From an archaeon (GTDB taxonomy: Archaea; Nanobdellota; Nanobdellia; Pacearchaeales; GW2011-AR1), in the NCBI GenBank assembly GCA_043821585.1, contig JBDRCQ010000002.1:49658-113657 (forward strand): a stretch of 64,000 nucleotides of DNA. Direction: 5' to 3'. Each line of letters starts with the position of its first letter. Position 1 is the stretch's first letter. Made by a program: the position numbers and the translations under genes. Positions 1-64,000 of this stretch are shown piece after piece. The notes below the pieces were generated by a model. That model was not told the origin of the DNA. It was given only the letters and a program-made list of their open reading frames with translations, and made no database searches.

Positions 1-285
1 GCTTTGGCTTTGTTGAGCAAGAAGGGCTTTTCTTCAAAGAATCATCAGGCAACGCTTTGTTCTTTGATTTATTTGTATTTGGGAGATGAGTTGGAAAAGG
101 GAGATATTGAATTAGTTGCTAGGAGTTCTATTGAAAAGGAAGAAGTAAGCTATTTTGTTGAGGCGAAGGACAAAAGGGAGACGGCTTCGTATGGGGTGGG
201 TGAAGAATTTACTAAAGACGAGGCGCTTGATTTGAAAGAGAAGACAATATTATTTGTTAACAAGGTCAGGAGAATTTTAGAATGA
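1..285 (+). CDS. HEPN-domain protein (UPF0332-like), 5'-truncated by window edge
   Basis: Frame open from base 1. GFSSKNHQAT segment and Rx4Y motif (RETASY); resembles the HEPN at 882-1334. Confidence 0.75.
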   Translation, partial: ALALLSKKGFSSKNHQATLCSLIYLYLGDELEKGDIELVARSSIEKEEVSYFVEAKDKRETASYGVGEEFTKDEALDLKEKTILFVNKVRRILE

Positions 286-352
286 AAGGAGAAAAAAGTT
301 CACAAAACATGAACGAAATGTTTATAAAATGTGAACAACTAGTTTACGAATC

Positions 353-892
353 ATGAACACTAAATTATACGATTTGCTGTCTACAGATGAGAGAATTAAG
401 ATACTTGGAGATGTTTTGTATAAAACAGAGGTTAGAGTTAATGAAACTGCTAAAGAGATTGGTTTAAGCAAAGGGCTGGTTTCTAAGTATTTTGATATCC
501 TTGTAGCGGAGGGGGTTTTGATTAGAGAAGAAAACGTTTTGAAGATAAACGGGGGTTACAAGACAAGGGCGTTGAAGATAATGCTCAATGTCCTAAACAT
601 CCCAGAAATATTCGAAAAACACGCATTCATAAAGGCAGCCGGATTATACGGCAGCGCAGCACGAGGAACAAACACAAAGGATTCCGACATAGACCTTTGG
701 ATAAAAGTTGACGATATCAAAAACAAGAACATACCGAAAATAAACGCTGCCTTGATTCAAGAACTCGGCGAAACAAACATTTTATTCCTTGACAACGCAA
801 AACTGGAAGAAATAAAAAACAACGACAAAATATTCTACCACTCACTTCACTTCGGTTCAATAACAATTTACGGAGACGACAATGAAATGTAA
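353..892 (+). CDS. wHTH + minimal nucleotidyltransferase (MNT antitoxin)
   Basis: N-terminal HTH (VNETAKEIGLSKGLVS); GLYGSAARG..DSDIDL nucleotidyltransferase motif; overlaps the HEPN gene. Confidence 0.85.
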   Translation: MNTKLYDLLSTDERIKILGDVLYKTEVRVNETAKEIGLSKGLVSKYFDILVAEGVLIREENVLKINGGYKTRALKIMLNVLNIPEIFEKHAFIKAAGLYGSAARGTNTKDSDIDLWIKVDDIKNKNIPKINAALIQELGETNILFLDNAKLEEIKNNDKIFYHSLHFGSITIYGDDNEM

Positions 893-1334
893 CCTCAATC
901 ATTTACTAAACGAAGGATTACTGGCCAAAATTCCGAAATCAAAAGAGAAAGCAGATGGTTCAATAAAAGCCGCCAAAGAATGGCTGGCAGAAGCGAACAA
1001 TAATTTTTCAAATAAATTACACAAATCTTCGGTCTTAACAGCATATCTCGGCATGTTCCACTCAGCACGAGCAATCTTATACCTAGACGGCTTTCGAGAA
1101 AAGTCGCATTTCGCAGTCGCAAGATATCTAGAGGCAGTATACGTCACTGCAAAAAAATTAGAAAAAGAGTGGGTTGAACTATTAGACTATTGCAGAGAAC
1201 TTAGACATAATGATCAATATAGAACATCCTTCTTCGTCAGCGCTGAAGAAGCTGAAGACTACGTAAAAAAGGCAGAGAGTTTTGTCAAAAGGATTGAAAA
1301 GTTAATCGAAGAGGTGAGGGAGAATGGGAAATGA
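882..1334 (+). CDS. HEPN-domain protein (UPF0332-like toxin)
   Basis: AYLGMFHSARAIL, EKSH and RHNDQY (Rx4Y) motifs; directly downstream of the MNT gene. Confidence 0.85.
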   Translation: MKCNLNHLLNEGLLAKIPKSKEKADGSIKAAKEWLAEANNNFSNKLHKSSVLTAYLGMFHSARAILYLDGFREKSHFAVARYLEAVYVTAKKLEKEWVELLDYCRELRHNDQYRTSFFVSAEEAEDYVKKAESFVKRIEKLIEEVRENGK

Positions 1335-1540
1335 CCGTGCAGGAAGCAATAGTTGTTTTCTCGGCTAGTACGATTGGAATCTCTACTGCGGAATCGCTTT
1401 CGGCGGCTTTGCTTGGAAGGGCGGTTAGCTTGGTTGTGCTGTTTGTTTTGGGACCGATATTTAGTTATGTGCTGTTGCGGAACGGGAAGAACAAAAAAGA
1501 CGGAAAAGTGACGGGGCGAAAGAAATATAAACAAGTGTAA
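1331..1540 (+). CDS. small membrane protein, unknown function
   Basis: ATGA overlap with the upstream stop; hydrophobic segment plus basic tail. Confidence 0.5.
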   Translation: MTVQEAIVVFSASTIGISTAESLSAALLGRAVSLVVLFVLGPIFSYVLLRNGKNKKDGKVTGRKKYKQV

Positions 1541-1554
1541 GCAAATATTTACAG

Positions 1555-2091
1555 ATGGAAATTAAAATTGACAGCAGGATATTGAAGGTTTTCTTTGAAG
1601 AGCCGGGCAAGGGTTATCTTATTCGGGAAGTTGCGAGGAAGAGCGGGGTTAATCACACTACAGTGAGCCAGTATCTGAAGTATCTTGTTAAGGAGGGGAT
1701 TTTGGCTAATGAGAAAGATGGGCTGTATGGGGGATATAGGGTTGTTGTTTCTAGGAAGTATTTGAACTTGAAGTTGTATTATAATCTTGAGAAGTTGAGA
1801 ATCTCTGGTTTGATTGAAGGCTTGCAGAAGTTTTATGATTTTCCGACTATTGTTGTTTTTGGGAGTTATGCTAGTGCGACAGATGGAAAAGGCAGCGATG
1901 TTGATATTTGTATACTTACGGAGATTGATAAGGAATTCGACACAAGTAAATACGAGAAAGTTCTGAATAGGGTTGTTGGTTTGCACAGGTTTAACAGAGA
2001 GAAATGGTGCGCCATGAAAGAAAAAAACAAAGAGTTAGTTAACAGTATTTGTAACGGGTTGGTGTTGAGCGGGGAGTTGGAGGTTGTATAA
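1555..2091 (+). CDS. wHTH + minimal nucleotidyltransferase (MNT antitoxin)
   Basis: IREVARKSGVNHTTVS HTH; VVFGSYASATDGKGSDVDI motif. Confidence 0.85.
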   Translation: MEIKIDSRILKVFFEEPGKGYLIREVARKSGVNHTTVSQYLKYLVKEGILANEKDGLYGGYRVVVSRKYLNLKLYYNLEKLRISGLIEGLQKFYDFPTIVVFGSYASATDGKGSDVDICILTEIDKEFDTSKYEKVLNRVVGLHRFNREKWCAMKEKNKELVNSICNGLVLSGELEVV

Positions 2092-2531
2092 TGGATTTTG
2101 AAAATAGTGTCAAGGCAGGATATGCAAAAGTTGTTGAGACTAATTTGAACAGGGCGAAGAGTCTTGTTAGATCTGCTGAACAGGCGATTGAAACTGCTAA
2201 GCAAATCCCTTTGAAGGAAACTTCTCTGAAATCGGTGTTTAGGGAGTTGTATGAAGGACTTAGGCAATATTGCGAAGCGATTGGTTTCATTAAGGGATAT
2301 AAATTCGAGTCTCATGAAGTGATAACTTATTTTCTGAAGGATGTTTTAAACGAGGGCAAAATCTCTGAGAGGTTTGATAGATATAGAAAACTAAGAAACG
2401 GGGTTAATTATTATGGTAATGAAATAGATGTTAGCACGGTTAAGGATGCAATGGTAGAGGTTTCTGAAATTGTGGTTGTTTTGAAGAAGTATTTGAAAAA
2501 AGATGGAGGGGTGAGGGATGGTGGAGGATGA
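2091..2531 (+). CDS. HEPN-domain protein
   Basis: TAATG coupling to the MNT gene; FESHE and RNGVNYYG motifs. Confidence 0.8.
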   Translation: MDFENSVKAGYAKVVETNLNRAKSLVRSAEQAIETAKQIPLKETSLKSVFRELYEGLRQYCEAIGFIKGYKFESHEVITYFLKDVLNEGKISERFDRYRKLRNGVNYYGNEIDVSTVKDAMVEVSEIVVVLKKYLKKDGGVRDGGG

Positions 2532-4201
2532 CGAAGAGTGAAAAGACTGGCGTGTTTGGAAATGCGTTTTGGCAGCTTCTTGTAGTTTACACTGTGCTTG
2601 TTGTTTTGATTTCACTTAGTCTGATGTGGAAGTATGCTCTGCACTTTGAGATATTCGCGATCGTGTTGGCGTTGATTGGGGCGGTTGGACTTAAACATAT
2701 TCATAAGGATGAAGGCGGTGGGAAGATTAGCAAGGCAATGCATTACGGTTTGCTTGCTATTGCACTGATTTTGATAATCATGTTTAGAGTTGTTCCGTAT
2801 GTTGGTAACGATATTCCTCTTGGGTATGACGCGGGGATTTACAAGTATGGGATCGAGAACTTTGCTTCGGAAGGATTTGGAAGTGATAATTGGGTTAGAT
2901 CTGCGCTTACTCCTGGCTATTTGTATTTGATGGCTTTGTTTTTGAAGTTTGGGTTGTCATCTCAGTTCCTTTTGACATGGGGCTTTATTTTGTTTGGGCT
3001 TTTGTTGGGTTTTGCGGTTTATCTTTTCTCCAGGGAGTATCTTGGGGAAAGGCCAGCTGTGATTGCGGTGCTGTTGTATGCTGTGTCAATTATACAGTTT
3101 AAGCTCTTCACGTATATGTATTACAAGAACGTTATGGCACTTTGTACTTTGCTTTTTGCTCTTTACTTTTTGAAGCGTGCTGGGAGTTCTAGCCACCCCG
3201 CCGCCCCGAACAGATATCATACCAACCCCCCCGGACCGAGGAGTAGTGGGATGCATGAAGCGGATGTGAGCAATGGCAGGGGATGGAACTGGAATTTGGT
3301 TTGGTTTATTGTGTTTGGTGTGCTTACTGGAATCTTCCATAGGGCGACTTTCTTTCTTTTTGGTTTGGCTTACATCTCTCTTGTTTTGCATGATTGGAAG
3401 AGGTTTAGGAAGAATGTTTTAGCAGGCGTGTTAATACTTGGATTTACGTTGGTGCTTTATCTTGGATTTTGGGAGACGTCGATTTTGCCGATCTTTGCGC
3501 CTGTGGCTGAAGGGTTTGTTGATCCTGGAACTGCGCCGGGGACTTTTGTTTCGTTCTTCGTGTATCAGTTTTCTACATTGTATTACTTGCCGTTTGCGAT
3601 GCTTGGTTTTATTTATCTGATTTGGAGAAAGAAGTTTGATATGCTGTTCTTTATGACTTTGATTGCTGGCGTTATAGTCTACTTCCAGTTTTTCTTCTTT
3701 AACAGGTTCATAGCTCATTTGGATATTTTCTTAATTATTCTTGCTGCTAGCGGGTTTAGTCTTTTGATTGACAACGGGAAGAAGTTAGGGACGGGGATAT
3801 TGGTTCTGATGGTGGTGTCGGCAGGGTATGTGACTTTGCAGGAGTCTATTAACGCTAAGCCTTTGATTTCACAGGATGGCTTGGCTTTGATTGAGATGAT
3901 TGATTCGAATGTTCCTGGAAATGCTAAAGTCATGTCTATTTCCTCAGAGTATTCGCCTTGGGTTTTGGCTTATTCTAACAGAGTGACGATTGCTCCGGGA
4001 TTGTTTGATGAGAATAAGTGGAGCCAGGATGAATGGGAGAAGTTTTGGGGAACTCAGGACGTTGATGAGACCAAGGCCTTGATGTCTAGTTATCCTGGGG
4101 AAGTTTATCTTTTTGCAGGGACCGCAAGCTTTAACAACCCGTGCTTTGAAGAATTTTTAGATAGTGGGAGAAACAAACTCCTGAGGTACACCTGTGGATA
4201 A
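2528..4201 (+). CDS. multi-pass membrane protein, probable GT-C-fold glycosyltransferase
   Basis: Many TM segments, PLGYDAGIY acidic loop after the early helices, GIFH motif and a soluble C-terminal domain. Confidence 0.55.
   Translation: MTKSEKTGVFGNAFWQLLVVYTVLVVLISLSLMWKYALHFEIFAIVLALIGAVGLKHIHKDEGGGKISKAMHYGLLAIALILIIMFRVVPYVGNDIPLGYDAGIYKYGIENFASEGFGSDNWVRSALTPGYLYLMALFLKFGLSSQFLLTWGFILFGLLLGFAVYLFSREYLGERPAVIAVLLYAVSIIQFKLFTYMYYKNVMALCTLLFALYFLKRAGSSSHPAAPNRYHTNPPGPRSSGMHEADVSNGRGWNWNLVWFIVFGVLTGIFHRATFFLFGLAYISLVLHDWKRFRKNVLAGVLILGFTLVLYLGFWETSILPIFAPVAEGFVDPGTAPGTFVSFFVYQFSTLYYLPFAMLGFIYLIWRKKFDMLFFMTLIAGVIVYFQFFFFNRFIAHLDIFLIILAASGFSLLIDNGKKLGTGILVLMVVSAGYVTLQESINAKPLISQDGLALIEMIDSNVPGNAKVMSISSEYSPWVLAYSNRVTIAPGLFDENKWSQDEWEKFWGTQDVDETKALMSSYPGEVYLFAGTASFNNPCFEEFLDSGRNKLLRYTCG
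3185..3290. repeat. imperfect palindromic element inserted in-frame in the GT-C gene
   Basis: C-rich 5' arm and G-rich 3' arm; AGTTCTA pairs with TGGAACT; encodes a non-hydrophobic loop between two TM helices. Confidence 0.4.
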
Positions 4202-5846
4202 AGACGATTACGATAAGCGATATGAAGAGTGGAAGAAAACTCATAACCGAGGCAGTTGGAAGACTCGCAAGGTTGGGGATAGAAAGGAAATTATGAAGCA
4301 GGACGAAGGGCTTGTTGAGGCCATTGAGGAGAGGTTTGAGAAGACGGTTGAAGATGTTGAGAGGGAAATTGAGGAAGTTGAAGAGAAGATTAAGGAATAT
4401 GTTGAGAAGAAACCGCTGCATGTTAAGATATTGAAGGTCTTGGCGGTGTTGATACCCGTGGTTATAATCTTGTTTTTGATTAATGCTAACTTTTTGGCGG
4501 ACCAGGAGTTCAATTACTTTTATGATATAGGCAGTGAGGGAGAGAATGTTCTTACTCCTGTTGAAAGGATTTCGGAGGCTGTGACAGAGGGAGATTTAAC
4601 TTATAGGAACATGACCGGACATTTGGTTTACTTCGATGTGCCGATCGCTAGAGGTTCTGAGAAGGTTTATGCTCAAATTAAAATGAAGGATAATTTTCCA
4701 GAGGATGGGAAGATTAGCCTGGGGGCGAAGGACGAAGAGGAGTGGCATTATCTTTACAAGAGCTTGTATAACCCCCTCCTTAATGTTGGTGGATATGACA
4801 GTAAGGGAATGGTTTATAGGTTGAATGAAAACTTGCCTTTGGTTGATAGGAATGGCTTGAAAAACTTGAGCGGAATTATTGTAGCAAGTACTGATTTTGT
4901 TCCTGAAGTTAACATGGTTGAAGGTTATGAGGCTGTTGAGACAGAGATTGAGATGTCTTTGAGAGGGGCGCATACTTTCTACTTATACGCTTCAGATTAT
5001 CTAGATATAGAAGTGGAGAAGAGAGACATTAACTGGTATGAGGGAAGTGACGAGTTGATTATGGTTTTGTATGACTTGGATGGGAATGTTGTTGAACTGA
5101 GCCAGGTTGGGGATGACGGAGTTGTTGAAGACAGCAAGGTTATGGGCCATAAGCAGAGGGGGGAGATAGTTGCTGCAGGTTTGAGCGAGGGAGTTTACAA
5201 GCTGGAGATAAAAGATTTTGATGGTTTGATTACGAAGATTACTGCTAACACAAACAAGATTGTGGCGGAGAAAGTTTTCCTGGCGGATAGTTCTATTTAT
5301 GGGGTTGATACAAAGCAAAGTAAGTTGTATTTTGATTATAGGAAAGATGTGACTATGAGATTGATTACTTATCACGAAGCGGGCTTGCAGAGGATTTTGT
5401 TTACGAAGGATGGCGTTGTTCAGCCGTTTAACTTTAATATTGAAGATGAGCCGGTGTTTAAGGACTTGACTCCTGGGAGCTACGCGGTGACATTTCCTAA
5501 GAACGATCTTGTTGTTGAGAGTCCGGAGTACTTTGCGTTTACGCCTGAGGGATACTTTAGGCCCTGGAAGCAGAAGGTTGTTTCTGTGAACTCGCCAGAG
5601 TGGATCATGGATAGTGTTGACTACTTGATTACGGATTATGTGGTTCCTCAGAGGGAGGGTGATTGGATAATTGTTGAGACGGAGTTTGACATTAATGAGG
5701 ATGGTTTGTGGGTGAACGATCAGGGAATGTTGAGTATGGTGTTCAATGTGCCGCATTTGGCAACGGAAGGTTCGAATTATACAATTCCAATTGATTGGAT
5801 CGATGTTACGGTTTACAAGCCAGGTATCTGGGAGGACGAAGAATGA
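4194..5846 (+). CDS. single-pass membrane protein: charged coiled-coil N-terminus, large extracellular beta-rich domain
   Basis: 550 aa ORF overlapping both neighbours; TM segment ILKVLAVLIPVVIILFLI. Confidence 0.75.
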   Translation: MDKDDYDKRYEEWKKTHNRGSWKTRKVGDRKEIMKQDEGLVEAIEERFEKTVEDVEREIEEVEEKIKEYVEKKPLHVKILKVLAVLIPVVIILFLINANFLADQEFNYFYDIGSEGENVLTPVERISEAVTEGDLTYRNMTGHLVYFDVPIARGSEKVYAQIKMKDNFPEDGKISLGAKDEEEWHYLYKSLYNPLLNVGGYDSKGMVYRLNENLPLVDRNGLKNLSGIIVASTDFVPEVNMVEGYEAVETEIEMSLRGAHTFYLYASDYLDIEVEKRDINWYEGSDELIMVLYDLDGNVVELSQVGDDGVVEDSKVMGHKQRGEIVAAGLSEGVYKLEIKDFDGLITKITANTNKIVAEKVFLADSSIYGVDTKQSKLYFDYRKDVTMRLITYHEAGLQRILFTKDGVVQPFNFNIEDEPVFKDLTPGSYAVTFPKNDLVVESPEYFAFTPEGYFRPWKQKVVSVNSPEWIMDSVDYLITDYVVPQREGDWIIVETEFDINEDGLWVNDQGMLSMVFNVPHLATEGSNYTIPIDWIDVTVYKPGIWEDEE

Positions 5847-6316
5847 GTCTAGGAAGCCACGCCCGCCGACCGATTTCCCCCGACCACCCGCCCCAGTTTG
5901 AACAACGCTCCGCGTTGTCGCATGATAGGAAATCGGGCTTCAGGATTTTTAGAGGGCATAATGCTGAATTAGTGAATCATCTTTTTCAGACTTTGTTAGT
6001 CACGTATCTGATCTTGCTTTTGGCGGAGCAGTTGTGGGAGGGCATTGTTTCGGTGTATTTGAATTTGAATTGGCTTTTGATTGTAGTTATAGTTATGGGC
6101 GTTTTGGACGTGTTTTCAGATAGGCCTCCTAGAAGGCAGGAACGTGTTAAGGGCTGGGATTACGTTTTTGTTTCAGTGCTCGGAGTTGTAGGTTTTGTTA
6201 TAATTAAGTACAAGACTGTGGATCTGGGCTGGTTGTCTTGGGCCATCTCATTGATCGCGGGAGCGTTGATTATACTCTTGAGTATGTTAGTTTTGGAGGA
6301 AAAAGATGAAAACTGA
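5843..6316 (+). CDS. 4-TM membrane protein
   Basis: ATG overlaps the upstream TGA; four hydrophobic helices. True start uncertain because the N-terminus is encoded by a palindromic element. Confidence 0.65.
   Translation: MSLGSHARRPISPDHPPQFEQRSALSHDRKSGFRIFRGHNAELVNHLFQTLLVTYLILLLAEQLWEGIVSVYLNLNWLLIVVIVMGVLDVFSDRPPRRQERVKGWDYVFVSVLGVVGFVIIKYKTVDLGWLSWAISLIAGALIILLSMLVLEEKDEN
5853..5941. repeat. nested palindromic element
   Basis: Perfect IRs: CCGATTTCC (5870-5878)/GGAAATCGG (5928-5936) and ACAACGC (5902-5908)/GCGTTGT (5912-5918); outer GAAGC/GCTTC. Confidence 0.5.
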
Positions 6317-6680
6317 TTGGATGGTTTTTGGAATGAGAACTGTTTTTGTTTTGATAGTTTTGGAACTGATCACTTTGGTGGTTGGGGCGGTTACGGAGTT
6401 GAGTTACCTTGAGAGCTTTAGGGTGATTTTTGGGGCGGTTTATGTTCTTTTCTTGCCAGGATTTATATGGAGTTTTGTCTTTTTTGATAACAGGGGCGAG
6501 AGGAATATTGATGTTATTGAGAGAATTGCTTTGTCTTTCGCTTTGTCGATAGCTATTGTGCCTTTGGCGGTTTTCTATTTGAACTTAGTAGGGTTGAAAA
6601 TTTCCGCCTTATCGAGTTTCTTCGTGGTTTTGTTTCTTACTTTGGTTGGGGGCGGGATTGTTTATTGGAAGAAGCGTTAG
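6306..6680 (+). CDS. DUF1616-like membrane protein
   Basis: FLPGF...IDVIERIALSFALSIAIVPL pattern. Confidence 0.7.
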   Translation: MKTDWMVFGMRTVFVLIVLELITLVVGAVTELSYLESFRVIFGAVYVLFLPGFIWSFVFFDNRGERNIDVIERIALSFALSIAIVPLAVFYLNLVGLKISALSSFFVVLFLTLVGGGIVYWKKR

Positions 6681-6745
6681 ATTTTTTCTTTATTTGGTGA
6701 GAGATTATCAAGCCGATTATTACTGCTGCTATTAAAACTAAAAAT

Positions 6746-9700
6746 TCATTGAGTGTTATTGGCATGCTGGTTGAAACCATATGGGGGATTGATCGGGGTT
6801 GTTTTTAACTCTTTCTTTCTGAATAGTCTCAGGCGCCATCCAACTATTACTATTACAACTACGCCAATCCATGCAACGTTTGCCATTGTAAAGACGAATG
6901 CTTCCTTGAGTGTTACACCAAAGACTTCTGCTTCTTGACCTTCATTCCCAGACGTTGGCAATTCGGGGTCATCATTCCCGTTGGATCCGGTTTCTTGGTC
7001 AGACAAACAATTTATTGTCGTTAGGGGTTTTTCCATTTCTATTACGCAGTTGTTTAGGTCAATGCAGGATCTTGTTTTTGTGCCTCCAAGGCATTCAGAC
7101 CACTCCTCACATTGCCAGCTAGAAACGCAGCCGGAGGACTCGTCATGGTTGTTGCTCCCGCTGTTTCCGGGAGGATTGCAGGTATTCTCTGCATATTGTT
7201 CTGGGCAGTTTGGTGCTTCTTCGCAGTCAGGGTCTTCGCAATCTATCAGTGTGTCGTTATCTCCATCGATTTCATCATCGCATATCATCTCTGGGCCGCA
7301 TCCTACAACTGAGCATTCAGACTATTCTCCTGTTGTGCAAATCATTGTGGAGTTTTCGCATTCTCCTGCCTGACTTTCGCAGGAAGCGTTTTGCATGTTT
7401 ATGCAGGAGCAGCCCTCATCTATTTCTCCGTCGCAGTTGTTGTCGTACCCATCACAAGGCTCCGGGCCGAATTCGCAATAGCAATGGTTATTTATGGATG
7501 CAACAAATGAATCTACATCAAAACTATTTACCGCACCATCTCGGTTTGCGTCGGTGAAGTTACACCAGTCTGTTTCGGAGTTGTTGAGGTAGCGGCAGTC
7601 TTCATGGTCTGCGAAGGCAGTTAAGGGATCTATGTCCACCAGGTCTATTTCTCCATCGCCGTTGAAGTCGAGTAAACAACTATGTTCCCAACAACCGAAA
7701 TCTTCTAGATCTGTTTTTCCGTTACAATCGTTGTCTATTCCATCGTTGCATATCTCAGGTTCAGGTATTAACACATCGCAGTTTGTCCAGCCTTCTTCGG
7801 AGCAGACTTTTTCTCCGTAACAAATACCGTAAATGTTCTCTTCTGAGCAGTTTTTCTTTATTGCGTCGCAATTTTCTTCAGAGCAGTCTTGTAACCCGTT
7901 GCCATTGTTATCGAATTCGTCTGTGCAAGAGATTTCTTCTCCGTATTCACACAACGCAAAAGGGTTTATGCTTGCTAATTCGCCGTCGCAGTCAGGGTCT
8001 TGGCAGTCTGTGAGCCCGTTCTGGTCGTTGTCTACATTATCAAAACAAATTGTTTCTGTTAAGCAGTCTCCTGAACAGGATTCTCCGTACGTACAATAAC
8101 CATCTGCGCAGTCGCAATGTGGTTCTGATTGGCAGTCTTCGTCTTCACAATCTGTTTGACAGTCTTTGTCGTTGTCTAATCCGTCGTTGCAAGAGGTTTC
8201 TGGTTCTGGAAGAAGGCATGAGCCTCCGCAGTCTGTTTCTTCTTCGTCACCGTTTCTGCACATGTCGGAGCAGGAGGTTCCACAGTCTGGATCTTCTAGC
8301 TCGCTGCAGAATAGGGGACAGACTTGGTCGCAACCTGTGGGGTGGCAGGTTTCTAGAATATCTGGGAGGTAATTTAGATTTTGGTCTGTGTAGTCGTTAA
8401 ATGAAAATCTTTCTAGGTGGGAGGCATAGGCCTCATTTGTTCCGACTACAACATCCCCATTTTCATTTGCAGTTATCCCTCCGATTCTCATCCTTGGAGA
8501 CTCTTCGTCCCACTGATTCCATGAGAATATGTAATCGCCTTCTTTTGTGTAGGCAGATATTTTTTTGCTTCCAGGGTCTGTTATATAAATAATCTCTCTA
8601 TTCTGGTCGACGGTTAGTCCGAACGGAACTTCAAGTTGTCCTTCGCTTGTCCCGAGTATTCCAAACTCAAGGATGAAATTTCCTGAAGAGTCTATTTTTT
8701 GGATGCGCCCGTTTCCACCATCTGCCACAAATACATCTCCCGTTGAGTTGTCTACGTCAATTCCCTGTGGGAAAAGCAATTGCTCGGTCCCAGAGCCTTT
8801 TTCTCCGATTACTCTTATGAGGGAGAATCCGCTGTCTGGAGTGGTTATGTTGTATTGATAGATTCTGTGGTGGCCCCCGTCTGATATGTAAAGCAGCCCT
8901 CTTTCTTCATCTACTGCCACGTCCGATATGAACCTATAGCTGTTTGTGATGCTTTGTGGATATATTCGTGGGGGTGCTACTCCTGGCGGTTTCCCGCTAT
9001 AACTTTGGTACCATAGGTTTTGGTTTTTGTATGAGAGGTTGTAAACACTTACCCTTCCAGAATAAATCGATCCTGCTCCACCTCCAGTTGTTCTGTCTGC
9101 CACATACACTTTTCCTCTTTTGTTGTCAATGTCTAATCCTATTGGAAACGAAAAGTAATCCCAAAATCCGCCCCAGAAATATCCATCTGTTTGGTCATCG
9201 GTTTCTTCGTAATGTATCAGGACCTTGGCTACGACTTGCCCTGGGCTGAATAGTATGCTATCGTTATCGTAGGCTAAGTGGCCTGAAATGATCGGTCCGT
9301 AGGAACTATCTTCCATTTGGTTGATCCACTTGTTGCTTAGAGACATCTGGCCTGTTTCTAGAGGGATTACTCCTTGCGGTGGCTGAACTGTTGCTAACCC
9401 GTTTAATTGAGCTGTTGAGTATCCCATGATAGAACCATTTTCCAGGGTTATTATCACAGGCTTCCCATCTATGAATTCTAATGCTTCAATTGTAGTGTTT
9501 TCGCTTCCAGTTTCAAACAGTAATCTTTTTTCCACCCAAGTCTCGCTCTTTTTTTCTATTAAGTACACTTTGTTTTTTACGGCGAAGACTAACCAGATGG
9601 CTGAAGGAGTCTCTTTTATTGCGTATTTTTGAGTGACTAGGTGTTCAAAATTATTTGTTATCCATCGGTTTTCACTTTTTACGTATGTTGTTTCTCTTAG

Positions 9701-10750
9701 GCTGTTATCCCCTGTGAGGGTTATTATCATGATGTCTCCTTCGTTTGTGGTTAATAGCTTCGCTTCTCGCAGGTATGCCGTGTTGCCATCTCCTTCGGTG
9801 AGATCAAAGCAAGAATACTCTCCTTCGTTCGTCCAATTTGTGCCGTTCCACCATTTCCAGGAGAACTCATTGTCATTATAATTACTTGCGCAGAGATTGT
9901 TCGTTTCTACATGGATCATCACATAATCATCATCTGAGGTTCTATATTCTATTTTTGGATAATCATGTTGTACAGAAGGATCTGTTCCATTGAAGGGTAC
10001 TTCTACATAGAGGTTTTCGTTGTCGTATTGAGTTACCCATTCTCCGTTGTTCCACAATTTCCATTGTGGCGAGGCATCAGATTCGTCATATCTTAGGGCA
10101 GTAATCCTTTGTTTGTAGGGACAACCGAGACTACAAGCGTAACTAGACACCATTATTGCGATGTCTTCTCCGTTTGTTGCTAGGTCATTGAACGAACCCC
10201 TCCAATTCTTTAAGACTGTGCGGGGTTCTTCGTCTTGTTCGTAAACCTTGTCTTCGGTATAGAGGCTAAAGTTTTCATCTTTAAGTTTGAGGCTTAGAGA
10301 TGCGCCATGTACGTCTAAGATTGTCGAAAGACTTTTAGATGCTCCGCGATATGCTCCGATGAGTTCGCTTCCATCATTGAATGATTTTATTTTTATGTCA
10401 TATAATGCCTCTGTGAGGCTTATTCTCTTTGCTAGTTTTTCTTGATCTGAAGACCAACCGTCTTTTGTGTATGTTTCCCAGAAGAATCCATCTTTTCTTA
10501 GTCTGCTTGAGAACATGTTTTTTTCGTTGTCGGAATAGATGAGGTAAATTGTGTCATCGATGACTTCCGTTTCTATTTTAGGTGGTTGTTCTTCGCCAAT
10601 TATTGGATTTCCGAGGTTGAATGCGATCCATTGTTGTGGGCTAAGTGCCGGGGGTTCCTGAGTTGTTTTGGGAATTAGAAGGATTATAGCTATAATGAGA
10701 AGTAGTAAGGCAATGGCTGTAGGAAGTATAACTCTCTTTTTTAAATGCAT
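6746..10750 (-). pseudogene. large surface protein (NHL repeats, Cys/Asp-rich repeats, dockerin-like EF-hand pair, N- and C-terminal TM) interrupted by one in-frame TAG
   Basis: ORFs 7322..10750 and 6746..7288 share a frame: ...ICTTGE*SECSVVGCGPEMICDDEIDG. NHL motif FPQGIDVDNSTGDVFVADGGNGRIQK; EICNDGIDNDCNG repeats; DFNGDGEIDLVD and DANRDGAVNSFD. Confidence 0.75.
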
Positions 10751-10870
10751 GAGAAAAGGAGGATTATATGATTTAATAACTTATTCTCTCTTTTGGCGGG
10801 GCAGTTTTTAGAGACGCCCAGCTAACCTTAAAAATAAAATAATTGTGTTAAACTGAACTTAGAAATCTAA

Positions 10871-11062
10871 TTATGCTTTCTTTACGTTAACTGCTTTTGG
10901 ACCTTTTTCTCCATCTTCTACGTCAAATGTAACTTCGTCGTTTTCATTCAGTGTCATGCCTTCTTCTAGTGCTGACTGATGAACAAAGACGTCTTTTCCA
11001 TCTTCCGCAGTGATGAATCCAAATCCTTTCGATGCGTTGAAAAACTTTACTGTTCCTTTCAT
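10871..11062 (-). CDS. cspA: cold-shock domain protein
   Basis: [17 protein letters not shown] (RNP1) and DVFVH (RNP2); GGAGGT RBS upstream of ATG 11062. Confidence 0.95.
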
Positions 11063-11373
11063 TTTTACCTCCCGGTATTGTTGTATCAAAACAGTCTAAC
11101 TTTTGGCTAGAATGTTCTAACGTTTATAAGAAAAATTATTCACTTTTAAATGCTTCTATTTCCCTCCGTTCTGTTGAAAACCTCTTTTTGGGGATTGTTT
11201 GCACCCTCTAGCCCGCCCAGAAAGGATTTGTTATATTATTTGAAAATGTTTTGTAGCTTGATGTTATTAGGCAGTTCGTTTTTTAGATTTGTGTCGCGTG
11301 GTGGGGATTATCTGGTTTGAAAGATACATTTTTGTGACTAAATTATTATAAACTCTTAGAACGGTTGTATTTT

Positions 11374-11652
11374 ATGGGTACGGATAATTTTAGGGTTTCA
11401 AATCTTTTTTTTGAGCCGACGGGCGTGGTGAAGGACGTGAATATAATGGGGGTTTTTGTAGGCTTTGTTCGTATGGGCGGAGATGTAATGGATAGAAAAG
11501 TTTATCTGCATACTGCTGATGAAGTGTCTCGTTTGTTACAATCGGGTGGGGTTCCGGCGTGCGAGATTGGGCGCGCGATAGATATTTATAATCAAATGGG
11601 AAGTAGTCTGGAAGGAGAGGGGTTTGAAAGGTATAATATAGTTACTGGTTAG
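11374..11652 (+). CDS. hypothetical protein
   Basis: TTATAAAC TATA-like box at 11346-11353 at leaderless distance from ATG 11374; no recognised motif. Confidence 0.45.
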   Translation: MGTDNFRVSNLFFEPTGVVKDVNIMGVFVGFVRMGGDVMDRKVYLHTADEVSRLLQSGGVPACEIGRAIDIYNQMGSSLEGEGFERYNIVTG

Positions 11653-12539
11653 TTCTCTTTTTTGTAAGAATCTTCTTGTTCCTGTTCTAACATTTCCTGT
11701 TGTGCTGCGATTTCGGCTTCTTTGCGCATTTGTTCTAACTCTGAGGCAAACTTTTTGTTGTGAGTTTCTTTCATCCAGACGTAGATTTCTTCTAAGTGTT
11801 TTTCTTGTTCGAGCAGGACTTTGTGCTGGTTGTCTAGGTGGAGAAGTGGGACGAAATGGTTGACTCTTTCTTCGCTAAGGTGATTTTTGTCCCCGAGAAG
11901 TTCTGAAAAGGCCACCGGGTGTTCGCGGTCTGAAGTGAAGAAACCTTTAAGTTTGCTGTAGACTGTTTTTACCATGTCTTTTAGGTTGATGGTTCCTTTT
12001 GGGATTGAGATTGCGGTTTCGATTTCTTGTTGTTTTGCCGTTACAACTTTTCTTATTCTTCTGTTTTCTGTGGTTATCGCCTTGCCTAACGCAGAGAGTA
12101 ATTCCTGGAGAGATACTTTTCTGTTTCTTGGTAGTGGCGTTCTTTGAACTAGGTCTGGAATTTCATCTTCAAGCTCGATGCGTTCTTGTTCGTATCTTTT
12201 GTTTTCTTTTTTGCCGAAGAGAATGTCATCTAATGACGGAAGGTATTGGTTTAGGAGAATTTCGGATTTTATCCTTAGCAGAAGAGCTGCTGCGAAAAGG
12301 ACTTTTGATGAAACAAACAAGTTTGCCTCTTCGAGTTCATGTAGTTTTTCTAGATATCTGTTAGTTAGTACTACCAGATCGATGTCCCAAGGGTCGAGTT
12401 GTTCGGAGTTGATTAAGTCGAGAATTATGGCCTGCCAACTAAGTTGGTCTCCGAAAAGTAGGCCGTGGATCTGTTCTTGTCCTACCTTGTCTTTTTTTGG
12501 TGTTTCCCGAATCACCTCAGGGGCCTGAGAATCAGTCAT
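11649..12539 (-). CDS. scpA: segregation and condensation protein A (kleisin)
   Basis: LDPWDIDLVVLTNRYL, SSKVLFAAALLLRIKSEIL and C-terminal FVPLLHLDNQHKVLLEQ motifs. Confidence 0.9.
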   Translation of the reverse strand: MTDSQAPEVIRETPKKDKVGQEQIHGLLFGDQLSWQAIILDLINSEQLDPWDIDLVVLTNRYLEKLHELEEANLFVSSKVLFAAALLLRIKSEILLNQYLPSLDDILFGKKENKRYEQERIELEDEIPDLVQRTPLPRNRKVSLQELLSALGKAITTENRRIRKVVTAKQQEIETAISIPKGTINLKDMVKTVYSKLKGFFTSDREHPVAFSELLGDKNHLSEERVNHFVPLLHLDNQHKVLLEQEKHLEEIYVWMKETHNKKFASELEQMRKEAEIAAQQEMLEQEQEDSYKKEN

Positions 12540-12624
12540 GCCTTTATTTGGAAGGGATGGTTTAAATTAGTTGCGTAGGAAATGTTTTTAAAGGGGAATT
12601 TGTATTGTAGCGTGTTAAACGAAC

Positions 12625-12638
12625 CTTGGTATACCAAG
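12625..12638. promoter_or_regulatory. perfect 14-bp palindrome, candidate operator
   Basis: CTTGGTATACCAAG between the divergent scpA start and the promoter at 12696. Confidence 0.35.
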
Positions 12639-12695
12639 ATATACCACTGTGGAATTGTGCGTTAACACTGTTCCCATTGAGAAGTTACAACAAAC

Positions 12696-12711
12696 CGAAA
12701 AGTTTAAATAC
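12696..12711 (+). promoter_or_regulatory. archaeal BRE/TATA promoter with no downstream ORF
   Basis: CGAAAAGTTTAAATAC, nearly identical to the promoters at 29551 and 33452. Confidence 0.7.
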
Positions 12712-12731
12712 CACTTATGACTCTATTTATT

Positions 12732-12958
12732 ATCACCTCTTTTTGCCCGGGAGAGGACGTTTAGTTCATCTATTTAGCTTGGATTAAACCTCCCCTCCAA
12801 GGGTTAATCAAATCTTCGATTTGATCAGACTACTGCATGCTCGATGAGCTCGCATGAGGGTTTAAATGAATTGACGAATTTGTTGAAGCATTCTTCAAGA
12901 TTGTTCAAAAGTCCTTTGATAAGGCAGAACGATATATCCGAGTGAAAAGGGAGGTGAT
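12732..12958 (+). ncRNA. candidate structured non-coding RNA, family unknown
   Basis: Starts 36 nt after the BRE. 13-bp terminal helix 12732-12744/12946-12958 (11 Watson-Crick + 2 G-U). Several internal hairpins; no ATG-initiated ORF. Confidence 0.55.
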
Positions 12959-13072
12959 TGCATATTCTTTAGAATTAGGACATTAATCTCGTCTAAAATC
13001 GAGCACTGTTGTCCTCACGTTCATTTGTCTAGAATTAGGAGCATGACGACCTCTTATGCTCGGGATTAGGCG

Positions 13073-13450
13073 TTAGTTTAAACAGATTGGAGCAACTGGC
13101 ATTGCACGGATTCTTGTGATCGGTCGGATGATTTGATGTTGGGTCATTTGTGTTGGTTTGGAGTATTGATAAGGATATTTGACTACAATTACTTGCGGTT
13201 GTTTTAACTGGATTGGAGCTTCTTGGATTTGGACTATTTTGGTTACTGTAGGGCAGTATGACGCGTCACAGTAGGTCCTGTATGCATTGAATGGCGTATA
13301 GAAAATGTCTGCTTTTGGGGCGAAGTCGGGGTTGAGATACATCGAGTCTTCATAGTCATGTATGTCGTTTGAGGCTTCTATGTAGTATGAGGCTGAAACG
13401 AAACTAGAAAGTAGAATAAGTGAGAATAGCGCCAATATTGTTTTGTTCAT
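13073..13450 (-). CDS. secreted hypothetical protein
   Basis: Signal peptide MNKTILALFSLILLSSFVSA. Confidence 0.6.
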   Translation of the reverse strand: MNKTILALFSLILLSSFVSASYYIEASNDIHDYEDSMYLNPDFAPKADIFYTPFNAYRTYCDASYCPTVTKIVQIQEAPIQLKQPQVIVVKYPYQYSKPTQMTQHQIIRPITRIRAMPVAPICLN

Positions 13451-13530
13451 GTTTTTTTGAGAGCCAGGGGGTTAATAAAGATAATTGCCTTTTGAAAGAT
13501 AGTTTTGTAAAATTATGATTTTTTGAAGAA

Positions 13531-13806
13531 TTAGAGGTCGAAATCTTCAATGAAGCCAGTGATGATGTTGTATTTTTCAAGGTAGCGTTGGCCTTTGTCG
13601 GTTAGGCTGAAATATTTCCTTCCAACTTTATCTTTTCTCTCTTCGATAAATCCTTTCTCTTGGAGTTCGGAGATGTATTCCGTGAATCTTTGACTTGAAA
13701 GGTTGGAGTATCTGAGAAGAGGGGTTGGTTTGATTTCGTTTTTGTTTTCTTTTATAACTTGTAGAATGTCTTTTATAACTTGCAATCGGTCGCGTTTTTG
13801 TGCCAT
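13531..13806 (-). CDS. winged helix-turn-helix transcription regulator (archaeal ArnR1/HTH_45-like)
   Basis: RDRLQVIKDIL...PTPLLRYSNLS...YFSLTDKG pattern. Confidence 0.8.
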   Translation of the reverse strand: MAQKRDRLQVIKDILQVIKENKNEIKPTPLLRYSNLSSQRFTEYISELQEKGFIEERKDKVGRKYFSLTDKGQRYLEKYNIITGFIEDFDL

Positions 13807-13807
13807 T

Positions 13808-14536
13808 TTAAGGTCCGGTTTTCTTGATTACTTTGTACAGCAAAAGTAAAAAGATGCTGATGGAGGCTAGGTAAATGATAAGCTGGTTTGGGTAGAGGAA
13901 GTTTGGCACGAGTATATCTAGGACGTTGAGAACCCAGAATATTGCAAGGAATGCGTAGAGCAGATAAATTTGTTGGGAGGTCTTCTTTTTTTTGTCTCGG
14001 TTGTAGGTTGTTATTGCAAGCAAGAGCACTATGGCGGATTGGATTATTAATAAGACTAGAATATTATTTGTTAGAATCCCAAGGGCAGAAATTATTATTG
14101 CGATTGCATGCAAGAGAAAAGAGTTGTAGGATTTTGATTTAAACCATTTTGATTGTGAAGACGCCCAAAGGTAGAATATGGCCGTTGTTGAAGCGTACAT
14201 GAAGAGCATTAGTGAAACTAGGGAAATTATTCCGATTTGGGTTTGGAGTGTTCTTGGGTGGCCAAGGGATAGAAAGATGAATTGGGTGAGAAAACGGAAG
14301 AGGTAAGCTATGGCGAAGAAGAGGAATGTTAGTCTGAAGTACTTTATGCCTTTGTGGTTGGAGAGGTCGTAAAGTTCTTTTGTGCCGAAGTAGATCATGA
14401 GGCTGACAAAGATAATCACAAATGAGTAGATTGTGTCTATTCCAACGCTTTGCATTAGGCCTGCCATTGGGCCCATCATTGTACCTGGGGGCATGCTTAA
14501 ACTTGGGAATTGAAGTATAAAAAGGAAATGGAACAT
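13808..14536 (-). CDS. about 7-TM membrane protein with Met-rich N-terminus
   Basis: Hydrophobic helices; HKGIKYFRLTFLFFAIAY; stop lies 1 nt before the wHTH start. Confidence 0.7.
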   Translation of the reverse strand: MFHFLFILQFPSLSMPPGTMMGPMAGLMQSVGIDTIYSFVIIFVSLMIYFGTKELYDLSNHKGIKYFRLTFLFFAIAYLFRFLTQFIFLSLGHPRTLQTQIGIISLVSLMLFMYASTTAIFYLWASSQSKWFKSKSYNSFLLHAIAIIISALGILTNNILVLLIIQSAIVLLLAITTYNRDKKKKTSQQIYLLYAFLAIFWVLNVLDILVPNFLYPNQLIIYLASISIFLLLLYKVIKKTGP

Positions 14537-14626
14537 TGATGTACATCTTGCCTTCTTTTTGTTTAAATAGAAAGTAGTTTTCTGTTGTATATGAAAAATG
14601 AAATCTTGAAAGGGGGTAATGAGAAC

Positions 14627-15166
14627 ATGAAGATGAAGAAAAATTTAGTGCCTGTTGTCGCTGCTTTGGCGGTTTTTGGCTTGCTTAGTGCTACGGTTGT
14701 TTCGGCCTACGGTTTTGGTTGGATGAATAGCATGGGCGATGATGAGCGTGATGCTCTGAGGACAGCCGTTGAAGATGGAGACTATACTACTTGGAGAAAT
14801 GCTATGGAATCTCAGATAAGTGAGGAGAGATTTAACGAAATGCAAGCAAGACATTCAGAAATGCAACAGCATAGGGTGGCAGTTGAGGCTGCTATCGAAG
14901 TAGGCGATTACGCTGCATGGGTTGAAGCTATGGGGGACAAGGCTAACGGTCGGGGCGCTGACATGGTCAGTCTTGTGACTGAAGAGAACTTTGCTTTATT
15001 TGTTGAAATGCATAGGGCTATGGAATCTGGAGATTTTGATAGAGCTCAAGAAATAAGGGGAGAGCTTGGGTTTCCAGAAGGTCCGGGTGGATGTGATGGC
15101 TCCGGTGCTGGTGGCTTCGAAAAAGGAATGCGCGGGCACGGTATGGGGATGCATGGTGGATTCTAA
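14627..15166 (+). CDS. secreted helical protein with Met/His/Gly-rich tail
   Basis: Signal peptide; internal repeat AVEDGDYTTW/AIEVGDYAAW/AMESGDF; tail GMRGHGMGMHGGF. Confidence 0.75.
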   Translation: MKMKKNLVPVVAALAVFGLLSATVVSAYGFGWMNSMGDDERDALRTAVEDGDYTTWRNAMESQISEERFNEMQARHSEMQQHRVAVEAAIEVGDYAAWVEAMGDKANGRGADMVSLVTEENFALFVEMHRAMESGDFDRAQEIRGELGFPEGPGGCDGSGAGGFEKGMRGHGMGMHGGF

Positions 15167-15215
15167 TTCTGGATCCCTCAGGAAGATTTAAATTGTTTTT
15201 TTACTTGTTTATTTT

Positions 15216-15611
15216 ATGAAGAGGATTTATACGTATTCTTTAGTGGTCTGGGTGCTTTTTGTTATACTGGCGATTATTAACGGGCTTGTTCGCGATAAAT
15301 ATTATTCGGACTCTTTGAGTGAACTTTCGAAGTACCAGGTTTCTTCGGTTGTTTTGGTTTTTGTTCTTCTGATTGTTATGTATCTTTTCTTTAGAAAGTT
15401 TGGTGCTGCTTATTCAAATGGAGATTTGTGGAAAATAGGTTTTATGTGGCTTGTTTTGACTGTTGCGTTTGAATTTGTTTTTGGGCATTATATCGTGGGG
15501 CATGAATTGGGCGGGGCATTTGTAGATTACAACATTTTTGCGGGACGATTGCAGTTGTTGGTTCTGTTTTTTACCTTGATTGGGCCGTGGTTTGTTGCTA
15601 GAAATAATTAA
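15216..15611 (+). CDS. 4-TM membrane protein
   Basis: Four hydrophobic segments; FEFVFGHY and DYNIFAGRL motifs. Confidence 0.65.
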   Translation: MKRIYTYSLVVWVLFVILAIINGLVRDKYYSDSLSELSKYQVSSVVLVFVLLIVMYLFFRKFGAAYSNGDLWKIGFMWLVLTVAFEFVFGHYIVGHELGGAFVDYNIFAGRLQLLVLFFTLIGPWFVARNN

Positions 15612-17122
15612 TTTTGTTGTCTTCGGCCTCTTCTGGCTTGGCCACGAGATTGCCCTGTTGAATTAGGCCTTTTCGATGGTCTGTCGGTTCTGTAACTACT
15701 AGTTGGACGATTTTCTGTGCCGTAGCTTTTACTGTTTCCTCTGGATCTGCTACCGCTACTTCCGTAACTGCTGCTACGGCTTCCGCTTCTGCCATAACTT
15801 CCTCCGCTTCCGCCACCTCCGCCGCCAGATCTCCCGCCACCGCTTCTGGTTCCGGATCTGCTTCCCCCGCTTGATCTCCCGCCGCCTCCACTGCCACTTC
15901 TGCCCCTGCCTCCGCCGCCGCCACCTCGGCTGCCGCCTCCCCTAAATCCGCCTTGCCCACTTCTTCTCTGATTTCTTTCTTCTCTTCTTTCAGGCATCCA
16001 ACGAATTCTCGTTCTTTGTAGTTCTGGAGTTTCTTCTTTTTTGATGTTGAAGTCACTTTGCATGACGTTTTGGAAGTTTTCGTAGTCCCTGCTTGATACG
16101 AGATTGATAACCTTGCCTTCTTTTCCTGCTCTTGCCGTACGGCCAATCCGGTGTGTATATTCATCTTCAGATTTTGGAGAATCGTAGTTGTAGATATGAG
16201 TAACTCCTTTGATGTCAAGGCCTCTTGCGGCGACGTCGGTTGCTACCAAAATATTGACTTTTTTTGCGTGGAAGTCTGCGATCATTTTGGTTCTTTTTTC
16301 CTGAGAGTAGCCCCCATGAAGTGGAAGGGATTCAATTCCCATGAATTTTAAGTTGTTGACTATGAAGTCGACGTTTTTTCTTGTGTTACAAAAGACCATT
16401 ACTAAGTTTGATTTTTCACTTTCAAGGAGGTGTTTGAGTAATGAATATTTCAGGCTATTATCTACGTCGTAATAAACTTGTTCTAGTTTAGTCGGGTCGA
16501 CGTGGGGTTGGGCGTTTACTTCAATAGGGTCTTTCATGTGTCTTTTTGAGAGAAATGTTATGTCTGGGGAAATTGTTGCGGAGAATAGCATGGTTTGTCT
16601 TTCGTTAGGACATTCTGAAACGATCCTTATCACGTCGTCTCTGAAGCCCATGTCGAGCATTCTGTCTGCTTCGTCCAGGACTAGTGTGTTTACGTGCGAA
16701 AGGTTGATTGTTCTTTTGTTTATGTGGTCTAAAATTCTTCCGGGAGTGCCTATTACGATGTCTGCTGTTTCTAGTAGGCGTACTTGCCTTTCCATATTTA
16801 CTCCGCCATAGACTGCGATTATTTCAAGGTCTTTTGGTCCTGAAAATTCAGCGATTTCTTTTGAGATTTGTTCGGCTAGTTCTCTTGTAGGCGTTAAAAC
16901 AAGGCCCCTGATCCCATGTTTTCTTACTGCATTTTTTATTAATCCTACTGCGAATGCGAGGGTTTTACCTGAGCCTGTTGATGCTCCACCAATTACATCT
17001 TTTCCTTCTAGGATTAGCGGTATTGCTTTCTCTTGTATTTCGGATGGGGCTTCGAAGCCTCTTGCTTTGATTGTCTTGAGCAAGGGACTGTCTTTTCCCA
17101 ATAGTTTCTCAAATTTTTCCAT
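15608..17122 (-). CDS. DEAD-box RNA helicase with RGG/Ser-rich C-terminal tail
   Basis: Q motif (PSEIQ), STGSGKT, PTRELA, TPGR, DEAD, SAT, ARGLD and HRIGRTAR. Start placed at MEKFEKL. Confidence 0.95.
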   Translation of the reverse strand: MEKFEKLLGKDSPLLKTIKARGFEAPSEIQEKAIPLILEGKDVIGGASTGSGKTLAFAVGLIKNAVRKHGIRGLVLTPTRELAEQISKEIAEFSGPKDLEIIAVYGGVNMERQVRLLETADIVIGTPGRILDHINKRTINLSHVNTLVLDEADRMLDMGFRDDVIRIVSECPNERQTMLFSATISPDITFLSKRHMKDPIEVNAQPHVDPTKLEQVYYDVDNSLKYSLLKHLLESEKSNLVMVFCNTRKNVDFIVNNLKFMGIESLPLHGGYSQEKRTKMIADFHAKKVNILVATDVAARGLDIKGVTHIYNYDSPKSEDEYTHRIGRTARAGKEGKVINLVSSRDYENFQNVMQSDFNIKKEETPELQRTRIRWMPERREERNQRRSGQGGFRGGGSRGGGGGGRGRSGSGGGGRSSGGSRSGTRSGGGRSGGGGGGSGGSYGRSGSRSSSYGSSGSRSRGNSKSYGTENRPTSSYRTDRPSKRPNSTGQSRGQARRGRRQQN

Positions 17123-17221
17123 TTTCAAAAGGTTAAGAAATAGCAAACGTATTTCTTTAACAACATTTTATGTTGGATAATTAAGTTTGTAAATGAGGGT
17201 TTATTAAGGTTTGGATTAGGA

Positions 17222-17959
17222 TTATTGAAGTTCTGGTGCTTCTTGAGAGCCTTCTAGTGTCTGGAACTGTTGCTCAGGTGACTCTTGAAGTTCTGGAGGA
17301 GGGGTAGTCAAGTAAACAATGTCTGCATTTGATCTTAGATTTTCTACATAAGTTGTGATCTCTTCCTGCTGTTTTTGTATGGCTATTGCTTGTTTTAATT
17401 GAGTGGCTATCTGTTCATATGGTACGATTACCTCGCTGTCTGGGAACATTGCGTTTTTGTTTTCTTCATAATATGCCTGAGCCTCTTCGTCTGTGATCTC
17501 TGGGAGGGGGGTTTTTTCTTCTAGGAGCATGTCGATTGATACTTGTTCTCTGTAGACTTCCATTTCAGTGTCATAGTCTTCTCCGCTTGAGATTAAGGCT
17601 TTTTTTACGTCGTCAAGTGTTTTTCCCGTTGGGGCTAACTGCTGGCTAAGGTGTGCCTCTGCTTCTTCGGGCGTTAGAGTTATGCCGAGCTTGTCTGCTT
17701 CTTCAAGCATTAGTTTTTCTCCGATCACTCTTTCTAGAGCCTGTTCTACGGTTATGTCTGTTTGTCTCGTTAAAGCTACCGCCTTTTGGGCTCTTTTTAT
17801 GTCTACCATTGTTATGGATTGGCTGTTGACACTAGCGATTATTTCTTGATCTTCTTCGCTTAAAGTTTGGGTCTTTGGGTCGTTATTTGATATGATTATA
17901 GCAGCTAGGGCCAAAATCACAACAACGGCAAGAACGCCATATTTGATGTTTTTGTTCAT
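17222..17959 (-). CDS. membrane-anchored SurA N-terminal-domain chaperone
   Basis: N-terminal anchor; IIASVNSQSIT...ALERVIGEKLMLEEADKLGITLT...YVENLRSNADI. Confidence 0.75.
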   Translation of the reverse strand: MNKNIKYGVLAVVVILALAAIIISNNDPKTQTLSEEDQEIIASVNSQSITMVDIKRAQKAVALTRQTDITVEQALERVIGEKLMLEEADKLGITLTPEEAEAHLSQQLAPTGKTLDDVKKALISSGEDYDTEMEVYREQVSIDMLLEEKTPLPEITDEEAQAYYEENKNAMFPDSEVIVPYEQIATQLKQAIAIQKQQEEITTYVENLRSNADIVYLTTPPPELQESPEQQFQTLEGSQEAPELQ

Positions 17960-18010
17960 TTTTAATAATGGTTCGGGGAGGGGGTTTTATTTAAGTGTTT
18001 TGGTGTTTTT

Positions 18011-18152
18011 GCTCTGTTGAAGGCCTCTTTTTTGACGGGCTCACAATTTCCCGCTATTCTTTTGCTTTCAGCAAAAAACCCTCCCTGTTCCTCCAAATCC
18101 ACCTCCGCCCCAAATAATTAGTAAGCCCGCGGCTTAGTTTTTTCAACAGAGC
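18011..18152. mobile_element. MITE copy A (142 bp), IS5/IS903-like ends
   Basis: Perfect 11-bp TIR GCTCTGTTGAA/TTCAACAGAGC; flanking 7-bp direct repeat TGTTTTT; internal homology to 60558-60700. Confidence 0.65.
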
Positions 18153-18212
18153 TGTTTTTTGTGTGCAATAGTTTAAATACCCTCGAAATTTTTGTTTTGC
18201 ACGGAGGTACCA

Positions 18213-18437
18213 ATGGATAACCATAGAAGCGGACCTAGAAGAGATGGCGGCGGATTTCGTGGCGGAGGCGGTGGTGGTGGCAGAGGCGGTGGCGGCAGAG
18301 GCGGATTTGGCGGGCCAAGAGAAATGCATACAGCTGTTTGCGACGAGTGTAAGAAGGAATGTGAAGTTCCTTTCAAACCCACTGAAGGCAAACCTGTCTA
18401 TTGTAAGGACTGTTATAAGAAAAAGAAAGGCTATTAA
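18213..18437 (+). CDS. RGG + CxxC-x17-CxxC zinc-ribbon protein
   Basis: REMHTAVCDECKKECEVPFKPTEGKPVYCKDC; GGAGGT RBS at 18203-18208; TATA at 18172-18179. Confidence 0.9.
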   Translation: MDNHRSGPRRDGGGFRGGGGGGGRGGGGRGGFGGPREMHTAVCDECKKECEVPFKPTEGKPVYCKDCYKKKKGY

Positions 18438-18572
18438 TTTAGTTTAATCGATCGTTAGATCTTATTTTTATTTTTTATTTTTTAGTTTTTTGAATTCTTG
18501 ACGTATTTTGTCGTAACTTTTAGAGTAATTATATATGGAAATCTTTAAATATAGTTATTTTTTGCGGAGGGT

Positions 18573-19847
18573 ATGACAAGACGATTGGGAAAGGTAGGCG
18601 CTGTGCTTGGAACTGCACTCTCACTTTTCGCTGCGGGAGCTAAGGCAGACGAGGGAGCAAAGCTGGAAGTTAAGGGAATAAGCGGTAGAGCTACGACTGG
18701 TGTTTCTATCGAGTATGATCATTGGAGTATGAGGAATACTGTTGGTTTGGCTCCGAAGGGGAACTATGAGGGAATGTTGCCTTCGTTGCATATGGTTGGG
18801 GAGTTTTTCAGGGCGAATGATGTTGTTGAACAGAGGGGGGATGAGACATCGCATTATACTACTGCTGGTTTTATGATTCCAGATATGAAGCTTGGTTCTT
18901 TGAATTCTACTTTTCTTGCTGGAGGAGCTGCTGGAGACGTAAGGGGTTTTTATGCAGAGTCGATAAATACTCTTGGCGATTTTACTCTTACAGGAACCGT
19001 GAGCCATCGGGATTTTCCGGGAAGAGCGACACATTTTGGGGGTGGTTTGGATTGGCAGGTTAGTGATGGTTTTATGATTGGTGGGGGTTTTGATACGGTT
19101 AAGGAAAGAGTTGAATTAGCTGACGAAGAAGGAAACCCATATTATGAAGACCAGAGAACTAATCAGTTTTTGGGAAGAGCTACTTGGGATATTGATGAAC
19201 ATAACAGGCTTGCTGGTGCGTTTGTTCATGTTGAAGAGCCGGATAACACAGATACCAATACTGTGAGTGGGTACTGGATGAATTATGGGAATCCTGTTGG
19301 GTGGAGATTTGAGGGTGCGGCCACATGGAATAATGACCGGGATTTTGAAAGTTATAGCGGACAGTTTACGATATCTCAGAATCCGACTAATGAGAAAGAC
19401 TGGTCTAAGTGGTTGATTGGGAGGGGAGCAAGAGAGTGGGATCAGTATTATAGGGGGGTTGTGCCTACGACCATTGGGGAGTCAGATGGTTTGGTTTTGA
19501 TGGATTGGGTTAATCCTAATGGTGCTTTGGCAAGAGTGGGATTTGTGCATACTAACGATGGTCTGAATACAAATGACGAGTTGTATGGCTCTGTTGGTTA
19601 TGTTTGGGGCAACCCTAAAGATGGAAGATTTGGGTTGATTGGTAATACAGCATATACTGCGGACAAGTTCCCTACTTTTGATGATGGAGGAACGCATAAC
19701 GGGTTTGACAGGGATAGTCAGTGGTATTTGGGTGGAGAGCTAGGTTATCAGAAAGGTAATTGGAGTGTTGGTGCTGGTGTTAATGTTCCCATGAATGGAG
19801 ATGATAGGTATGCTACTTTTGGGTTGACTGCACAGGTTAGTTTTTAG
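18573..19847 (+). CDS. secreted beta-strand-rich protein, outer-membrane beta-barrel-like
   Basis: Signal peptide, amphipathic strands, terminal YATFGLTAQVSF. Confidence 0.5.
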   Translation: MTRRLGKVGAVLGTALSLFAAGAKADEGAKLEVKGISGRATTGVSIEYDHWSMRNTVGLAPKGNYEGMLPSLHMVGEFFRANDVVEQRGDETSHYTTAGFMIPDMKLGSLNSTFLAGGAAGDVRGFYAESINTLGDFTLTGTVSHRDFPGRATHFGGGLDWQVSDGFMIGGGFDTVKERVELADEEGNPYYEDQRTNQFLGRATWDIDEHNRLAGAFVHVEEPDNTDTNTVSGYWMNYGNPVGWRFEGAATWNNDRDFESYSGQFTISQNPTNEKDWSKWLIGRGAREWDQYYRGVVPTTIGESDGLVLMDWVNPNGALARVGFVHTNDGLNTNDELYGSVGYVWGNPKDGRFGLIGNTAYTADKFPTFDDGGTHNGFDRDSQWYLGGELGYQKGNWSVGAGVNVPMNGDDRYATFGLTAQVSF

Positions 19848-20566
19848 TATCTCCCGCCCAAATAGATATTCTTAATCTTTGGATTGTTTAGGATTTTCTT
19901 ATCGCCTTCAAGTGCTATCTTCCCATCTTCAAGCAAGTAGGTTCGATCTGCGATTTCTATGGCTTTTTTTGCGTTTTGTTCTACTATGAGTATGGAAAGG
20001 CCGTCACTCTTTAGTTTTGCTATGATTTGGAAGATTTCTTTTTGGAGTTTTGGCGAAAGGCCTAGTGAGGGTTCATCTAGTAGGAGGATTTGGGGTTTTT
20101 GCATGAGCGCTCTGCCTAGTGCGAGCATTTGTTGTTGACCGCCGGAAAGGGTGTAAGCTAACGAGGATTGTCTTTCTTTTAGAACTGGGAAGCGTGTGTA
20201 GACTTCTTGGAATCTTTTCTTTAGTTCTTCAGGGTCCTTAACTCCGTAGGCGCCGATTTGGAGGTTTTCCTTTACTGTTAAATTTCCAAAGGTGATTCTG
20301 CCTTGGTTTACGTAAGTGATGCCTTGTTTTATGAGTTGGTGGGTTTTTAGCTTAGAGATGTTTTTGTTTTTGAATAGGATCTTCCCGCGGGTTTGGTTGG
20401 CGATTGAGAAGATTGACTTTATGACAGTTGACTTACCTGCGCCGTTCGGTCCGATTAGGGCTACGATTTCGCCCCTGTTTAGGTGCATGTCTATGCCTTT
20501 TAGGACTTCGAGTTCTCCGTAGCCAGAGTGGAGTTCTTTTATTTCGAGGATTTTTTGTTTTGCCAT
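19844..20566 (-). CDS. livF: branched-chain amino acid ABC transporter ATPase
   Basis: GPNGAGKS, LSGGQQQMLALGRALM, LLLDEPSLGLSP and VEQN motifs. Confidence 0.95.
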   Translation of the reverse strand: MAKQKILEIKELHSGYGELEVLKGIDMHLNRGEIVALIGPNGAGKSTVIKSIFSIANQTRGKILFKNKNISKLKTHQLIKQGITYVNQGRITFGNLTVKENLQIGAYGVKDPEELKKRFQEVYTRFPVLKERQSSLAYTLSGGQQQMLALGRALMQKPQILLLDEPSLGLSPKLQKEIFQIIAKLKSDGLSILIVEQNAKKAIEIADRTYLLEDGKIALEGDKKILNNPKIKNIYLGGRY

Positions 20567-20567
20567 G

Positions 20568-21308
20568 TTAATCTCCTAAGTAGGCCTCCAGGACTTTTTT
20601 GTTGTTTTGAATTTGTTTTGGTTTGCCAGAAGCGATGACTTTTCCTTGATCGAGTACGAAGATGTGGTGGGCGAGGTCCATAACGAAATTCATATCGTGT
20701 TCTATTAGCAAGATTGTCTCGCCTTTTTTGTTTAGTTTTTTGAGGGTTTGTTTTATTGAGCTTCTTAGTCTTGGGTTTACGCCAGCGACAGGTTCGTCAA
20801 GCATGAGGATTCTGTGTGGTTTTGCCAGAGCCACTGCAAGGTCGAGGAGTTTTCTTTGACCGTACGAAAGATTTATGGCAAACGTGTCAAGTGGTTTATC
20901 TAGGCCTACAATGTCTAGGATTTCTTTAATCCTTTTTTGGTTGTCTTGAGGCGTTTTGAAGAGACTTGTGAATAATTTTTCGTCCTGTGTTGAAAGAGCG
21001 ATCTCCAGGTGGTCTTTTATGGCGAGGTTTTTGAAGAGTCTTACGTCTTGGAATGTTCGAGAAATGCCTGCTCTTGCAACTCTGTAATCCTGGAGGTTGG
21101 TTATGTCTTCTTTTTCAAGATGAATTGTTCCTGAATTGTCGGATGGAATTAAGCTTGAGATGACGTTGAATAGGGTGGATTTGCCTGAGCCGTTTGGACC
21201 TATGATTGCTATGATTTTTCCTTTCTCGATTTCCATATTACAAGAGTTGAGGGCGTGAATTCCGCCGAAGTGCTTGTGTATGTTTTTTATTTTTAGTATT
21301 GATGTCAT
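20568..21308 (-). CDS. livG: branched-chain amino acid ABC transporter ATPase
   Basis: GPNGSGKS, ISRTFQ, LSYGQRK, LDEPVAG and IEHDM motifs. Confidence 0.95.
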   Translation of the reverse strand: MTSILKIKNIHKHFGGIHALNSCNMEIEKGKIIAIIGPNGSGKSTLFNVISSLIPSDNSGTIHLEKEDITNLQDYRVARAGISRTFQDVRLFKNLAIKDHLEIALSTQDEKLFTSLFKTPQDNQKRIKEILDIVGLDKPLDTFAINLSYGQRKLLDLAVALAKPHRILMLDEPVAGVNPRLRSSIKQTLKKLNKKGETILLIEHDMNFVMDLAHHIFVLDQGKVIASGKPKQIQNNKKVLEAYLGD

Positions 21309-22177
21309 TCTAAGTCAATCCTCCCGTACAATCCCCTTGGGCGGTACATCACGATTAGGATTAGGATGATTGCGTAGATGATCTGCCTTGCGGGGCCGAG
21401 AATCGAACTTGGGAGGGAGAAGAACCTAAGAACTTCTGGGATTAGGACGATAATAAATGATGCTGCGATCGAGCCGGGTATTGAGGCTATTCCTCCGATG
21501 ATTACGATTGTTAGAACGAATATGATTTCTGGGAGATTGTAGGAACTTGGGTCTATGAAGTTTATGTAGTGGGCCATTAACGAGCCGGCGATGCCTGCGA
21601 AGAATGCGGAGATTATCATTGCCTTGTATTTTAGGAGGGCTGTGTTTTTACCTAAGACTTTAAGGCCGAGTTCGTCGTCTCTTGTTGCTTCGAGTAGTCT
21701 GCCGAATGGAGATTTGATTACCTTGTGTATTATGAAGACTGAGACTAGGGTTATGAATGCTGCGAAGATGAGGTAAGTGGCGTTGGAGGAAATTGCAAGG
21801 CCGAATAGGTTTGGGCGAGGGATTCCTGAGATGCCTTGTGGGCCTCTTGTTAGACCGACTAGGTTTACAAGTAGGGAGTAGATTACGAATGAAAATCCAA
21901 GAGTGGCAAGAGCGTAGTAATCCCCTTTTAGCTTTTTGGTTGCGAAAACTAGGAGGACGCCAAAGATGCTTGCTAGCAGTCCTGCTAGGATAAATGCTAG
22001 GATAAATGGAACACCGTTCATCACTAGGAGTGTGGAAGTGTAGGCACCAATGCCGAATAGAGCTACATGGCCAAGGTTGAGCATTCCAGTGTAGCCCAAG
22101 GCGAGGTTAAGACTTACAGACACGATTATGTATATTGCGATTATTATCAGTAAATGAATTAGGTATGGGAGGATCAT
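21305..22177 (-). CDS. livM: branched-chain amino acid ABC transporter permease
   Basis: LNLALGYTGMLNLGHVALFGIGAY, LKGDYYALATLGF, SPFGR. Confidence 0.92.
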   Translation of the reverse strand: MILPYLIHLLIIIAIYIIVSVSLNLALGYTGMLNLGHVALFGIGAYTSTLLVMNGVPFILAFILAGLLASIFGVLLVFATKKLKGDYYALATLGFSFVIYSLLVNLVGLTRGPQGISGIPRPNLFGLAISSNATYLIFAAFITLVSVFIIHKVIKSPFGRLLEATRDDELGLKVLGKNTALLKYKAMIISAFFAGIAGSLMAHYINFIDPSSYNLPEIIFVLTIVIIGGIASIPGSIAASFIIVLIPEVLRFFSLPSSILGPARQIIYAIILILIVMYRPRGLYGRIDLE

Positions 22178-23052
22178 TTGACGCTCCTGTCTTTGCCGAA
22201 GAGACCATTAGGTTTGAAGAGTAGGAAGATGAATAACAAGACGAATGCTATCGCGTCTTTGTAACCGCTAGGGAGGAACCAAACTCCGTAGTTTTCTGCG
22301 AGGCCGAGAATGTAGGAGCCTAAGATTGAGGCTGGGACAGAGAAGATTCCGCCGACGACTGCGCCTGTGAACCCTCTGATGATTAGGAATGTGCCCATTT
22401 CGGGGGAGAGGTTTTGTTCTAAGCCGATGAGAATGCCTGCGACTCCGGCTAACAAGGAGCCGAGGATAAATTAGTAGTCTGAAACCTTTTGTCGGTTTAT
22501 TCCAGAGATGCTTGCCAGTTCTCTGTTGTCTGCTACTGCGCGCATGTTTCTTCCCAACGAGGTTTTTTGCATGAATAAGTAAAGGGCGACGAATAGAACG
22601 ACTGAGGTGATGATTATTGTGATTTGGAGGGGTGTGATGAGTGCGCCTAGAATGTTTATGCCTTTTCCCAATGTGAAGTAGCTTATCGTTTTGACGTTTG
22701 CCCCGAATATTATTTGGAGGATGTTTTGGAATAGGATTAGGATTGCGAGGGAGGCGATAAGTAAGATTATGTTTGAGCCTTTTTTGTTTTGTAATGGGAG
22801 ATAGATCAGTCTGTATGTGCCGAGGCCGATGAGGGCTGAGAGGAGAAGGGTTGGGATTATTGAGAGGAACATTGGTATTCCTGCTACGGAGAATAGTGCG
22901 TAAAGGATGTAGGCTGCTACTGCGACGCTTACACCGTGGGCAAAATGCATGAAACGATTTGTTGAATAGATTAGGGAAAAGCCCGAGGCTACGAGGGCGT
23001 AAATGCTGCCGGCGATTAGGCCGTTTACTGTGAGCTGTGCGAAAAGTGACAT
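22174..23052 (-). pseudogene. livH: branched-chain amino acid ABC transporter permease with one in-frame TAA
   Basis: NGLIAGSIYALVASGFSLIY start. ...KVSDY*FILGSLLAGVAG... is one frame; joined length 292 codons. Confidence 0.85.
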
Positions 23053-23066
23053 GTTTACCTCTTTAG

Positions 23067-23375
23067 TTAGTTATCGTGTTGTTTAGTTAAATATGTTTTG
23101 GGGTCATTGGGATGCCTCTCGAATTCTTTCCTAGGGCCGAGTTTGACTAGGTCTCCTTCTGTTTCGCCTATTCTGAAGATGCATGCTTGGAAGGAAGTCA
23201 TTTGGGTTTGAAATCTTTCTTTGTATGCTCTTTGTACTGCTTCTTTCACATTTCCTTGATAGGGGACTTGATGTAAAAATATGAGAACGTCCTCTGCTCT
23301 CCCGAGAGCTCCTCTTGTGTAAAGATTCAATTTTCTCTTGCGGATTTCATATTCGAAGGATCTGTCGGAGGTCAT
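23067..23375 (-). CDS. hypothetical protein inside the liv operon
   Basis: ATGA-coupled to the methyltransferase; no recognised motif. Confidence 0.55.
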   Translation of the reverse strand: MTSDRSFEYEIRKRKLNLYTRGALGRAEDVLIFLHQVPYQGNVKEAVQRAYKERFQTQMTSFQACIFRIGETEGDLVKLGPRKEFERHPNDPKTYLTKQHDN

Positions 23376-24106
23376 TCTCCCGTCACCTCTTGAACTTGTG
23401 CTGTAACTGCTACCCAGAGGGGGCCGACTTCTTCTGTTGCTGGGTTGACTAGACCTGCGGCTTTATATGTATAACCCATGCCTCTAGGGTGGATTCTCGC
23501 GAACTCGAACCTTTCTCCGTTTATTGTGGATCTGACAAGGGTTGTTCCTGGCGTCATATATTCTATATCGAATCCTATTGCAGAATAGTATTGTTCTAGG
23601 AATTCTGTGGTTGAGTCATCTTGTTTCCAGGTCATGTTTGTTACTAACCCGCCTGGCCTGACAATGCGAGCCATCTCATTGACAAAAGCTTGTCTATCGT
23701 TTGGCATAAATACTCTGAGGCCTCCGAGAGTGTTGTGGGTTGAGTAGGCCATGTCCCAGGAGTCTTGTCGTTGGTCGACTCCCTTCTTTACTATGTCTCG
23801 GAAGTAGATTAAATCGTAAACGCCAGAAGAGTGGGTTGTCAGTTTGTGCGCTCTTTCAATCAGGTCTCTGTCGAAATCTACGCCATAGATGCTCGTTCTT
23901 TTTTCTTGGCCGACTCTTTCGACTGCTATTTCAGGTACTAAGTTTCTGATTGTTCGGCCGTCGCCGCAGCCGAAGTCCATAATGCTGTGAGCTTTAGTTT
24001 GAAGGATTTTTGTGAGAAGAAGGTCGGTTTCTGCTTGAAATGTTTCTTGGAGGCGAGGATCTTGGAACTCTTGAGCCAGAAGGTGGTGTTGGGTGTAAGG
24101 TGTCAT
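23372..24106 (-). CDS. class I SAM-dependent methyltransferase
   Basis: IMDFGCGDG, YGVDFD and MARIVRPGG motifs. ATG at 24106 overlaps the livK TAA (TAATG). Confidence 0.85.
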   Translation of the reverse strand: MTPYTQHHLLAQEFQDPRLQETFQAETDLLLTKILQTKAHSIMDFGCGDGRTIRNLVPEIAVERVGQEKRTSIYGVDFDRDLIERAHKLTTHSSGVYDLIYFRDIVKKGVDQRQDSWDMAYSTHNTLGGLRVFMPNDRQAFVNEMARIVRPGGLVTNMTWKQDDSTTEFLEQYYSAIGFDIEYMTPGTTLVRSTINGERFEFARIHPRGMGYTYKAAGLVNPATEEVGPLWVAVTAQVQEVTGE

Positions 24107-25245
24107 TAGTCGTACCTCACAATCTTGTTGTCTTTTACGGTTTTGATCATCACGGGTTTGATGACATCGCCGTTGCTGTCGAATGTTGTGAGGCCGCCGA
24201 TTCCAGGGTAGTTGTCTAGACCGTAGAGGAAATCTCTTATGCATTCAGTATTGTCGCCATGGCAATAATCTATGGCCTCTGAGAGTATTTTTATTGCGTC
24301 GTAAGCGTTTGCTGCGAATGCGCTTGATTGCTCTTCGTATCTTGAGGAATATTTTTCATTGTATTCTTTGACTTTTGGGTTGCTTAGGTCGAATGCGGGA
24401 GATGTGAAGTAGACGCCGTTTGCTGCTTCGCCTGCTGCTTCTAGGAATTCGCCTGTTTCTAATCCTGTTGAACCCATTATTGTGCCTTCAAATCCTGCTT
24501 CTTTTGCTTGTTTGACTATTAGGCCACCGTCAAGGCCGGAGTTTACTGCTAGGTAGAATGCTTCTGCATTAGTTGCTTGGGCTTTTGCTATTTCTGTTCT
24601 GAAGTCGTTGCTTTCAGGGTTGTAGTCTGAAATTGATGTGATTTCTCCGCCGAGGTCTTGGAAGTTTTCTATGAAGAAGTTTTTGTATGATTGGCTGTTT
24701 GATGCCTGGCCTGCGAGTACTGCGACTTTTGTTATGCCTTTGGAGACTAGGAATTCTGCAACGCCTTTGCCGTGTGCTTCAGATGTTTCTCTGTTTCTGA
24801 ATACGAAGTCACCTGCTGTTGTTATTTCTGCGGAAGAAGCTCCTGGTGTGAAGAGGATTACTTTGTTTTCTTCTGCTATTGGGGCCATTGCTAAGACATT
24901 GCCTGAGCCCATTGTGCCCGCGAGTATTTTGACTTTGTCAATGTCAATTAGTTTTCTTGCTGCTGTTACTGAGCCTTTTGCGTCGCTTTGTGAGTCTTCA
25001 TAGATTATTTCAAGGTTGAATGGTTTTTCTTGGTTGACTTCTTCGACTGCAAGATTCATCGCATTTTTTAGGTCTTCACCGAATGAGGCGTATTTGCCTG
25101 TGAGTTCTAAAGGTGAACCGATTTTGTAGGTTGGTTTTTCTGAGATCGTGTTGCCCGTGGTTGGTTTATCTGTGAAAAATGTTAGAATTGCAATGAGGGC
25201 TACAATGAGAAGTATTATCGATGTCAAGGTTAGTTTCTTTGCCAT
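24106..25245 (-). CDS. livK: LivJ/K-type substrate-binding protein, membrane-anchored
   Basis: KIGSPLELTG, YEDSQSD, FRNR and NAYDA motifs; GGAGGT RBS before MAKKLT. Confidence 0.9.
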   Translation of the reverse strand: MAKKLTLTSIILLIVALIAILTFFTDKPTTGNTISEKPTYKIGSPLELTGKYASFGEDLKNAMNLAVEEVNQEKPFNLEIIYEDSQSDAKGSVTAARKLIDIDKVKILAGTMGSGNVLAMAPIAEENKVILFTPGASSAEITTAGDFVFRNRETSEAHGKGVAEFLVSKGITKVAVLAGQASNSQSYKNFFIENFQDLGGEITSISDYNPESNDFRTEIAKAQATNAEAFYLAVNSGLDGGLIVKQAKEAGFEGTIMGSTGLETGEFLEAAGEAANGVYFTSPAFDLSNPKVKEYNEKYSSRYEEQSSAFAANAYDAIKILSEAIDYCHGDNTECIRDFLYGLDNYPGIGGLTTFDSNGDVIKPVMIKTVKDNKIVRYD

Positions 25246-25256
25246 CTTGGACCTCC

Positions 25257-26426
25257 TTAACCTAGCAAAACAGGTTTGGCGTTTTGAACTTCCCACAAAA
25301 CAAAAAACGATTCTTTTAGGTCGCCGTTTTCATCAAATTCAATTTTTCCGGATTCGCCGTAATGGGCAGGCATTTTATACAGGTAATCTTTGACTTTTGT
25401 TGAGTCATCGCCAACTGCTTCGATTGCTTGTGCTAGAACATAGACTGCATCGTAGCCTTGTGGTGAACCAATTTGAACTGAACCCTCTCCTGTTTTGGAT
25501 TTCATTTTTGCCTTGAACTCTTCGGTGTAGGAATCTTTTGATAGAACATAACGGGTTCCATCTGCAGCGGTTCCTACTGCCTTATAGATTTCTGGATCCC
25601 CCATTGTGTCTCCTGCAAAGACCGGTAAATCAATACCAAGCTCTTTTTTTTGTTTGAAAAATGTGATTGCGCCTGCCGTATATTCTAGGAAGACAATTGA
25701 TTCCGCGTCCGATGTTTTTACTTTACTTAGGGCCGATCTTAAGTCTGAAGTGCCTTGCGTGAATGATTCTTTGAAGACAACTTGTCCGCCTAGCCTCGTA
25801 AATTCTTCCCTGAATACTTTAGAGTATCCCTCCGAGTAATCGTTGATGCTCCATAGTACTGCGACTTTTTTGTAGCCTAACTCGTTGTATATCTTTCTGG
25901 CAAGAGCTTTTCCAGCATCATTGTCTGTTTGATAATCTCTGAAGATGTAGTCGCCTGCGTTTGTTACGTCAGGCGAGGAAGAGCCTGGGGAGATCATTAC
26001 TACTTTGTTTGCTTCTGCTGTTGGTGATATTGTTAGAGTTTCACCAGAACATACACCGCCTACAATATATCGAACTCGGTCTACATTGATTAGTTTGTTA
26101 CCTACAGCAGCTGCTTCTTTTGCGTTACATTTGCCGTCTTCATAGATTATTTCTATTTGTCTGCCGTTAATTCCACCTTTAGAGTTGATCTCAGAAGTTG
26201 CTATTTCGACTGCAGCCTTAACTCCCAACCCAATGGATGCTACGTCGCCGGTTAGGGGAGCTACAAATCCGATTTTGATTGGCTCTGTTGTGCCTTTGAT
26301 ATTATCTACTGCTCCGATGTTTCCTGTCGCATTTTCCGTTCCGGGTTGGAGGACTAGCATTCCTATTAGGACTATTGCCAGGACTACTGCGATTCCGATG
26401 ACGATTTTGGTTGTTTTGTCTATCAT
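25257..26426 (-). CDS. livK: LivJ/K-type substrate-binding protein, second paralog
   Basis: KIGFVAPLTGDVASIG, INSKGGINGR, YEDGKC, FRD and GYDA motifs. Confidence 0.9.
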   Translation of the reverse strand: MIDKTTKIVIGIAVVLAIVLIGMLVLQPGTENATGNIGAVDNIKGTTEPIKIGFVAPLTGDVASIGLGVKAAVEIATSEINSKGGINGRQIEIIYEDGKCNAKEAAAVGNKLINVDRVRYIVGGVCSGETLTISPTAEANKVVMISPGSSSPDVTNAGDYIFRDYQTDNDAGKALARKIYNELGYKKVAVLWSINDYSEGYSKVFREEFTRLGGQVVFKESFTQGTSDLRSALSKVKTSDAESIVFLEYTAGAITFFKQKKELGIDLPVFAGDTMGDPEIYKAVGTAADGTRYVLSKDSYTEEFKAKMKSKTGEGSVQIGSPQGYDAVYVLAQAIEAVGDDSTKVKDYLYKMPAHYGESGKIEFDENGDLKESFFVLWEVQNAKPVLLG

Positions 26427-26468
26427 TTTGTTTTGTTGTTTTTGTGTTTAGTAATGTAGTAGTAACAC

Positions 26469-26519
26469 ATTAGTCATTAATATGTTTCTGATATGATTGA
26501 TATCAGTGATATGACTAAT
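26469..26519. promoter_or_regulatory. nested inverted repeat with two TGATATGA boxes upstream of the liv operon
   Basis: ATTAGTCAT/ATGACTAAT (9 bp) enclosing CTGATAT/ATATCAG (7 bp). Confidence 0.4.
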
Positions 26520-26563
26520 TGGGCCCGGGGGTTTTTTGGTGATGTGCTTGGTTTGTTTGCGGG

Positions 26564-26592
26564 CGGAAGGTTTATATATCAATTGATATATA
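26564..26592 (+). promoter_or_regulatory. BRE/TATA promoter overlapped by a perfect 20-bp palindrome
   Basis: CGGAAGGTTTATATAT, 36 nt before ATG 26600; palindrome TATATATCAATTGATATATA at 26573-26592. Confidence 0.65.
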
Positions 26593-26599
26593 GAAACGT

Positions 26600-26869
26600 A
26601 TGAAATCAAATAATGTGAATTCGATTGCACGGAGCCCGACGCTTGAAACTGTCTTGATGATAGAGCGAGCTATTGAAGAGCATAGTGGAGAGTTTAATAG
26701 AACAGAATTGTGGAAGAAATTGCCTAAGAAGGTGATGTGGCAGACCTATCTTGTGGTGTTGGATTATTTGCAGAGTATTAACAAAATTGCAATTGATACG
26801 GTAGGTACGATTGCTTATATTTGGTCTCCTGAAGTTGCTCAGAAATTCTCGAAAAGAAAGAGGTATTAA
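26600..26869 (+). CDS. small wHTH-like protein, putative antitoxin
   Basis: SPTLETVLMIE...RTELWKKLPKKVMWQT; abuts the RelE-like gene. Confidence 0.65.
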   Translation: MKSNNVNSIARSPTLETVLMIERAIEEHSGEFNRTELWKKLPKKVMWQTYLVVLDYLQSINKIAIDTVGTIAYIWSPEVAQKFSKRKRY

Positions 26870-27205
26870 ATGAAGATTATACGTCCGTGCTAGATAGTTT
26901 TTGCTGATGATAAAGTGGAGAAGGAGTTTAATGGGTTGGATAAACATAGCGAGTTAAAGAAATGGATCAATCGCGCTAAGGATGATATAAAGAAGAATGC
27001 TTTTTGCGGCGTTCAAATTCCTAAGAAGTTAATTCCGAGGGTTTATGTTCAAAAATATGGGATACATAATTTATGGAAATATGATTTGCCTGATGGTTGG
27101 AGATTGGTCTATTCTGTTACAACACCAAGCAAAGTGGAAATTTTGTCAATTATTTTGGAATGGTTTGATCATCCAGATTATGAACGGAGGTTTGGATATA
27201 AATGA
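26870..27205 (+). pseudogene. RelE/StbE-like toxin with in-frame TAG at codon 8
   Basis: ATG directly follows the upstream TAA: MKIIRPC*IVFADDKVEKEF...NLWKYDLPDGWRLVYS. A shorter GTG-start product (26915) is possible. Confidence 0.65.
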
Positions 27206-27263
27206 AATTGTTGGATGGGGAACGTTTGAGTGATGAAGAGATGGTAGTTGTTTGAGGATTCTG

Positions 27264-27824
27264 TTAAAAGCAGAATATCTTTCTTGTTTCGAATTCTTTT
27301 GTTAGCTTGCTTATTCTTTCAGTAAATATCTTCTCTTTTTCTGGGGCGATTTCGATGAGCCCTGGTTTTAGTAATTTTCCACCATGTTTTCTTAGTAGGC
27401 CGTACGATTCTTTTTTCCCGCTGAGGAGATAATTAAATCTTATTTTTTCGCTTTTCTTTAGTTTTCGTAGGTTGTACAAAATTTGAATTTTTGGTGTCAG
27501 GCCAAACTGGTTGGCGAAGTATTTTCCACTCAACACGCTTTTTCCTGAGAGGATGCTTTCCTTTGCGAAATTTGATTTGTCGAATACTGAATACAGATCA
27601 AATGATTTCATATGGATCGGCTTTTCTGTATATTTCTGAAGTTGTTGTTTTATTTTTTGAGATTGATCTAATTGTTCTTTCAGCGGGACTTTGTTGTAGA
27701 CTACAGCAATGTCTATGTCATTTGGTTCTTTTTCTTCGAGGATTGAGGAACCGAACTGGACAATGTCATATACCTCTTTACTGAAGTTCAACTTTGGTTT
27801 TTTCTGCCATACTTTTTGCATCAT
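27264..27824 (-). CDS. minimal nucleotidyltransferase (MNT) with C-terminal extension
   Basis: DIVQFGS...PNDIDIAV motif. Confidence 0.75.
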   Translation of the reverse strand: MMQKVWQKKPKLNFSKEVYDIVQFGSSILEEKEPNDIDIAVVYNKVPLKEQLDQSQKIKQQLQKYTEKPIHMKSFDLYSVFDKSNFAKESILSGKSVLSGKYFANQFGLTPKIQILYNLRKLKKSEKIRFNYLLSGKKESYGLLRKHGGKLLKPGLIEIAPEKEKIFTERISKLTKEFETRKIFCF

Positions 27825-28128
27825 CTTTTATAATCTCTGCTAGTTCGTTTGTCATAGTTTGAACGTAACTGTCTTGGTAGAACGGAAAGTCTTTGTCTAT
27901 TAGATCATAGATTTCTGGATAGCCCTTTCTTAGCTTTTGAAATCTGTCTGCGTGTGATGAAGGAGTTTTGTTGGTGTTTTGTAGTAAAAATAAGTCTGTT
28001 AAGGAAGTTAGAGATTTGAAAAATAATACGACTGCTGAATTATATCTTTTTTTATTCAATTCATCTTGGCCCGATGCAAAATATTCTTTTGCAGCTTTTT
28101 CTAGGATTTCTTCCTTTTCGTTTTTCAT
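27778..28128 (-). CDS. HEPN-domain protein
   Basis: YNSAVVLFFKSL...PSSHADRF pattern; overlaps the MNT gene. Confidence 0.7.
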   Translation of the reverse strand: MKNEKEEILEKAAKEYFASGQDELNKKRYNSAVVLFFKSLTSLTDLFLLQNTNKTPSSHADRFQKLRKGYPEIYDLIDKDFPFYQDSYVQTMTNELAEIIKDDAKSMAEKTKVELQ

Positions 28129-28241
28129 ACCAGATAAGAATGTTTTTGAGTATTTAAAGTTTTTCTTATTAGGTAAGAAAAAGCTTTGGATTTTTGGTAT
28201 TTTTCTTACTTGGTAAGAATAGGGTTTTGGGCGTTTGTGAA

Positions 28242-28274
28242 CGGAAGTTTTATATACTAACTATAGTAGTTATA
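28242..28274 (+). promoter_or_regulatory. BRE/TATA promoter plus inverted-repeat operator
   Basis: CGGAAGTTTTATATAC, 37 nt before ATG 28279; TAACTA-tag-TAGTTA IR immediately after. Confidence 0.6.
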
Positions 28275-28278
28275 TAGT

Positions 28279-28515
28279 ATGGAAAAAACAACGATCCAAA
28301 TAAATACTAGCACACTTGAACGGCTGAAGGCCTTGAAGAGTTTTGATAGACAGTCGTATGATGAATTGTTAAACAATTTAGTTGATAACATTGAAGAGGA
28401 GAGTTTGAGTGAAGGGGAGATTGAGGACATAAAGGTAGCTTTGGAGAATGTTAAAAGAGGGGATGTGAGGCCAATTGAACAAGTTGCGAAGGAACTTGGC
28501 GTTTCTTTAGCTTAA
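28279..28515 (+). CDS. ribbon-helix-helix antitoxin
   Basis: TTIQINTSTLERLKALK...SYDELL; acidic C-terminus. Confidence 0.75.
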   Translation: MEKTTIQINTSTLERLKALKSFDRQSYDELLNNLVDNIEEESLSEGEIEDIKVALENVKRGDVRPIEQVAKELGVSLA

Positions 28516-28516
28516 G

Positions 28517-28768
28517 ATGTATTCTATTCAAATTGAGAAGAACGCAGAGGCTTTTCTCAAAAAATTACCAAAGAAAGATGCTGAGATAATTTTGAAGAAG
28601 ATTTATTTGATTCGGGATAATCCGTTTCGATTTTTGAAGAGGTTGCAGGGGCAGCAGAAGTTGTGGCGATTGAGGGTTGGCGATTATCGGGCGGTTGTGG
28701 ATGTTGTTGTTTCTGCAAACAAAATTGTTGTTTTGAGAATTGGTTTGCGGAAGAATGTTTATGATTAG
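28517..28768 (+). CDS. RelE/ParE family toxin
   Basis: MYSIQIEKNAEAFLKKL...WRLRVGDYRAV. Confidence 0.88.
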   Translation: MYSIQIEKNAEAFLKKLPKKDAEIILKKIYLIRDNPFRFLKRLQGQQKLWRLRVGDYRAVVDVVVSANKIVVLRIGLRKNVYD

Positions 28769-29166
28769 CTAACGAGTGCTCTCCCTAACACTAATTCTGC
28801 GCGGTTTTGGGCTTTGCGGAGATCTGCGTCGAGTTGTTGGTACATTTTTTCGTCATGATCTGCCATTACCCCCTGGGTTAGATAATAATTTGGTCCTGTG
28901 TTCATGCCTAAATGAAGGTATCCATTCGCTTCTACTTCGATTCTTCCATCATGTATGTTTACAGTGTCTACGGTAACAGATGTGGGGCCTGACCTTCTGA
29001 TGAGAGACCCCAGACCGTAGGCCCATGTTCTAAATAATTGTATGAAATCGCGACCGCTTGCATGAGCATACAAGACATCTCTGTCTTGGAGGTCCGGTAA
29101 GCTTGGAACTTCGATTATTTCTTTTTCGCCGTCTCGGATTATATTTAAGTGTGGTTTAGATGTCAT
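28765..29166 (-). CDS. hypothetical protein
   Basis: ATGA-coupled start at 29166 (MTSKPH); no recognised motif. Confidence 0.55.
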   Translation of the reverse strand: MTSKPHLNIIRDGEKEIIEVPSLPDLQDRDVLYAHASGRDFIQLFRTWAYGLGSLIRRSGPTSVTVDTVNIHDGRIEVEANGYLHLGMNTGPNYYLTQGVMADHDEKMYQQLDADLRKAQNRAELVLGRALVS

Positions 29167-29456
29167 TTTGTTTCTTTTCCCATTATTGTCAGCTTGACTT
29201 TTTCTGCGATTCTTGGTTCTGAGAAGTCGTAGCCATTGCAAGCTTGTAGTGCTTGTCTTGCTGCTTGTTTGTCGCCTGCCGCATAGTTATCTTCTGAACT
29301 TTCAGTGATTTCTCTTAGGGCTGTTATTGCGGATTCTCTGAAGGTGTCTCTTTTCTCGGGAGTCCAACCGTTTTCAGCGGCGTCTGGTCTGTATTTGTGG
29401 AGCTGGGCTATTGCATAGCATTGTGTGCAATCTTTGCTGGCTGCTAAAGGGATCAT
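29163..29456 (-). CDS. hypothetical helical protein with CxxC
   Basis: AGGAG upstream; CTQC motif; coupled to the next gene. Confidence 0.5.
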   Translation of the reverse strand: MIPLAASKDCTQCYAIAQLHKYRPDAAENGWTPEKRDTFRESAITALREITESSEDNYAAGDKQAARQALQACNGYDFSEPRIAEKVKLTIMGKETK

Positions 29457-29528
29457 CTTCTTTCTCCTGTTGACTGATTTTCGTTTACCATACTATAAAG
29501 TGGTAAATTGATAGCTTATAGAATTTGT

Positions 29529-29566
29529 TGATATGAATGATATGAAAAAGCGAAAAGGTTAAATAT
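29529..29566 (+). promoter_or_regulatory. BRE/TATA promoter preceded by tandem TGATATGA boxes
   Basis: CGAAAAGGTTAAATAT at 29551-29566, 36 nt before ATG 29587; boxes at 29529-29536 and 29538-29545. Confidence 0.6.
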
Positions 29567-29586
29567 GCAAAAGGGTTTACGGGGGA

Positions 29587-30465
29587 ATGAAAAGAAGACT
29601 AATCAAGCAGGGCGGTGGCGGATTTACGATCTACTTGCCTCGGGGATGGACTAGGAAATTCAATATTGAAAAGGGAGATGAGGTAGACGTTGAAGAGATT
29701 GACCAGAATTTGATTATTAGGCTGGAGGAAAATGTTAAGAAAGAAAAAAAAGTGACTCTTGATGTTTCAGGTTATGGCCTTTTAGTAAATAGGGTTATAA
29801 TGGCCCTTTACATGAAGGGAGTTGACGAGTTAGAGGTGACTTTTACAAACCCAGACGAGTTAGTGGATTTTCAGAAAAGAGTAATTAATGAGCTAATTGG
29901 GTTTGAAATAATAAAGCAAACACAAAATAGCATGGTAATAAAAGACATCGCAGGTTCTGAAACCCATGAGATAAACGATCTCGTCAGGAGGATTTTTTTT
30001 ATTCTTGATTCGATGGCTGAGGAGTTTGTTATAGCCTTAGAAAAAAAGCAAAAAATGAAACCTATAATTGAAATTGATTCCAGCGTGAATAAATTTTCTA
30101 ATTTCTGCTTAAGGATTTTAAACAAAAAAGGAGATAGGGACTTCAGTAAAACGCCCCACATTTATGGAATTGTCTCGCTACTCGAAGAGACAGGGGATAT
30201 TTACAAAAAAATTGCGCTGGAGGTGCAGAATAAAGCTAAAATAACTAAAGAGCAGATTGAGTCTATAAAAGAAACTCGCAAGTCTCTTGCTTTGTTTAAG
30301 GAAGTCTTGTTTGATTTTGAAAAAGAAAAGATAGTAAAGTTTGCTAAAAAGTATGAAGAAATAAAAAGAAAAATAAAAGACGAGAATAAAATAGACTTTT
30401 ACCTTTTGCAGTTGAATGATACAATAATTAAGATGAATAATTACTTGTTGGTTTTTAGTCTTTAG
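29587..30465 (+). CDS. AbrB/SpoVT DNA-binding + PhoU-like regulator
   Basis: KRRLIKQGGGGFTIYLPRGW...GDEV N-terminus, YMKGVDEL, IGFEII and helical PhoU-like repeats. Confidence 0.85.
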   Translation: MKRRLIKQGGGGFTIYLPRGWTRKFNIEKGDEVDVEEIDQNLIIRLEENVKKEKKVTLDVSGYGLLVNRVIMALYMKGVDELEVTFTNPDELVDFQKRVINELIGFEIIKQTQNSMVIKDIAGSETHEINDLVRRIFFILDSMAEEFVIALEKKQKMKPIIEIDSSVNKFSNFCLRILNKKGDRDFSKTPHIYGIVSLLEETGDIYKKIALEVQNKAKITKEQIESIKETRKSLALFKEVLFDFEKEKIVKFAKKYEEIKRKIKDENKIDFYLLQLNDTIIKMNNYLLVFSL

Positions 30466-30989
30466 TCTTTTCCTTCTGAATTGGATTCATCTAAGGGGTT
30501 GGTTTCAATATCTCTATCAGCTCCAAGTCTAATGGGAATGTTGCTTTGTCTTGGGTTAATTGTCCCCTTCAGAACAAGGTAATTGGCGATTGTACTGTCT
30601 GACCTTTCTCTTGCAGCGTCTGGTAGAAACTCTCTGTATACTGAATAGTCGCCGCTTCCAGAGTCAATCATTGCTCTCTGTTGGTCGTATACTCCAGCAA
30701 AATACTCCGCAACAGAATCCGCCAACCTGCGATCATTGTGTCTAACACATTGGTAGAGATATGCTGCTCCTGCATTAATTGAGTGGAGCGCCAAGTCCTT
30801 TGTGGATGCGGTGTCGTAGCCCTTGTCTGTGAAAAAGTGGGAGTCCATTGGGATTTTCATAAAACGATTAAGGACTCGGGGATCCTGTTCTTCAGGGGCA
30901 GTTGTGGTGCTTGTCATGATAGCTCTAAGCAGGTCAGGGTCAACGCTTCTTGATTCACAATAATACTCTACTAAAGGGGTATCTCCCAA
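30462..30989 (-). CDS. SLT/lytic-transglycosylase-like domain lacking the catalytic Glu; probably the C-terminus of the upstream ORF
   Basis: VDPDLLRAIM, FMKI, SINAGAAYL and EYFAG echo SLT motifs; TTG start has no RBS. Confidence 0.5.
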   Translation of the reverse strand: MGDTPLVEYYCESRSVDPDLLRAIMTSTTTAPEEQDPRVLNRFMKIPMDSHFFTDKGYDTASTKDLALHSINAGAAYLYQCVRHNDRRLADSVAEYFAGVYDQQRAMIDSGSGDYSVYREFLPDAARERSDSTIANYLVLKGTINPRQSNIPIRLGADRDIETNPLDESNSEGKD

Positions 30990-33133
30990 GAGGGTCTGGT
31001 ATTCTCTATCTTGTTCCGTTGCTCTCTCTCTCTTGCGCTTACTTTGGCGCGTGCAATTTCTCTATATTGGAGGTTGTGGACAAAATCATCACCTTCGCTA
31101 TTTTCTGGACTCACTTCGTAGGCCCATCTAATCCAATCGTCTTCTGTTTGTGGATGATCCGGCAGGGCCACGGTGCCGGGCTTGTCTGAGAATTCAAACT
31201 CAACATGCTTATAATGTGGATCGAGAATGGTCATGTCTCTTCCGGAATATTTTGCAGCAATTTTCATTTCTTCAATTTTGTTCATGCTGTTTGTTCTCAT
31301 TCCTATTGTTACGACTCCCGCAAGGCCTGCTGCTAACAACCCGGTTAATCCAGCAGCGACTCCAATTTTTCTCCAAATCTCTGGATCTCTTGAAGAGATT
31401 CTGTAATCCGATTTCATTCCTTCCAAGGAGGTTCTATTGTGGACTGTGCTCACGATGCTTCCGATGTTTCCGCTTTGGTGCCTTAACTTACTAATTTCTT
31501 CAACTTCCCTTAAACCAAGCTGCGATTCAGCAAAGCGTTTTATACTTTTTTTTGCATCCGGGAGTCCACTTATCGGATCTTCATTAGTGATGAGCCCTCC
31601 GAGATGGCTTGTTTTTCTTCTTAGAACGTTTTCTTTTTCTGCTAATCCATCTAACTTTCTTAGCGCTAGGGTGTAAGCTTCATTCGCCAGATCTCTTAGC
31701 TCTTTCTTCTCTTTTGTGTCTTCTATGCCGGATGCAACGTCAACGAATCTTGCAGATCTTGCAAGCAGTTTTTCAACGAGTTTTTTGTCAACGATCCTTC
31801 TCCAATCTTCTAAGGTTCCCCCAATTTCTCCTCCGACCTGGTGGAAAGTTTCGTTGACTAGGCCTTCTAGGACAGATTCGTCAGAAATTCCAGAACCCAG
31901 CAATATTTCTGCTAGTTGCTCTTCGAGCAGACCGAAGTAGGTATGGTCCCAGTCGGTGTAGGTTCTTCTGCCATCGCCTGCAACCATAACCTGAGTTGGG
32001 TTTGCATCGAGATTAACGATGAATTTCTTTCTTCTCTTAAAGTCCGGGTTGGCAATGCTTCCTAGAGCATCCCTTATGTGCGACATTATAGAGCCCTGTG
32101 TTCCCAGTTGGTGAAATGCTTCTTCTCTGACTTTTCCAGAGGGTGTTAGGTATTTGTTTCTGAAATAAGGGATGGCTCTTAGTGCGAAGACTTTAAAGAA
32201 ATTGTCTTTTGGATTTCCCTGACTTGGAATTATATAATTTCCTGATACGATGTTTTTTAGTCCGGTTAAAACTCCACCGTTTCTTCTAAGATAATAATGG
32301 CCCTCATCTGTTATGTCCTCCAGATGTTGATGTCTGTTAAACTCTCTTCCGATTCTTCTTGCGTCTTTTTCGTCAACTTTTAGGTCCTTCATCTCTGTTG
32401 CTTTGAGGCTTATTTCCATGTAATCCCCAATAACTGGCCTAAGAATGTCGGCTCTTGTTTGGTCGTTTGGTGCATCTCTGAGAATATCTGTTAACCTTCT
32501 TCCTTCCAAATGCAATTCAGCGACTAAACCGGAATATTCGTCGATGTATGCTGGGGAGTTTATCCTGATTGTGTTTCCATCTTTATCTCTTAGAATACGG
32601 TCGGTTTCTAGTCTCTTCAGGAATCTTTGAAATGGTATTCCTCTCTTGAACTTTTTTGGGTCGCCGTATTTCTTGACTCTAATTGGGACCTTTTCGCCCG
32701 GCAAGTGGATTTCGCCCTCGTAAAAATTGCCACCGTCGAAGACGGTTGTACCCGTTTTTATGTCGTCTACTGCAGTAAACATTGGGATATTGTTTGGGAC
32801 GACTCTTGCGCCGCGATCATCTACATATTCATGTCTTGCTTTTAGAGCGCTCCTGATCCTTTGTTTTGTTTCATTGGGTAGCCTGTCTAATGCGTCGCCT
32901 TCAAGGGATTCAAGTAGACCTTCTTTCAATTGGCCGTATTGGCGTTCATCTAATTCAAACGCTAGGGCGTGTCTATGTCTGACGTCGTCAGATATGGGCT
33001 CTTCGACTCTCCTGCCTGCTGAGGGATCAAAATGGGTACCATGAAAGATTAAACTTTCTTCCTTGGCCGCTTGCGCGGCTACTGTCTTAAAATCTTTTCC
33101 TTCAAGGTCGCTAAAAGCAGGTTTTCTACTCAT
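30971..33133 (-). CDS. protein-kinase-like/APH-fold domain + TM helix + extracellular segment
   Basis: IRVKKY, SPAYIDEYSGLVAELHLEGRRL, NLDANPTQVMV and YTDWD motifs; TM IGVAAGLTGLLAAGLAGVVTIGM. Confidence 0.6.
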   Translation of the reverse strand: MSRKPAFSDLEGKDFKTVAAQAAKEESLIFHGTHFDPSAGRRVEEPISDDVRHRHALAFELDERQYGQLKEGLLESLEGDALDRLPNETKQRIRSALKARHEYVDDRGARVVPNNIPMFTAVDDIKTGTTVFDGGNFYEGEIHLPGEKVPIRVKKYGDPKKFKRGIPFQRFLKRLETDRILRDKDGNTIRINSPAYIDEYSGLVAELHLEGRRLTDILRDAPNDQTRADILRPVIGDYMEISLKATEMKDLKVDEKDARRIGREFNRHQHLEDITDEGHYYLRRNGGVLTGLKNIVSGNYIIPSQGNPKDNFFKVFALRAIPYFRNKYLTPSGKVREEAFHQLGTQGSIMSHIRDALGSIANPDFKRRKKFIVNLDANPTQVMVAGDGRRTYTDWDHTYFGLLEEQLAEILLGSGISDESVLEGLVNETFHQVGGEIGGTLEDWRRIVDKKLVEKLLARSARFVDVASGIEDTKEKKELRDLANEAYTLALRKLDGLAEKENVLRRKTSHLGGLITNEDPISGLPDAKKSIKRFAESQLGLREVEEISKLRHQSGNIGSIVSTVHNRTSLEGMKSDYRISSRDPEIWRKIGVAAGLTGLLAAGLAGVVTIGMRTNSMNKIEEMKIAAKYSGRDMTILDPHYKHVEFEFSDKPGTVALPDHPQTEDDWIRWAYEVSPENSEGDDFVHNLQYREIARAKVSAREREQRNKIENTRPSWEIPL
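31022..31033. repeat. (CT)6/(AG)6 microsatellite at the junction of two overlapping ORFs
   Basis: CTCTCTCTCTCT; loss of one unit fuses the two ORFs. Confidence 0.8.
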
Positions 33134-33302
33134 TTTTATCCTCCTCGGGATGTTCTAAGACATCCATTGTTAGTTGGAGAAGTGTGCCGGGCTTGAGGTG
33201 ATTTTGGAGCATTGCTGGCACGACTATCACAGATTGTCTACCGTGCTTGGCGACTCGTTTCATTATGACGAATCTCTTATTTTTGGGACTTTTTTGCTCC
33301 AT
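33126..33302 (-). CDS. 58-aa AbrB/SpoVT-like protein (below ORF-track cutoff)
   Basis: MEQKSPKNKRFVIMKRVAKHGRQSVIVVPAMLQNHLKPGTLLQLTMDVLEHPEEDKNE; paralog at 37707. Confidence 0.75.
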   Translation of the reverse strand: MEQKSPKNKRFVIMKRVAKHGRQSVIVVPAMLQNHLKPGTLLQLTMDVLEHPEEDKNE

Positions 33303-33451
33303 ATTTGATGTATCAACGCTACATCACGCTTTTTTAAAGGTTTCTAGTAGTGTAACTTTATAGTGGTATCTTGTTAGTTCGTTTGTGGATTTAATGTTTA
33401 GTAATTAGTTAAGTATTTTCATTTATGAAAGAATGTAATTTATTTAGTGAA

Positions 33452-33485
33452 CGAAAAGCTTAAATACTACTGTTTTTTTAGTAGT
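33452..33485 (+). promoter_or_regulatory. BRE/TATA promoter plus ACTACT-n8-AGTAGT operator
   Basis: CGAAAAGCTTAAATAC, 36 nt before ATG 33488. Confidence 0.65.
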
Positions 33486-33487
33486 GG

Positions 33488-34075
33488 ATGAATTATGATA
33501 TGTTCTTTTCTAGTCCGCGGTGGACAATTCTCGATTTTATTGCTCAAGAGCCGTCTTCTCCGGTCGAGATCTCAAAGCACATTGGCACGAGCGTTTCTTA
33601 TGTTAGTCAACAATTGAAGTTGCTAGAGGCGGCAGGGTTGGTTGTTAAAGAGAAGACCGGTAGCGCCGAGAAAGGGAAGCCAAGACTGGTTTATTCGATT
33701 GCGCGGGAGATTTTGCAGTTATCTGGGTTGATGAAGGGAATGCCCGTTAAGAAACATGTTGCGTTGGATGAACATCATAAGACTATTCTGAGAATTTGGG
33801 CTTTGGAGAATGAGAGTTTGCATTATCAAATTGAAAAATTGTATTGGAAGCTGGAGGAAGATCTGAAGGATGTGGGTGGAATTTTTGTTGAGGGCTCTGG
33901 AGATGTTTTGGTTGTTTCTGATTCTAAGAAGGCAAGGTCCTTGGCCGAAAAGGTTGATGGCCTGAAAGTAAAGTTTGTTTCTGAGAGTGAGTTGAGGAAG
34001 TCTGAGAATTTGCATGCAATTTATGATCCAAAATTATTGGAAGGTAAACAACTTGTGAAAGGAGGTAAGAAATAA
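33488..34075 (+). CDS. ArsR-like wHTH regulator with degenerate NTase-like C-terminal domain
   Basis: RWTILDFIAQEPSSPVEISKHIGTSVSYVSQQLKLLEAAGLV...GKPRLVYS. Confidence 0.8.
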   Translation: MNYDMFFSSPRWTILDFIAQEPSSPVEISKHIGTSVSYVSQQLKLLEAAGLVVKEKTGSAEKGKPRLVYSIAREILQLSGLMKGMPVKKHVALDEHHKTILRIWALENESLHYQIEKLYWKLEEDLKDVGGIFVEGSGDVLVVSDSKKARSLAEKVDGLKVKFVSESELRKSENLHAIYDPKLLEGKQLVKGGKK

Positions 34076-34082
34076 GAATACT

Positions 34083-34889
34083 ATGAAAGATAAGAGCAAT
34101 TTGGCTGCTTTATTCTTGGTAGTTGCGTTGGTCGCCGGCTTTTTGTTTTTTGCAAGCGATGCACTAGCTGTGCAACCGAACGGTGTGAGTAGTATCAGTG
34201 AGCAAAGATCTGAAACTGCCCCTGCGGACACGGCAAGCAATGATAGCGCTATTGCGGGAAACATTACTGAGATGGTTATTACGGCTTATTCCACGACTCA
34301 GTCTTGGCAGGGTTACGTTGGAAATATCTCGGGTGCGATTAGATTGGCAGATACCAGTGGTGACGTTTTGTACAACTGGTCTTTGGCAAATCCATCCGGA
34401 GAGATTTACGCTTCGACAAACAGCACAATAACTTGGACGGGAATAGTGTGTTTCAACTACACAGCCGCAGGCAATTATTCAACTGGCGGCGAGGCTGCAG
34501 GAGGAGGCACTAGTTTGTATGGTACAAATCTGTCTCAGTTAGAGACACAGTTCGGGTTGAGCGCTAGCGATATTGATGGAGTTGATGCAACGTTCACCGA
34601 TGCGAACAGTCACGTAGAGTTCTTTACTGCAGGAAAGCAGTTTAGCGCGGGCGAATGTGTCAGCACAGATGTGTTTGATAGCAACGGAATTGGTACTGAC
34701 GGTAATTATGAGGAAGTAATCCTATACGAGCCAGCTACAGCAAGTGTTGTTTTCGCTTCACTGATTGAATCAGGCAGCGTGGACGGCTTCGATAGCAAGG
34801 ACTACGACTTCGAAATGCTGGTTTTAGAAAATGGCCACGGCACGGACACAGATACAACAACGTACTACTTTTTTGTAGAGCTAGAGTAA
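34083..34889 (+). CDS. secreted/surface protein
   Basis: Signal peptide; domain repeated at the C-terminus of the next gene. Confidence 0.8.
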   Translation: MKDKSNLAALFLVVALVAGFLFFASDALAVQPNGVSSISEQRSETAPADTASNDSAIAGNITEMVITAYSTTQSWQGYVGNISGAIRLADTSGDVLYNWSLANPSGEIYASTNSTITWTGIVCFNYTAAGNYSTGGEAAGGGTSLYGTNLSQLETQFGLSASDIDGVDATFTDANSHVEFFTAGKQFSAGECVSTDVFDSNGIGTDGNYEEVILYEPATASVVFASLIESGSVDGFDSKDYDFEMLVLENGHGTDTDTTTYYFFVELE

Positions 34890-34939
34890 AAATTTGTTTG
34901 TTTTATTTTTTTATTTTTTATTAAATCGAGAGAGAAGGT

Positions 34940-36903
34940 ATGAAAGGAACAAGAACCAAATTAATTGCGTTCGCAGCAGTAGTTTTAGTCTTGGCTCTCT
35001 CTGTTTTTCTTTTTTTTTCAATTTATTTTTCTTGGGGTTTTCTGACTAGTACAGGAAGGGTTATCGATGATTTTCCACAGGTTGAGGGGCCGAAAGAAGA
35101 GGTTCAACCAAAGGGCGATTTGGATTTTGTTAGTTTGGAAGATTTTCCTGGAAATGAATTGGATGAACAGAATATATCTTATGGTTTGGGTGGCGGTTCT
35201 TCTCGGAGAGGTTCTGGCGGCGGGGGCGGCGGTGAGACTCAAAACCTTTGGGTTTCTCTGTTATCTTCTTACTCGCGTTCTTTGATCCAAAATGGATCTG
35301 CTAATTTTTTGTTTGGGTTTGAAGGGAATAAGCAATTGAGTTATTGTGAGGTATACCTCGATGATTTGTTGAAAGGGTCTTTTCTGGCGTCTGAGTTTGA
35401 AGAAGTTGGGGTATCCAACGTTTCTGCTGGAAGACATGATTGGAGAGTTGTGTGTTTTGATGATTCCGATGTGAAATGGGTGGATGAAGCAGGATCGGCT
35501 GTTTTTTTCAAGGCTTTGGAGTATGGCGGGAGAACTACTAATTTGGACTCGGTTGATGATCTTTCTAGGGTTATTAACTTTACATTGGAGGATTCTTATA
35601 ATGGCATGATTGTCTTTGGGAGTTCTGTGAATTTAAGCGGCGGTTTTGATTTTGATCAGTTTGTTAGGATTCAACATAATCTTATTGCGGTGGATTCTTC
35701 TTCTCTTCCTGAGTTGAATGTTCCGGCCACTTTGACTTTTTATGATCTGGACTTTGAAAATCCGGTTATTTTGAGAGACGGTGTTGTTTGTGAAGATTGT
35801 CAGCTTGTTGAAGGGGGCGAAGGTTTTACTTTTAAGGTGGGCCACTTTAGTTCTTACACTGTTTCAGAGAATTCTGCGCTGCACTTGTTTGATACGACTG
35901 ACAGTGAAGGGAAATATGTTTCTGAGAGCGTTACTTTTTACGCTAATTATACTAACGTCACGGATTCTAGTCCGATTACGGGTTCGGCTTTTTGTAACGT
36001 GACTTTTCCAGATAGTTCTGAGGTAGAGATGCCTTATAATGCCGGCTCTGGAATGTATGAATACAGCAGGTCCTTTAGCGATCCGGGAACTTATTTGTTT
36101 GAGGTTAAGTGCTATGGGGCAGATGACGGATTCACAAGTTTGAGCGGAAATGATACATACACGATTTTGCAGCAGGGCGTTGGGGGAGGGGTTAATGGGG
36201 CCAATGTTACGAAGGTTTGGTCAGAAAGTGCTTCCAGCGATGAGGCAAGCAATAGCAGTGCTTTTGCGGGGAATATCACTGAGATAGTTGTTACAGCTTA
36301 CTCTACCACCCAAAGTTGGCAAGGTTATGTTGGGAATGTATCTGGGGCGGTCGAACTCGCTGATGCTAGCGGAGATGTTTTGTACAACTGGTCTGCTGCG
36401 CAGCCGGATGGCGAAGTTTATGCGTCAACTAGTTCTTCCATAAGTTGGAGGAACATACAATGTTTTAATTTTACAGCTAATGGGCTTTATGGTAACGAGT
36501 CGGTAGAGGGGGCACTACAAACCTGAATGGTACAAACCTTGTTTTGCTTGAGTCTCAGTTTGGACTTGATCCTTCTGATGTGGACGGCGTTGATGAGACG
36601 TTTAGTTTGATTGGCTCTGGAACTCACGACTCTTTTTATGCGGCAGGCCAGAGCTTTTCGGAAGGAGAGTGTAGGAGTACTCGTGTTTTTGGTGATAGTG
36701 GTCAGGGAGAGTTTGATGAGTTTGAAGAGGTTTTGCTTTATGAACCTGTGACTGCTAGCGTGGTTTTTGCTGCCTTGCTTGAAGAGGCTTCTGTTTCAGG
36801 GTATAACTCTAATGACTATGATTTTGAAATGTTGGTTTTGGAGGACGGGCATGGTTCGGATGTATTAACAACAACATACTACTTTTTTGTGGAGCTGGGC
36901 TAG
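34940..36903 (+). pseudogene. membrane-anchored surface protein with paralogous C-terminal domain, frameshifted at a G5 tract
   Basis: Alignment to 34083..34889 continues in ORF 36544..36903 if one G is added at 36508-36512. Confidence 0.75.
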
Positions 36904-36981
36904 TAGTTTTGTGGGGGATTTTTCTTGGTTGTTTTTTATGAAATCAAAAGTTATAAATATCAGAACCCAGATATGTATGGT

Positions 36982-37650
36982 ATGTGGTATCTGAAGTTCA
37001 GAGTTAAACATAAAGATTGCATTTATACACCAAAGACCGAAGAGCTAAACATAAGAGACTTTACTTATCCATTAGGCCATGTACTAAATGGAAATAGTGT
37101 TCTTTTGTCTGCCATCCATATTTTGGAAGGCTCAGAGGGATCAATTAAAAAATATGTAAATTACCTAAAAAAACACAAAGACGTCCTAAAAATAGAAGGG
37201 TTTGGGAACGTCTTTTTCATTAGGGTGCGTGAAAAATTAAGCACTCTTGAGTACCAAGCAGTATATAACCCTGAGTTATTGTTCCCAGCCCCAATGATTA
37301 ATGACAAGGACGGTTTTGAAATATGGCAAGTGGCTAGCTGGGATAGGAAACATTTAGAGAGGATTGTTAAATTAAGCGATTCACCCGTTATTCTTGATTT
37401 TAAACTATTGGAATTTAAGAAAAAAATTATCCACGACGTGTATATCTCAAGTCTTCTACCGAAGCTTGCGCCAAAACAGATGGAAGCCTTACGTCTGGCT
37501 TTTGAAAATGGTTATTACGAGTTTCCTAAAAAAACAGACCTCAATAAATTAGCAAGGCTGATGAGAGTTCATAAAACCACTTACCAAGAGCATTTGAAAA
37601 GAGCAGAGTCAAAAATAATCCCCTTTATTCTTGGGCAGAGATTTACCTGA
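36982..37650 (+). CDS. bacterio-opsin activator (HTH_10)-type regulator
   Basis: C-terminal LAPKQMEALRLAFENGYYEFPKKTDLNKLA...HLKRAESKI; TATA at 36945-36960 places the start at 36982. Confidence 0.88.
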   Translation: MWYLKFRVKHKDCIYTPKTEELNIRDFTYPLGHVLNGNSVLLSAIHILEGSEGSIKKYVNYLKKHKDVLKIEGFGNVFFIRVREKLSTLEYQAVYNPELLFPAPMINDKDGFEIWQVASWDRKHLERIVKLSDSPVILDFKLLEFKKKIIHDVYISSLLPKLAPKQMEALRLAFENGYYEFPKKTDLNKLARLMRVHKTTYQEHLKRAESKIIPFILGQRFT

Positions 37651-37706
37651 TATGTAGGGGTAAAATTAATTATACGCATCCGATGACCACTTCTTAGGAG
37701 TTAAAA

Positions 37707-37865
37707 ATGAAAAATAAAACAGAAACAAAGAGATACGTCTTAGTGAAAAAAGTCGCTAAGCACGGAAGACAGGCAGTGATAGTTGTGCCAGCGATGTTAC
37801 AAAATAAACTGAAGCCAGGCACACTAATGCAGCTTACAATTGATGTTCTAGAGGGGGTTATATAA
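37707..37865 (+). CDS. 52-aa AbrB/SpoVT-like protein (below ORF-track cutoff)
   Basis: MKNKTETKRYVLVKKVAKHGRQAVIVVPAMLQNKLKPGTLMQLTIDVLEGVI; AGGAG RBS; TAATG-coupled to the next ORF. Confidence 0.75.
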   Translation: MKNKTETKRYVLVKKVAKHGRQAVIVVPAMLQNKLKPGTLMQLTIDVLEGVI

Positions 37866-38362
37866 TGTTTGCGCGTTTTCATTCATCACGAGAAGAATAT
37901 GTAAATGAATTGATTAGAGAACTCGAGAGAAAATTGGGAGAATTAGAAATTCCATTTATCTTTAATCTTACTGTTAACAACCATCGCCTAAGTTATCCCA
38001 ACAGTATTGGGGTAGCTTATGCTGTGCCTCAAGCAACAATAGACAAAATAAAGGAATTATATTTTACGGACGGTACTGCCGGATGCTACCATACTCCTCT
38101 TATGAAATATAATGCAGACTTCACCTGGGAGATGTTTGATTCCCGAACCCGCATTGTTTCTTGGCATACTGAGGGTACATGGAAAACGGAAAATCTTGGT
38201 AGAGAACTTTTTGCAAGATTTAACCGTAAAAGAGCTTCTGGGAGCTATAAACCAAGACAGCAACTTTTCAATGAGATTAGGAGATATTTAGAAGGAATAG
38301 CACCACGTTGCGAGGAGCTCGGCATTCCAACTACCGATGAGGTGAAGCGCGATGGTAGGTGA
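37865..38362 (+). CDS. hypothetical protein
   Basis: Translationally coupled on both sides; no recognised motif. Confidence 0.6.
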   Translation: MFARFHSSREEYVNELIRELERKLGELEIPFIFNLTVNNHRLSYPNSIGVAYAVPQATIDKIKELYFTDGTAGCYHTPLMKYNADFTWEMFDSRTRIVSWHTEGTWKTENLGRELFARFNRKRASGSYKPRQQLFNEIRRYLEGIAPRCEELGIPTTDEVKRDGR

Positions 38363-39038
38363 ACTAGCATTTTGGAAACAGTACGCTAGAGCATATGAGG
38401 ATATCATTGGAAACTATTCTAGTCATAAGGCTCTCGTTGATGAACATCTAAGGGGATTGCGTGGATATCGCGCTGTTTTGGAAAGTGGAAGCGGTCCAGG
38501 TCATTTGACAAAAAGACTTCTCGATGCTGGACACCATGTTTATGCAATGGATGTTAGTTCAGAAATGTTGAGATTACTTAGGGAGAGATGTGGCAATAAT
38601 CCCAATCTTTCAATTGAGTGCGGAGATGCAAATGAGTTGCCGTACGGCGATGGTCAATTTGATGCAGTTTCTTCTATGTTGGTCTTTTGGGCTATGAAAG
38701 AACCAAGGAAGTATCTACTTGAACATAACAGGGTTTTGAGAACTGGAGGAAGACTTGTATTATCTGGGCCTGGACCAGAAACTAGAGAGAGTGTGGACCT
38801 ACAACTTAAAACGCTTAAGGGGGATCTGGAATCTCAAGGGCTGTTTCCTGAACTTCAAGCAAGCTGGGAATCTTTTTTGGAGTACACTGCTAAAAATGTA
38901 AATCACACTGCAGAGCGTTGGTTTAGCCATAGGGATATAACAAAATTGCTTGAAGGAACAGGGTTTAGGGTGGACTCGATAGAACGTAATCCTGTTTATT
39001 GCAACCAAGGGCACATTGTGACTGCGACAAAAATTTAA
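38352..39038 (+). CDS. class I SAM-dependent methyltransferase
   Basis: VLESGSGPG, YAMDVS, GDANELPYGDGQFDAV and RVLRTGG motifs. Confidence 0.9.
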   Translation: MVGELAFWKQYARAYEDIIGNYSSHKALVDEHLRGLRGYRAVLESGSGPGHLTKRLLDAGHHVYAMDVSSEMLRLLRERCGNNPNLSIECGDANELPYGDGQFDAVSSMLVFWAMKEPRKYLLEHNRVLRTGGRLVLSGPGPETRESVDLQLKTLKGDLESQGLFPELQASWESFLEYTAKNVNHTAERWFSHRDITKLLEGTGFRVDSIERNPVYCNQGHIVTATKI

Positions 39039-39080
39039 TCCCTATAAGGGTTATAGATGATGTTCTCAATCGCCTGTAGG

Positions 39081-39114
39081 GGGATTGTTTTTTTAAGATA
39101 AACAATCCCTTTTT
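39081..39114 (+). terminator. hairpin plus T-tract
   Basis: GGGATTGTTT/AAACAATCCC perfect 10-bp stem followed by TTTTT. Confidence 0.55.
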
Positions 39115-39168
39115 CAATAAGGTTCGCGAGTTGAGAAGGTTTTTATATTATCTTGGGTGTTTAGGTAG

Positions 39169-40254
39169 ATGGGATATTTGTTTTTGTTGAATGGCTTAGT
39201 TGCGATTTTAGTTTTGCTTTTTTTACTGGTGGGTTTTCTTAGACATTACAAGAAGGAAGATATTCAGAAAATTGTGCACTGGTTTGCGTTATTGTTTTTT
39301 GTTTATCTGGCATTGGCTGTTTTTTCTTTTTACTGGTTTTTTGGTTATTCTCCTTACGATTCATCTGATTTTGCGTTCATTTATGCTTTTGCTATTTTAG
39401 CTCAAACGCTGATTCTTTTTGGGGTCTTTTATTTTCTTTATGGTCAGAAGAAATTTCTGTATTGGTTGGCGTTTTATCTTGTTGCTTTGTTCTCTCTGTA
39501 TATTTCTCCATCTTATTTGCCGTTAGTTTTGTTGTTGATTTCTTTTTTCCTGACTTTAGTTTTGTTTTTGAATCTTTACTCGCTTTCTTTTATTTTCAAA
39601 ATGGTTAGTTACGTAGGGATTTTTTATGCTGCAGTCTCTGCTTTGTTTCAGTTTTTGCTTTTCTTTCAAATTGGGGATATTTTTGTTTATGGCTTGGTGT
39701 CTTCTATAATTTTTCTTGTTTTTGTTTATCTGTTTCTAAAAGACATTCTGAAATATCCTTTGAAAGCACATGGCCCAATCAACTTTGAGAAGTCTTCTGG
39801 GATTGTTTTGTTTATGAAGTATTTTATTTTCATGGTTGTTTTGACTAATTTGGTTCTGGTTGCTACGGTGAGTTTTCACGAGTTTAGTCATGTTCTGGTT
39901 TCTAGGTATTACGGTTGTGAATCGCGTACGATTGCTTACGAGGATGGAGGGTATCCTTATTCTGAGATTGTTTGTTCTAGCTTGGAGAATAAATTGCCGA
40001 TTACGTTGGCGGGTCCGTTGGGGCCAATTATTGTGGCCGCGTTGTTGTTTTTTGTGGGGGGCAGGTATATAAAACCAATTTCTTTTTTGGTTATTGGATT
40101 TAATTTACTCGCAGGTTATAGGGATTTTCAGGAAATTGGGCTTAGTATGAATCTGATTTTAGGGATTTCTATTTTAGGAATTGTCTCTTTGTTTTTTGGA
40201 GTTGTGTTTTTGGCCAAGTCAAGAATGCAAGATTATAAGGAATTTGTGCTTTAG
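39169..40254 (+). CDS. multi-pass membrane protein with C-terminal M50B-like metalloprotease motif
   Basis: About 7 N-terminal TMs, then FHEFSH (HExxH) and LAGP. Confidence 0.6.
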   Translation: MGYLFLLNGLVAILVLLFLLVGFLRHYKKEDIQKIVHWFALLFFVYLALAVFSFYWFFGYSPYDSSDFAFIYAFAILAQTLILFGVFYFLYGQKKFLYWLAFYLVALFSLYISPSYLPLVLLLISFFLTLVLFLNLYSLSFIFKMVSYVGIFYAAVSALFQFLLFFQIGDIFVYGLVSSIIFLVFVYLFLKDILKYPLKAHGPINFEKSSGIVLFMKYFIFMVVLTNLVLVATVSFHEFSHVLVSRYYGCESRTIAYEDGGYPYSEIVCSSLENKLPITLAGPLGPIIVAALLFFVGGRYIKPISFLVIGFNLLAGYRDFQEIGLSMNLILGISILGIVSLFFGVVFLAKSRMQDYKEFVL

Positions 40255-40329
40255 AGGCCGTAAACGCCTGTTTTAACCTATCCTGTGGCGTGTAGAAATC
40301 TTTTTATTCTGATTTTTGAAGTAATATCT

Positions 40330-41781
40330 ATGAAAAGGGGTAATGTAACTTGGATTTTCTTAGTGTTAATCGTGATGCTTCTGTTTGTCCAGGGTGTAAG
40401 GGCGAACTTTGCGTGCGGGATCTTACGGGGGGATGGAGACCTCTCTGCCTCATGGTTTAACGTTGATGTTTACTACTCAGATAATCCTGATGCGCGGACT
40501 CTCTGCGAGGTTAGCCCTGATGAGGATAAATTTTGTTGCGATCTTAATGATATTGAAGGGGAGACCTGGGCAATCGGAAGAGAGGTTACTGCAGAGGTTT
40601 CTGATGGCAGTTATTCCGCGGGCCCTGTGACTTCAGTGGTTTCTGGCGAAGGATATGATGTTTTCCCAGAGATGCAGTTGCAGAGGTTTATTGCGGTTCA
40701 CAGCCCAAATGAGAGCATTTATGTTGGCAATGGTGTGTTTGTTAATGTCTCAACTTTTGGAGGGTATGATGACCTTTCTTTTCTTATTAATTATTCTGGA
40801 GAGATAATGAATGACGAATGGGGCTACGACTCTGAAATTTGTACTAATTGCATGCATGCAGAGTTCTTTCTTGAGGACCTGCCTTACGGAAGTTACGAAC
40901 TAATTTTTATCGCACGTGATGGTGTGGGGGAGGAAGTGCGTGAAAGCAAGGAGTTTTATCTGCTTGAGTATTTCCATTTTTCTAGGGGGCTTGAATGTAA
41001 AAAATGCCGGAGAAACCTAATTTACTCTGGCCAGGTCGTGGATGTTACTGTTGGATTTGAGACGTCTCATCCGGTCAAAGGTGTTTTCAAGGATTATTAT
41101 CCGGGCGAGTGGAAGTTCAGCCAGAATAGTGTTCAAGAGAGCATAACTGAGTTTAGCGATACACATAATGAGGTGAGCTGGGCGGTTAATAACTCAACGT
41201 CTATTAAAAAGAAATATTCTCTTGTGGCCCCAAAGGTTTTCTTTACTCAGAAGTATTTTTTCCAGTCTTCCTTTAATTCGTATTGGGGGGAACAGTATCC
41301 AGTGATTGTTTATTGGTTTTATCAGTTTTGGCCTTATCCAAATAAGTATCTTCGGGAGATCTCAGGAGTTAATTATTATTCTAAATACGCTCAAATTTCT
41401 CCTGATAATGCTCTTGTTATGAATCCGAGAGATGATGATTTGGTGATGCTTGCGATCTTTCCAACTAAAGAGTTAAAAGAGGTTTATGCTTTTGCTCATA
41501 AGAAGTCGCCTGTGAGGAAGAGTGGGGCGAGTGTAAATTTTGTCTTGGGCACAAATGTTGAGGCCGGAGATATCTCTGAAATACTGATCAGGTTTAAGAT
41601 TAAGAAACCTGGTTTTTGGAGGGCGCTCGATGGTGCTGGCTTTTATCATTATGATGTTGAGAGCGATTCTTGGGAGTCTATTGAGAGCGAGATGTACAAT
41701 GAAGATGGAATTTATAGTTATTTTGAAGTTCGTGTTGATGACAAAGGGGCTTTTGCGATAGAGCCCAAGTATACTTGGTAA
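40330..41781 (+). CDS. secreted protein, Ig-like domain plus PGF-pre-PGF-like C-terminus
   Basis: Signal peptide MKRGNVTWIFLVL; C-terminal IRFKIKK...FYHYD...W...YSYFEV...FAI. Confidence 0.65.
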   Translation: MKRGNVTWIFLVLIVMLLFVQGVRANFACGILRGDGDLSASWFNVDVYYSDNPDARTLCEVSPDEDKFCCDLNDIEGETWAIGREVTAEVSDGSYSAGPVTSVVSGEGYDVFPEMQLQRFIAVHSPNESIYVGNGVFVNVSTFGGYDDLSFLINYSGEIMNDEWGYDSEICTNCMHAEFFLEDLPYGSYELIFIARDGVGEEVRESKEFYLLEYFHFSRGLECKKCRRNLIYSGQVVDVTVGFETSHPVKGVFKDYYPGEWKFSQNSVQESITEFSDTHNEVSWAVNNSTSIKKKYSLVAPKVFFTQKYFFQSSFNSYWGEQYPVIVYWFYQFWPYPNKYLREISGVNYYSKYAQISPDNALVMNPRDDDLVMLAIFPTKELKEVYAFAHKKSPVRKSGASVNFVLGTNVEAGDISEILIRFKIKKPGFWRALDGAGFYHYDVESDSWESIESEMYNEDGIYSYFEVRVDDKGAFAIEPKYTW

Positions 41782-41784
41782 GTT

Positions 41785-44700
41785 ATGAATAAAAAAGCGG
41801 TAGTAAAGGCAAGCATCTTGGCAGTTTTGCTAGTAGCAGCTGTTTTGTTTTTGTTGATGGTTCCTTCTAGCTCTTCTGCGATTGTTTTGGAGAAGAGCGA
41901 GTATGAGTTGGGTGAGACTGTCAGTTTGGATCTAAGCAGTTTTCATGTTTATAGAGTAAAGATAACAACCCCTAGTAAGTCTTATGTTAAGGAAGGAAAT
42001 GATGACTCTCTTGCGTTTAAGCCAGAGGAAGTTGGGAGTTATTCATTAAGGATTCAGTCTGGAGGGGACGAAGAATATTATTCTTTTGAGGTGGTGGGCG
42101 AAGACGATGAAGGTACTTTTGAGGAAGATGGAAATGCGACGGATGAAGAAGATACTTCCGGTGACCGGATTGTTGTGGGAAGGCCTGTGAAATGGAAAGA
42201 GAATTTTGAGATAGCTTCTGGAACTAAAAGGACAAAACTAAGTATACCCGAAAGCGAAAATGTTTCAGTTTTTAGAAATATAAGGGGGCAGAAAGAGAAA
42301 GTTAATTTCACTATAAGTCGAGATTTTAGTAGTAAGGGAAAGATGTCTTTGGTCTTTCAGAATGTCGAAGGGAATTTAGAGGTCGAATATTACACGCCTG
42401 GAGCAGAGAAGCAAGAGGTTATTTTTTCTGAAAGAGAGAAAGAGGTTAAGATTTCTTCTCCTCCAGACATGCATTATCAGAATGTTCTATCTTATACCAA
42501 CGTTTCTGAGCTGACTTCCAGAAAAGACGCGATAAAGGTTTATTGGAAGGAAGCAGGCAGGTATGTGGATTTTGAAGCTCTTGATGAGGATGGCAATGGG
42601 TTGTTGGATTATGTTGAATGGGTTGTTCCGCACTTGTCTGATCAGACGTTTTATGTTTACATTTTTATTGAGTCGGCTGAGCATTTGGACGAGAACAGGG
42701 TTTTTGTAGAGGATGTTTTTGAGGAGGTGAAGGAGTTGGATGATGTTTGGAAGGAGATACCTTCAGATCATTATGTTAGGGTGAGATTTGAGCAGAATCT
42801 TACCCGTGTGAATGACATAAAAATTTATGCGCGGAGCTCAGATAATGCTATTGTTGAGGTTTATGGAGCTGGTGGGGTGGAGAAGATTGCAGATTTTGGG
42901 GTTATTGTTGATGAGGGTTGGTACAGAATAATTTTAGAAGATTTGCAGATTGAACAGGATCTTTTTGACTTGAAGGTTGTTGGAGGGAGCGTTGAATTTG
43001 ATTATATTGTGGATCCGACTATCTTGGTTGATACAGATTACGGGAGAGATGTGGCTTTGGCAACGTTGGATGACACCACCTTTGTTGTTGCATGGATAGA
43101 CTACGCGGAGGGAGATATTTCATTTAGGGTTTACGATACAGACGGAACTGCTTTGACAGATGTTGTTGATGTGGCTAATGAGGCCGAAGCAGACTCGCAG
43201 ATTTCTGTTCAGGCATATAACTCTACAGATTTTATTCTTGCATGGATAGACTACGGTGATTCTTCTGGCGGTGGGACAAGTGAAGATGTTGAGGCTGCTT
43301 GGTACAATCGAGAGGGCGTTAACACCGTTGCTCAGTTTAATGTTGATACGGATGTAGGTAATACCAATGCTCTTTTGGTTGCTGATGTTTCTGTAGCAGT
43401 TCATTCGGATAGATATTATATCTGCCATATTGACGATGAGGATAACGACGCTGATGCTGCGGCCTTTCTTTTCTCTAATCCTAGTACTCAGGTGGGGGGT
43501 GATATTCAGATAGACGGAGGTGCTGGTCCGGCAGGAGTTACGCCTAGGAATATCATGGAATGTTCAGCGATCAATGATACTCATTGGGTGGCTGGGTGGT
43601 ATGATGATGGTACTGGCGGGTGTAACTCTGGAGGAAACGATATTATGACTAGCGTTCGGCTTCAGGATGGAACTGCGGTAACTTCTTGCGCTGTTTCTGA
43701 CGATGATGTTGGAACTGCAGGAGATGGCATGGTTGCTACGACTAGTTTGAATGGGGATAGGTTTGTCGTTCTTTGGACTGACAATAGCGGAGCTGACGAT
43801 TTGGACCTTGAAATGCAGATTCTAGATGCAGGCGGCAATACTATTTTGGGAGCTACAATTGTTGATCCAAATCATGGTGGTTTGGATGCTAGGCCAGGAC
43901 TGGCCACGGTTACAAATGTCTCTGATCCTTCTCAAGATTATTTTATTGCTGCTTGGAATGATAGAAATTCTGAGGATATTAGGGGCATTTTGTATGACTC
44001 TGCTGGGGCGCAAAAGGCAGGGCCCTTTGTTTTGGCTAGCGATGAAAGTGCTACAGAATTCGAGTTTGATATTTATGGGAAAGATGCTTACACTGGAATA
44101 GGGTTATGTCCAGGAACTTTTGTTTTTGCTTACACAAACGTTTCAGAGAATTTGGTCGTAAAAACGTTTAACATTGATGGAACTGATTGGGATGGCATCT
44201 GTGATTTTGATTCTCCCGGTGTTGAGATAATTTCTCCAGAGAGTAAGGCTTATGGGCCATTTGATTTTCCTATTTTCTTTAATGTTACGTTGGATGAGTT
44301 TGGGGATGCTGTGCTTTACAGTTTGGATGGTGGGGCGAGCAATGTTTCTATGAGCAGTTTGGATAACTTGAGCTATAACGCTAGCGTTTCTTCACTGGTC
44401 GGTGGCGCTTATGTTTTTAGGGTTTATGCAAATGACACGAAGGGTAATAGGAATCTTACAGAAAGTGTTTCTTTTACAGTTGATTTTACAGGCCCAACGA
44501 TAACCGTCGACTCTCCCCAAGAAACGAATTATACAGTTAATAACATAGATCTTAATTTTAGTATTCCAGATCTGGATGTTGACTCGTGTTGGTACAGCAC
44601 GGAGGGCGGTGATCCAAATATTTCTATACCTTATTGTGAGAATGTTTCAGTTGGTTTTGCTCAGGGAGACGTTACTTTGGTGGTTTATGCAAATGACAGT

Positions 44701-47700
44701 TTGAGTAATGAGGGGGCGTCTAGTCCTGTTTCATATTTTGTCGATAGCCTTTTTCCTCTTGTGAATTTTGAGCCGCCTACAGCTTTGCATGGCTCAAGCA
44801 GAAATCAAAATTATATTGAAGTAAATGTAAGTGTTGTGGAAGAGAATCTGATCAATATAACTTACACACTTGGTAACGGGAGCGGGATACTCAACATTAC
44901 AACTTTTGATACCTTAGTGACTGAGCTGGTCTGGGAAAACCTCGGCAATCAGGATATCGAGTATTCCTATAATGTTACCGTTGTGGATGTTTTGGGTAAT
45001 CCAAATTCTACAGAGACGAGGGCCATAATACTGACCAATGTCGACACGGCTGCGCCGGACATTTACTTTATCATGCCTGAGTCTGAGGGTTACTATTACA
45101 ATTCTTCTTCTGTTGATTTTGAGGTCACTATGAGTGAGAATGCCAGTTTTGTTTATTATAATCTGAATGATAGTTTTGTTAATCACACAATGTCTACTGA
45201 GAATAACATCACCTACAATGCAACCAACACCTCGATTGCCGATGGGCATTATGAGATTGTTGTTTATGCAAATGATACTTTAGATAATGCAGGTTCTAGG
45301 GGGAGGAATTTTAGTGTCGATACGGTTTTTCCTTTGATTGATTTTGGACAGGGATTGGAAGAGGATGGCGTTAATCTGAGTAGAGATTGGATTTATGTTA
45401 ATGTTTCAGTTGTCGATTTGAATGTGTGGGTTGTTAATTTTACGCTTTACGATTCTGTGAGTTTGGTGAATTTTAACGAGTCTTATGATGATGCGCGGGA
45501 AGTGAACTGGACGGAACTGCTTGATGGGGATTACGTGTACAATGTTACTGTGATTGACAAGGCGATGCATCTGAATGAGACTTCTTCCTTGCGTTTAAGG
45601 ATTGATCAGGCCGCTCCTTCGGCAGATCTATTAAGCCCGGGCGATGGATTATTACTTGATAATAGATTGCAGAATTTCAGTGTGGGTGTTGGTGATAATC
45701 TTGGATTGTTTAATGCAACATTTTTTGTTTATAATTCAACTGGATTGTTGGTTTACAACGAAACTATCTCCTATTTTGGTATTTCTTCTGTAATTGGGAT
45801 TGTCTATGAGGCCCCATATGATGGGGGTTTCAATTGGAGTTATTTAGTTGTGGATTCTGCAGGTAATGAAAATCTGACTGTAAATTACACTTTTTTGGTG
45901 GACTCGACACCGCCTTTGATTAATTTTACCTTCCCTACAGAACCAAATGAAGTTTCTGTTCCGCGAAGTTGGATTTATGCGAATGTTTCTGTTGTTGAGG
46001 ACAATTTTGCGAATATCACTTTTGAGTTAAGTAATGATACAGATTTGATTGATAGAAGCTTTTTCGATTATGAACTTTATTCGATAAATTGGACAGACTT
46101 GTCTAGCAATGGGGTGGCTTATTACTATAATGTTACTGTTTTTGATTCTCTTGGCTTCCAGAATCGTACGGAAACGAGAACTATTCATCTTATAGATGGA
46201 AGTGCACCTGCGATAACGGTCTTTAGCCCAGAGAATTCTACTTATGAGTATAGCAGGAGTATCAGGGTGGATTATAGTATTTCTGAGGAATACTTGGATT
46301 CTTGTTGGTATGTTTTAGATGGGGGGGCGAACGTTAATTTGCCTGGTTGCGGGCCCGGATTTTTTGAGACGAGTGATGGGCCCCATACATTGGAATTGTT
46401 TGCAAGGGACGCTTCATTTAATGTTAATTCTACTAACGTTACGTTTTATGTTAACACCTCTTTGGTTGAGACGAGTGATTGGTTTGTTCAGAGGGGACAG
46501 GAATCAGGGGTTAATGGAGTTTTGGATGTTCCTCTATCGGATCCAGTAGATAGATCAAAAAGTTTTGTTTTAGTTACTACAAGGGATAGCGATTCTGGTC
46601 CTGATACTTTACAGGTTACTGGCACCTTGACTAATACAACTAATCTGAGATTGGAGAATTATAACTCGGGTGGGGGGGCCCAGGTTTCTTGGGAGATCAT
46701 AACTGGGCCGAGCCTCAGAGTACAGAGAGGTGAGAAATATTCGGTAGTAGGGAATGGTACACTGACCGATTATATTGGGGAGGTCAATTTATCTTCAGCC
46801 TTTGCTTTTACTACTTCTCGGTCTTCATCTACGACCGGCGTTAATATTGAAGAGGGTTATTGGGAGGTTAGTTTTGCTGATAATTCTACATTGGATCTGA
46901 CAAGGAGGTTGTATGATTCAGAAGGTTATGTTTCTTGGCAGGTTGTTGAGTGGGAAGGGGCAGGGGTGCAGAGTGGCAGTTTTTCTACAGCAGGGACTAC
47001 GGCATCTGGCGTGTTGTCTCCAGAAGTTAATTTGAGCAAGTCTTTATTGATCTTTTCGTGGGCAGTGTCTGCAGGGGGAATGAACGATGTTAGTCTTTGG
47101 GGAGAACTTATTAGCAATAGTTCCGTTGATTTTTACAGGCAGGGCGCTGACGGCACATTATCTGCAACGTGGTTTGTTGTTGAAGGCAATAGTCTCAATG
47201 TTCAGAAGGGAACATCTGTTCTGTCTAACATTTCTACTCCGCAGTATGAAACATTGAGCAGGAAACTAGGTTTTCTTAATCAATCTTTCAATCGGGCTTC
47301 TTGGCATAGTAACGGGGGGGACACTGTTTCAAGAACTTTCCTTACAACTACATTGGTTAACGAAACTGTTCTTGCTTTACAAAAAGACAGCACTGGCAGT
47401 ATATCAAATAATATTTCGTGGCAGGTTGTTGAACTTGTCAATATCCCTCCAGGAGTTAGTTTGGTTTCTCCTGTTAATAATTCCAATCTTTCTTCTTGGG
47501 TTGTAGGGCCTTTTAATTTTACAGTTATAGACGATAACGGGTTGGCGAATTGTTCTCTGTATGGAGGCTGGGGTGGCGGATGGCATTTGGATCAGACGAT
47601 TTTGAGTCCAGGGAGCGGGGCTGGTAATTTTTCTTCGGCGGATGTAGGCGTTGATGGAACCTATGAATGGAACGTTGAATGTTTTGACAGCAAGGGAGTT

Positions 47701-60834: not shown

Positions 60835-61641
60835 TTAAATATGTGGTGAAATGTAGGATTCTATGCCTGCCGCGATTAGGAGGAGACCTATAGAAATTGC
60901 TATTAAGACTATTATGTCTATGAATGTTCTTTTTATTCTATCTTTTTTTATGTCTCCGCGTATGACTGTTATGAAGATGATGCCTCCTGCGAGAGCTGCG
61001 GCGAGGTATGCAAGGATTTCCGGAATGCCGTGGATGAAGAATTTTAGGAATGCATAAGGAATAGATGCATAACCAAGAGTGTGTTTTACTAACCCTCCTA
61101 TTATGTAACCCATAAGGCTAGCGTTCCAGGCTAAGATAAAGAGAGAGCCTGCGCCGTAGAATATTGCTAAGATGACAGAGAGGAGTAGAACGCGGAGATT
61201 GTTGGACATTATTATTGAGAACGCTTCTGGTGCGGTGACTCGGCCGGTTATTGATCTAATCTCTTCGAAAGTGCTCGCTTGGAGACTGAAAATATCTGTG
61301 GTCATGTTTGTTGGCAAGATGAGCATCCAGAAAGTGTAGGCTATTAGGAAGCCGAAGAAAATTATCAGAAGGAACCAAAGAGTTTTGGCATGTTCCTTGA
61401 GTACGAAGGATTCTTCGTTTGTGTCTTTCTCTTTGCTTTCTTCTACGATGAAAATTCCCTGGACTAAGTACAGGCAAGCAATTATTGAAAGGAAAACCAT
61501 TGCTATTGATGCTTGGTTTGGTAAGATCCAGAGCGAAAGGAAGATTGAAATTGATGTGTAAAATATTACGACTAGTAAAATTTCTAGGGGGTGCCTTTCG
61601 GCTTTTTTTGGATTGAAAAGAATTGAGGATATCCTTGCCAT
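60835..61641 (-). CDS. SpoIIM (stage II sporulation protein M)-family membrane protein
   Basis: IMSNNLRV, ILAWNASLMG and IHGIPEILAY motifs. Confidence 0.85.
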   Translation of the reverse strand: MARISSILFNPKKAERHPLEILLVVIFYTSISIFLSLWILPNQASIAMVFLSIIACLYLVQGIFIVEESKEKDTNEESFVLKEHAKTLWFLLIIFFGFLIAYTFWMLILPTNMTTDIFSLQASTFEEIRSITGRVTAPEAFSIIMSNNLRVLLLSVILAIFYGAGSLFILAWNASLMGYIIGGLVKHTLGYASIPYAFLKFFIHGIPEILAYLAAALAGGIIFITVIRGDIKKDRIKRTFIDIIVLIAISIGLLLIAAGIESYISPHI

Positions 61642-61719
61642 GGAGTTAAGAGTTTTGGGAAATATTTAAAGGTATAGTAGTGTAAAAAAAGTTATAAAGT
61701 GAAAGGTTCTTTAGTATGG

Positions 61720-64000
61720 ATGAAAAAGAGTGTGGCTTATTGGTTAGTGGGCTTTGTGTTGGTTCTTGGGGTTATAGGTTTGTTGTTGATTGACAGTCCG
61801 CAGTTGGGCCCTAAGTTTGTCGCTTCTAAAGGTGCGGTGGCGAAGGTTAATATTTTGGATAAGGTTTTGGGAAGAGATGTTGGGGAGGTCGGTGGTGGTA
61901 GCAGGACTGCTACTTGCGCATCTATTTCTCAATTTGGAGTAACTTGGACATTTGATCAGCCGTATCCATGTGGACAGTTTGTTAATGGAGACTGGTGGGT
62001 TGTTGGGCCTGTGAATATAATTGATATTGATCCTATACCGACATTTGACCGTATAGAAAATTCAGGTGTTGAATGCACAAATCCATTGTGTAGTTCTATC
62101 CTGAATGCAGTTTCGTGTGACGCTGAACCTGCGTGCGAATGGTTGTGGATCTCGGGTGCGGAAGAGTGCAGACCCCTGCAGTATCCTGCGAATTGTGATG
62201 CAAATTCGCCAGCGCCTTTAAATGGCCAGCATAATTACGTTGCCGTTGAATGTGATTCTCAGAACCAGTGTGTTTATGAGACAACGATTGGCAGAAATGG
62301 TTGGATAATTAATCCGTCTCTTGGAGATGAACAACCGTATGATGACCGAATGCCCCAACTCGCTTATGATAAATATTTACAGCCTCCTCTGCCTTCTACA
62401 GTAAACTCTGGTTCTTCAGTTGTGTCAACGAAAAGTGGAACTTTGGATTGTGTTGATAATTATGGTCGGTCTGGACAGCTTAGTGACTATAGAAGAGTAG
62501 ATGGAGAGTTTGGATGTTCTGAAGGCATATATTTGGAAACTGCAGCAGTACTCACTGTTCTTGATACTGCTCCGCCTGCAAATAGTTTTAGGCCACCGTA
62601 TGTCGGGACGAGCAAGCCAATATTTAGCGCCAATAATGTTCAGACCAATTATAATAATTATTTTCCAAGTTTAGCAGCCCCTCCTGGAAGTTATTATTTG
62701 CCACCTCTTTCAGATGTCAATCGGTGGTTTGAGAGGCCATGGCTTCAGACTGCTGGTTGGTGGGGTAAGAAGTATATGGTTCCTGTTGATAATGGAATTG
62801 GCTATGGAACTGGCAGGGTGCAACATATTAGTGCGGGCATGCTTAGATTAATGTTGGATGATGGTGATTTTTCAAGTAAACAGGAAGGTATTTATGGATT
62901 AATCCAAATTGGGATCGATGAGTATGGATACGGCCAAGCTGGAGGGGGTTATGATGCTGACGGGGCTCAACAAGCAGGACATTTCTTGACTCCAGTTTTT
63001 GCTGGTTTGATGATTGGGGATCAAAATTTGCTAAACAGTGTGAGTAGTAATCCGACTAAGTACGCTGAACTTTGTCAGACTTTTTACACTGCTCAGAATC
63101 CCCCGTATACTAATGCGCCACATCCAGAATGTTATACCCCAATTCCATCTTCATATGGTCCAGACTATCCGAGGTATGGTGCTCAGTATTGTGAAAATCA
63201 ACCAGATTATAAAGGACTTGGTGAGCCGGTAACTTGCTACAGTGCTGCTACTAATTCATACTTTGGACAAAACCAAGGTTCTTGGACAGGTGAAGCTTTG
63301 GCTGCGATTTTATTGGGGATTGATGATGATGTTGGGCATGATGCATTTTTTGATTTTGTTGATAGATGCAGAAATGGAGACTGTGGAGGTGCGCCGGTCA
63401 CGCACACTATTGGATTTAATGACGCGATGTGGGCAGAATATAGGGATTATGTTGGTGATTGTACAGTTTCTGGCTGCCCGGCGGATACAGCTTGTGTTTC
63501 TTATACCTGCAATACTGGAACAGGTAACTGTGAAATGACCCCAATAAATGAAGGAAATCTTTGCGGAGACGATGGTGTTTATTGTAATGGTGAAGAGAGA
63601 TGTTCTGCTGGGTCGTGTTTGAACACTGATCCTCCGTGTGAGGATGATGGGATAGCCTGTACAATAGAATGTGACGAAGCTAATGGCTGTTATGGCCCAG
63701 TTGTATTGGATAATAGTCAGTGCGCTGATGGAAGACCGTGTACTTCTGATTTGTGTGTTGTGGGAGTTGGGTGTGTAAATGAGAGGATAAACGGATGCTA
63801 CGAGGAGGCTGGTGATCTGCAACCTGTTCCTGGACCTGATGATGGTTTTAGTTTGTTTTTGAAGATGGATGGAGATTTAACGGACTCTTCCTCTCAAGGG
63901 AATGATTTTGGATGTACGAGTTGTCCTTCTCCGATAGATGATCAGAATGGCCGGCCCGCCGCGGCTTATGATTTTTCAAATGATGTGGCATATCCTGTTG
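61720..64000 (+). CDS. large secreted Cys-rich protein, 3'-truncated (absent from the ORF track)
   Basis: Translated by hand: open for 760 codons to the window end. Signal/anchor MKKSVAYWLVGFVLVLG, QFGVTWTFDQPYPCGQFVNGDWWVVGP domain, CxDGxxCTxD repeats, start of a LamG-like domain. Confidence 0.85.
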   Translation, partial: MKKSVAYWLVGFVLVLGVIGLLLIDSPQLGPKFVASKGAVAKVNILDKVLGRDVGEVGGGSRTATCASISQFGVTWTFDQPYPCGQFVNGDWWVVGPVNIIDIDPIPTFDRIENSGVECTNPLCSSILNAVSCDAEPACEWLWISGAEECRPLQYPANCDANSPAPLNGQHNYVAVECDSQNQCVYETTIGRNGWIINPSLGDEQPYDDRMPQLAYDKYLQPPLPSTVNSGSSVVSTKSGTLDCVDNYGRSGQLSDYRRVDGEFGCSEGIYLETAAVLTVLDTAPPANSFRPPYVGTSKPIFSANNVQTNYNNYFPSLAAPPGSYYLPPLSDVNRWFERPWLQTAGWWGKKYMVPVDNGIGYGTGRVQHISAGMLRLMLDDGDFSSKQEGIYGLIQIGIDEYGYGQAGGGYDADGAQQAGHFLTPVFAGLMIGDQNLLNSVSSNPTKYAELCQTFYTAQNPPYTNAPHPECYTPIPSSYGPDYPRYGAQYCENQPDYKGLGEPVTCYSAATNSYFGQNQGSWTGEALAAILLGIDDDVGHDAFFDFVDRCRNGDCGGAPVTHTIGFNDAMWAEYRDYVGDCTVSGCPADTACVSYTCNTGTGNCEMTPINEGNLCGDDGVYCNGEERCSAGSCLNTDPPCEDDGIACTIECDEANGCYGPVVLDNSQCADGRPCTSDLCVVGVGCVNERINGCYEEAGDLQPVPGPDDGFSLFLKMDGDLTDSSSQGNDFGCTSCPSPIDDQNGRPAAAYDFSNDVAYPV

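Follow-up and report, generated by a model that had tools for sequence, protein, structure and literature searches.

On sequence grounds, the + strand of the analysed archaeal DNA from position 12732 to about 12958–12972 (possibly to about 13014) encodes a structured non-coding RNA that belongs to no described family. The window, by which we mean the whole stretch of 64,000 nt, belongs to a 1.22-Mb metagenome-assembled genome (MAG) of the order Pacearchaeales (phylum Nanoarchaeota; Pacearchaeota/Woesearchaeota) that is 87% complete. An undescribed structured RNA with its own promoter had been proposed at this position (the original prediction), and the absence of an Rfam 15 match, strong covariation and single-copy conservation all bear the proposal out. 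The 227-nt RNA taken there as the unit is a real structured RNA. The unit kept in evolution, however, is its 76-nt 5′ domain, and the 227-nt RNA is a minority long variant.

The RNA gene lies in a 533-nt intergenic gap (12540–13072) between scpA and a convergent ORF. The features that define the gap, the promoter and the 5′ domain are the following.
11649–12539, − strand: scpA, leaderless, with its own TATA near 12561–12568
12669–12691, + strand: conserved upstream DNA element TGTTCCCATT-GAGAAGTTACAAC, about 4–26 nt upstream of the BRE
12695–12710, + strand: BRE/TATA promoter CCGAAAAGTTTAAATA of consensus type, predicting +1 at A12732
12732–12744, + strand: 13-nt 5′ tail AUCACCUCUUUUU, beginning at the promoter-predicted +1, A12732
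12745–12807, + strand: P1 hairpin, GCCC / GGAGAG / GUUUAGUU ... loop ... AGGGUU, defined by covariance model and covariation
13073–13450, − strand: ORF for a secreted protein of 125 aa, convergent with the RNA gene

The promoter CCGAAAAGTTTAAATA matches in consensus and spacing those of four leaderless genes in the window, and that of an EF-1alpha-like gene elsewhere in the genome. The promoters at 26564, 28242, 29551 and 33452 do place an ATG 36–37 nt after the C of the BRE, and the same spacing from C12696 leads to A12732, where there is no ATG. These observations of the original prediction were confirmed, and all the sequence elements that it listed are present where it placed them. The BRE/TATA upstream of the RNA gene is kept in all homologues. 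Homologues at levels from genus to class have TGTYMCYAYT variants of the upstream element at a constant spacing to the BRE, even where scpA is not adjacent, and the element at 12669–12691 is probably a regulator site or an extended promoter element of the RNA gene. As a general hallmark of stable-RNA promoters it was rejected, being absent before the RNase P, SRP and tRNA genes. Only one other clear gene in the genome stands behind such a block of upstream element and promoter. The gene of a 261-aa acidic helical protein of unknown function (C6:48744, − strand; MAKKQPKDDPQDQLKR...) has a promoter and upstream element TGTTACTACTTGTGAGTTATACAGAAACCGAAAGGTTTAAATA that are nearly those of the RNA gene, with which it may be co-regulated.

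In public genomes, with protein identity down to 55%, the RNA gene is located just upstream of scpA on the opposite strand in 19 of 21 scpA loci, and in two other lineages (L032 and L101) it is upstream of scpA on the same strand. This adjacency, together with a 3′ domain of the long form that looks aptamer-like, is what a cis-acting leader or riboswitch of scpA or of the downstream gene would have in its favour. Against such a leader, scpA and the RNA gene are oriented divergently in the window and the 19 loci, scpA with a leaderless promoter of its own. Here the gene downstream is convergent, and in many relatives the gene in that place, judged by eye, appears to be a convergent rps27ae-type zinc-ribbon gene; downstream genes vary from genome to genome, and no ORF follows the SD-like strand. 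The orientations of the neighbouring genes thus argue against a cis-regulatory leader, which we regard as very improbable and largely refuted. Further upstream, 1.6 kb from the RNA gene, the − strand of the window encodes a CspA-like cold-shock protein of 72 aa (10871–11089). CSD proteins are binders of pyrimidine-rich single strands.

The conserved unit comprises the first 76 nt, that is, the tail AUCACCUCUUUUU and one covarying hairpin ending in AGGGUU. The tail is followed by a hairpin base of N-CCC, a purine, a 6-bp stem, a variable upper stem and loop, and the return strand N-A-GGGUU. Sequence varies freely outside the tail among 98 aligned sequences, the hairpin included, while the hairpin base CCC...A-GGGUU is invariant. 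Tail positions 3–13 are identical in 98/98 sequences save for two alignment gaps at position 11, an invariance that is partly circular because the covariance model used to collect homologues (R1) selects somewhat for the tail; position 14 is free to vary. The first 8 nt of the tail (AUCACCUC) are the 3′ end of the genome's own 16S rRNA (GGAUCACCUCCU), so the match to the 16S anti-Shine-Dalgarno (anti-SD) reported earlier for the 5′ end is substantiated. Beyond these 8 nt the tail runs on as U5, able to pair with any purine run. Short forms leave the tail unpaired in their consensus fold. Another occurrence of the tail sequence at C8:22049 was considered as a second RNA and rejected, since its TATA is wrongly spaced and a homologous hairpin is missing.

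Model R1 matches window positions 12732–12807 with 90.1 bits. RNAalifold on 27 sequences gave 18 pairs, 11 of them with compensatory changes. Across the 98 sequences, 93.6% of P1 cells are paired and double changes occur in 15 of the 18 pairs; the covariation score of 0.521 compares with 0.181 for shuffles (none of 500 reached it) and does not exceed 0.156 when the structure is slid. Homologues, including those beside scpA, conserve base pairing and not a reading frame. A leaderless mini-ORF starting from AUC can be dismissed, as the RNA 5′ end has no ATG, the putative third codon positions never vary in the 98 sequences, the second position of a codon (14) is free, and the frames differ between lineages.

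Sequence conservation was followed by BLAST against 60 relatives and then with R1, which was built from one order only; E-values of such home-made covariance models are rough. By BLAST, all sampled genomes, whether of the genus, the family or the order, retain the promoter and the first ~75 nt; only some also retain the stretch beyond about 12806. R1 found the RNA in 193 of 201 genomes of the order (74/76 of high quality; 98/100 genera), with a copy number of nearly always one. It also matched 145 of 301 genomes of the class at E ≤ 0.01 and 167 of 251 in a phylum-wide sample at E ≤ 0.001 (166/250 of high quality); these class and phylum counts are probably underestimates, as the model was trained on a single order.

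Outside Pacearchaeales the RNA takes a form of ~50 nt with the same tail, CCC, a short stem and GGGUUUA, the stem usually being capped by a UUCG or GCAA tetraloop. These tetraloops are meaningful on the + strand only, which supports an RNA gene. Of the 20 loci inspected at class level, about half have a TATA that starts 29–32 nt upstream of the first A, so the tail would be the 5′ end of the transcript there; the remaining loci have a 50–95-nt leader ahead of the tail. Such leaders offer little masking of the tail in other orders, a moderate complement being present in only 3 of 7 leader-bearing loci. Two or three tandem units occur in some genomes, and in its own genome the candidate sequence is single-copy. 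The MAG contains two slightly different 16S 3′ ends (C9 and C11; GGATCACCTCCT), both intact, as well as two copies of RNase P RNA (C11, 122.8 bits; C13, 109.3 bits) with two tRNA-Phe genes beside them. For the two 16S ends and the two RNase P copies, it may hold two related strains or a duplicated segment.

Known RNA classes do not account for the locus. A cmscan search against Rfam 15 returned no match in the 64 kb at gathering score, as the original prediction of a novel RNA entailed, and at E ≤ 10 only two chance matches on the − strand (nuoG, 13 bits; sroH, 11.3 bits). The RNase P and SRP signatures said to be lacking are indeed lacking at the candidate, and the genome has genes for both RNAs at other places. 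Archaeal RNase P RNA (RF00373) matches C11:25594–25916 and C13:1640–1962 and nothing at the candidate at E ≤ 10; AAAGUCC and GGCAGAAC in the 3′ domain lie partly within helices of variable sequence across homologues. The sole genome match of archaeal SRP RNA (RF01857) is C9:70764–71025 (86.9 bits), and the 5S rRNA gene (RF00001) is at C3:6684–6798. ARAGORN finds no tRNA in the window and 37 tRNAs elsewhere in the genome. A degenerate housekeeping RNA, which had been left open, is thereby excluded. Nor is there support for the suggested ribozyme: no Rfam ribozyme matches, the core is a plain hairpin, and the upper part of the universal core is exchangeable for a UUCG- or GCAA-capped stem. In the literature searched we did not find the tail sequence or anything relevant on non-coding RNAs of DPANN archaea and Pacearchaeota, and an RNA-seq small-RNA survey of N. 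equitans lists no comparable RNA.

Several of the tRNA genes found by ARAGORN, among them C6:42279–42351, C5:44290–44361, C8:24774–24846 and C6:45046–45117, have a near-copy of the gene's 5′ end and a hairpin in front of them, which suggests non-canonical introns or misplaced 5′ ends. A tRNA-Ile gene (C8:21028–21213) has a 112-nt intron according to the Rfam alignment.

The + strand of 12732–12958 folds with an MFE of −74.0 kcal/mol (z = −3.99; 0/200 shuffles as good), and the − strand folds less well (−64.3 kcal/mol, z = −3.56). That the − strand also folds well and that the 227-nt stretch is bounded by a 13-bp terminal inverted repeat would suit a reading in which there is no RNA gene, and the locus is the end of an element such as a MITE, a site acting at the DNA level, or a diverged copy of a housekeeping RNA. 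A MITE with terminal inverted repeats fails on copy number, since the genome holds a single full copy and most relatives also have just one each, and the interior hairpin covaries; single copy per genome likewise excludes the element end that had been considered. The compensatory changes, the UUCG/GCAA loops, the two G-U pairs specific to the + strand, the housekeeping RNAs located elsewhere and the missing Rfam match all contradict this reading, too. Given copy number and covariation, we consider it refuted and next to impossible.

The window carries the long form of the RNA, in which further elements follow the 5′ domain.
12807–12884, + strand: variable middle part with three window-specific hairpins (12807–12825, 12827–12863 and 12865–12884), in the MFE fold
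12856–12867, + strand: BRE/TATA-like GAGGGTTTAAAT within the middle part, with a TATA-like box at 12861–12867
12885–12947, + strand: accessory 3′ domain, defined by model R2 and covariation
12889–12893/12940–12944, + strand: 3′-domain helix CAUUC/GAGUG, with covariation
12900–12906/12927–12933, + strand: 3′-domain helix AUUGUUC/GAACGAU, with covariation
12913–12924, + strand: 3′-domain hairpin CCUU-UGAU-AAGG, with covariation
within 12885–12947, + strand: 3′-domain loops, namely the internal loop UUCAAG/AUAUCC and the loop AAAAGU
12946–12958, + strand: SD-like closing strand AAAGGGAGGUGAU, which forms a 13-bp helix with the 5′ tail
12959–12972, + strand: U-rich stretch UGCAUAUUCUUUAG, with a U-rich box at 12962–12970 after the closing strand
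12978–13014, + strand: hairpin GGACA-UUAAU-CUCG-UCUAAAAU-CGAG-CAC-UGU-UGUCC, recurring in relatives

The middle part is conserved in neither length nor sequence, and in long-form homologues the spacer from the 76-nt 5′ domain to the TTCTTCAAG box of the 3′ domain ranges from 17 to 247 nt. The BRE/TATA-like sequence at 12856–12867 was considered as an internal promoter for a separate 3′ domain. It stands at a promoter-like distance here but not in other long forms, and is therefore probably incidental; the spacer of 17 nt in one homologue makes co-transcription of the 5′ and 3′ domains the rule. A block of hairpin and BRE/TATA that is 82% identical over 39 nt to window positions 12834–12872 is present in a 445-nt gene-free gap between uS2-like and enolase-like genes (C9 ~8020–8470; L002 1452–1897). 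A UUCG-capped hairpin and a ACCUCUCU stretch lie behind the block, and the gap has no Rfam match. Possibly the gap contains another unknown RNA gene whose promoter module is related.

The 3′ domain has the consensus NCAUUC/GAAUGN, an internal loop UUCAAR/NUAUCC, a second helix, an AAAGU loop, a small hairpin and GGCA. An alignment of 23 sequences has 93.3% of its cells paired and double changes in 11 of 13 pairs, with a covariation score of 0.640 against 0.216 for shuffles (0/500 reach it) and at most 0.126 when slid. Model R2 matches C2:62542–62604, that is, window 12885–12947. In the family it was found in 17 of 151 genomes, representing 16 of 150 genera (~11%) and always single-copy, and about a fifth of the collected homologues have the long-form 3′ domain. 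It is directly downstream of the 5′ domain in the 7 genomes for which the 5′-domain position is listed, and on another contig than the listed 5′ match in genome G180. A free-standing motif was rejected, as every genome with the 3′ domain also has the 5′ domain.

Folded without constraints, the window RNA has all covariation-supported helices in its MFE structure. Among the helices drawn in the original prediction, the 13-bp closing helix (12732–12744/12946–12958) and the stems of the 3′ domain are in this fold with covariation support, and the G-U pairs U12740–G12950 and U12741–G12949 are, as claimed, specific to the + strand, becoming A-C on the − strand. Its other helices fared less well. 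The ATCAAATC/GATTTGAT helix is in the MFE fold but sits in the non-conserved middle part, and of CATGC/GCATG, in the same part, three of five pairs are in the fold with the frame shifted and the rest are absent. GAGGAC/GTCCTT (12753–58/12911–16) and GATTAAACC/GGGTTAATC are incompatible with the covarying helices; TTGAAG/CTTCAA is displaced by the conserved CAUUC/GAGUG; and the alternative helix CTTGGA/TCCAAG lacks covariation (score 0.190 vs 0.207 for shuffles).

In the window RNA the tail is held within a helix of about −16 kcal/mol. Sites able to pair with 12 nt of the tail, G-U allowed, number 13 on both strands of the 1.22-Mb genome, and one of them is the closing strand AAAGGGAGGUGAU; by our arithmetic about 0.002 such sites are expected in 300 nt downstream. 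An (A)GAGGUGA(U) strand complementary to the tail follows the 3′ domain in 19 of the 25 long forms tabulated. A downstream duplex with the tail of −12 kcal/mol or stronger is found in 22% of 72 homologues, against 2.9% of controls. Repeated supply of the complementary strand in cis makes tail pairing a relevant state, in which case the tail of the window RNA would be masked and the 3′ domain would be a candidate control element. An SD-sequestering regulator, as the original prediction had it, is not what the structure presents, because what the SD-like strand of the long form ties up is the anti-SD-like tail of the RNA itself, and not a gene's RBS.

The 3′ end of the RNA may lie beyond 12958. 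Judged from the sequence, transcription most likely terminates in the U-rich stretch 12959–12972, and many long forms have an AUUCU(U/A)-like box after the closing strand. The hairpin 12978–13014, with loop GUCUAAAAU, is unique to the locus within the genome and may be a 3′-terminal module of the same transcript. The same type of hairpin (loop GUCUARAWU, 3′ GCAC) stands directly after the 5′ domain in several homologues of the genus and family, and a T-run lies behind the hairpin in several of these. Downstream of the RNA, window 12978–13072 holds additional hairpins with a fold z-score of only −1.7. The direct repeat TAGAATTAGGA occurs at 12970–12980 and 13031–13041, and there is a hairpin GAGCAUGACGACCUCUUAUGCUC at 13039–13062.

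As to function, we tentatively favour an anti-SD mimic that acts in trans by pairing with purine-rich SD sites and that masks itself in the long form of the window, a reading that we hold to be quite possible though short of probable. The tail would serve as a seed that mimics and extends the anti-SD end of 16S rRNA, with AUCACCUC followed by the U-run. It would pair with purine-rich SD sites (RRRRR-GAGGUGAU) of the minority of mRNAs led by an SD, and sites so paired would be masked from 30S subunits in the manner of RBS-masking sRNAs. The hairpin and the U-tracts would provide stability and possibly a binding site for an Sm-like protein. In the long form the seed would be auto-inhibited by the target-like strand in cis, and the 3′ domain could be an element controlling its release.

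The architecture of the RNA is like that of a trans-acting sRNA, in that a single-stranded 5′ seed that does not vary is followed by a stable hairpin that does, with U-rich flanks. The conserved seed is complementary to AAAAAGAGGUGAU-type RBSs, a property of RBS-masking sRNAs, and strong RBSs of relatives resemble AAAAGGAGGUG, the complement of the tail. In its own genome an SD core stands at the right distance in ~20% of genes, compared with a background of 8%, and a TATA at leaderless distance in ~25%. SD-led mRNAs thus form a distinct minority class, and it is this subset that an anti-SD mimic would act on.

No conserved specific target emerged from the two candidates tested, scpA and a FlaI-like ATPase, which is weak negative evidence. 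The − strand mRNA of scpA contains GAGGUGAU, a perfect 8-nt complement of the tail, at codons 8–10 (window 12511–12518), 21 nt past the start codon. This site is absent from 20 orthologues, where the mean rank among control windows was 0.40, and is therefore probably due to chance. The FlaI-like ATPase was rejected, too, since the match at its RBS is a generic SD only. No site pairing with the tail was found in the 5′ leaders of 16S. GGAGGTGA occurs 27 times on both strands of the genome, about the random expectation by our estimate, and long SD motifs are not enriched.

Two further points speak against the mimic. The tail of the window RNA would rarely be free unless the helix is opened, and the 13-nt seed is kept phylum-wide, far deeper than the seeds of usual regulatory sRNAs. 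Such depth would better fit a partner in translation or ribosome assembly than mRNAs, which makes a decoy of the 16S 3′ end and an RNP scaffold serious rivals.

As a protein decoy, the tail would imitate the single-stranded 16S 3′ end and bind, titrate or deliver a factor in small-subunit maturation or initiation, for instance the KH protein Pno1/Dim2 or the D-site endonuclease Nob1, so that ribosome maturation is coupled to the level of the RNA. The GGAUCACCUCC region is a recognition site of archaeal Dim2 and Nob1. Besides the phylum-wide invariance, the 8-nt identity with the organism's own 16S 3′ end agrees with a decoy, and the two or three tandem units of some genomes are reminiscent of a protein sponge. 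The order of elements, on the other hand, is reversed, the tail preceding the hairpin where 16S has helix 45 and then the tail; a U-run follows the 8 nt instead of CCU-3′OH; and the tail of the long form is double-stranded, which would block a single-strand binder. We see the decoy as possible but rather unlikely.

To a similar degree doubtful is a constitutive RNP component or scaffold, in which the tail, the U-tracts and the hairpin base would be a platform for a protein such as an Sm-like protein and the resemblance to the anti-SD would be incidental. The housekeeping-like distribution, single copy and strong promoter are as expected of such a component. The invariant positions extend beyond the tail to the stem base and flanking UU, and U-rich motifs are found in the tail and, in Pacearchaeales, in the apical loop. 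A scaffold is at odds with the recurrent evolution of a complementary strand in cis, which argues for Watson-Crick pairing of the tail, and with the 8-nt identity to the anti-SD, which is unlikely to be incidental, though it was noticed post hoc.

A wider version of the anti-SD mimic can be imagined, which we would not bet on. The RNA would be a phylum-wide housekeeping RNA, a free-standing copy of the anti-SD. It would compete with 16S rRNA for SD-led mRNAs, or titrate factors of the 16S 3′ end, and in this way decide how much translation is SD-led and how much is leaderless. The sensor-like 3′ domain and the pseudo-target of the long form would make this competition switchable.

Nanoarchaeota (Pacearchaeota, Woesearchaeota and relatives) are uncultured, genome-reduced archaea, and we found no lineage-specific RNA of theirs described in Rfam scans and the literature searched. 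A single-copy RNA gene that is kept phylum-wide in genomes of 0.5–1.2 Mb is very likely important to the cell. As the end of this RNA copies the anti-Shine-Dalgarno, there is a concrete testable idea, namely global regulation of translation or control of small-subunit maturation. What this analysis adds is the long form, with a 3′ domain that covaries and a closing helix, together with the ~50-nt form of the class, the tandem units, and the counts across the phylum. Models R1 and R2 would let the RNA gene be annotated in hundreds of MAGs.

Compared with the 16S 3′ end, the tail is identical over AUCACCUC, and both are single-stranded beside a hairpin. The candidate is predicted to be an independent transcript of 50–240 nt and not a part of rRNA, the 16S genes being intact at their 3′ ends. 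The hairpin is 3′ of the tail in the candidate and 5′ of it in 16S, and the tail continues as U5 in the former and ends as CU-3′OH in the latter.

The bacterial sRNAs RsaE/RoxS, RybB and OmrA/B have C-rich or 5′-terminal seeds, and C-rich seeds pair with G-rich SD sequences. The candidate shares their layout of a 5′ single-stranded seed, a variable stable hairpin and U-rich flanks. It differs in belonging to another domain of life, in its much deeper conservation, and in that its seed is the organism's own anti-SD, whereas the bacterial seeds are merely C-rich. To our knowledge, no Hfq is found alongside the candidate RNA, unlike the bacterial sRNAs.

The closest functional precedent, by analogy, is sRNA41 of M. 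mazei, for which masking of RBSs within polycistronic mRNAs is described (PMC5867862, citing Buddeweg et al. 2017). Like the candidate, whose promoter and transcript are predicted, sRNA41 is portrayed there as an intergenic archaeal small RNA with its own promoter and an anti-SD-like pyrimidine sequence, for which pairing with the RBSs of SD-led cistrons and repression of translation are proposed (PMC5867862). Going by that description, the two RNAs have no homology in sequence or structure. sRNA41 is a genus-level RNA with defined targets (ACDS operons), whereas the candidate is phylum-wide with an invariant tail and no target found in the two tested. And unlike sRNA41 as described in that source, the candidate has a long form that would mask its own seed.

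Follow-up and report, generated by a model that had tools for sequence, protein, structure and literature searches.

Non-autonomous elements with the ends of an IS903-like insertion sequence and a covarying G-rich core lie at a fixed spacing upstream of TATA boxes in a DPANN archaeon

Two intergenic elements in a 64,000-nt stretch of archaeal DNA (hereafter the window) are, with high probability, non-autonomous MITEs that carry the ends of a resident IS903-like IS of the IS5 family around an unrelated core and that were targeted to sites just upstream of TATA boxes. The family is selfish DNA of an ordinary kind, found in an unusual host (a DPANN archaeon with a genome of 1.2 Mb), and it goes beyond an ordinary MITE in two respects, precise insertion upstream of promoters and a G-rich core whose helices covary. 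A 6-bp spacing to the TATA box is common to the IS, to two end types, and to five related species, which makes the family a case of a transposon finding safe harbour in a very compact genome and yields, as a by-product, a way to locate promoters computationally in archaea that have not been cultured. In annotation, the elements should be masked as repeats and not labeled as regulatory RNAs or riboswitches.

The window is contig C2:49658-113657 of the host assembly (G000), which comprises 1.22 Mb in 22 contigs, has 41% G+C, is 87% complete and 88% coding, and contains archaeal 16S rRNA. The host is a DPANN archaeon, Pacearchaeota-like, since element-bearing relatives have been deposited as Candidatus Pacearchaeota and Woesearchaeota MAGs. 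These relatives are Pacearchaeota RIFCSPHIGHO2_01_FULL_39_44, Pacearchaeota UBA73, and one Woesearchaeota MAG, found by a loose IUPAC pattern search across genome contigs whose matches were mostly chance ones in G+C-rich bacteria. Two 16S rRNA genes of archaeal type are present in the host assembly, both at contig ends (C9:78-1515, 1308 bits; C11:32186-33626, 1293 bits); two copies would be unusual for so small a genome, and a mixed bin is another possible cause.

A preliminary description of the window, made from the sequence alone, had proposed two elements of similar length in the same orientation, and both are present with terminal inverted repeats (Table 1). In copy A the repeat is perfect over 11 bp (GCTCTGTTGAA...TTCAACAGAGC); copy B ends in GGCTCTGTTGAAAA...TTTTCAACAAAGCC on the plus strand of the window, which the minus strand reads as a 5′ end GGCTTTGTTGAAAAAGTT and a 3′ end GATTTTCAACAGAGCC. 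The two are 66% identical over their full length and share the colinear blocks first listed, all C-rich (AAAACCCTCCCTG at 18075-18087 and 60622-60634, CCAAATCC, and CCGCCCCAAA). The G-rich strand of copy A is the minus strand of the window, and its polarity is that of the parent IS, IRL to IRR. Copy B indeed has degenerate flanking repeats that agree at 7/9 positions (GCTCAGTTC/GCTCAGCCC, or GGGCTGAGC/GAACTGAGC on the minus strand), and the 9-mers flanking copy A agree at 6/9 (GGTGTTTTT/TGTTTTTTG). Copy A is the most diverged copy in the family and looks old; its terminal G is missing at both ends.

Table 1. Family members and associated promoter elements in the window
Feature	Position in window	Strand	Remarks
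MITE copy A	18011..18152	-	142 bp; 144 bp counting mutated terminal bases 18010 and 18153
MITE copy B	60558..60700	-	143 bp, near-intact ends
Second, older structured core beside copy B	60723..60821	-	Covariance-model match, without IS903-type ends
Probable decayed family fragment	11167..11230	+	One end and C-rich remnants; low confidence
TATA box TTTAAATA of CxxC/RGG gene	18172..18179	+	Read from sequence
TATA-like box TTTAGATA	60535..60542	-	Exactly 6 nt past copy B duplication; 31 nt before ATG 60503

Both copies adjoin promoters. From the end of copy A to the TATA box of the CxxC gene (ATG at 18214, Shine-Dalgarno GGAGGT at 18204) we measured 19 nt, in line with the roughly 20 bp estimated at the outset; the box lies 9-10 nt past the duplication. 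On the opposite side a TATA-like TTAAATAA lies 5-6 nt past the duplication, toward a 245-aa gene on the minus strand that has its ATG 52 nt away from copy A. The TATA-like box next to copy B faces a gene for a 142-aa membrane protein (60075-60503). On its other flank copy B directly abuts the second core, and the target duplication of copy B is the last 9 nt of that element. The second core scores 79 bits with the covariance model (E about 1e-17 over the genome, 9.6e-19 over the set of loci), retains helices P2 (GCGAUUUUG/CGAAAUCGC) and P3 (UCGAGG/CCUCGA) through compensatory changes, and is enclosed at about 60701-60834 by an outer imperfect inverted repeat of a different type (GCTCCATCCCAAATT... 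/ ...AATTTAGGGCTGAGC). The tentatively assigned fragment has one end, CGTTCTGTTGAAAACCTCTTTTTG (also read CGTTCTGTTGAAAACC), followed by C-rich remnants (CCCGCCC); the end alone scores (nhmmer E about 0.15), and a TATA-like CTTTTAAATG lies 5-6 nt outside its putative 9-bp duplication.

Copy A lies among genes for arginine/glycine-rich proteins (15608-17146 and 18214-18437). One neighbor encodes a DEAD-box helicase whose tail, roughly 130 aa long, is RGG/SG-rich; the product of the other is 74 aa long and combines an RGG-rich head with a CxxC-x17-CxxC tail. RGG boxes bind G-quadruplex nucleic acids; to connect these genes with the G-rich core of the MITE would be pure speculation.

The two copies belong to a family of about 20 elements on 5 contigs of the host genome, as the suggestion of a MITE family with IS903-like ends had anticipated. 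Searches for further copies returned 8 full-length ones by similarity (70-81% identity to copy A), 9 full-length and some partial ones with a profile, and 22 matches with a covariance model of the core (R1). Full-length copies bear ends GGCTCTGTTGAAAA and clear 9-bp duplications, are 142-148 bp long, have perfect terminal repeats of 11-14 bp, and contain no ORF of note. At least five copies have clean duplications: perfect ones include TACAGCAGG, CCAAATAAA, and GTTATTTGC (loci with perfect duplications are C15:159527, C21:40069, C5:44046, and C15:50814), others agree at 8/9 positions (CCTAACGCC/CCTAATGCC and TAGGAAACC/TAAGAAACC; C2:32123 and C19:29395), and many more flank the elements of relatives. 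Being short, non-coding, and dispersed, with terminal inverted repeats, fixed-length duplications, and an autonomous partner, these elements are MITEs. Copy B is 98% identical to C5:44046-44186 on another contig, and two other pairs share 96% and 90% identity, which indicates recent movement. The initial characterization of the family as old and diverged thus suits copy A but not these pairs.

The autonomous partner, an IS5-family transposase gene between the same ends, for which a search had been proposed, is present. Pfam DDE_Tnp_1 matches the host genome at three places, and the partner IS (C1:19629-20501) is 873 bp long with an intact 272-aa DDE ORF, ends GGCTCTGTTGAAAAAGTC and GGCTCTGTTGAAAATCTC, and a perfect 9-bp duplication, GAGGTGATC. 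The 5′ 18 nt of the MITEs equal the left end of this IS and their 3′ 18 nt its right end, with the same polarity relative to the G-rich strand; the MITE interior (~105 bp, non-coding) is unrelated to that of the IS. The transposase scores 51.8 bits against Pfam PF01609 (DDE_Tnp_1; cut-off 23, 1e-13) and 148.9 bits against NCBIfam NF033579 (IS5; cut-off 140), the latter model giving 356 bits for the IS903B transposase. Full-length IS are also found in G019 (873 bp, 80% protein identity, perfect 9-bp duplication TGCAGAACC) and G004 (879 bp, 63% protein identity, perfect 9-bp duplication GAATTTTTC). A transposase at E ≤ 1e-10 was not found in the MITE-bearing G005, G006, G007, and G009, which is weak counter-evidence because these assemblies are incomplete, and G004 and G016 carry the IS with no core matches.

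One remnant of the IS in the host genome was destroyed by its own derivative: at C15:16642-16896 (loci L004 and L017) an oppositely oriented MITE truncates the IS after its first ~107 bp, which comprise the left end and the beginning of the transposase ORF.

The likeness to IS903 extends from the ends to the target. The right end of copy B matches the first 12 nt of the IS903B inverted repeat (PMC10569121), as had been noted, and also the repeat start of IS903B on plasmid Rts1, where the element (1057 bp) is flanked on both sides by GACACAACG. Over 18 positions, GGCTCTGTTGAAAAAGTC of the partner IS agrees with GGCTTTGTTGAATAAATC of IS903B at 15. Both systems make 9-bp duplications, have ends that begin GGCT(C/T)TGTTGAA, and encode transposases that pass NF033579, although BLASTP aligns the two proteins at only 23% identity over 90 residues (E = 3e-6). 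The nearest annotated relatives of the transposase are haloarchaeal and methanogen IS5 elements (ISHvo2, ISHla2, and ISHxa2 families), themselves distant in sequence, with 27-32% identity over about 90% of the length. IS903B differs in length (1057 bp with a transposase of 307-322 aa, vs. 873 bp and 272 aa), and IS903 and IS903B are hosted by enterobacteria rather than a DPANN archaeon. Other systems offering comparison are MITEAba12/ISAba12 of Acinetobacter (PMC6382973) and further IS5-derived prokaryotic MITEs (PMC10969869, PMC11602168), described as short, non-coding, intergenic, hairpin-prone elements with IS5-family ends and 9-bp duplications that are moved in trans. Unlike MITEs of the MITEAba12 type, those described here have a covarying core, unrelated to the IS interior and common to different end types, and an insertion point fixed relative to an archaeal TATA box.

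Shared ends and the presence of 96-98% identical copies at different sites suggest that the MITEs are mobilized in trans. The IS at C1:19629-20501 would supply the transposase, which would bind the roughly 18-bp ends, excise the element, and insert it through a 9-bp staggered cut, thereby producing the 9-bp duplications. The cut would be placed such that 9 bp are followed by ~6 A-rich bp at the BRE position and then by the TATA box.

This placement is visible across the family. We scanned outward along the flanks (46 sides) of 24 elements whose ends are defined, from the host genome and five relatives, and found a TATA-like 8-mer starting 5-7 nt past the 9-bp duplication on 19/46 sides and in 17/24 elements, compared with a background of 4.35% of sides for the same criterion (148,176 intergenic positions, whole genome; P = 1.8e-14 binomial test). 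Offsets peak at 6 nt (11 cases), with every other offset seen at most twice; these values are blurred by an uncertainty of ±1 nt in the element ends. The remaining 7/24 elements have no TATA at 5-7 nt. The intervening 6 nt are A-rich (ACAAAG, AAAATG, GAAAAT, CAAATA, and similar) and occupy the archaeal BRE position, so the promoters point away from the element. Three full-length IS copies show the same arrangement, with exactly 6 nt in the host genome (where the spacing holds on both sides) and in G004, and a weaker TATA-like CTTTTATT in G019. In the host genome the distance from element end to start codon, as given by crude ORF calls, falls mainly into two clusters, one of 46-47 nt for the divergent side and one of 40-56 nt for the downstream side, and the sum of 9 + 6 + 8 + 23 gives 46 nt to the ATG, which would fit near-leaderless transcripts. 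Exaptation of the elements near promoters had been raised as a possibility. Their location is explained by the choice of target site, which they have in common with the full-length IS, rather than by any demonstrated recruitment.

As for how the target is read, the IS903 target motif is a palindrome, WTTYA-N9-TRAAW (Hu and Derbyshire, as tabulated in PMC2577343 Table 1), in which A/T-rich sequence flanks 9 bp. At the same positions the sequence here is NRAAW for the 5 nt next to the duplication, with an A/T content of 82-86% at positions +3 and +4 that holds on TATA-free sides as well. Unlike in IS903, the preference takes in a TATA box at +6 and applies mostly to one side. Our preferred reading is that a preference of the IS903 type, for sequence or for shape, now coincides with the BRE/TATA: the transposase would probably recognize an extended WTTYA-N9-TRAAW and respond to the A-rich BRE/TATA sequence or to its bent shape. 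It may instead respond to bound TBP/TFB. Landing just upstream of a promoter would also be landing in the one place where, in an 88%-coding genome, 140 bp break no gene. The fixed spacing could come in part from the survival of harmless insertions and not from target choice; such survival explains a location upstream of promoters, but not a spacing held to a single nucleotide.

If each insertion restores the target on the promoter side, the same 9 bp may be hit anew, and the survival of the target there accounts for tandem elements with shared duplications. Two MITEs with different end types share the duplication CCAAATAAA at C21:39942-40209 of the host genome, and in G019 (C154) the order is duplication, MITE, duplication, IS, duplication, with TGCAGAACC present three times. 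The latter tandem (C154:768-1873, L075) consists of a 224-bp MITE variant and a full 873-bp IS in the same 9 bp.

The interior of the elements forms the second distinctive feature. On the G-rich strand, the two ends pair as a 14-bp helix (P1) that encloses a core of roughly 95 nt, with a 9-10 bp helix (P2), a large loop with conserved unpaired UGGGGCG, AGGGNGGG, and GYGGGAAUC, and a hypervariable hairpin P3 (for example GCUGAAAGC, CCCGCUAAAGCGGG, CAUCUGUAAGAUG, and CUCCGUAGGAG). Helices P2 and P3 show compensatory changes. When 41 distinct cores were aligned to a covariance model built with a hand-set structure, to which the realignment is fitted, 85.9% of cells were paired vs. 63.2% in shuffles, and changes occurred on both sides in 15/16 pairs. 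Compensatory cells numbered 168 vs. 52 expected, and the covariation score was 0.597 vs. 0.193 for shuffled alignments and at most 0.169 with partners slid. MAFFT/RNAalifold on 12 cores recovered P2 only, the hypervariable P3 being misaligned. Wobble pairs are rare and without strand bias (12 G-U vs. 24 A-C among 645 cells). At least four runs of three or more G occur in 36/41 cores, and a G-quadruplex is predicted in the best fold of 25/41 (ViennaRNA with quadruplex energies). We considered a consistent G-quadruplex model and rejected it, since different copies use different G runs.

The core is not tied to one kind of end. A second end type, GGCKYTGTCCGGA, carries the same core and likewise makes 9-bp duplications (CGGCTAACA at C15:50814-50946 of the host genome; AGAATTATG and CCTTAATCT in relatives), and the core is found on still other ends and in copies without recognizable IS903-like ends. 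Apparent cases of the core inside full-length IS in relatives (L051, L056, and L065, all with an alternative 3′ end) proved to be longer MITE variants with an extra hairpin module. Covariation, together with persistence on different ends and in the absence of IS903-like ones, indicates that the fold is under selection. In the mechanism that we favor, the core would fold as nested helices, from P1 at the ends through P2 to P3, around the conserved G tracts, and it would be maintained by selection on the element itself, for example for a fold-back that brings the ends together or for a DNA-level structure; it would probably not be a host RNA gene. The core may thus act in mobility, or it may serve as a DNA structure or protein site beside promoters; a role as RNA is the least likely of the three. 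That copies without IS903-type ends retain the fold is explained by selection after insertion no less well than by selection for mobility.

Three copies of the core without IS903-type ends occur in other settings in the host genome. The 3′ end of a 410-aa gene harbors one of them (C5:71717-71828, L038), which lies between direct repeats of 22 bp, AAAAAAGAATTAACGAGTTTTT; their length, far beyond 9 bp, suggests a different route of insertion or duplication. Another, at C2:194450-194548, is flanked by a 10-bp repeat, ATCCAAAAGA. The third, at C5:87956-88055 (L035, 76 bits), falls in antisense orientation within a 460-aa ORF; either this call of a crude ORF finder is spurious or the copy lies within a gene.

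Among alternative explanations, the best placed, which we nevertheless consider unlikely, gives the core a DNA-level function after insertion: at about -45 to -160 relative to promoters it would be a movable module with a regulatory or architectural role. Its repeated GGGCGG-like boxes might form an array bound by a host protein, or it might adopt a cruciform or G-quadruplex to take up supercoiling or insulate the promoter. Pair changes replace one Watson-Crick pair by another and almost never yield wobble, so folding is open to both strands, and the abundant G runs, the predicted quadruplexes, the fixed position upstream of promoters, and the fold kept in copies without IS903-type ends would all suit such a module. 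Against it, the quadruplex predictions draw on different G runs from copy to copy, no candidate binding protein was identified, and the adjacent genes are functionally unrelated; moreover, insertion at this position is also seen for the full-length IS, which lacks the core, so the position says nothing about the core.

A bolder combination of these ideas has a smaller chance of being right. It has the IS and its MITEs homing to promoters with single-nucleotide precision by way of the BRE/TATA or of bound TBP/TFB, with the 9-bp target one BRE-width upstream, and delivering an exchangeable G-rich module, possibly a quadruplex-duplex, that is shared or swapped among end types and acts on the adjacent promoter. 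In the literature searched, no paper described promoter-proximal integration of this precision in archaea. The Ty3 element of yeast integrates at RNA polymerase III start sites, where it reads TFIIIB (TBP and the TFIIB-like Brf1). The resemblance would lie in a fixed, nucleotide-scale distance from a promoter complex of the TBP/TFIIB type, and we intend it as an analogy rather than a family assignment: Ty3 is an LTR retrotransposon with an integrase, whereas the element here is a DDE cut-and-paste IS that may read the DNA sequence rather than TBP or TFB.

Lower again in probability is the possibility that the element serves chiefly to carry a functional structured RNA, whether an RNA gene or cis leader and whether acting as small RNA, protein sponge, or RNA G-quadruplex. 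Strong covariation of both helices with conserved unpaired blocks is the pattern typical of RNA families, single copies fold better than shuffles (z -2.1 to -5.4), the core persists with a second end type and without IS903-type ones, and, among host-genome copies that have a downstream gene on the same strand, the G-rich strand is in most cases co-directional with it. Set against this, Rfam gave no match at gathering score in the 64-kb window and noise alone at E ≤ 10 around both copies (ARAGORN likewise found no tRNA), and the scarcity of wobble pairs without strand bias is unlike an RNA made from one strand. The adjoining promoters point away from the elements, with no internal TATA box and no promoter placed to transcribe them; neighboring genes lack a common function, and the core is restricted to part of one genus. 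We also considered a riboswitch or 5′ leader in particular, given that both copies in the window lie ~50 nt upstream of genes on the same strand and that one wobble pair favors the minus strand. We rejected it because the downstream genes are unrelated (SurA-like, membrane proteins, restriction-methylase, triosephosphate isomerase, FlaI-like ATPase, AspRS, and methyltransferase), TATA boxes between element and gene point away from the element, and wobble counts across the family have no strand bias.

Under the covariance model the core is confined to part of one genus. It is present in 6/21 genomes of the genus, with 22 matches in the host and 8, 11, 6, 20, and 16 in the other five, and in 0/20 genomes from other genera of the family and order. 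Among 401 genomes sampled across the phylum only 2 contain it, both of this genus (10 candidates were scored per genome, and weak matches may be missed). All genomes compared are incomplete MAGs, from which repeats are often absent. An empty-site comparison, which the preliminary description had proposed, succeeded for copy A: the promoter of its 245-aa gene (ACAACAATTAAATAG) is conserved and element-free in G006, G009, and G005. In G019 an element of a different subfamily sits at the same promoter and represents an independent insertion. For copy B no clean empty site was found; the neighboring gene differs in the closest relative, which makes that comparison uninformative.

These data leave almost no probability to the view that the elements are immobile, conserved regulatory or RNA elements at fixed orthologous positions (the outcome that the preliminary description had tied to a lack of further copies and transposase): copies adjoin promoters and one insertion is common by descent to two genomes, but the 9-bp duplications, the cognate IS, the empty promoter in three relatives, copy numbers of 0-22 within one genus, and near-identical copies on different contigs all speak for mobility. 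The one shared insertion pairs an internally deleted 85-bp element of the host (C5:11258-11342) with a 200-bp variant in G009 (L065). The flanks are homologous, both elements have the same odd end, GTTCTRTTGAAAAAG, and the syntenic neighbors share 64-74% protein identity, so the family predates the split between the host and G009.
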